From: Flaccisagitta enflata
Taxonomy: Eukaryota
DNA: 64,000 nt
Assembly (NCBI GenBank): GCA_965153355.1
Contig: OZ231126.1
Span: 13,082,001-13,146,000 of the forward strand
Reading direction: 5' to 3'
Shown here in pieces: positions 1 to 64,000 of this stretch. The position numbers were made by a program, and so were the translations under genes. The notes under the pieces are model-generated. The model was given only the letters and a program-made list of their open reading frames with translations, was not told where the DNA came from and made no database searches. How positions within the stretch are numbered: the stretch's first letter is position 1; every line of letters begins with the position of its first letter.

Positions 1-101
1 AATGAGAGAGAGCCTGCCGGGCTCAGAGCTTGCAAAACATGAGAGCCCAAGAGCAGAATAGAGAGCCTCGGGCTCGCGGGCTCGCTCTAAAATCAGGCCT
101 G
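1..101. mobile_element. Possible end of a hAT-like MITE, truncated by the window edge
   Basis: Repeated GAGCCC/GGGCTC subterminal motifs ending in CAGGCCTG. The other end is not visible. Confidence 0.3.
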
Positions 102-690
102 AAAATCATTCACATGTTGCAAATTTCCTTTGCAACAAGGCAAAAACATTAGAACATAATCTGGCTAAAAACATTAAAACATAATCTGGCTAATTAATGA
201 AAGATTGACTAATTTTGCGAGGTCATCTGAAACAGTCACGTGATGATTTTGTTTTTTGTTCCTACAATTTACGTTAGTCCAATGATAATGCAGCCTAAAT
301 CATCAAAATAAAATAACTCGCTTATTTTATAATGAAATTTTTCGGTTTGCCTTTTTTTTTATAGAAATCTCCAGAAACGGATTTGTATGTATATCCATTT
401 TCCCGTGAGTTACGCCTTTTCAAAAGACGCAAGGCATTTTGGCACCATACGCTTTTTAGGTACTTCTTAGAGTATACATTCCTCCATATGTTTATCAGTT
501 AGCTTTTCTGTGGTATTTCTTCAAGTGGGTTTGTATCTGAATGCCTCTTTTCATGTTCATTGTCAAATTCTGCTCGGCGAACAATTAGGACGCATCGTTG
601 CCTCGTCGGCCTTGACAGGCTTCACCCCGCATAAAAAGTTTGGATCCTGGAAGAAGTAAACGAAGTATTGCAGAGACGAATTCTTTCACA

Positions 691-10598
<9,908 letters not shown>

Positions 10599-11499
10599 TA
10601 TAATGTTTGAGCTAACGCTAACGCTAACGCTAGCGCTAACGCAAACGCAAACGCAAACGCTAACGCTTCTTTCATAGAAAGGTGGACAAAAACGGCAAAA
10701 AATGCAATGATTGAGTCTTAAACAAGAAGTGTCTCTAACACCTGTCAAACAATTATTGTCACAGTAATATTTCAAGTTAAACAATGAAAAGCGACCTTGT
10801 GCTCGGCCAAGTAACATGAAATTTAGGCTTTGAGTTGTTACTACAGTAATCAATAAAAAAGCCGCATTACTATATGGCTGTTTATCATATTGAATATGAA
10901 AAAAAAACTTATCAAAATCTTAAACCTATATCATAATGAGTGTCCAAAATTTGATGACTTGATTGACAACTTTGTATATGAGTTCCTCATCATAATTGAA
11001 TCATTTTTAAGTCTTTATAATAATCTTTTAGCTGCAAAGAGATACAAATTGAGCTCCAATTAATCTGATACGTTTTATTTTCAGGACTCCAAATTTCTCG
11101 ATTGATGAAGGCTGCTTATGTCCACACTTTAATGCATTGCATAGGTTGTTAAAGAAATGAAAATAAAGAGCCCATCGGTAATCATCCCAATCCTGCCAAT
11201 GTTGACGATATGCTATCTTAGAAAAGAGTTGATCACATTGTTGAAGGAAGCTTATCTACACGAAACGTTTATGTAGTCATATGACTAGACTGAAAGGAAG
11301 GTAGTTGGTGATATTTTCAGGATCTCTTGTAGTAGTTTTAACACCTTTCCCTTCTTTCACTACTTAGTTCATAAAAAAACGCAATTTTCTTTAGAAGACT
11401 GGAATTTTTGATAATCAAGTTCTTCAAACCTTTGGAAAAGGGCATGGATCATTAGGACTAGTATCCACTATGACCCCCTGGGCTGAAGTAGGTGCCTGG

Positions 11500-12100
11500 G
11501 TCATATTTTAGCAAGGAATCAAAGGATGTTGCCAAAAACACCCTCACAGATGAGCAGCTCTACTCACTGATATGTTTTTTTTTTATTTGCAAGTATGAAT
11601 ATATGTATTCATTTATCGTATTTAAAATCAGAAAGAATAAACTGAGCTAAGTGAGTTAGATGAGCTAAAAAGCTCAAAAACGCCCTCACAGATGAACAGC
11701 TTTGCTCATAAACATGTTTTTTTTTTTTTTTTGTATTTGCGTGCTCAAGTAAACATAAATACACTCCTTTATTGATCCTACACAAAATCATAAAAAATTG
11801 AAAAGAATTCCATTCGAATTTTCGTAAATGAATCTTTAAAAATCATAGCGCAAAAAACATTTGTTGTAGAGCATTCTGCTTGGCGCCAAATGAAACAGAA
11901 TTATCAAATTTACTCATCCTATCAATTTTGTCCAATGGTGCAATCGGTCGGTGGAGATTCCCAACTTTCCCAAAAGAAAATGAAAACCTTGTTTCTCTCG
12001 AATATGTCAAAAGGTCCAAGACTGACTTCAACTTTTTTCCCGATTGTTTCTTGTAGAAAAGCAAAAGCTTGAGCTTGAGGCAAAATTGCGCCATTTTATA
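11500..12100. mobile_element. Degenerate interspersed repeat, likely a DNA transposon relic; related pieces at about 9960-10210 and 42160-43250
   Basis: Shared collinear blocks such as ctcaaaaacaccctcacagatgagcagct, tacactcctttattgat and ttctgcytggcgccaaatgaaa. Confidence 0.6.
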
Positions 12101-12820
12101 CTACCAATGGAATTATCTTCTCTATAGATCTTACCGTAAGGACCACTAAAACATCGCTCACTCCTTACATGGGCTAGCTCACTCACTTCCTTCACTATCT
12201 CGTAGGTGGGTTGAAATTCATGAATGTGATTTTAAGACGCACTGCCTTGTATCACTGATTAGTGAAGACCAGTAAATATCAGTAAAATGCTGAAGGCAAA
12301 GCTGCCCAACTTTTACTGCGTGATAAACTGATCAATAAACTTGTGATCGGCTCGACCCAGTTAATTAGTGCCAGCTGTGGCCCATCTTTAAAATGCAGCC
12401 GGCCTTTGAGTCCATTGGTCGGTCAGATCGTTGGTCTGTCACTTTATTGGTATTTTAATCATTTGGTTCAATCATTTGGTTTAACACTCCACCCACCGAA
12501 TGTACCTTTTTAAAAATCAAGTTACACTAAATACCAACAACTTTAACAATAACAAGTAATAAAGACCGGAGTAATACGAACATTATGAACAGCACATTTA
12601 TTTCAACCTTGTAAATAAAAAGTAACACTGTAACAGAAAAGTACTAAATAGCAAAGTAATCGTTTTATCGCAAATAAGACATGACCTCTGTCTCTCTCAT
12701 GTTCCCACCATTGTTATTCTCTTCCTCTTTGTCTCTCTCTCTCTCTCTGATACAAGCAATTGCTTGCTGCCTTTCAACTTCAAGCGACGACCTTGAGCCT
12801 CTTGACGCCAGCTTGGAACT

Positions 12821-17882
<5,062 letters not shown>

Positions 17883-19255
17883 GTCCTTAAATTTCTTCCT
17901 TTCGAAACTTTTAAAATTTTTGAAATGAGAATGTTGAAAAAGAGTTTTTGAAAGGCCTAAATAAAATTCTCTTATCTTTTTCACGTTGGCGCGTTCTCTT
18001 CCATTTTAGGTGGACTTTGGACCCAATTTTTTTAGGTTACTAAACATTTTGCGACGTTTTTTTTAAAAAGAATAAAAGAAAGGTTACAAAAAGAGGAGGG
18101 GGGATACGAGGCGGTAGACGTGGTTGGATGGTTGGAAACAGTTGTAGAGATGTAGAGTTGTAGAGATGTAGAGATGTACTGAGAGGTTGATTTAATGACG
18201 GCGTCTTCTGGTCTCGTTTTATCGACAACACATGTCTCTCAGGTTGAGAGTCTACATAACGAACAAAATAAATGTCGTCCCCCCGGGAAAAAAATGTAAC
18301 TCAGTTTCTAATTCTGTTTTTTTTTTATTTCAACCTTGAACTTGGTTGCTAATTTTTAACCGTTTGTGGAATATGTTTGAGAACTGGTTTCTCAAGAAAA
18401 ATGTACCGAGACGGGGAGTAGTTACGGGTCAGTGTCACTCTCATGAGAAAAATAAGTCGGGTCATTACTACTGCAACTATGTTGACTATTCTTGGAAGAA
18501 TACACACCTTTCCACACTCCCTTCAAGGGTCAACACTTGACTTGAGATAAATTGTTTATCCTTATCCTTATTATTCGGCAACGACCCAGAGGGGCAGATG
18601 ACCTAAAATTAACACGTAGGCAAAGTTGCTCCTTATTTTTCCTGTTATTGTTTTTCTTCTTTTTTTTATCTCTTCTTCTGCGTCCAACCCATAACCCATC
18701 CCTCTTAGCTGGCTTTACACCTAAATCCCAACTCCCCAACTTCTGCTTTGAGATTGACATTTGACGCTGAGGCCCAATCCAAGTCTCCAGATCTAGTACA
18801 TCTCAGCCTCCAAGCCTAAGTACCGACATTTAGACTCAAACCCTAGCCTCAAGGCCAAGAACCCGAATTTCAAAACCAAATCCAGAGTGGAAAGTGCTAC
18901 ATATTTTGATCTTATGGGTTTGTTGCTCTTCTAAACAAAACCGAGGGCACTGATGACCATCTTATGCTTTAGCGGCAATTCGAAATGGCAGTTTTCATAT
19001 TCTCATTACATGATCTACAATGACCCTCGGAAGCCTGAAACAGAACTTAGTCAAATCATATTTCTGATTTCTTCCCTGGTTTATAAAGTACAACCAACAA
19101 AAATCTGCTACTGATATGGCGTGAGGTGCTTAGGAGCCAAAGTACTATTTCAAGTAGGGCACTAAGCCAGCAGGAACCAGTTTGAATTTCGTTTTTCGCT
19201 TTCCTGCTTCGACTTCCTTTGCCTCTTTCGATACGTTGGTTTTGATGAAAAATTC

Positions 19256-19353
<98 letters not shown>

Positions 19354-19714
19354 CAATTGATTATAGCTTTCTATATTTTCCTCTGATCTTTCTTTCATTC
19401 TTCCTTTCTATCACTTTTTCCTCCAGATACTTTTTTTTCTTTTTGAGCTTTTCCTCTTTTTTTTTCTGTTTTGGTTACGGACGCGCAACAATAAGTATAA
19501 GAGGCTTTGTCCGTCCGTCCGTTTGTTCATCCGTCGACCCGTTGGTTGATCACACTTGAGTTGGAAACGAGCAAAACGCGCAATAAAGAAACTAGTTATA
19601 GTTGTAATTGCATGTGTGTGGGTGTGTGAGTGCGTGCGTGACTCAAGTGGTAGGGGGTTGGGTTGGGGGAGGCTGGGGATTGGATGCCCCTGCCCACGAT
19701 ATTGCGACCCCGCG

Positions 19715-20349
19715 CACTTCTATCTGACAGAGGATTTGAGACAAGAATGATATCACTCTAGATTTTTTGCATTTTTGTGTAGGTCATGGGTATACAAATC
19801 AAGAACTACCCAGTGCTAAATCATCCCTAGAGCGTTTTTTGAAAAAAAGAAGAAAAATTCAAAATTTTCTGCGTCATTTTGCAAAAAGAATTTTGCACAT
19901 TGGTTAAGCTCATTTTTTGAGTGCATATTGTTAATCCTGATGGGATTTCCTTCAATTTGATAGGTCACACTACATGGTTTTGATAATAAATTCAGTTTTC
20001 ATTATTTAGGCCACCATTGTAATTTTCTTTTTTTTTTTTGACGATGGCTTAAACAATGAAAATGATATTTTTTGCAAAATCCTTGAGTGCGACCTATCAA
20101 ATGAAAGGAAATTGCATCAGGCAAATGAATATTCAGTCAAAAAATGAGTCAAAAGAACATGCAAAATTTTTCATGCAAAATAAGCTGAAAGTAAGAAATT
20201 TTCACTTTTTTTCATAAACCGCTTAAGTGATAATTTTCCACTGGATAATTCTTGAATTGTATGCCCATGACTTACTAAAAAAAAAAAATAAATAAAAAAA
20301 ATTAAAAGAAAAATCATTTCTGTCTAAATTCCTCTGTCAGACAGAAGTG
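19715..20349. mobile_element. MITE with CAC...GTG termini and a 4-bp TSD (Chapaev/CMC-like), nested in a family B element
   Basis: TIR cacttctatctgacagagga / tcctctgtcagacagaagtg, long imperfect inverted arms, flanks CGCG / CGCA. Removing it restores the host hairpin gaccccgcgtcacttgtt. Confidence 0.75.
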
Positions 20350-20555
20350 CGCATCACTTGTTCATCTTTGTTTCATTTCTTTGATATTCTTTTCTTTTTT
20401 TCATAATTATTGATATTTTTTCCTCTTCTCTTTTTAGTCGCGAACACGCGACTCTAGAACTTGCCTTGTCGGTTGGTCAGTGTGTCGGTCATGTTACATG
20501 CTCCTACATTTCTGTTTTGGGTCCTCCTCGTCCTTGTCTCTCTTTTTCTCTCTCT

Positions 20556-20649
<94 letters not shown>

Positions 20650-21696
20650 CCATGGCTTTCTCGCCATATTCTCATCATTTTCCTCTCTCCTTCGATTATG
20701 TAAATGAACTTGTTGTTGGTTGTGCGTTGAAGATGTTTGACCACTGATCACTTTATGAACCAACCGTCCGTGAACAAAAAAAAAAAAAAAGAAAAGAAAA
20801 AAGACTACGCTTCTCGGGTCCGTGGATCCAGAATGAGTTCATGGTTCGGTCCAGTTGTTAGATACAACCCACTCGCGCGCGTACCCAGCATTCAGTTATA
20901 TGGCAGAGATATGAAAGCTTTGACTGTAAGAACATTCACATAGCCATCAAATTAAGTATAAGTCAAAAGTCAACAAAATAGGTCATAAGACTGAAAAGCA
21001 GAATCGTAAAATAGTTCTCATGTTCAATATTTGACCAACAAGGCGCGAGAAGCTGTTCTTGGCATTGCTTGAACGCACCCTTTAACAGACACGTCAGCGA
21101 CTGAGCGTGATTAAAGAAAAATCACTCTCCAGAAATGAAGGGGGAAGGGAACTTTAAGAATCTTTGGCTATGAGGGTCAAAGTTACAGCTGGAATCTGAC
21201 CAACTGCCTTAACAATGTTTATAACATGCAAAATATAGAGAGTCTCGGTAAAATGACTACCAAAGAAACTATGTGGAACAGAAAGCGATTTTGTCAAAAG
21301 AGCATCTATCGAGACAAAAGACAAACGCTCAGATTGTTGCTTCTCCATTGGAAGTACCGATTTACTCAAGATTTTAAAAATTCTGGTTGAAAAAAAAATC
21401 ATACCGGTACTATACTTTAACAAGGCCGGATATTTGATATTCAAATTACTCTGCATTTTTTCCGCAATGAAAGGGAAATTTTAAACAGGTACACAGAAAG
21501 ACAAAGAAAGACGATTGGGCAGAGAAGAAAACGAAAAAAAAAATCAGAGGAAAGAGTCTCAGTAAGTATGTTGAAACCACGCCATGAAAGTGTTCTAACA
21601 ATCAGAATGACAGAAAGAACTTTCACAGTTGAGAAACGGCGAAGTTTTAACGCCCATCAATGCTTCTTATTAGAGTGCAGAGGAAACCAGACAACC

Positions 21697-21776
<80 letters not shown>

Positions 21777-21816
21777 TAACAGAGGAAGATAGAAAAAAAA
21801 GTGAGATACACACATA

Positions 21817-21965
21817 AACAAGGCCGGATACACGGCCAAAACCAGTTGCGGACGGGTGGGCAGGGGCGGAAATGCGCGTTTACACACTTTTCCAACTCGA
21901 TCACCACGGACGGACCAACGGACGGACCAACGGACGGACAAAGCCTCCGTGTCCGCAACTAAAAA
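21817..21965 (-). mobile_element. Short HINE-like element, family B
   Basis: aacaaggccggatacacggc...gttgcggacgggtgggcagggg...(GGAC)n...gtccgcaactaaaa. Further copies at about 24486-24638, 24693-24856, 31735-31910 and 35726-35927. Confidence 0.65.
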
Positions 21966-23279
21966 AGACATGAACATAAAATGCTGCATTTGTTGACCTA
22001 GTTTTCCTTTGCTCTAGCTTGCAAATCTTACCAACCCAATCAATATACAGAGAACCACTTTAGGTTTAGCAATGGGCATCCATTTAATAATTCAATAATT
22101 GATTGAGAAAAAAAACGTTTCTCTTTTTTTAGTTTTTAGCAAATCGTAAGTGCAAATTTTTAGCAGATACAGATACAGATACAGATACAGATACATTTAA
22201 TTTGACCCAAATAGTTAGCGCCACAATACAATCACTACAAGTCATCAAAGAATTACGTACAGCTGGAAATAAAGCTAAAAGTATTGCATCAGTTACTATA
22301 TAGATGTGGGTCAGGGCTAGTGAAGAGCTTTGTAGACGGCAATAACTGTGTGAGACGAATCATGCGTGAATGGATACTGCTCGGGGCTCACTCACCCTAG
22401 CAAATAATTTTTTTTTTTAATTCTGTCTGCCCGGCGGTTGGCTTCGCGGGGCTATTACGTCAAAATCAGCCACAGCTCAGACTTTTGAGGACCATGGACC
22501 ATGGACCATGGATCCCAATCAATATCACTAATTACATGGGATGTTTTTGCATTTTCGACTTTTTTCATGTCAGAATGTATATTTAAATGCATACAAGGAA
22601 AATAAGTAAATCTACGCAAATACAACAATATACTTTCAGAGATATTATATGTATGGTGAGTAATTACTATCTTAGAAATAAATATACGGACAGCTGTTTA
22701 TAGTCATAGCGCGCTTAATTTTCATCGTAAAACATTCGTTTTTTTTAGAAATGCGCGTCTTCGAAAGATCTAGCGATCTAGACCAAGCGCAATACTGTAT
22801 CTTTATTCGTTTAGAAATGAGAGCTGAAAGAGTAAAACGTTTGCTTTTCGAATTTGGAAGAAAATGGCGGAAAAACTTTCATCATACCCCTCAGCGCCAT
22901 CTAGATTTGTTTTCTCCGGGATTTTTCTTTTCAATTTCGGTTTTTTTTTACAATGCCTCTGGAAAAACGCATTTCCCTAGATACCAAAGGGGCAATTATC
23001 GCTTTAAGGGGTGAAGGCCTCAGTTTACGCGCAATCGGACATATATATGGGCAACTTCAAAAGAAGTGCTGAAAAGAATTGCGCTTTTGGTTTGGGAGAA
23101 GATCACTCCAAATTACTTGGCGTCACTCTACGATTCAATGCCAAGCCAAATGCAAACAGTGGTCGATGCCCAAGGCGGACATATGAAGTATTAGGCGTTT
23201 TTCAACATGTTTATGTACTTTTCTAGTCAATAAATGAACTTTTTTATCAAGTGTCCGTATATTTATTTCCAAGATAGTA

Positions 23280-23442
23280 TTAATGAAGCAGAAAACATCA
23301 CTTATGGATACACATACATTTATTGATGGAAAATAGTCTGAATTTTCGAACATCGTGAGCAAGCTAAATTGTTCAAGAATTCAGACTATTTTCCATCAAT
23401 AAATGTATGTGTATCCATGAGTCATTTTTTCTGCTTCATTAA
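23280..23442. repeat. Hairpin: about 73-bp inverted arms with a 17-nt loop
   Basis: 23280-23352 is the reverse complement of 23370-23442, with an approximately 40-bp perfect core. Confidence 0.9.
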
Positions 23443-25721
23443 CAATATACATGTAACAGCACCCAATTTCTAGAAAAAAGACAGAACAAAAAAGATCAAA
23501 ACAAAACAAAGAAAAAAAAAGAGAAAAAATAATGGTAACTTTCTGTAAAACTGCCAACAATTTTTGCCGAGGCACTTATTGAAAGGAAGATTATATCATT
23601 CGCCCCCTTATAAAGATTTTTTAATGTCATATTCTTGTTCATGCATGGAATTGAAAATCCATTGACGAAACACAAAGCGATCATAAATCTAATTTGTTTA
23701 TTTTTACCGCATCTCCATAAGAGGCTTTGTCTGTCCGTTAGTCTGTCCGTCGGTCCGTCTTTTGGTCCATCCGTCCGTCCGTGGCGTTTTGATGCTGTTG
23801 ATATCACGTAACTTTCAAACATAACAAGGGATGCGAAAGCGGTTGTCCGCTTCCAATTCGGTGGGTGGGATAGCTACTAGTATTTTAACTACAAAAAAAA
23901 GCAGAAGCAGAAGCGGTATGAAATTCGACCACTACCACGCCCCTATACCCCTGTACCCCTATCCCCCTATACTTAAGTCACAAAAGCGGTTTTTTTTTGA
24001 CAGAATTATTCCGAGCGTCATTCAGAGTTAAAGCTTAACAAACAAAGGACCGAAATCCCGCAGAACACAATTTAGTTACATCCACTCTTCCATCCGTCGC
24101 CTGTGCGTCCCCTTTGGCTATAGGCCTAAAGCCTCAATCCCGGCCTCTAAGGTCAAAAATCAGTCCTCAGTTTTAAGGCCTAAAATCAGCCCTCTGAGGT
24201 CATCAAGTGATGTATGAGTGAAATCTCATAACATGCCGTTTATCTTAACCCAACAGAGTTAGAGAGAAAAGCATAGAATCAAATGGAAAACATACTTGAA
24301 ACTAACAGCAAATAACATAGTGATGGATTTTCTCCTATAAGAAAACAGTTACAACAACCAAACTATTCCCATTTTAAGGTGGCATCCAAGATATCTCAAA
24401 CGCGACCAATCAGGGGGAAACGCTTTTCTCCTTTTTTTTTTTCTTTTTTTGAAGTTGTACCAACTTCAAAAGAGGGCTGTTTCTAAACAAGGCCAGATAC
24501 ACAGCCAATACCAGTCGCGGACCAGTGGGCAGGGGCGGAAATGCGCGTTTTCGCACTTTCTGTACTCGACGACCTCTACGGACCAACCGACCAACCGACG
24601 GACAAAGCCTCTTATAAAGTCGCTAGTCCGCGACTAAACAGTTGAGCTACAGTAGACTCATTGACCTCATTTGGAAGATTTGTCGCCAATCTTAACAAGG
24701 CTGGATGCAGGGCACTCTAGTCGCGGAAGGGTGGGCAGGGAAAAAGGAGCAAAAAATTGCTTACATGTTAAATATGTTACCGACAGACAGACGGACCGAA
24801 CAACCGACCGACCGACATTCAAACCGACACGGTAAGTTGCGTGTCGGCGACTAAAAACGCCAGCAATATGGGGGTCTTTTGCTCAATTCATTCAGAAGCC
24901 ATGAGCTTACAAACATGGATCGGATAAAGATTTTACCCAAATTTGCTTCATTCTTTCTTACGCTAGGACTCCAAGGTTAACAAATAATTCCCCGCGATGA
25001 ATTCTAAAATACTACAGTATGATTCTTCTGACACAAAAGAGAATTGTATTACTCTGCTTTGGTTCGAGAAACTCAAAATAAAACAAAAGCGTCAAATAGA
25101 TCATGGTTTGCAGATTTTTCCTGTTCTTTTAATAAAATTTTCTGTCGATTATTGCCATCATGTGATTACAAACAAAACTAGTGTTTTTGTGAAAAAAAGA
25201 CAGATTTTACAAGCAGAATTTCTTGATCAAATCACCGCAAATGGATATCGTTGCCTAATTTTGATCCTAGAAGTGGTAATACATGGATTAATATGACTTT
25301 TGCCTCCAATTTGATTTAGAAACATACATTGTTCAATTATTTAGAGAAAAAATTGAGATTCGAAGATTTGAAGACTTTTTGAGCTCCGCGAAGAAAAATT
25401 GTTTTCCCTTTTTCTCATGAGGCGTTTGGGGAATTTTGTGCTTTTCTGGAGCTGAATGGGTCTACGCATGAATTAATAGCTAAGAAAGAGCTAATTCCCC
25501 TCTTTCAGATGACGCCAAGCCGAATTCGGTGCGATTGATAGTTCCGGAGCTATGATTTTCTGAGTCTTTTTTATTTTTTTCCCATTTTCCCCTTTTTTTC
25601 CAAAGATCAATATTCTTTACTGATCCTAATTTTGGGCCCTTTGTAACATGAAAAAAGATTCTCTCTCTCTCTGTCTCTCTCTCTCTGTCTCTCTTTCTCT
25701 GTCTCTCTCTTTGTCTCTGTC

Positions 25722-25780
<59 letters not shown>

Positions 25781-25809
25781 GTCTGTCTGTCTCTGTCTGT
25801 CTGTCTCTC

Positions 25810-25912
<103 letters not shown>

Positions 25913-27562
25913 TCTTCTCCTTTTCTCCCAGCAATCACGACGTTTTTCCCACGGCGATTAGCCGCCTTTATTGGTAACATTTTGTCTCAAAAATGGTAGT
26001 CCTTTAAGCACTTTAGAAAAAAATGCATGTTTTGTAATCCTGTAGTAAAAAGTGGTATCTCTACCGCAAGAAAGTAGCAGATTATGAATCTATGATTGAT
26101 TTTCCTTAAGTCCATGAAGGAACCGCACAAATTTATGATGATTGGTTGAAAATGATGTTTGGGCAATTATCCCATCTGATAATTGAAGGAATTGATTAGA
26201 ACGAGGTGAGGGCCAAGTCATAACGAGTAATGCATTGTTCTTTTCAAGTCATAAAATCTGCAACGCATATACTGTTTTTTTTTTCAGAATCAGAATATTT
26301 TTTTTCATTTGAAAGATTTAAGATTTCATTCGTGTCATTTAGAAACAAAACCATACTGCAGTATACTGAAGAGCCGTGTCAGTCAAACAAAAAAATCGGC
26401 ACAAGATTCATTTTACTTATTTAACCTTTACTACCCTTGTTTAAGATGGAAAAATCATATTGTTGTAGCTTACCCGTTTAGGAGCAGCCGTTCTCTCAAA
26501 CTGCTGCGAATTTTAGAAGAGAAGCTATGCCACCTTTGCCACTGTCTTATTTTGAAGGCTTAAGCAAAGGTTAGTAGGCTGAATCTTTAATAGATGGTGG
26601 GTCAGTTGTTAGGTCCTTAGGTTTTTATCATCACAGGCTGATTTCAACTGTACATGACGAGGATTATTGTTTTAGTTTTAGTTTTAGTTTTAGGCAAAAG
26701 CGGCGTTTGTGAAGTTTTTATTTGCTCGAATGTCGCAGGGGATTTGTTTCTTAATAGAATGTTAGCACACGTCTTCCAAACTTTTGAGTCGTTCCTTTAT
26801 AAGTGAGTTCCACAAATTCAAAGGACAGATTCCAACGCTTCGTAAGCATAGACTAGTATCGTTTTGGTAAATGCAATTCAAAGGTTCATCAAGGTAACAT
26901 ATTAGTGAGGGCTCACTAGGCCCTCTTCCATATTTATCAGTTTGGGTATAGTGAGGGATATTGTTCCACTTGTCATTACAAACAATTTGATAATTCTGCA
27001 CAGCTATCAGTGACGCGGTCAGGATCCCCGTTCAAAATATCCTGAAAAAAATGTACCATTCCAATCTTTTAGAATCAGAATATGATATTCATTTAGGTCA
27101 AACTTGAGCTTGAGCCAAAAACTGCTATTTTTGCAATGAATTTTGTGTTTCATTCAGTATTTTTAACATTTTGGTTGTAAAACTGCTGATAGTAACTGAA
27201 CTAATCATATCTTGGAATTGGTCTATTGGTCCCAAAATGGAATTGAAAACCTAAAAAGTGAAAAAAAGACCCAAGAATAGAAAAATCCTTAGAAGTAATC
27301 ATTTAGAACTATTTCTCACAGCAAAATATACATTAGCTATGAATTTCATTGATCCAATATGAGAAACATACATATTACAAGCGATTATGAAAAACCGCTG
27401 TATGCAAATAAGATCTCATTAGCATATTGTGGTTATTCGTTTTTCGCTCATTACATGCATGTTTTTCACAGTAGATCAATGAGATTGATAGTACGTATAG
27501 ATTTTACCTATAAAAATTGATCCATTTGATTGGTTTTGTGGATTTTCTTATTTTTGACTGAC

Positions 27563-28158
27563 TTTTTGGGCAGCGGCCCCGAAGGGGACAAAGTCCTGTA
27601 GAACACAGGGGACTTTCATTCGTTCGTTCGTTCGTTTGTCCGTTTGTTCGTCCCCCCCTCATCCGGCTCTCAGGCCTCATATTTGGCCTCTGAGACCTCA
27701 AATCTGGCCTCTCAGGCCTCAAATCCAGCCTCTCAGGCCTCAAATCCAGCCTCTCATGCCTCAAACCTGGTCTCTCAGGCCTCAAATTGGGCTTCTCAGG
27801 CCTCAAATTGGGCTTCTCAGGCCTCAAATCAGCTATCTAAGCCTCAATTTATTGCTCTCAGGCTCCAAATCAGCCCTCTGACCTTTCAAGCCTGAATCCA
27901 GCTCTCTCAAGCCTCAAGTCAGCCCTCTCAGGCCTCTCAGGCCTTACATTAGCCTTCTTAGACCTCGGTTTAGGCTCTTAAAGGTCTCTATAGCATCTCA
28001 TCTACTTCTTCAGGCAGGACAAACATAAGTCCCCCTGTGTTCTACAGGACTTCGTCCCCTTCGGGGCCGCTGCCCTGCTCCCCCTCACTCCAATTCACAA
28101 TCACTTAAAGCAGGGCAACGGGTATCGCTGACCACATATTGCCCTTGGGCGACCTGTT
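27563..28158 (+). mobile_element. HINE-like element, family A (full copy, shorter internal array)
   Basis: Ends nearly identical to 3735-4565; fewer 21-bp units. Confidence 0.75.
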
Positions 28159-28699
28159 ACATTTTAGGCTTTTAAACCTATTTTTGGACCGTTTAGGCCT
28201 ACCCCGAAATGTTTTAGTTTCCCTCAGATATCAGTTATAACAAGAACTGTGTGTTTTATACTCTAAGATGGGATTTGAGCCCTGAGGTTGGGATTTTGGC
28301 CTCAAGACTGAGATATCGGCCTCAAGGCTGGGATATGGGCCTCAAGGCTGAGATATGGGCCTGGAGGTGGGGGGGGGGAAGAAGAAAAAGAAGAAGGAGG
28401 AGAAAATTCCCCTATGTGAAAGCATAGGTCATCGACCCCTTTGGGACCGCTGTCCAAAAAGTAAAGTGTGATTGACTGACTGACAGACCAACGGATGGAC
28501 AAAGCGGGGTGTGTCAAGTTGATTGCAGGATATATACTCAGCTACCACACCTAAAAAAATGAGGAATGTAAACAAATCCAGAAATGTCACCAACAGATCA
28601 ATTTGTAAATACAGTTGGGCTTCACTAAAGCGCATGTCAAGGCCTAGGGGCTGGGTGAACATATGCCTTATAGTAAAATTACCTTATTGCCAATATACA

Positions 28700-31295
28700 G
28701 GGAATACCGCGCCAACCGGGACAAAAGAAAACGACGTATTTTCTCTTCTGAAAATGAAAAAAACTATCTGAAAACTGATCCTGACAGATCTTTTAAACCG
28801 ATTTTATGTTCTCAAAACAAATCATTACTGAATAGTGTACAATAAGGCAAATGTCACGGTTCCACAGCATGCTTGAGGGCCCGACTTTCGGCCAATCTAT
28901 GTTGGCCCAAGCTTCAGATACAGCATCAAAAATGATTTAAATGGTTCAAAGACACTCATAACTACCCAGTGTACAATTTCAAACCATTTTTTGTGACCCT
29001 CCCTACCCCTAGAGGGTCTAAAAAATTGTTCAGAGGGCTCTTTTTGGCGTGTCTCCATTCTGTCTCCTAAAAGAAATAGCAAGCAAAACCAATCAAAAAA
29101 TGTCGCATCTTATGATATGATGAGTTTTTATCAACTAGTATCAATCCCACAGGATACACAAAAAAATTCCACTCACTACTCAATCAATAAGTTGTCAAAA
29201 AATGGTATAAAAATCAAATTTACCCCTTCTCGATTTTTTTACTTTTTTTCTCTCAAGATTGAATGTTATGATATTTATTTTTTCTAACCTCATCTATCTT
29301 CAACATTAAGCATTTTTTCTTTTTCCATTCGATGGGCAACTACTTGAAGGACATTTCCCTCCATTTTCATGCTGTTGGGTTGATCCTAAGAGGAGATACA
29401 GCATTTTTCTTGGAGCGTATCAATTCGCGCACACCCCCAAACTTGAACCTAACGCATACCTAACGCTTTAGATATGCCACTGTTGTGTCAAGGTGACACA
29501 ATTCACATGAAAACTGACAACACCATGTGAAAGAGCGTGAAATTTTGATTGTACCCTGATAATTTGAAATCTTAACTCCCAAGCGTTAAGCCACAATGAA
29601 ATTTTACATTTTGTTGGTCCTCGAAGTGTGAACAGAATTGATACGCTCGTCGGACGATCGTCGTAGTTAATTCTTTGTTTCCACACAGCGCTCCTCACAC
29701 AAATGCATGATGCTTTTGTGTCTTAATTTGATAGAATTTCTTAAAATTGAAATTGGCATATCTCAGGAGCGGTTTGAGCTAGCCCATTGAAATTTTGCAT
29801 GGTTGATACCTAGACCAAGAGGGTCTTTTGCCTAAATTCTGATTCGACCTACAGAATGTCAAGCAGTCCAACCAGACCAACTAGCCTATCAGATGAAAAA
29901 ATAAAAAAATGGCATAACTTCTAAAGTAATTGTCCGATTTGGTTGAAATTTTTCATGAAGCTTCCTTTAAAGATTCCTTGTCACTGGCATAAAAAAGAGC
30001 TTGGGGAAAAAAAATTTTCATCCAACAGCCCACCCAGCCAGAAATGGTACTTATAGAGATTTTTTTAAAAAACTGAAAAAATTCAAAAAAATCTCAGAAA
30101 CATGATCACACATATTTGTTTGAATCTTATCAATAAGAATTTTACTGTCATATTGATTTCTTATTCGTATTTAGCTAAATTTTCTAGTAACAAAATTGCC
30201 AACAATATCCATTTAAGCCTAATTTGCATGAAAAATGAGCGTACTTAAGAAAATCCAAGTATGGATCCATATGTAATAATAGCTAAGCTACATGATGATG
30301 TATGATTTTCTTCAATTTTCCAACATGTAAGATTGACAAATTTCACCCCGTCCATGGTTGGCTTAGCATGACACCAGCCATAAGTACACGAATAGACTGA
30401 AAAAAAAAACCAAATTTGACGAATTTTATCAAATTTCTTTTAAAATTTTTGAATATTGCAATTTAAATGTTAACCATTCCAACGAAAATTGGCTGAAAAT
30501 ACATGGCCTTGTCTTAAAGTGAAGTGGAATCCATGTAGTTTCATAAAAAATCTTAAATAGTTGATATCGAGGGTTCTATCTTTGATATTTGTTACTCGAT
30601 GGAAGAAAACAAATCAAAAATCAAACTTTTTTGACATGAAACTTGGTTTAATTTACAAAAATCAAATTAAGTAGGCAAAATAAATGGTGGAGTATGAAAC
30701 TACATCAAATTATCTATCATTCAAGACCAACCCGAGCATATTAGTTCAATTTGTTTAGGTTTGGCAAGAGAGTGAAGATCTGTTATGCAAACACCCCGAT
30801 CTCAAGTTTTTGCGATTGCAGATTTCACGCCTTGCAAAGGATGTAATACTGAGGCCAATGTATTGGTCTCACCAGATCAAAGTTTGTATGTAAAAAAATC
30901 GGCGCAAAAATCCTCTTTAGTCTAGTTTAGTTTAGAACAGTTTTCAGAATTGATCTACCATTTACAGAGGCAGAAATATGTCGTTTTCTTTCGTCCCGGT
31001 AGGCGTAAATATGAAAAATTCATTTCTTATGGAAACCATATAGTGCGACCTATCAAATGAATCAGAATTTTATCTGGGTTAACAATATGCTGTCAAAAAA
31101 AAGGTCAAACCGACCTGAAAAATTGTATGGAAAATACAGCTAAAAATATTAAATGTTTCATTTATTTCAAAAAGCGCCTTAGGAAAGACTTTCTACTGGA
31201 TGGTTCTTGGTTTGTATGCCCATGACCTATGAAAAAGTGCAAAAAACCGCATAGTCATATCATTATTGTCTCAAACCTTGTGTGAGACAGCAGTG
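28700..31295. mobile_element. Large non-autonomous DNA element related to the CAC-ended MITE (left end not found)
   Basis: Right end (about 31040-31295, ending gagacagcagtg) resembles the arm of 19715-20349. About 28708-28806 is inverted relative to about 30895-31005. Confidence 0.5.
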
Positions 31296-31969
31296 TGTTA
31301 TTCTTATTCTTATTCTTATTCTCTAAAAGAGCCACATTTTCGTCATTTGCCCTACTTTGCATGATTGTGAATTTAAGACAGGGGTAGCAGGGCCGCGGTT
31401 CCAAAGGGCGGGCTGATTTGAGGTCAGAGGTGGCAGTTTAGAACCCTGAGAGGGCTGATTTCAAGCATGAGCGGGCTGATTTCAGACGGAGATAACTTCT
31501 GCATATTGACACACCCAAACATTTTACCTGAAATGCGAAATTTATCAAAAATTTGTCAATAATTTGTCTTTTGTTCCAGCCCTCGCTAGTAAAATGGTTT
31601 TGACGACTGCAGTGTTGCTTCTGGCTGCCTTTGGAATGACAATGTCGCGAAGAGTGGAAAGAAGTTTGGGACACACGGAAACAATGGGTAGTATTCTCTG
31701 AGGCGACTTTGTCGGAAGAGAACAATCTTGTCTTTTTAGTCACGTGCTAGGTGACTCTACAACGCGCTATGTCCGTCAGTTGGTTGGTTGGATGGTAACA
31801 CTGCTTTTTCAATGTTTACGGGTGTTTTTGCGTTATTCTTCCTTAATGCTTTATTAGCCTTTTGTATAACTGCTCTTGCCCACCTGCACGTTACTTGGGC
31901 AGCCGTGTGTCATTTCATTGTTATACTTTGCCAGCCAATAATTTTTACAAGTCCAGTTACACAGCGGTC

Positions 31970-33041
31970 TGTAATAATGTTGGGGTCTGGGTGGGACTCT
32001 TAGCCCAGCCAACGTTATACTACCTGGTTAACTCACTGACTTACTTTACTTTATTGGCCTAAATTACTACTCAAGGATTTAAGTTTAATACATATAATTG
32101 GTTAGTAATTGCCACACTTAACAAAATAGAACTTCCCAAGCTTGCCTTTGACTAAGCCTAAGACTTAAGGGAATTGAGCTTCTTAGCAAGATATGATTTT
32201 CAACCTAGATTGACTCAGGGTAGTGTGATTATATTTCAAGGCCTCTAACTTAGAGGAAGAATCAGGTTGACAGGATCTAATAGTTCACTAGGTGAGAATT
32301 GATAGTCTGACTCACAGGAACTGTGAGGCAGAGTATAGCCCAAGTAATATGGGAGTTATTTCAGCAGACAGAGAGACATAAGTCATCTAAGAGTCTAAGA
32401 ATTGAAGTGTCTTACTGCCAGCTTGCTTCTCCTTTTATACCCTAAAAAGTAGTGCTCCTACCAAAAAGGAGGGTATCACTCCTATGTCAAAGTAGCGGTG
32501 TTCTCAGAAAGGGGGAAATCACTCCCTCATTGAAGTAGCGGCACTTCCCCAAGGTCTTGAAGCCTTGTAGCCATGGCAACCGGCCTTGGAAAAGGAGTAA
32601 GAGGCCGGGAAGGTGCCGGTAGGCTGGGAAAGAGCCGGTAGGCTGGGAAAGGAGTAAGAGGCCGGGAAGGGTGTAAGAGGCCGGGAAGGGAGTAAGAAGC
32701 CGACAGGAGGAAGAGGCCGGGAAAGGAGTAAGAGGCCGGGAAAGGAGTAAGAGGCCGGCGGCCTCTTGCTCCTTTGGCTAAAAGGTACCGCTACCTTGAG
32801 GTATTACTATGAAGTATGGCTACTTTTTGGGGTATTACTACATAATTAGGCGATCTATTTAGTTAAGGCCCGTTGATTCTGATTCTCCATATGTCAATCC
32901 ATAAGTGTATCTTATTTCCATCCTGTTCAATCCATTTTAAGATGGATAAAACGACTTCCAAAGTTGAGGCTCTTTACCATCGTCCAAACATTACTACATA
33001 AATAGGCTAACTGAAGCTCTATACCCTACTATTTTATTACA
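31970..33041 (-). mobile_element. Solo LTR (1072 bp)
   Basis: TGTAATAA...TTATTACA termini, perfect 5-bp TSD CGGTC (31965-31969, 33042-33046), TATAAAA (32433-32439) upstream of AATAAA (32050-32055) on the - strand, internal short tandem repeats at about 32590-32760. Confidence 0.85.
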
Positions 33042-33118
33042 CGGTCCAAGTCTTGTCAGGTGAGCAGGGGCAGTGACAAAAGAGGCTAACCAAGCATTTT
33101 GGCAGGAGCAGTAATGCA

Positions 33119-33270
33119 AACAGGTCGCCCAAGGGCAATATGTGGTCAGCGATTCCCGTTGCCCTGCTCTGTTAGATTGTTTTTGTTAGATTGAGCGGAA
33201 GCAGGGCAGCGGCCCCGAAGGGGACGAAGTCCTGTAGAACACAGGGGGACTTTCGTTCGTCCTGCCTGAG
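33119..33270 (-). mobile_element. Partial family A element (tail plus one subTIR)
   Basis: aacaggtcgcccaagggcaatatgtggtcagcg...gcggccccgaaggggacgaagtcctgtagaacac. Confidence 0.7.
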
Positions 33271-34109
33271 ATGTGGTAGTGGGTGAATATAAATAAGACG
33301 ATGCGCTTGGATTTATTAATCTTTAGATCTAACTTAAGCTCTATCAGACCTAACAGAAGATAAATATGATAATAAATGTATTGACTAGTAATATGAATGA
33401 TGAACAGAAAGAGTTTTCAAATGATTTCAAACAATTTTTGCAATTTTTCGTCTCAAGCATGATCAACCTACTGACTGACTGACCAACCAACCCATATCCA
33501 ACCAATTAACCGACTAATTGACGGCTAAGGGCTTATATCTATGTCTATGGGGTGTCATATCTAAGTCTGTGGGGTGGATGACTGTCTTTGTTGTTGTTGT
33601 TGTTGTCGTTGTTTGCGTCGTCATCTCTTTTTGTCTTTTTTTTTCTTCTTGTTTTTCTTGTTGTTGTTGTCGTCGACATTGTTTTTGTTTTTGTCTGCAT
33701 TTGTTGCCATCGTAAATGTGGTTGTCATTGTTTTTGTCTTTTATCAACGTTTTTCCATCATTGTAATTCTGGTGTTTGATTAAGAAACCTCCGCAAGCAC
33801 CTATCAATACAGAGATCAAATCATGATTAGGGTATCACAAAAAAATTAATGACAAAAAGTTATGGTAAAATAAGTAAAATGTGTATTTTTTAAACTATCT
33901 TAAGCATAAACAAGTTTTTTTTCTAGATATGTATTTTATGCACCATCGGTCATAGAACCACTGAAGTTGGTGACGATCATTTCAGGTCAACAGCGTCAAA
34001 CTCTGGAGCTGTGGGCGAAGCAGTGAGCTCAAAGTCAAAACGCAAGTAAGGACTAACCAGTCGACTGACGGACGGATGAAGCGGGGGTATGGGACATTAG
34101 CAGCACACG

Positions 34110-34330
34110 ACTAAAACAACAACAGCAGCTGCGTACAGCAACATAACCAACAACAACAACAGCAACAGCAACAACAATAACAACAACAACCAATCAGCAA
34201 CAGCAACAACAGCAACAGCAGCAACAGCAACAATAGCAGCAGCAACAGCAAACGTCAACAACAACAACAACAACAACAACAACACCAACAACAACAACAA
34301 CAACAACAACAACAACGCAAACATAGCAGC
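34110..34330. repeat. (CAA/CAG)n microsatellite
   Basis: Direct reading; a similar (CAA)/(CAC) tract lies at about 44950-45115. Confidence 0.9.
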
Positions 34331-35196
34331 CAAATATCGGATGGGCATTGAGATTTTTTTGCCAACAACATCGTATCGGTACTGAGTTCATCCAGTCGGC
34401 GCCGCTTCTAATTCTAGTTCTGGCTCTGGTTTTGACTCTTGCTCTGGCGCTATTTCTTACTCTGGCTCTGGCGCTTGTTCTGACTCGGGCTATAGCTCAG
34501 GCAACTTCTTCACACACCTAAGCGCCAATAAAATAAAATCATCATCAAATCTTCGCGCATGCGTATGTCTGTGGGTTTGTTTGTTTGTTTATTTGTTTGT
34601 TTGTTTGTTTAATTGTTTGTTTTTTTGTTGTTTTTTTTCTGGAATAGCTACAAAACCTTTTTTGTTTTTTTGTTGTTTTTTTTTCTGGAATAGCTACAAA
34701 TGTTTCGCTGTGTTTGTTTGTTTAATTGTTTGTTTTTTTGTTGTTTTTTTTCTGGAATAGCTACAAATGTTTCGCTGTACATGTCCATCTTCTAGATTCA
34801 ATTTGGATCACATGATGGCTTACTTCATTAGTTGTGTTGTTACATATACAGAAGATGTCGTCTAGACTTAGAAATACATACAGGATAATTCACAATAGGA
34901 AGATAGATATTCCCGACTCTAACAAACTTGCTACTAATAAATGCTTATTCTTAGTCCCTTCAATTTGTTTCATTTTATTTATTATATTGGATTGGCCCTA
35001 ACAGAATTCCACTTCTAACATATATATATACTGTGGAGTAGTAATGTTGTCCAACTTTCATATGAAACTTTCCAATCCCTTGAAATCCGTTAGAGCAAGG
35101 TTCAACTGTAAACCTAAAAACCTGATATTTTGAATGTAGATTAATAAATGGATGCTTTATTACCCACGGGTATTGATTGCCATAGAAACACATTTT

Positions 35197-35700
35197 CATG
35201 TTTTCCTGCTAGAATATCAATATTCATAATAGAAGATTTACAGGAACATCGCTCAAAATTAAATTTACCATGGGCAATAGTATCTTTTTATAAATTGATA
35301 TTCGAAGTATAAGTCCAATATAAAGTTATGTAGATTTATTTTCCAATTCCCCCATATTTGTCTGAGTCATATTTCCAAGAGACCAACCAACTGATGGACG
35401 GACAAAGCCATGTTTTCCTGCTTAAATATCAATATTCATAATAGAAGATATGCAGGAACATCGCTCAAAATTAAATTTACCATGGGCAATAGTATCTTTT
35501 TATAAATTGATATTCGAACTATAAGTCCAAAGGCTCTCATCCTAAGGCTCTCATCCTTTGATATGTAAGTGGTAGAGTAGTGATATTGTCCATCTTTCAT
35601 AAAGTTTCTCTACATTTATTTTCTAATATGAATTCCCCATATTTCCTAGTCTGAGTCATGTTCCAACAGACCAACAACCGATGGACGGACAAAGCGGGGT
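35197..35700. repeat. Tandem duplication (35197-35408 and 35409-about 35695)
   Basis: The block catgttttcctgct...aaattgatattcgaa.tataagtccaa and the following gtctgagtcat...gatggacggacaaagc both occur twice. Confidence 0.8.
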
Positions 35701-36010
35701 ATAAAGTCGTGTAACATGGGACATAAACAAGGCCGGATACTACAGCCTCTCCCAGTCACGTGCAGGTGGGCAGAACCATAATTGAGGTCACCAGATCATT
35801 TGGGCAAAGAGAACACCTAAATAAATCCCCCAAAAAACAAAAAAGTAAAGTGTGATGGACCGACGATGACGGACCGACGGACCGATGGACCGCCGGACGC
35901 GGGGAGTGAGGATTGCGTAGCGACTAAGATACTTTTTACATCCCAGGCTCATGTGAGATTTGGAGATTATCAAAGATGATAACCTTCAAAATTGTTCATA
36001 TACTTCAGAC

Positions 36011-36719
36011 CAGGGCCGTGGAGAGGGGTCCCACCCCTCCCTGGAGAAAGGGCAGAGGGCTTAAAAAAAGGTAGGAGAAAAAAAGAAAAAGAATAAGTGA
36101 AAAAAAGAGAAATAAAGAAAAAAAAGGAAAAGGAAAAAAGAGTTGAGTAATTATGATCCAATTTTTATAAGATCATGATTGAGCCCTCTTGGACTTCAAA
36201 GGTCAAGTGAGGGCCTGTGTAGATCAAATCAGATATGCTTATCAATATAATCTCAAATAATAACCTTTCTACTAACTTTTTCAAAGATAAAGTATGATTT
36301 ACCTTTCAAAAGACCCTTAATTAAGTCAAATTTAAGCTCTTGTAAAATGAAGTTTCTAACATTTTTAAATCTAGTGTTGGTACACTAATATTTTGTATTT
36401 TTCAAGTTTTTGCCTTTTTCAATGTCAAACTATTTCACTAAACAAAAAATAGGTGCATAGATGTTTTAATGATTGCCTGTTATATCCAAAAAAAAAGTAC
36501 AGCAGATACTAATGCCAGTTTGCAAGTCCTGTAAAAGTTTAAGCATTTTTCAGAATTGATAGATATAACACAAAATTAAGCTTAATTCAAATTAGGTTAT
36601 GGAAACGATTGACTGCTTCCAATTTAGAGGATAGGATAGCTACTAGTATTTTATTTGTAAAATGGAGCGAGCGGAGCTTAGATGCGGTGGAGGCAGTAAA
36701 TCAACCGCCCACAGCCCTG
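36011..36719. mobile_element. hAT-like MITE
   Basis: 11-bp TIR CAGGGCCGTGG / CCACAGCCCTG with one mismatch; no clean 8-bp TSD. Confidence 0.35.
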
Positions 36720-37859
36720 GTTAAACCAATGGAGGGGGCCTAAGAGGCGGCCATATGGGCCAGAGGGCCCACCAGTTCTCTCCACAGCCTCACTTCAATT
36801 CAGGGAACTGCGCAGAACGTGTGCCCGCTCATGTTCTGTGGCGGACACACACACACACACACACGCACACGCACACGCACACACACACACACACACACGC
36901 ACACACGCATGAAGCAAAATGAGAGAGAGAAAAAAGAACCAAAATAAGGAGAGGGAAGGAACTGAAAATAACAAAAACAATCTTACTATTTTTTTTTCGG
37001 TCGGCGAGAGCCGCCTTAACTGGTAAATTGATATTCGAAGTATAAGTCCCTTATAAAGTTGTATAAATTTATTTCCCAATTATGAATCCCCCCATATTTC
37101 CAAGTTTAGACGACATCTACCGTACCTATTATTAATCATTCATCAATGTTTCCGGTTTGTTTACGCCGTTGGCATATATTACTAACATTTCAAAACAGTT
37201 TCTGTTCTTTTTTTTTCTTTACGTGCAAATTTTGTTTGCTTCTGTCTGTGGTGTGTTGATATGTTCCTTTTTTGGTTTGGATTTGTGGACATGATGAGCT
37301 TTGTTGTACCATTAATTGAGGAGTGATACTGAAATCAGGTCATTTTGTAATTATCAACCCCATTTTCCAAGATGAATAGGCAAAAGGTCAGACAATATCT
37401 AAGAAACACATCCACAATATGTAATTAGTCTACGACGCATGAAGAGTCGGTCATCCGTCGCAGTACAAGAACATTCCGATTGTATCAAAGAAGGCCTCTT
37501 CACTGGTCAATTGGGCATGGGCGATGGGCATTGGGCAATAGGCATGCTAACAAGAGGACCGGATAGTCAATAGGCACTCGGCTTTCAGTAGCAGAGAGAC
37601 CCGATTTTTGGCCCAAACAATTAAAAAGAAAAATTGCAAAAAGCGATAAGGTACATGAGTGTTGTGCATATAAACACATGCAGTTGAAAATATACTGTCA
37701 GGTGGAGTAAATACAAACAAGAATTGCTTTGAAAGAAATCTTCCCTCAGACGCTTAATGAGAAATTTGCAAAAATCTGGTTGAATATTGGCTAAAAAAAA
37801 TCATTTGAATGTGATTTATTTGATGCGCAAAAATCACAGGTTTACGACTATTTTCCACA

Positions 37860-39390
37860 TACACAGTTTTCTCCAAATGTGTGTCACACAACCAAATTTT
37901 TTTCTGAATGTGTGACATTTTACAACCAGATTTTCTCAAATGTATTTACAACCCAGTTTCTCCCGAAGTGTGTGTCACACAACCCAATTTCTCAGTGTGA
38001 CACATAACCCAGTTTTCCCCAAATGTGTCCTACAATAGTTTCAAATGTGTCTGGCCAATTTTTCTCCAAATGTGTCTATACAACCCCAGTTTTCTCTAAA
38101 TGTGTCAAACAACCAAGTTTTTCCTGAATGTGTCACAGACCACAGCACTACTCGAATGTGTGTCACACAGCCTAGTTTCTCCATTGTGTGTCACACAATT
38201 TTCTCTAAATGTGTCCACTGTGATTTTCACTCCGACCTATGTGTCACACAGCCGAAATTTCTCTGATGTATTATCATCAGTTTTCTCTGAATGTGTATCA
38301 CTGAAAGCCAGATTTTATGTTTACATAACCCAGTTCTATAAATGTGTCTGCAGCCTAGTTTTATCAGAATGTATGTTTCACAGCTTAATTTTCTCTGAAT
38401 GTGTGTCACACAAACTAGTTTTCTCCAAATGTGTGTCACACAGGCTAGATTTCTCCGAATGTGTGTCACACTTCTTAGTTTTCTCCAAATGTGTGTCACA
38501 TAGACTAGTTTTCTCCGAAAGTGTGTCACACTGCCTAGTTTTCTCAGAATGTGTGTCACTGTGACTAATTTTCTCCGAATGTGTGTTACATAGCCCAGTT
38601 TTCTCCAAATGTGTGTCAGACAGACTAGATTTCTCTGAATGTGTGTCGCACAGCCTAGCTTTCTCCAAATGTGTGTCACACAGCCTAACTTTCTGAATGT
38701 GTGTCTTTATTACATTTTCTCTGAATGTGTGCACACAGCTAGCTTTCAGTGTGTGTCACACAGCCTAAGCTTTCCCTGAATGTGTGTCACACAGCAAGTT
38801 TTCTCCATTGGCCTATCATATAACAGTTTTCTCCAGATATTGTGTGAAACAGCAGTTTTCTTTGAATGTGTCCTTACAGCTAATTCTCTGATGTGTGTCA
38901 CACCTTCTTTCAAATGTGTGTCACACAGCCCAATTTTCTCATTGTCACCTGTAGTTTCTCCAATGTGTGTTACACAACCCAGTTTTCTCTGAATGTGTGT
39001 CTCACAACCCAATTTTCTTGGATGTGTTACACAGCAATTTTCTCTCAAATGTGTGTCACACAGCCCAGATTTCTCGACCTGTGTCCATGACTGAATTTCT
39101 CCATTGTGTGTCACACCTTCAGATTTATCCATTGTGTCACATAACCAGTTTTCTCCAAATGTGTGTCACACAAGCAGTCTTTTCTGAATGTGTGTCACAT
39201 GATCTTTCTGAATGTGTGTCCTTTGTAGTCTTTTCAATTGTGTGTCTGCCAGAACCTAGTTTCTCCATTATGTGTCACACAACCTAGTTTTCTCCTGATG
39301 TGTGTCACTCAGCCCAGTTCTCTCTGATGTGTGTCACACAACCTAGTTTCTCTGAATGTGTGTCACTGGCAGTTTCTCAGTGTGTGTCGC
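37860..39390. repeat. 30-bp minisatellite (gtgtgtcacacagcctagttttctccaaat), about 1.5 kb
   Basis: Regular 30-bp period at about 38390-38700, with indel-rich flanks. Confidence 0.92.
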
Positions 39391-39691
39391 CTAGCAGTTA
39401 TGAAGCCTAATGGTTATAATCTCCGCATAAGCCCCGCAGTTATGAGGACAAACGCGAGGCACCACAGGTGGCCAATATATAACACATTGTCTGAATATTT
39501 ATATTGGATTGTTTTTTGAATTATTGCATAATTAATTCATGTAATCCAAGTTATCGTGGAACACATTATCATGAACATCTTGTTTGTGATGCAAAAATCT
39601 GGTTGCACGACTATTTTCAGGTGGCGATAGCCGCGATAGCCACCTTTATTGTTTTCATTTACAATCGTTATCAAGAAGAAAATGCAAGTCC

Positions 39692-40252
39692 AACAGGTCG
39701 CCCAAGGGCAATATACGGTCAGCGATACCCATTGCCTGCCATTGCATGGTGTAAGTCGGAATGAGAGGAAGCAGGGCAGCGGCCCACCGCGGGGACAAGA
39801 ATACAACAGAAGATATGGGGACTTGTTTGTCGTTCATTACGTTTCCATCTGTCTGTCTGTCCATCTGTCTGTCCGTCCGTCCGTCTGTCCGTCTGTACCC
39901 CCAGCCCTTTTCAGGCAGGAAATCACCTTACTCCAGGCCCTTGAATCTGCCCTCTCCAGGTGACCTGAGTCAGGTCTGAAATTTTTTTTTTTTTTTTTTT
40001 TAGAAATTTTCTTCCTGGATTCCTGCCCGTCCAAGCCTTGAATATTAGAGGGCAGATTTAAGGCCTGAGAGGGCGGATTAGAGGCCTGAAAAGGCAGATT
40101 TAAGGCCTGAGAGGGCACATTCAAGCCCTGAGAGTGCAGATTTCAGGCTTGAGAGGGCCTGAGGGGGACAAACAAACGGATAAACAAACGAACGAACAAA
40201 AGTCCCCTTTGTTCTACAGGACTTTGTTCCCTACGGGACCCCTGCCACAAAA
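39692..40252 (-). mobile_element. Diverged family A HINE-like element just downstream of the Kelch-fusion gene
   Basis: Tail aacaggtcgcccaagggcaata, subTIR remnants and 21-bp units. Confidence 0.65.
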
Positions 40253-40334
40253 GCCTGGATGGAACAAACCGTCCACCATGCAGCAATGAGGTTCCTATGC
40301 AATGAAAAACGCAAACAATTTTAGCAGCGCAATT

Positions 40335-43300
40335 CTAGAAACGAATATTTAAAAGAGCCATAGCATTGGGGTGGTGTAGGCTGACAAAATATCCCCCCAC
40401 GCAAAGGATGGAGGCGCTATCTTCATCGGGAACATGGATGGCTGTATGATAAAATAGTCCTCCATTTTCACAGACTGCGGCAGGAAGAGGCGTTTCCTCT
40501 CTCCATTTTGTGTCTTTGACATCAAATATCATGACTTTGTTTGAACCGCCTTGCTTCGTTTGACCACCGATGAGAACCAATTCTCTCTCAGAAATTTTGG
40601 TGAGCGTGTGTGCACATATTCCTTCATGGAATCCTGTGTTGGCGATTTCCGTCCACTGCATCGTTCGCAAGTTCAAAGCGTGGAAGTCGTTGAATTGTTG
40701 TCCCGCACAATAACCACCATGAAAGTCGTTGAACCATCCACCATGAATGAAAACATTTTCTCCGATAAGCATGCAGCCAAAAGCATAACGAGGTTTTGGC
40801 GCGGCGCCGGTGGTGTGGACAAGAGTGTACGTATTGGTTGCTAGATCGAAGTGGTGTAGATCATTGCTGTAAAATAGTTCGTAGGTTTTGTTTTTGTTCC
40901 AGGCAACCAAGTCTTTTTTCGTTTCTTCGTCAGTTTCTTTTTTGACGCCAGCGAAGAAGTAAATTTTATGATTGAACAACCAGGTGCCTTGAAAGAACCT
41001 TGGAGCTGGAACATCGCCAATTGGATGAATCCTTTCAAATTTGCCATCAATGGTAAGTGTTGAGAAGGCGTTGGTGACAGAGACAGGGTTGCACTGGACA
41101 CCGCCCATCATATGGACGCTGTTGGCATAAACGGTAGAACCAACGTAAGTGCCAGCTGGATGTATTTCACCCGATACCCTCACTACTTTCCATACACCGA
41201 CGGGCGTCGATGGCAGTGGCAGTTGGTATGTGTAAATGATGTCTCTGGGGAGAGCCTCGCGTCGTCCACTAGTGACCTGATGACCACCCCAGAAGAGGAT
41301 TTGCCCATCCAAAACGGCACTGACAAATCCCATTCCGACAGGGATACGGGTTGCTGACTTCCATTCTCTTTGCGGAATTGGTGGCAACGGAATTGGCGCG
41401 CATTCGACGGAGGATATGACTGGCTCTGCAGAGAAAGGTTTCGTGAACAGCAAATTGTTAAATCGTCCGCGGTTGTCAGTGAAAGAAATGGAAGCGGCCA
41501 GGAATCTCGATGGAGAAAATCTCAATTTTAAGGGTTATGAAAAAAAAAATGGACCAAAATAATTCTTGAAAATGTAAGCCATAAGAACCCGTAATTCATT
41601 TGATCGTAAAAATTTCTCATATTTCTTTTTTTTTTTTTTTTTTCTATTGGCCTTTAAGGGCATAGACTGTTTCGGAGTGGTTTGAGTTTTTTACATGTCA
41701 TCAGTGATAAATTACCGTCTAATGAATGTAAACGATATCCATCTTCAGCAGTAAATCTTGCAGGATTGGGATACCCTTTGGTAGATAATTGAAGCCATAA
41801 ATGTGCGACAAAATGTTGGCAATTTGAGTTGGCAACGTGATATGGCTCCATCAGCTGACTCAATTTGCGCCCGTTAGGTCCTTTGTTTGAAACAGAAAGT
41901 GAAGATTTTCATGGGTTCGAATTCTAGAAAAACGGGAATCAGCTAAAAGAGGCTGCCTTAATGTTAAATGCCTTAGTGATAAAAATTTAAGTTCAGCAGC
42001 TTTATACATAGTATAAAAAAGTGTACCAGTAATGACGGCTATCACCGTGAGGAAAAAAGTTATAAGCATTGGTCACTTTTCACCAAGCTTTTATCTTCAG
42101 TCACTGCAAATTATTTTATTTGTTAATTCAAATCAAGAGCAATTGTATGTATTGATTGTACTGGAAATCAGAAAAAAGATAGGACCGAGCCAAATGAGTG
42201 AGATAAGCTAAAATGCTCAAAATCACTCAACCAGACAACCAGCTATGATCACTGATATGCTTTGTTGTATTTGCATGCTCACACGCACTTTTGAATGGTT
42301 GATTAAGCCATTGAAAATTGAAAAAACTAACTAAAATCTTAGACCATTTTGAAGCCCTTGAAAAACTCTTTCATTTGGCGCCAATCTGGTATCTCTATCT
42401 TTTTTCGTTTGGAAATGGCATTAGTTTGAGTAAAAATGTTGCCAAATTTGTTTTTGCAGTCCCTTTGAAAAGGTGCAAATTCAGCAAATGGTGTCTCCTT
42501 TCTCTGAAGCTCTAAACCGTTAAAGATACAGATCTGGGATTGGTCACAAATGAAAGATGATTTGAAAATCTTCAAAATCACTCTCTCTGTAAAATTTTTG
42601 TAATACTTTTTAAGTCAGTTTTATCATCAAATAAAAAGAGTACGTCTTTTTAATTTGCGATAGACTACTGGCAGTCAATGGGTGAAACATTTGTATTTTA
42701 AAATCAGAATAAAAGACTGAGCTAAATAAACTAGAATACTCAAAAACACCCACAGAGATGAGCAGCTATGCTCACTTATTTGCTTTCTTGAATTTGCTTG
42801 ATTAAACATGTATCAAAATATTTATTCAATTATCGCATTTGAAATCAGATAAAAAAAAAATGAGCTAAATGAGCTAGAACACTCAAAAACACCCTCACAG
42901 ATGAGCATCTATGCTCAGAAACATGTTTTCTCTTATTTGCATGCCAAAAAAAAAAACCCATGAATACACTCCTTTATTGATACTACACAAAATCATAAAA
43001 AATTGAAAAAAAAATCAATTAAAATTTTTTCCTAAACAAATCTTTAAAAATTCATAACTCAGAAGCATTTGTCATAGAATATTCTGCCTGGCGCCAAATG
43101 AAAGAGAATTATCAAATTTACTTACGCTATCAATTTCATTAGAGGGCTCATTCAGCCGGATGAGATTGTCAACGTTCCCATAAGAAAATAATAACCATGT
43201 TTCTCTGGAATATGTCAAAAAGTCGAAGACTGACTTCGACTTTTTTGCCGACAAATGAAAACCTTATTAGATCTACTTCATCGAGAAATATCTACATGCT

Positions 43301-43834
43301 GCGTCATTCACTAACTCCACTTGGAAAAACAGACTCAAAGTTTCACTTTCCCTCTCTACCTTTGTCATTCAACCAGGAGAGTAAGTCCAGAACCGTCGCA
43401 TCTTTCGGATAAAGCTCTGTGACAATTCGCTCCAATGATTTGAGCTTGTCTCGTTCTTTTCCGTTTCTTTGATGACGAATAATTGGTTTTTCTTCAGGGT
43501 TGCTTCTGCGGCACGACTGAAGAAGGATGCATTCTTGCCCCTTCTCGAGCGTGAAATATTCCCCCGACTTGGCTTCCATTTCGACGATGTGGTGTGACAA
43601 GGCATGGTCAGTCGCCTTGAACGGAACGAAAGCTTTAACGGGAAGGTCGATCTTGAAAGCGCTCACTTTGGTTATCTTCGAGCGAAGAGGCGAGTTGGTT
43701 GGCGCGGCGAAGATGCCGGTGTTTACATTCAGGACGTGAGAGAGATCGGAAAAGAATTCGTATCTAGCGTGAACTTCAGTGCCTTCATATTGGACGTAAA
43801 GGAGCTTTGACTGCCATAATCCACCAGTTGCCAT
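40335..43834 (-). CDS. 576-aa protein: N-terminal putative permuted papain-like (PPPDE/LRAT-like, His...NCQHF) domain fused to a 6-bladed Kelch beta-propeller. Exons (-): 43834-43360, 41880-41716, 41425-40335
   Basis: Two phase-1 introns: AAAG|gtagag...tttctgtttcaaacaaag| and GACG|gtaatt...ttctctgcag|. Spliced length is 1731 nt with no internal stop. Kelch blades: QILFWGG, VHMMGG, IYFFAG, VFIHGG, LVLIGG, ILCVGG, plus PAPR/PKPR motifs. N-terminal part has SHHIVE, FTLEK and YHVANSNCQHF. The Kelch exon is well supported; the joining of the exons is inferred. Confidence 0.8.
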
Positions 43835-44379
43835 AATTGGTACTGTTAGATGCTGTAACCCACAGTCAGGAAAACGATTTTGTCAATGATAGTTTACGTA
43901 ATAGATTTTCAGATCGACCCAGACTGCTGCATAGTTTGATGAGGCACGCCGAAAAAACGGGTTCACGGAGTGGAAGATCCGCTTCCTGGGCGCTTGTATT
44001 TCTGGTTTTTATTCGCAGCCTACCGGAATGCCAGCCGTTGAACAAATAAAAGACATATTGTATAGGTTCATGGATTAATTTCGAGATTTCTTTTGAATCA
44101 GTTGATAGAGGAAGTTGAGATTCCTTTTTGCCACCGTGATAAAAGATATTCCCAATTTACGTGTAAATTGGCTCCTCATTGTGTTAAAATGTGATTTCAG
44201 GACATGTGCCCATAATGAAGTAATCCCATCGTGTTCAGTTTCCTCGGAATTTACGTGCCAAGGGCCCAAGGGTGTATAAAGTTTAGTGGCTTTTGATTTC
44301 CCCATCCAAACCCGTTGATACATAATTTAATGTCCCCCCAACGGAGGAGGGGGTGGAATACTCAAATTTTTATGCACCT

Positions 44380-44750
44380 GCATTGACTCCGTCAACTCAC
44401 CTTTAAAGACTTTAAGCACTGTGCAGGCTTGTGAAAACTCAGTTCAATCCCTTTGCGCACTTCACTACATTGACTCACCTTTCAGCATTGTGTAGGCATG
44501 GAGCATTTTAGAATCTAATCAACTCATCTATGAGCACCGTACAAGCGTGTTATGATTCAATTAACTCATCTTTGAGCACTGAGCATGCGTAAAAGTTGAC
44601 TCACATTCAGCACTGTGTACGTAGGTGATTTATGACTCAGTTAACTCATCTTTGAGCATTATATAGGCGTATCGTATCCCAACTGAGTCAGTTAAACTGA
44701 CTACCTTTTCACCATTGTGTAGACGTGTTTTGACTCAATTGACTCACCTT
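44380..44750. repeat. Degenerate tandem repeat, units of roughly 40-55 bp
   Basis: Recurrent tgactcagttaactcatctttgagcactgtg variants. Confidence 0.65.
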
Positions 44751-45168
44751 TTCGACGTCTTTCTTGGTAGATGGCGTTCCAATCGTGCCAATCGATTTTC
44801 TGCGAGAGACAAAAGAAAACGAGGAGACAAAATTGATTCACACGTTGATTTTTATGTGGCCCGATGGTTTGTCTACGACTATAAGAGGTCGTGCCCGTCC
44901 GTGAGTCTGACGTGGATATTGGCTAACAACAACGAAAACATTACCGACCGCAACAACAGCAACAACACCAACAACACCAACAACAACAACAACAACCACC
45001 ACCACCACCACCACCGCCACCACCGACCACCACCACCACACCACCACCACCACCATCACCACCACCACCACCACCACCCACCCACCACCCACCACCTACC
45101 ACCACACCACCACCACATATGTAACTATGAAAATATCCAACGACATCCTTAACAACAACCCTTAAAAT

Positions 45169-45252
<84 letters not shown>

Positions 45253-45726
45253 CTCTCTCTCTGTGTCTCTGTTTCTCTAGCACTATCTTACATTGACTAG
45301 ATCATTGCTAACGCTAGCGAGCTTGTTATTGAAACCGACTAAAATAAGCTGTTACAGAGGAGACTGAGTGAAGAAACTCGTCACTCTCCGTATTCAGTTT
45401 TTCGTGATTCCCAAACCTGGCTGGATATCTAATCAAGTCTCATTAGTGACGCAAGATGGCGTATCAGGAAGATGAGGAAGGACTCTTGAATGACATTCTG
45501 GAGGGAAAAGACGGGCAGCGGGTTCAAGTCAAGTCCGAAGGCGAAGGTCTGACTCGACAGGGCTAAATCCATGCGTACAATTCACCAAGCATATCTATAC
45601 GAGAGGCTCTTTCATTCGTCAGTCCATCGTCAGTCCATCGTCTGTCAGTCCATCAGCAGTGTGTTAGCGCAATGATCGATTAAGAATATTCAAACTTAGA
45701 TTCTAGCATATTCACACGAGTATAAA

Positions 45727-46076
45727 CGACGCTGACACCTGCAATGGGGTCCCGGAACAATATCGTATCGATTCTTTTTAATGTCAAAAGAGATGTTGAG
45801 CATCGAATCGTTGTAAAAACTTTTACTTTCCAATTGTTTTTTTTTAGTAGACACATTTTGGTTCAATTGAATGTGACCCTTTGATGAGACCGTACGACGC
45901 TGACACCTGCAATGGGGTCCCGGAACAATATCGTATCGATTCTTTTTAATGTCAAAAGAGATGTTGAGCATCGAATCGTTGTAAAAACTTTTACTTTCCA
46001 ATTGTTTACTTTCCAGTTGTTTTTTTTTAGTAGACACATTTTGGTTCAATTGAACGTGACCCTTTGATGAGACCGT
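45727..46076. repeat. Near-perfect tandem duplication of about 168 bp
   Basis: acgacgctgacacctgcaatggggtcccgg...gaccctttgatgagaccgt occurs twice; the second copy has a 15-bp internal duplication. Confidence 0.92.
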
Positions 46077-46852
46077 TATCCACATCTCCGATCCAATCCA
46101 CCTGGCACTCAGCTCGTCTGTCTGCCGTTCTGTCCCTCTCTCTGTTCGTTTCTTCATCTTTCTGGCTATTTGACTGTCTGTCTGTCTGTCTGTTTTTCCG
46201 CCCGTCCAGTCTAATCCGTCGGTGCATCATTAAAGACAGCTTAAATGTTACCGTTAAGAACAGCTTCTTTTCCATCCCCCCCCCCCCAAAGATAAGACGT
46301 TTACGAAGTGGGAAATCAACGTAGATGTTTTCATGAGACCGGATCAAGCTGTTCATCTTCGTCGCCGAGGAAGATTCGAAGCGTTCAAAGAAACGCTCAA
46401 AGGTGAAAACCCTTTCTGCACCTCTTTGTTTTTTAGAAATGCCCGCCAGAGCGAAGCTTTGATTTAAGCAAATTCGTTCTAAGAAAATAGATAAAAGAAA
46501 CCCCTAATTGACCCAACCGTAACTACACGCCTACTTCAGTCAGGTGTGTCAAAATGCAATAGGTCTTCTGATCAGCGCATCATTATCGTTATGCCAACCA
46601 ATACATTCTGAATTCATTCAAAAAAGAAGTATCGTCGGAGCGACTCGGGTATCAACGCGAACGTCACAGCAGCACCGTTGGCGCCGCCACTTCCAGTGTC
46701 GCCAACCGACATGACGCCGACTATCGATTTGTTTGATGTGAACGTTTGGGCAGTCAGATTCTTCGTGTACCAATTTCATAGTTACCTGAAGTGGTTCATG
46801 AACACGTAAGAGACAAGAAGCAGGAGAAAAAGTGAGATGGAAAACAAGAAAA

Positions 46853-46884
<32 letters not shown>

Positions 46885-49636
46885 GAGAAAGAAAGTCTTT
46901 CCCATTCACCTCGTCCCCTCCTTCGACCATTCCATAAAAGAGAGAAAGAAAGTCTTTCCCATTCACCTCGTCCCCTCCTTCGACCATTCCACCATTCCAT
47001 TTATCTCGTCCCGTCCCTCCCATTTTCCTCGTCTCCATCCCTCCCATTTTCCTCATCCCCGTCCTTCCCATTTTCCTCATCCCCGTCCTACCCGTTTATC
47101 TCGTCCCATTCTTCCCATTTTTCTCGTCCCCGTCCCTCCCAATTACCTCGTCCCGTCCTTCCCATATATCATCTCCCGTCCCTCCCATTTTCTTCATCCC
47201 CGTCCTTCCCATTAACCTCGTCCCCAACCCTCCGCAACCCTCTCTGTTGTCTTCTTAATTCCGTTTCACCATGTAACATGTATCAGGCCACCTGTCCGAT
47301 TTGTGTCACTTGCGTTGGATTAACTCATCCCTACCCCTTTGACTCACTCTTTCCCTGGGACTAAACCTTACCCTGAAATCAACCTTCAAACACTCAAAAC
47401 CTAAGCTTGATTACTTATCAATGCCTGAACTGAAACTGAGAATTTGTTTTCATTGTTAACCCTTTGACATTTAAAACAAAATAAGGCCCCTTTTTCCTAT
47501 CCCCAAAGAAACCTATTTTTCGGAACAGATTGTTGAAGAGGAAGGTCAGAAACATTCCATTCCTTTAGGATGAATGAGATTTTTAACAGACAGTGTCTTA
47601 CTACCAGAACAAGACATGAAACAGAAAGATACTGGAGAACAGGACATCATCAAGAGTCAAGATTGATTAAAAAATACAAAAAATTCATATATGAAACATG
47701 GCTGACGATTTTGATCAGGAGAAGACTATATCTGCAATATGCAAATGATTTCATGGTTTTCTAAAGGTGTAGCCAATCTCCCTCTTGTCCTGTTGTTTTA
47801 CAATAACTTGCTTTCCAAAACCAAAAATGTTTGATTGTATGATACACTTCATCAAAAGATTCTGCCTACCGAGTTCTCTATCCGTTGACTAAAATTTTGG
47901 CTTAATCCAAATCAAGGCCATTTTTGTAAGAGGAGAACAAGATTTTTTCACTTTCCTAGGGTCAGATTCAATCTCATTTGCATATTGTAGAGTGCAATTG
48001 AACCTCACTGTCTGTATCTTTTAATCAAATAATCTTTTCTTATTACATCAAAAATGCAGTTGATTGAAATTACATGCACTATCTATTTGATCTATACTTT
48101 GTTCATGTCAGAAGATATGTTTTATGATGTAGGTTTGATAGTTTCATTCACAGTGATGTGAAAAGTATTGTATAAATGAAATCACCCAAGGCATAGTCAG
48201 CCGCTGGCTGCTCTTATCATTCATTGTCTCAATCACTGGGGCTCGCTGCAACTTAACCTGATGTCCTCAGTAATATCTTTGCCCCTCCTTTAAGACATCT
48301 TAACTAACCTGTCAATACACTTTTAACCTCATGAGCAACCTTGCCTGTTTCAAATGAGAACAATCTATTTGTCTTCCACCCGTTTTACCGACCTTTGATG
48401 CAGCTAAAACAGTAAACAAGGCCAAGTGGGCCAATAGGGTGCGCCATGTGGATCATCGAACAAATGCATTACCGACCAACAGACACACTACCTGACCAAC
48501 CAACTGACACAGCCAGTTATAAAGGTGCTTAGGGACACCTGAAAAGACTTAGAAGAGACAATCTCATTTGCATATTGCAGCTCTATAGTGACCTTGAAAA
48601 AAACTTCCTGAATGTTCTGCTTTTAAGGCATGGATGGGTCTCTTGTAGATCATTGGTTCATTAGTCTAACAATCAAGTCCATCTCTTGATATCTGCAACC
48701 CTTAAGAGTCATTCCATAATTGGTCCATTATCATTTTGGAATTTATTTTGCTCCTTACAGTCTAACAAAGCCCAAAAAGAAAGCAAACATTTTTCTTTTT
48801 GGAAACCTTAAATAATACTGTCATTTCTGGTAGAGTTTACTTAGTTCTTCCCTTTAGACAACCAAATAAACCAGTCTTCGCCTTTTACACCCATTAACTC
48901 ACAAGCAATCTGGCTAGTTGAATAAAGGGATAGAACAAGGAGATAGAGCACCGTTCATTTGCCTTCCAGCCCTTTACTAAACGCATTATGCAGCTAAAAT
49001 AGTACAAAACACTGAGAAGGGTCACTCAATCTCATTTGCATATTGCAGCTCTACAGTGACCTAAAAAAACATACTGAATGTCAATTTTTTTCAGGGGCCT
49101 GATCGGTCTCTAATATTTCTATAAGTCCAACCGTCAAGTCCATTTCTTGATATCTGCAAGTGAATGCATAATTGCTCTACTTCTTCACTTGATCACTCTG
49201 AGCAAGGCATCGGGTACTGCTGACCATGTGAAATCCAATGACTTGTTTCCACCTATTATGCAGCCAGAACAGTATGAAAAACTGAGATGGGACTTTGACA
49301 TTCTGATTTGCATATTGCAGCTCTATGGTGACCTTTAATAAACTGCCTAATGTTCTTTTTTTCTCAGGTGCATAGGTCTAACAGTCAAGTCCATTACTTG
49401 ATATCTACAAAGCCTTAAAGCCTTGACCACTATCATATTGGTATTCATTTTGCCCCTTACAATCTAACAAACACCTAAAAAACTCATTCACCTTTGGAAA
49501 ACATAGAAAGTTTGGCATTTTTGAAAAAGTGTTAGTTTAGCTTAGTTCTTCTCTCCAGTTACCCTTACAAGCCAATCTATGCACTTTACATCAGTGAGAA
49601 TCAAGGGGTAGAGAACTGTCTACTTGTTTACCACCC

Positions 49637-49771
49637 TTTTTAGTCGCTTGCACGCGACTCTGCAACCCGCTCTGTCCGTCTGTCGGTCCGTCGGTCGATC
49701 CGTCCATCACGCTTAGCTATTTTTGCCGCCCCTGCCCACCCGACTAAGGTAGCCGTGTATCCGGCCTTGTT
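49637..49771 (+). mobile_element. Short HINE-like element, family B
   Basis: ttttagtcgcttgcacgcgact...(GTCC/GTCG)n...gccgtgtatccggccttgtt. Confidence 0.65.
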
Positions 49772-52700
49772 TTCAACCTTTTTAGCAGCTTAAACAGTAT
49801 GAAACACTGAGGATGGACACTGTCAATCTTATTTGCATATTGCAGCTCTATAGTAACCTAAATCGGTATTTTGTAGATCATTAGTCCATTAGTCAAAGAG
49901 TCCAGTCCATTTCTTGGAATCTGCAATGCATTAGAGCAATACCATAATTTGACCACTATCGTATTTGAATTCATTTTGCCCTTAACAGTCTTAAAAAGAC
50001 CTAAAAATTCAAACATGGTTTTATATTTCATAAACTCTTGGCAAGAAAATGAAATATAAGTGGTAACCTTCCCCTTAGATCTGACCATACCCGTCACACT
50101 GATTGACTCACGAGTCAAGAGCAATCTGTTTGGGTTTTAAGAGACTTACAGGAGGTGATCCATCCAGTTGTCTTCCACCCTTGTTCTCAACTTTTTATGC
50201 AGCTTAAACCTTCAGTAGGGACACTGTCAATCTCATTTGCATATTGCAGCTCTTTAGTGACCTAATAAATACTTCCTGAATGTCAATTTTTGCAGGGGTA
50301 TTGATTGGTCTCCGGTAGATCATTGGTTGCAGGGGCATTGATTGGTCTCTGGTTGATCATTGGTATATTAGTCTAACTAATACACTAGTCCATCTCTTGA
50401 TTTTAGCAATGCCTAAGAGTCATTCCAAAGTTTTTTATCATTTTCATTTTGAAATTTGTTTTTCTATTAACAGCCTTACAGACACCAAAGAAAAAACTTC
50501 CGTCCTTGCTGACCTTCAATAATTATGACATGTAGTAAAAGCAATCTGGCAAATTGTATCTGAAAATTAGAGGGAGGGGGAGAGAACCATCCATTTGTCT
50601 CCTACCCCTTTTTTCAATGATTATGCGGCCAAAACAGTACAAAAGACTGAGAAGGGAAACTCAATCTTATTTGCATATTGCAGCTCTATAGTGACCTTAG
50701 TAAAACCTCCTGAATGTCATTCATCTCAGGTGCATAGGTCGGCCTATAGTAGATCATCAATCCATCAGTCTAGCAATCAAGTCCATTTATTGATATATGC
50801 AATGCCTTAGAGCCATTCCAGGATTTGATCAATGTCATATCGGAATTCATTTTGCTCCTTGCAGTAAAAGAAAACTATTAAAAAACTATATTATTCATTG
50901 AAAATCATAAAAGTCATTGAATATTCAACTCTCTATTGAGATTTATGTTCAACCATGGACTTTTCTTACAGGTCGGTCAGTTCCCAATGCACCTATTCAT
51001 ACCTATAATGCAGCTAAAACAGACACTCAATTTAATTTGCATATTGCAGCTCTATTGTGACCTTAAAAACTGCCTGAATGAGATTTTTTTCAGATGCAAT
51101 GATTGTTCTTTTGTAGATCATTGTCCATGAGTCTAATAGTCATGTCCATCTGTTTATTACTGCAATGCCTTGGAGCCATACCATAATTTGACAACTATCA
51201 TATTGGAATCCATATTGCTCCTTACAATCTAAGAAAATCTTTTCATTGCTCTCCTTGACAAATTTTGACATCATATCCAGATGTTCTGTTTTTATTAAAT
51301 TTCAGACACCGTTACAAACTAGTAACCATTGACTCTTGATCAACCTGGCTGGTTTCAAAGGAGTACCAATGGACATAAAACCATCCACGTGTCTTCTACC
51401 ATTTTTTTCTACCTCTTATGCAGCTAAAACAGTACAAATGACTGAGAAGGGACACTGCCAATCTCATTTGCATATTGCAGCTTTACGGTGACCTTAGAAA
51501 AACTTCCCGAAAGTCTTTTTTTCAGGTTCAGGTTTTCAGGTCTCTAGTACATCATTGGTGGATTAGTCTAATAGTCAAGTCCATGTCAGTTTATCTGCAA
51601 TGACTAAAGAATCATTTCATGATTGGACCAGTCTTATTGGAATTCATTTTCCTCCTAACAGTCTTATAAATGCCCAAAAAATGGCGGCCACTTTTGCCAA
51701 TATTAAGAAATAGTAGCACTCACTGAATGATAAACTTTGTTCCTTGGAGGTACTTCCTCCTGTCAGAGAACCTCAGAAACCAATCTACGCCTTCTACACC
51801 TTTTGACTCACTAGCAATCTTGCCAGTTATTAGTGCGCAATAAGAGATGCTTTTGTCTTCCACCCTTTTTTTCAACCTATCACACAGCTTTAACAGTATG
51901 AAAGACTGAGAAGGGACACTGTCAATCTTATTTGCATATTGCCGCGCTATAGTGACCAAAACAAATTTCCTGAATGTCTTTTTTTTTAGGTGCAGTGAAT
52001 TAGGCGTTTGTAGATCATTGGTCCATCACCCTCGGTTATCAGTGGAAATACAATGGAGAACTCCACAAATGCGGTTGTTAATTTCTGGTCTTAGGGTCAA
52101 ATCAGAGTTCCATGAACACAATTTGAGTTTTCCTTCACAAGATCAAAAATAGCAATTCAGAGTTAATGCAATGTATGAACGCACCAGCAGACAGACCGAC
52201 AAATGTAATGACAAACTATTAAAAAAAAACACTCCTAAAAAGTTGTAAAAATGCTATTCAGAGCAAGATTGGGTTTCGCATTGCGCCTTGTTATGTTATA
52301 AAATGCTTGATTTCTGGAAGCGATATAACCTCACAGACACAGAAGCATTTCATGACGTTTTGTCTTCAAAAAAGCTGCCAGAGATAAATTCTGCTTAAAG
52401 AAGGAACTCGTAACCAAAAAACTATCAAATAAGATAAAAAGACAACCGCATGGATGGAGTTTTTGCTGTACTTTATTCTATTTCCAATAAAAAGCCAAAT
52501 TGAGGAGCGTGCCATAAGTCTAACAGTCAAGTTCATTTACTGTTATCTCATGATTCTGCTAGCCTTCAATAATTATGGTATTAAAAAGAATATGTCATGT
52601 TAATGATGTTCTTCCAATCAAAAACTTTTATTAACGAGTTGATACCCTTGACTCCCATTGATTCACAAGAAATTTGGCTGGCATTGAATAAAACGTGAGA

Positions 52701-54607
52701 GAGGACTATCCATTGGGCTTTCACTCCATTTTTCAACATAATTTGCAGCTCAAACAGTATGAAAGATTTAGAAGGGTCACTGTCAATCTCATTTGCATAT
52801 TGCAGCTTTACAGTGACCTACGAAAATATCCTGAATGTGTTTTTTTTCAGTTGCATGGGTCTCTCGTATATCTTTGGTCCATAAGTTCAACAGTGAAGTC
52901 CATCTTTTGATAACAGCAACGCCTTAGAACCACTCTATAACTTAACCACTATTTTGTGGGTATTGATTTGGCTTCTTAATGTCTTAAAAATGAGTATTGG
53001 TTTTAAATCCCAACATAAGTACATTTACCCTTACAAAATGACTTTGTCACATGATTGGAGGGCATCAATACTCAGAGTGATCATCAGATCATTCCATATA
53101 TTCTCCTCCAGTCAATGATGGTTGGGCAGGAAGGCAGAAAAGAACTAAAATTTCAAACCAATGTATCCGGCCTTCAAATCCCAGAGTTTTGAGTTAAGAG
53201 TTTTTTAGCTGTCTCTATTTCACTTCCACATCTATTTTGCATATTGTTGTCAGTTAATTAGCTCACTGTAATGAAAGTCCTTGAAATATTTATCTTTTTT
53301 TAAGAGGATAAATTTTTAGAAAATATTATTTTATACCTATTTATGGCAAGATGAAACGACAGCATATACTTGTCTTTGAGTTGAGGTAATTTTCAGCAAA
53401 TGATGAAATTTGTGTTGCTTGCCCAGGGTCTTTAATTCAAACAATATGATTTTTCCAATTTCACTCCTTTTACTGGTTGTTTCCATCAAAAGGGTGAAAA
53501 TTTACAGTCCAAATCAAAGAGTATTCAAAGTTAGAAGAGAATGATAAACTTCTAAAATAAAAAAAAAAACTGATGAATGATTTTTCCAATAAAAAAATTG
53601 AAAATTTGAAAATAAAGAGAACTTGTGTGTCTTGGAAGGGCTTGGCTATGCATCAGAAAAATTAAGTTAATAGGTTTTCTCTGGTTAAGCTTGGCTTGTC
53701 TTGGCTTGGCTTGGCCTGGCTTGGCTTGGCTTGGCTTGGCATAAGTAAGTCTGTGTGGCTTTTGGGGTCTAGCTTAGCTTCATCTGGACTGGCTTGACTT
53801 GGCATTGCTTGGCTTGGTTTATCTTTCCTTCCTCTGGCATTGAACCAAAGACTGAGACTAGTCTGAGACTAGACTGTTACAAGTTTGGTCTCTGAGATTT
53901 GAATTTCCAAAACATCTTCCTCCTCATCAATGAACTCCTCTCCAGCTGCTTCCCATCTCCTTCTAGTAGGAAGCCTTTTGTTTTCACATAGCAGTACTTC
54001 ATAAAATAGTTTACCCCAATATCACAGAGGCAGCACTTAGCAGGGATATGGCTCTTTTGTCCCGATTTTTGCTGAAAATTTACATAGGGAGGGTTGTTTA
54101 TTTTGATTTACTGGGATGTCAACAATAACGTCTGGCCAAAAAAAAATTGCAGGCTGAACCAGGATAGCTAGAGAGTCGCGGTTTTTTTTGTTGGAAAGAG
54201 GAAGGTCCAATTAACATTTGTGGAGATTTTCATAACTCTCCGATTATGTTTAGGTATGTAAACAAACAAACAAAGTTAACCAAATTTTTGAAGGTCCAAA
54301 ACTCTGTCAAGAAAAATATTTGAAATTATTCTTTTGATGTTTATTGCTCAAGAAGAGTCCCTGAAAGGATCATGATCAGTTTTCATGAAGAAAACAGTTT
54401 GTTTTATTGTTTATTTTGATTTTGAAAAATGTTGGAAAAAGTTGAAAATGTGTTCTTTTGTCTATCTTTTTTGATTTTTTTAAAATCCACCTGAGACCTG
54501 CCACATGTCCTTTTTTTTGGACATTTCCCCCTCAAAATTGATATTCTGACAAATGAACAACTTGTTTCTTGAGACTTTAGGATTCTGGACCACTTGTAGA
54601 GCTATCC

Positions 54608-54680
54608 GTCCCAAATTGGCACAATGGTAAAGATTCTCTGTTCCAGATTCTAAGGTCATGAGTTCAATTCTTACCATTGT
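54608..54680 (+). mobile_element. Degenerate tRNA-like sequence, probably a SINE head or tRNA pseudogene
   Basis: Pol III A-box-like TGGCACAATGG (54617-54627) and B-box-like GAGTTCAATTC (54660-54670) at tRNA spacing; stems pair poorly. Confidence 0.45.
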
Positions 54681-57600
54681 AGTTTGGCAATAGTCTGAAA
54701 CACAAAAAGCGATGGGACAATTGCTAAACTTTATTTTTGGCGATTTTATTTTCTACAAAAGACACAGGCTAACTTTTGCTAAGTTTTGCCAAGTTAAACC
54801 AAAGCAACATGTTTAGGAGAATCATTCATAAATTCATTCTTATGTTTTATTTTTTTTAATTCAAAACAAGATTTTTTTACACACTAAATTGAAACCGTGA
54901 TCCAACCATAGACAATGGAAAGATTATAAAAATCAAATTGCCTGAATGTTAAGCTTTGGGCTAGCAACACAAATTTCATCCTGCTAAAAATTGGCCATTT
55001 TCATACTAAATTTATAGTGTCTTTTGATCTTGACTTAGAAATGTTTAGTATATCCTTTTTTTAGATTTTCATTATTTTGAAAGTGGAGTAGATGTATTAG
55101 GTGCTGTATGCAAAACTATTGAGCACTGACAACAATATGCAAATTAAATGTGAGAGTGAAATAGAGACACAACCTGAAAGCTTTTTGAGGTCTGGTATGA
55201 CAAACATATAAAATTTGCCGATTTGTTCTCATAGTTAGATGGTAAGGAAAACCATCATGCAGAACCTTGTTGATCACATTTTCACTGGAAACAAATAAAA
55301 ACTAGTAATGAACAAACAAACAAGATTTGGCTTAGTATATAAATGATTCTATTGTCGCACGGTTATTTCATTTTGGAGACAATGTAAGTTACAAAAAAAT
55401 GGATGTAAACTGTTGATTAGATTGAAATGCAGCAATATGCAAATGAGCTTTAGATTTGATCAGTTTGATGCTGCAAAGTATCAGCTACCTGAAAGATAAG
55501 GGATTATTTTGAAGCCTCTCCAGACTTTGGAATCATCTGACTGAAGTCTACTTGTTCAAGATTTTAATCAATTGACCAATGTGTTTTTATTGGGATTAGT
55601 CTCATGCATGGAGCTACTCAATTACAGAATGTTTTAAAAAGTTTTTTCCATCAATGTAATTTTAAATTTTTTAACTCCAATTTTTTCTTCTAAATCTGAA
55701 AAAACATATTCATTAAAACATTCATCATGAATCGTTCAGGCAAAGAATTTTGTGATTTTTTTTCTGATTTTATCTGCAACTGTTCATAGTGAGCAGCAAG
55801 AAATAACTTTAGTGGAGGCTAGTCGTTTTTATCATGCAACAACTAGGATCTGTAAAAATTGTTTTGTCTACAATATGTAAATGAGTTTTCCCTCTGTTTT
55901 AATAGACCTTGATATCATTAAGCAAAAAATCATTTTGGATCTCATTAGCATATTGTAGTATTTCTTTCTGTCGTCACAAGGTCTTACACTGTTGTAATGA
56001 GATGGATGAAATCGGCCTCAGAAGATAATTTCATGATTTAAGGAAATTGTGCTTTTGGCGGTCTCAATCAGATGGAAAAAGCTTGGTAGCCATCATGAAC
56101 TATGATGAGCTATATCAGCTTATTCCAAGATGCCTTGATTTCCAAGTCAAGATTGATGTTTTAAGTCCCAAGAAACTTTTGGACTTAAAAGGGTCTCGCT
56201 TAATCAAATACTTCCATACCCTCTTTACTTGTGCTGTGCTAACCATTCACATCTTTTATAGCTACTTGATACAAATTTGACAGCGAATGAGTAGATGGAT
56301 CTACAACCAGACAATTGAGACTTTAAAAACGCAACTGCGATTAGGATTGTGACCTTTATATAGACAAGGGCTAAAATTGTCTGAAAAAAAAAACTTAAAT
56401 ATAATTGAAAGTCCAAGGGATGAAAATTGACCAAACAGATTTACTTGCATTCTTGTTGAATCAATTACATCCATAACTTTTTACGCGACTCTGCATCCTG
56501 CTATGTTGGTCCGATGGATGGTTGGTTGGTCAGTTGGTCCTTCTCCTACTAGCCTTTTTGATTAGGGCCTTTAAGCTAAGAATTGAGCCTCCTAGGCTGA
56601 TTTTTGGGCCTTTAAGGATAGAATTTGGTACTCAAGGCTGGGATTTGTGCTCTGAGGATCGGATCTGGGCCTCGAGAATGGGATTCCAGCCGTAAGGCTG
56701 GGATTGAGTCAGGGGGAGGGACAAGAGAGAAGAATAAAAAATCCCACTACTGTGTAAGGGCATCAACCCCTTCAGGGCCGCTGTCCAAATAAGGATCAGT
56801 AGGTTCAAAGGGAATTGGCCAGCCTGGAGGATAAGTCATGTTTAAAGTAACATCTTGAAGAAGGACCTATGATATTCATTGAAACTATTTTTTAGTCTGT
56901 AAGGAGCAAAATGAATTCAAAAACAATAGTGGTCAAATTATGGAATTGCTCTAAGGCATTGCAGATATCAAGAAATGGACTTGCCTGTTAGACTGATGGA
57001 CTAATGATCTATAGAATACCGATTCATGCACCTGAAAAAAAATGACATTCAGGATTTTCTAGGTAACTATAGAGCTGCAATATGCAAATAAGATTGACAG
57101 TGTCCCTTTTCAATGTTTCATACTGTTTTAGCTGCTTATTTGGTTGAAAAACAAGTGGACGGTTCTGTATCTCTTAATTCTAACTAACAATGGATTGTGA
57201 GTCAACGGATGTTAGGTGCATAGATTGGCTAGTTAGGGTATCTGGATAGAAGAACTAAGTGACAATTACACATCCTCAATAATGCCAAAATTTTTATGAT
57301 TTCTTGAGTTTTTTAGGTGTTTGTTAGACTGTAAGGAGCAAACTGAATTCCAGTATCATAGTAGTCAAATTATGGAATGGCTCTTAGGCATTGCAGATTT
57401 CAAGAAATGGACTTGACTGTTAGACAAATGGACTAATGATTTACTTAAGACCAACCCATGCACCTGAGAAAAAATAGACATTCAGGAAGTTTATCTAAGG
57501 TCACTAAAGAGCTGCAATATGCAAATCAGAATGACACAGTCCCTTCTCAGTCTTTCATACTATTTTGGCTACATAATAGGTTGAAACTAGTCATGCAAGG

Positions 57601-58404
57601 ATCACACATGGTCAGCGGTACCCAATGCCCTGCTTTGAGTGATCAGGTGAAGAAGTGGATTGAGAGGAGGGCAGGGGCCCCAAAGGGCCGATATCCTCTA
57701 GGACACAGGGGTAAATTTTCAGACATCCTTTAGGGGCCTCAGATGACTGGCTTAGGTCACCGAAAGCGGATTTGAGGACTAGAGTGCTGATTTGGGGGTG
57801 GAAGACAATTAGATGGTTCACTATCTTTTAATTCTCAAGTAAAAGCGGCCAGATTGCTCGTGTGCCAATATGTGTAAAGGGCATAGCATGATTTTTGAGA
57901 GTATTTGTACTCTAGAGAAGAACAAACACTTATTTGTTAATACCATAGTCCTTCAAGTTTTGCAATGGTGAATGTTTCTGTTGGTTTTTGTTAGACTTTT
58001 AGAAGCAAAATGAATTTCAATATGATAGTGGTCCAGTAATGCATTCATTTGCAGATATCAAGGGATGGACTTGATGGTTGGACTAATAGATCGACTAGAG
58101 ACCAATCAATGCCCCTTAAAAAATGACATTCAGGAAGTTTTTTTAGGACACTGTAGAGCTGCAATATGCAAATGAAATTGAGTGACCCTTCTCAGTCTTT
58201 TGTACTGTTTTATCTGCATAATATGTCTAACAAAGAGATGGAGGTTAAACGAAAGGTGCTCTATCTCCTTATTCATCTCTTTATTCAACAAGCCAGGGTG
58301 TAAAGGGCATAGACTGGTATAAAAAGTTGTCTAATGGGAAGATTTACACCCTTTTAAAAATAGCATAATTATCTTAGGTTTTCAAAAACAATTTATTTAC
58401 TTTT

Positions 58405-58619
58405 TTTAGTCGCGTGCTACGCGACTCTACACCCCGCTTTGTCGGTGCGTCGGTCCGTCCGTCCGTCGATTGGTCCATTGGTTCGTCCGTCACACTTTAC
58501 TTTTTTTTAGGTTTTTGCAATCTTTGGCCTCACTGCTCCTGCCCTAGTGATCAAGTGATCTCAAATAAGGCCCCTGCCCACCCGCACGCGACTGGGGTAG
58601 CCGTGTATCCGGCCTTGTT
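58405..58619 (+). mobile_element. Short HINE-like element, family B (cleanest copy)
   Basis: tagtcgcgtgctacgcgact 5' IR, (GTCC)n, 3' subTIR gcacgcgact, hairpin gccgtgtatccggc, ttgtt end. Confidence 0.7.
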
Positions 58620-59276
58620 TGTCTTTGTTAGACTGTGAGGAGCAAAATGAATTCCTATACAGTAGTGGTTCAGTTGTGGAATGACTCTTAAGCTTTGCAG
58701 ATATCAAGAGATGGACATGATTGTTAGGCAAATGGACGAATGATCTTTGAGAGACCAATCCATGCCTTAAAAAAGGAACATTCAAGAAGTTTTTTTCTAG
58801 GCCACTATCAAGGTGCAATATGCAAACGAGATTGACAATGACCCTTTGAAGTCTTTTCAGGTGCGCCAAAGCGACTCTAAAACTAGTCTGTTGGTTGGTC
58901 CGCCGGTTGGTGTGTCTGTTGGTCGGTACCGCATTTGTTGGATGATCCACACAGCGCACCTTGGCCTATTAGGCCTCTTTTACTGTTTAAGCTGCATAAA
59001 AGGTAAGAAAAATGGGTGGAAGACATATGGATGGTTCTCTATCTGTTAGTTCTCATTTGAAAAAGGCAAGGTTGCTAATGAATCAACAGGTTTGTGAAGT
59101 TGTCTAAAAGAAAGGGCAATGTTAATAATGAGGATATTGGGTTAGGTTGCAGTGAGCCCGAGAAATCGAGACAAAGCAAACTGAATTCCAGTATGATAGT
59201 AGTCAAATTATGGAATGGCTCTTAGGCATTGCAGATTTCAAGAAATGGACTTGACTGTTAGACCAATGGACTAATG

Positions 59277-61756
59277 GTTCAAAGTTCAAGTTTAAAGGTT
59301 CAATTTAGGGTTCAAAGTTCAAGGTTCAAAGTTCAAGGTTCAAAGTTCAAAGTTCAAGGTGCAAAGTTCAAGGTTCAAGGTTCAAAGTTTAAGGTTCAAA
59401 GTTTGAGGTTCAAAGATCAAGGTTCAAAGTTCAAGGTGTAAAAGTCAAGGTTCAATGTTCAAGGTTCAATGTTCAAGGTTCAAAGTTCAAGGTTCAAAGT
59501 TCAAGGTTCAAGGTTCAAAGTTCAAGGTTCAAAGTCCAAGGTTCAAAGTTCAAGGTTCAAAGTTCAAGGTTCAAAGTTCAAGGTTCAAAGTTCAAGGTTC
59601 AAAGTTCAAGGTTTAAAGTTCAAGGTTCAAGTTCATAGTTCAACATTCAAGGTTTAAAGTTCAAGGTTCAAAGTTCAAGGTTTAAAGTTCAAGGTTCAAA
59701 GTTCAAGGTTCAAAGTTCAAGGTTTAAAGTTCAAGGATCAAAGTTCAAGGTTCAAAGTACAAGGTTCAAGGTTCAAAGTTCAAGGTTTAACATTTAAGGT
59801 TCAAAGTTCAAGGTTCAAAGTTCAAGGTTCAAGGTTCAAAGTTCAAGGTTCAAAGTTCTAGGTTCAAAGTTCAACATTTAAAGTTCAAGGTTCAAAGTTC
59901 AAGGTTCAAAGTTCAGGGTTCAAAGTTCAAGGTTCAAGGTTCAAGGTTCAAAGTTCAAGGTTCAAAGTTCAGGGTTCAAAGTTCAAGGTTTAAAGTTTAA
60001 GGTTTAAAGTTTAAGGTTCAAAGTTCAAGGTTCAAGGTTCAAGGTTCAAAGTTCAAGGTTCAAAGTTCAAGGTTCAAAGTTCAAGGTTCAAAGTTCAAGG
60101 TTCAATGTTTAACATTTAAAGTTCAAGGTTCAAAGTTCAAGGTTCAAAGTTCAAGGTTCGAAGTTCAAAGTATAAAGGTCAAATTTAGGGTTCAAAGTTC
60201 ACAAAGTTCAAAGTTCAAGGTTCAATGTTTAAGGTTCAAGGTTCAAAGGTAGAAAGTTCAAGGTTCAAAGTTTAAAGTTCAAAGTTTGAGGTTCAAAGAT
60301 CAAGGTTCAATATTCAAGGTTTAAAGTTCAAGGTTTAAAGTTCAAGGTTTAAAGTTCAAGGTTCAAAGTTCAAGGTTCAAAGTTCAAGGTTTAAAGTTCA
60401 AGGTTCAAAGTTCAAGGTTCAAAGTTCAAGGTTCAAGGTTCAAAGTTCAAGGTTTAAAGTTCAAGGTTCAAAGTTCAAGGTTCAAAGTTCAAGGTTCAAG
60501 GTTCAAAGTTCAAGGTTCAAAGTTCAAGGTTCAAAGTTCAACATTTAAAGTTCAAGGTTCAAAGTTCAAGGTTCAAAGTTCAGGGTTCAAAGTTCAAGGT
60601 TCAAAGTTCAAGGTTCAAAGTTCAAGGTTCAAAGTTCAAGGGTTCAAAGTTCAAGGTTTAAAGTTCAAGGTTCAAAGTTCAAGGATCAAGGTTCAAGGTT
60701 CAAAGTTCAAGGTTCAAAGTTCAAGGTTCAAAGTTCAAGGTTCAAAGTTCAAGGTTCAATGTTTAACATTTAAAGTTCAAGGTTCAAAGTTCAAGGTTCA
60801 AAGTTCAAGGTTCAAAGTTCAAAGTTTAAAGGTCAAATTTAGGGTTCAAAGTTCACAAAGTTTAAAGTTCAAGGTTCAATGTTTAAGGTTCAAGGTTCAA
60901 AGGTAGAAAGTTCAAGGTTCAAAGTTTAAAGTTCAAAGTTTGAGGTTCAAAGATCAAGGTTCAAAGTTCAAGGTTTTAAAGTCAAGGTTCAAAGTTCAAG
61001 GTTTAAGGTTCAAGGTTCAAAGTTTAAGGTTCAAAGTTCAAGGTTCAAGGTTCAAGGTTCAAGGTTCAAAGTTCAAGGTTCAAGGTTCAAGGTTCAAAGT
61101 TCAAGGTTCAAAGTTCAAGGTTCAAAGTTCAAGGTTTAAGGTTCAAGGTTCAAAGTTTAAGGTTCAAAGTTCAAGGTTCAAAGTTCAAGGTTCAAAGTTC
61201 AAGGTTCAAGGTTCAAAGTTCAAGGTTCACAGTTCAAGGTTTAGAGTTTAAGGTTCAATGTTCAAGGTTCAAAGTTCAAGGTTCAAGGTTCAAGGTTCAA
61301 GTTCATAGTTCAACATTTAAAGTTCAAGGTTCAAAGTTCAAGGTTCAAAGTTCAGGGTTCAAAGTTCAAGGTTCAAAGTTCAAGGTTCAAAGTTCAAGGT
61401 TCAAAGTTCAAGGTTCAAAGTTCAAGGTTCAAAGATCAAGGTTTAAAGTTCAAGGTTCAAAGTTCAAGGTTCAAAGTTCAAGGTTCAAAGTTCAAGGTTC
61501 AAAGTTCAAGGTTCAAAGTTCAAGGTTCAAAGTTCAAGGTTCAAAGTTCAAAGTTCAAAGTTCCAGGTTCAAAATTCAAGGTTCAAAGTTCAAGGTTCAA
61601 AGTTCAAGGTTCAAAGTTCAAGGTTCAAAGTTCAAAGTTCAAGGTTCAAAGTTCAAGGTTCAAGGTTCAAAGTTCAAGGTTCAAAGTTCAAAGTTCAAAG
61701 TTCCAGGTTCAAAATTCAAGGCTCAAAATTCAAGGCTCAAAGTTCAAGGTTCAAAT
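59277..61756. repeat. Satellite of 7-bp units (AAGGTTC/AAAGTTC; 14-bp dimer), about 2.5 kb
   Basis: Direct reading. Confidence 0.98.
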
Positions 61757-62071
61757 CTTTATAAAAAGTAAAAAAAGTAAAAAGGGGACGGACGGACGGA
61801 CGGAGAGAGGGACGGACCAACATAGCGGAGTATAGAGTCCCGTGCACGCGACTAAAAACTGCGATCCTCCTCTTCACTTACAATCTTTCCCTTTACTCTC
61901 TGATGAAACGGTGCATGTAAACCCGCAAACCCAAATGCCCCTAGGCTACACAAAGACTTTGAATTTCCAAGATCATTTTCTCTCCCTCTCCTTCTTGGAT
62001 ACCAAAGCCAGGCCTCCCATTTTTGACTGGAATGACTCAACGCGGTCACCGGTGAGCTGGATTAAGGAAGC

Positions 62072-62156
<85 letters not shown>

Positions 62157-62348
62157 AAAAAGTAAGTCTTCTCTCTCTCTTTTTCTTTCTCTCCCTCAAT
62201 ATTTTTCATTGATCCTAATTATGGGCACTTTGTAACAGAAAAGAAAGGTCAAAATGCTACACACATTGACTAACTTTTATGATGATAGCTTTCAAGTCAC
62301 TCGCATCGTACCGTGCTTGCTCAGGGTTGCTGATGATGAACAAGTGGC

Positions 62349-62395
<47 letters not shown>

Positions 62396-62545
62396 TATTG
62401 CTTAAGTTAAGACACGCTGGGTGTCTGACCAGTGGTGGTGCCTTACTTGTTGGGTTGATCTGTCTAGTTAATTCTGACAACCAACCCCTTACCAACTCTT
62501 GCCTAAAATATTCCTTCCTTCCTAATTCATCCCTATTTCTAAATA

Positions 62546-64000
62546 CATCCCTACCCCTTTAACTCACCCTTCCCCTGGGACTAAACCTTACCCCTGAAAT
62601 CAACCCTCAAACACTCAAAACCTAAGCTTGATTACTTCTTTTATGCCTGATCAATTCCATAACTGAAACTGAGAATTTGTTTTCATTGTTATTCCTTTGA
62701 TATTTTAAAAGAAATAAGCCCCTTTTTTCTATCCCGAAAGAAGCCCATCTTTTGAAACAGATTGTTGAAGAGGAAGGTCAGAAACAATCCTTTTGGATGA
62801 GTGAGATTTTTGACAGACAGTGTCTTACTACCAGAACAAGAAATGAAACAGAAAGATACTGGAGAACAGGACATCATCAAGAGTCAAGATTGATTAAAGA
62901 ATATAAAATAATGGAATATGAAACATGGCTGAAGATTTTGATCAGGAGTAGACTATATCTGCAATATGCAAATGATTTTTTGGGTTTCTAAAGGTGTAGC
63001 CAATCTCCCTCTTACCCTGTAGTTTTACAATAACTTACATTCCAAAACCAAAAATATTTGATTGTTTGATACACTTCATCAAAAAGATGCTGCCTACCAA
63101 GTTCTGCATTGATTGACTGAAATTTTTGCAAAATCCAAATCAAGGTCATTTTTGTATAAGGAGAACAAGATTTTTCCACTAGTTAACACTTTGACTTTCA
63201 AAGGGTCAGGTTCAATCTCATCTGCATATTGTAGAGTGCAATTAAACCTCACGGTCTTTATCTTTTAATCAAATAACCCTCTCTTATTACTTCAAAAATG
63301 ATGTTTATTGAAATACATGAACTATTGATTAGATCTATGCTTTTTTCATGTAAGAAGTTATCTTTTATAATGTAGGTTTGATAGTTTCATTCACTGTGAT
63401 GTAAAAAGTATTATTAGAATGAAATCAGCCAAAGCATAGTCACCTTTTGAATGCATTCATTATACTTTATCCTAATTACAGGGGTTCACCGCAATTTGAT
63501 TTGACATCCTCAGTAATATCTTAGCCCTTCCTTTTAGATATCTTTACTAACCTGTCAATGCACTTTCCACCTGTTAATTCATGAGCAACCTTGCCCGTTT
63601 GAAATGAGAACTAACAGATAAAGAACCATCGATTTGTCTTCCACCCATTTTACCGACCTTTGATGCAGCAAAAATAGTAAACAAGGCCAAGTAGGGCAAT
63701 AAGGTGCGCCATGTGGATGCTCTAGCAAATGCATTACCAACCAGCAGACAGACCAACTGACCAACCAACTGACACAGCCAGTTATAGAAGTGCTTTGTCA
63801 CACCTAAAAAGACTTAGAAGAGACTTTGTCAATCTCATTTGCATATTGCAGCTCTATACCGACCTAGAAAAAAACTTCCTGAATGTTCTGTTTTTAAGGC
63901 ATGGATGGGTCTCCTGTAGATCATTGGTCCATTAGTCTTACAATCAGGTCCATCTCTTGATATCTGCAACGAATAAGAGTCATTCCGTAATTGGACTTCT
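62546..64000. repeat. Second, direct copy of the start of the 47.3-kb structure (matches about 47325-48730); runs off the window end
   Basis: Collinear homology at an offset of 15220 bp at its start, e.g. ctacccctttractcac..., gacagtgtcttactaccagaacaaga, and motif copies at about 62959, 63215 and 63832. Confidence 0.9.

What the first reader, a model, noticed from the sequence alone, without database searches (positions are those of the whole stretch)
40335..43834. Hidden three-exon gene fusing a putative permuted papain-like Cys hydrolase to a Kelch propeller
Seen: three separate ORF-track entries splice in phase into one 576-aa protein. The first roughly 210 aa contain SHHIVE (H81/H82), FTLEK (E97) and YHVANSNCQHF (C179). 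A Pro-rich linker (APIPLPPIP) follows, then six Kelch blades, with no BTB, F-box or SOCS/BC-box evident. Known: His-before-Cys order with a Y-x5-NCxHF motif characterises circularly permuted NlpC/P60 papain-like enzymes (PPPDE/DESI isopeptidases, LRAT/PLAAT acyltransferases), and Kelch propellers are substrate-binding modules. Inference: a self-targeting peptidase, deconjugase or acyltransferase with its own substrate receptor. I do not recognise this architecture from any characterised protein, but cannot confirm novelty without a search.
Basis: partly seen in the sequence, partly recalled or inferred. Interest (0 to 1): 0.8.

Follow-up and report, generated by a model that had tools for sequence, protein, structure and literature searches.

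The report
PPPDE-like hydrolase possibly fused to Kelch
A gene in what looks like a marine eukaryote encodes a PPPDE-type cysteine hydrolase that may be spliced onto a Kelch propeller, an unusual pairing that still has no transcript evidence.

Summary
The sequence facts hold. Three minus-strand exons (43834-43360, 41880-41716, 41425-40335) have GT-AG borders. Both introns are phase 1. The exons join into 576 codons with one terminal stop.

Residues 1-213 belong to an unnamed eukaryotic family. It has 63 cluster representatives; the 20 I looked up all lie on short unnamed ENA/Logan contigs. It carries the PPPDE His-Tyr-Cys centre (H81, Y172, C179, Y-x6-C spacing). A confident model of a 59%-identical homologue best matches DeSI/PPPDE (Z 8.0), TseH and CLN5. 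The exon 1-exon 2 join fits the family profile without a break.

Exon 3 is a six-blade Kelch propeller closest to KLHDC2. It has no Cul2/BC-box tail, and the two arginines that hold the C-degron carboxylate are W444 and Q457.

The fusion itself is unproven. No relative carries Kelch. The closest complete homologue ends exactly where exon 2 ends. Read-through would give a family-typical 233-aa protein. The RNA data gave no test. In its favour, the Kelch exon has no start codon before its first blade, has the strongest acceptor, and is in phase. I put the fusion at about 0.5.

The parts
43360..43834 (-). Exon 1 (475 nt, residues 1-158 plus the first base of codon 159). It holds the N-terminal beta extension and the His strand of the PPPDE-like domain.
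   Evidence: ATG and donor read. 63 relatives found with this exon. Family members start at the same Met.
43592..43594 (-). Codon of His81, the proposed catalytic base. It matches the nearly invariant H85 of the family alignment.
   Evidence: Equated with PPPDE1 His38 by motif and strand position, which is inference.
41881..43359 (-). Intron 1 (1479 nt, phase 1, GC 0.33). It is filled with repeat copies.
   Evidence: The repeats are heavily matched by marine metatranscriptome contigs.
41716..41880 (-). Exon 2 (165 nt, residues 159-213 plus the first base of codon 214). It holds Y172 and the NCQHF motif with Cys179.
   Evidence: Pfam Peptidase_C97 at E 0.0012 and LRAT at 0.15 on this exon alone. 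Joined to exon 1 it fits the family HMM over residues 2-207, 250 bits.
41819..41821 (-). Codon of Cys179, the proposed nucleophile. Tyr172 is at 41840-41842.
   Evidence: Nearly invariant Y176/N182/C183/F186 in alignment A1. The Cys sits at the start of helix 183-194 in the homologue model.
41426..41715 (-). Intron 2 (290 nt, phase 1, GC 0.34). If it is not spliced, the frame runs 20 more codons to TAA at 41654-41656 and gives a 233-aa protein.
40335..41425 (-). Exon 3 (1091 nt including the TAG). It encodes a Pro-rich linker (residues 214-234) and a six-blade Kelch propeller (from W235, codon 41361-41363, to F576).
   Evidence: Pfam PF24681 at 6.3e-38. KLHDC2 is the best PDB match at 5.6e-21. 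The database fragment P0078 is 56% identical over the last 129 residues and ends 2 residues later.

Best explanation
This is a eukaryotic protein-coding gene on the minus strand.

Exons 1 and 2 encode a catalytic domain of about 210 aa. [quoted passage not shown] I infer a thiol hydrolase mechanism. Cys179 sits at a helix N-terminus and is activated by His81 on a beta strand. Tyr172 is the polar third residue, as in PPPDE1 and CLN5. The family-invariant Glu97-Lys98 lie on the neighbouring strand. The enzyme would form an acyl-thioester intermediate and release either an S-acyl group (thioesterase/depalmitoylase) or an isopeptide-linked modifier.

The most likely full product (about 0.5) also includes exon 3, which adds a Pro-rich linker and a KLHDC2-derived six-blade Kelch propeller. 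That propeller has lost the Cul2/BC-box tail and the two carboxylate-clamping arginines. It would therefore act as a binding or targeting module for the enzyme, not as an E3 receptor for Gly-Gly ends.

Shown here: the exon structure, the domain identities, the motif conservation and the exon 1-2 join. Inferred: the catalytic roles, the substrate class, the exon 2-3 join and the role of the propeller.
For: Gene model:
- Canonical GT-AG sites, both introns phase 1, 576 codons with one stop.
- Exons are 42-48% GC and introns 33-34%.

N-terminal domain:
- 63 relatives at E <= 0.001, 30 at <= 1e-10.
- In the 42 I aligned, E101 and K102 are invariant. H85, Y176, N182, C183 and F186 are at least 90% conserved (P0005 numbering).
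- Peptidase_C97 matches 34 of 42 at E <= 0.1. 3 of 34 are above the curated cut-off, and 1 of 34 is above the LRAT cut-off.
- The AF2 model of P0005 has pLDDT 88.7 and pTM 0.86.
- Against 48,161 chains, the top rows are 2wp7 deSUMOylase (Z 8.0, rmsd 3.3, 117 aligned), TseH (7.3), CLN5 (5.3), Aichivirus 2A (4.5), a cysteine peptidase (4.5) and PLAAT4 (4.2).
- Y172-x6-C179 has the spacing of PPPDE1 Tyr101/Cys108.
- The joined exons 1+2 fit the family HMM over 2-207 at 250 bits.

Fusion:
- The Kelch frame is open for 399 codons but has no ATG before Met245. The canonical W...P strand (W235-P242) lies upstream of that Met.
- Its acceptor has the best polypyrimidine tract of the gene.
- It lies 290 nt downstream on the same strand and in the matching phase.
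- 10 of the 40 relatives that carry the Cys motif have C-terminal extensions of 83-376 aa. Four of them have three hydrophobic segments. So this catalytic head often carries a variable C-terminal module.
Against: - No relative carries a Kelch tail. The longest of the 63 is 550 aa and its tail is Ser/Thr-rich. Pfam listed no Kelch family among the 42 scanned; the 21 not scanned are at most 174 aa, too short to hold a propeller.
- The closest complete homologue, P0005 (59% identity), ends 34 residues after the Cys. That is exactly where exon 2 ends.
- Reading through the exon 2 donor gives 233 aa. The tail of 54 residues after the Cys is inside the 15-61 range of the 30 stand-alone relatives.
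- There are no spliced reads. The one RNA-library contig on a coding part (X1, 250 nt, no mismatch, 41695-41944) is colinear with the genome across both borders of exon 2.
- The exon 2 donor matches 7 of 9 consensus positions and the exon 1 donor 6 of 9.
- Fold evidence is by proxy, from a homologue. Z 8 is in the range the tool calls common, and Foldseek found nothing at E <= 0.001.
- The window's own exon 2 scores 19.2 bits against the Pfam cut-off of 29.2.
Confidence: 0.5

Rival explanations
1. There are two products. A two-exon, stand-alone PPPDE-like protein of 233 aa ends by read-through at TAA 41654-41656, like most of its family. The Kelch exon belongs to another transcript, which would have an unrecognised 5' exon or alternative promoter, or would be spliced-leader trans-spliced onto the acceptor at 41425 with translation from Met245. 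The short and fused forms could also coexist as isoforms.
For: - 30 of 40 relatives with the Cys motif are stand-alone, with tails of 15-61 aa.
- P0005 stops at the exact position of the exon 2 end.
- No relative has Kelch: none of the 42 scanned, and the other 21 are at most 174 aa.
- The exon 1 orthologue cluster (89% identity, 5 contigs) is in the database, but no Kelch-exon relative of 199-634 aa was found.
- A script lists 153 ATG-started, stop-free stretches ending in a phase-1 GT between 41426 and 47000. Among the printed top 25 by donor match, those with a donor match of 7/9 or better, apart from exon 2's own donor, lie upstream of exon 1 (donors at 44161, 44479, 46910 and 46967).
Against: - Among the printed top 25, no candidate 5' exon with a donor match of 7/9 or better lies between exon 1 and exon 3, apart from exon 2's own donor; the listing was cut at 25.
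- The best-scoring donor (9/9, at 44479) sits inside a degenerate tandem repeat.
- A start at Met245 would drop the W235...P242 strand expected to close the propeller. This rests on knowledge of the Kelch motif, and the AF2 model of the exon was too poor to test it.
- Only 290 nt separate the two parts, which leaves no room for a promoter outside the upstream gene.
- No canonical AATAAA or ATTAAA occurs in intron 2 (read by eye).
Confidence: 0.35
2. The Kelch ORF is an unexpressed, recently retroposed or decaying KLHDC2-like copy that happens to lie downstream of a two-exon PPPDE-like gene.
For: - The whole propeller is in one exon.
- It has no ATG and no Cul2/BC-box tail.
- The degron-clamp arginines are replaced.
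- Depth is zero over 40327-41469 in all four runs laid.
- A repeat element starts within about 100 nt of the stop.
Against: - 399 codons are open.
- Six intact blade motifs are present.
- P0078, a fragment from another organism, is 56% identical over the last 129 residues with the same C-terminal motif, and its stop is 2 residues later. This points to a conserved protein that naturally ends there.
- GC3 is 0.47, like exons 1-2 at 0.49.
- There is a strong in-phase acceptor.
- The zero RNA depth is no test, because exon 1 has zero depth too.
Confidence: 0.1

Closest known systems
PPPDE / DeSI enzymes (Pfam Peptidase_C97, PF05903; PPPDE1/DESI2 3ebq, PPPDE2/DESI1 2wp7)
   Same: - Permuted order, with His before Cys.
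- His-Tyr-Cys centre with Tyr seven residues before Cys.
- Best structural match, Z 8.0.
- Top Foldseek row is 3ebq.
- Best Pfam family for 34 of 42 relatives.
   Different: - Most members fall below the Pfam cut-off. The window's exon 2 scores 19.2 against 29.2 bits, and only 3 of 34 relatives pass.
- There is an extra N-terminal beta extension of about 55 residues (strands 17-35 of the model).
- The family has its own invariant Glu-Lys pair, and Gln in NCQHF.
- In this gene there is a possible Kelch tail.
CLN5 (6r99), the PPPDE-like cysteine S-depalmitoylase
   Same: Permuted papain-like core with a His-Tyr-Cys centre (PMC9012467, abstract and passages). The structural match is Z 5.3 over 132 residues, spanning residues 4-205 of the model.
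   Different: - Only 11% identity in the structural alignment.
- CLN5 is a glycosylated lysosomal protein with additional domains.
- No sequence-level match was found here.
LRAT / PLAAT (HRASLS) acyltransferases (PF04970)
   Same: - NCxHF motif around the Cys.
- These are the only PDB sequence hits of the family profile, at E 0.55-0.95 on that motif.
- PLAAT4 matches at Z 4.2.
- 1 of 34 relatives passes the LRAT cut-off.
   Different: - Gln replaces Glu in the motif.
- The second His, which I recall as 12 residues after the first, is not present. An invariant Glu lies 16 residues after it instead.
- This protein has no C-terminal membrane anchor.
- Exon 2 scores E 0.15.
KLHDC2, the Kelch substrate receptor of CRL2 for Gly-Gly C-degrons
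   Same: It is the best PDB sequence match of exon 3, at E 5.6e-21, aligned 34-307 to 35-307. Pfam PF24681 scores 130.7 bits against a cut-off of 50.
   Different: - The protein ends with the propeller, with no roughly 45-residue C-terminal tail, and no BC-box pattern was found (the pattern is recalled).
- Arg236 and Arg241, which bind the degron carboxylate (PMC12169847 passage), align to Trp444 and Gln457.
- An 8-residue insertion lies between them.

Membership tests
PPPDE / Peptidase_C97 (PF05903) | Score above Pfam's curated cut-off (29.2 bits) | tested here: inconclusive
   The spliced protein could not be handed to the tool. Exon 2 alone scores 19.2 bits and exon 1 scores nothing. Of 34 relatives, 5 match at E <= 1e-4 and 3 exceed the cut-off.
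PPPDE / Peptidase_C97 (PF05903) | Permuted His ... Tyr-x6-Cys catalytic centre (PPPDE1 His38, Tyr101, Cys108; PMC9012467) | tested here: met
   H81, Y172 and C179 are present. The matching columns are at least 90% conserved in 42 relatives. The spacing of 7 equals that of PPPDE1.
PPPDE / Peptidase_C97 (PF05903) | Permuted papain-like fold, with Cys at a helix N-terminus and His on a beta strand | tested here: met
   Tested by proxy on homologue P0005 (59% identical over exon 1). The model has pLDDT 88.7, C183 starts helix 183-194 and H85 starts strand 84-92. The best match is 2wp7 at Z 8.0. The His-Cys distance could not be measured.
LRAT / PLAAT (PF04970) | NCEHF motif plus a second His on the next strand, and the Pfam cut-off of 24.3 bits | tested here: not met
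   Exon 2 scores 12.8 bits, E 0.15. The motif is NCQHF. The residue on the next strand is an invariant Glu. The position of the second His is recalled, not taken from a call.
KLHDC2-type Kelch propeller (PF24681) | Pfam cut-off and six blades | tested here: met
   130.7 bits against 50. Six GG blade motifs are present (and by eye). KLHDC2 is the best PDB match.
CRL2-KLHDC2 C-degron receptor | Arg236/Arg241 carboxylate clamp | tested here: not met
   In the phmmer alignment to the 406-aa chain 8ebn_A these positions are Trp444 and Gln457. The role of the arginines comes from a PMC12169847 passage.
CRL2-KLHDC2 C-degron receptor | C-terminal BC-box/Cul2-box tail after the propeller | tested here: not met
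   The ORF stops 55 residues after the last aligned position (KLHDC2 307 of 406). A BC-box regex found no match in the 576 aa (the pattern is recalled).
BTB-Kelch (KLHL) / F-box-Kelch | BTB-BACK or F-box domain N-terminal to the propeller | tested here: not met
   No such Pfam family appears at E <= 1 on any of the three exons.

The most novel reading that the evidence does not exclude
The fusion is real. A catalytically competent PPPDE-type thiol hydrolase is covalently tethered to a propeller that descends from an E3 substrate receptor (KLHDC2-like) but has lost both its cullin adaptor tail and its Gly-Gly clamp. A ubiquitin-ligase recognition module would then have been re-used to bring substrates to a deconjugating or deacylating enzyme. 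The event may have happened recently, by conversion of the ancestral stop position at the end of exon 2 into a splice donor. None of the 63 relatives, and none of the papers whose listings I saw, shows this architecture.
Probability: 0.3. Interest if true: 0.6.

Novelty: new variant of a known kind. Interest (0 to 1): 0.4.

Why it matters
PPPDE/DeSI enzymes are poorly understood. Their claimed activities range from weak deSUMOylation to S-depalmitoylation (PMC9012467).

This locus points to a separate clade that Pfam places, mostly below its cut-off, in Peptidase_C97. The clade is seen so far only on unnamed short contigs of ENA and Logan assemblies. It keeps the catalytic centre and attaches varied C-terminal modules such as membrane segments and disordered tails.

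If the Kelch tail is truly part of the protein, the propeller's ligand would be a direct handle on what such an enzyme acts on. It would also be a clean example of a ligase receptor domain re-used by a hydrolase.

If the fusion is not real, this is an ordinary pair of neighbouring exons from two known superfamilies.

Tried and rejected
- **Word-index protein searches.** Exon 1 against longer proteins found none of 181 candidates. Exon 3 at near lengths found none of 1255 candidates. Exon 3 against shorter proteins found 1 of 88, which was P0078.
- **Metagenome contig scans.** Exon 3 gave 168 pattern matches and exon 1 gave 114, none confirmed. No orthologous locus could therefore be inspected.
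- **Own genome and earlier findings.** Neither was available. tblastn found no paralogue in the window.
- **RNA.** 5 runs were listed and 4 were laid.
  - The poly-A raw-read run X5 laid 0 of 12,162,974 records, about 6% of the run, so it is no test.
  - The three metatranscriptome contig sets (994, 580 and 913 contigs laid) cover almost only the intron 1 repeats.
  - The joints listed lie inside those repeats and are not exon junctions.
- **ESM Atlas.**
  - With exon 1, scores were at most 0.82, to viral hypotheticals and SH3 proteins. I treated this as noise.
  - With P0005, the nearest clusters (0.94-0.95) are eukaryotic hypothetical proteins of about 200-226 aa. One cluster has Peptidase_C97 in 31% of members. 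These are leads only.
- **Structure and PDB searches.** Foldseek against the PDB found no match at E <= 0.001, although row 1 is PPPDE1. The family profile against PDB sequences found only PLAAT hits at E 0.55-0.95. AF2 of the Kelch exon with a 2-row alignment gave pLDDT 46.1, which is unusable for blade closure.
- **Upstream donor.** A perfect-consensus donor at 44479 with an upstream ATG was considered as an alternative first exon. I rejected it because it lies in a degenerate tandem repeat.
- **Literature.**
  - 'PPPDE' plus 'Kelch' returned 12 papers. The 10 listed are reviews or unrelated by title and abstract start.
  - 'NCQHF' occurred in none of the 10 papers listed out of 31.
Full report
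**Observation.**
- The minus strand between 43882 and 40335 holds three stop-to-stop open frames of 179, 84 and 399 codons.
  - The ATG is at 43834, with A at -3 and G at +4.
  - The first donor is AAAG|gtagag after 43360, and the first acceptor is caaacaaag|GA before 41880.
  - The second donor is GACG|gtaatt after 41716, and the second acceptor is ctttctctgcag|AG before 41425.
  - The TAG stop is at 40337-40335.
- The pieces are 475, 165 and 1091 nt. Both introns are phase 1, and the join gives 576 codons with a single terminal stop.
- Exons are 42-48% GC and the two introns 33-34%.
- The window has no second copy of any of the three exons (tblastn). No whole genome is held for it.

**The N-terminal domain is a real, conserved family.**
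- An exhaustive HMMER search with exon 1 found 63 cluster representatives at E <= 0.001. Of these, 30 are at <= 1e-10 and 5 at <= 1e-30.
- I looked up 20 of them. All come from ENA (18) or Logan (2) assemblies, on contigs of 720-3210 nt, and none carries a name.
- I aligned 42 of the 63, leaving out 21 fragments of at most 174 aa.
  - Two columns are invariant: Glu-Lys, which are E97 and K98 here.
  - Twelve are at least 90% conserved. They include the first His of the HH pair, the Tyr, and the Asn, Cys and Phe of Y-x5-NCxxF.
- Homologues such as P0005 (217 aa, 59% identical) run without a break across the position of intron 1. The window's exons 1+2, joined in a script, fit a profile of the family from residue 2 to 207 at 250 bits. 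I take the exon 1-exon 2 splice as supported by homology.

**What kind of domain it is.**
- Pfam sees only the Cys motif in the window's exon 2: Peptidase_C97 at E 0.0012 and 19.2 bits against a cut-off of 29.2, and LRAT at E 0.15.
- Across the family, Peptidase_C97 is matched by 34 of 42 members at E <= 0.1 and LRAT by 11 of 42.
- Of 34 members scanned at E <= 1e-4, five match Peptidase_C97 and three pass its cut-off. One also passes the LRAT cut-off, with an alignment covering both His and Cys.
- AlphaFold2 on P0005 with the 42-row alignment gave pLDDT 88.7 and pTM 0.86. The conserved Cys sits at the first turn of a helix and the conserved His at the start of a strand.
- Foldseek found nothing at E <= 0.001, but its first row is human PPPDE1 (E 0.084). 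TseH, the 2wp7 deSUMOylase and Aichivirus 2A also appear in the top nine.
- The Foldseek-independent search over 48,161 chains ranks the hits as follows:

| Chain | Protein | Z |
|---|---|---|
| 2wp7 | deSUMOylase | 8.0 (rmsd 3.3, 117 aligned) |
| 6v98 | TseH | 7.3 |
| 6r99 | CLN5 | 5.3 |
| 7zv6 | Aichivirus 2A | 4.5 |
| 3kw0 | cysteine peptidase | 4.5 |
| 7zot | PLAAT4 | 4.2 |

- The tool warns that Z of 7-8 is common for models without a clear match, so the fold match alone is weak. It gains weight because the six named proteins, out of the top seven rows, are all cysteine enzymes of the permuted NlpC/P60 kind. That classification comes partly from PMC9012467 and partly from my own knowledge.
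- The motifs agree as well. PMC9012467 (abstract and passages read) describes the PPPDE centre as His38-Tyr101-Cys108 in PPPDE1 and His166-Tyr258-Cys280 in CLN5. Here Tyr172 is likewise seven residues before Cys179.
- The same paper reports S-depalmitoylase activity for CLN5, PPPDE1 and PPPDE2, and only weak SUMO or ubiquitin cleavage.
- I could not measure the His-Cys distance because no coordinates are returned.

**The Kelch exon.**
- Exon 3 matches Pfam Kelch_KLHDC2_KLHL20_DRC7 at 6.3e-38, plus several other Kelch models. It has six GG blade motifs (plus IHGG by eye).
- Of 19 PDB sequences at E <= 0.001, the seven best are all KLHDC2, at 5.6e-21 to 1.1e-20.
- In the alignment to full-length KLHDC2, Arg236 and Arg241 correspond to Trp444 and Gln457, with an 8-residue insertion between them. 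These two arginines hold the carboxy terminus of the diglycine degron (PMC12169847, passage read).
- The protein ends with the sixth blade and has no BC-box-like pattern (the pattern is recalled). It is therefore a KLHDC2-like propeller, but not a CRL2 C-degron receptor.
- The only database relative found is P0078, a 131-aa fragment. It is 56% identical over the last 129 residues and stops two residues later. This suggests that ending at the propeller is ancestral for this Kelch lineage.
- AF2 on the exon with a two-row alignment gave pLDDT 46 and cannot be used.

**Is it one gene?** This is the open point.

In favour of the fusion:
- The Kelch frame has no ATG until Met245. The canonical Trp...Pro strand that normally precedes the first blade (W235-P242) lies upstream of it. 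The exon therefore seems to need an upstream coding exon.
- Its acceptor is the best splice signal of the locus.
- It lies 290 nt downstream of exon 2, on the same strand and in the matching phase.
- The intervening stretch has intron-like composition.
- 10 of the 40 relatives that carry the Cys motif have C-terminal extensions of 83-376 aa, four of them with three hydrophobic segments. A variable C-terminal module on this catalytic head is therefore normal for the family.

Against the fusion:
- No relative has a Kelch tail: none of the 42 scanned matched Kelch, and the other 21 are at most 174 aa.
- 30 of the 40 are stand-alone, with 15-61 residues after the Cys.
- The closest complete homologue ends 34 residues after the Cys, which is precisely the exon 2 boundary.
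- Without the second splice the frame closes after 20 more codons, giving a family-typical 233 aa.

RNA evidence was sought but gave no test.
- Of five runs offered, four were laid.
- The poly-A raw-read run laid no read, with about 6% of the run read.
- The three marine metatranscriptome contig sets hit almost only the repeats of intron 1.
- Depth over exons 1 and 3 was zero in all runs.
- One 250-nt contig identical to the window (41695-41944) is colinear with the genome across both borders of exon 2. It is therefore unspliced RNA or DNA.
- The five contigs of the 89%-identical exon 1 cluster all read into intron 1 as well.

A script listed 153 ATG-started open stretches ending in a phase-1 GT between 41426 and 47000. 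Among the printed top 25 by donor match, none between exon 1 and exon 3 reaches 7 of 9 donor matches, apart from exon 2's own donor. The only perfect donor, at 44479, lies in a degenerate tandem repeat. Because both introns are phase 1, skipping exon 2 would also stay in frame.

**Verdict.**

| Claim | My estimate |
|---|---|
| Domain assignments and exon 1-2 structure are correct | about 0.9 |
| Exon 3 is spliced to exon 2 in at least one transcript | about 0.5 |
| Separate products | about 0.35 |
| Unexpressed Kelch copy | about 0.1 |

- The idea that the propeller delivers substrates to the hydrolase is inference only.
- The catalytic domain is a new, mostly sub-threshold member clade of a known superfamily.
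- The fusion, if real, is a new variant. I did not find it among the relatives or in the paper listings I saw. No architecture database could be queried.

Noticed in passing
window 41978-43250 (intron 1): There are three diverged copies (70-80%) of a repeat of about 93 nt, plus a 68-nt inverted pair. Marine metatranscriptome contigs match the same stretch at summed depths in the thousands, mostly at 90-95% identity. This looks like a transposon or MITE family that is abundant and transcribed in marine plankton samples.
   Followed up: partly
window 13064-17586, minus strand: Exon-like ORFs match Pfam Aminotran_3 at profile positions 4-33, 209-235 and 287-377. One piece is above the cut-off, at 38.1 bits. 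This is a multi-exon class-III aminotransferase gene, GABA-transaminase-like by eye. One ORF runs into a long run of Asp and Met codons, which is a microsatellite.
   Followed up: partly
window 39983-40250, and similar stretches near 3400-5990, 8441-8990 and 27504-27836: A recurring element starts about 100 nt after the Kelch stop and ends in an A-run of about 21. Look-alike translations recur across the window in the ORF list. It is probably a SINE-like repeat in the 3' region.
   Followed up: no
window 44400-44700 and 38100-39300: Degenerate tandem repeats. One unit in the first block mutated into a perfect splice-donor consensus at 44479. The second block gives long repetitive ORFs on both strands.
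   Followed up: partly
window 60325-61835, plus strand: A long tandem array gives a repetitive 'SSRFKVQG'-type reading in several frames. It is satellite-like, and no Pfam search was run on it.
   Followed up: no
proteins P0038, P0041, P0049, P0064 (relatives, not in the window): Four members of the PPPDE-like family carry a C-terminal tail with three predicted hydrophobic segments. This suggests membrane-anchored versions of the enzyme, which would fit a lipid or S-acyl substrate.
   Followed up: partly
window 41623-41641, minus strand (intron 2): A genomic run of about 18 A lies just after the read-through stop codon. It could cause internal priming in poly-A libraries and mimic a 3' end there.
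   Followed up: no
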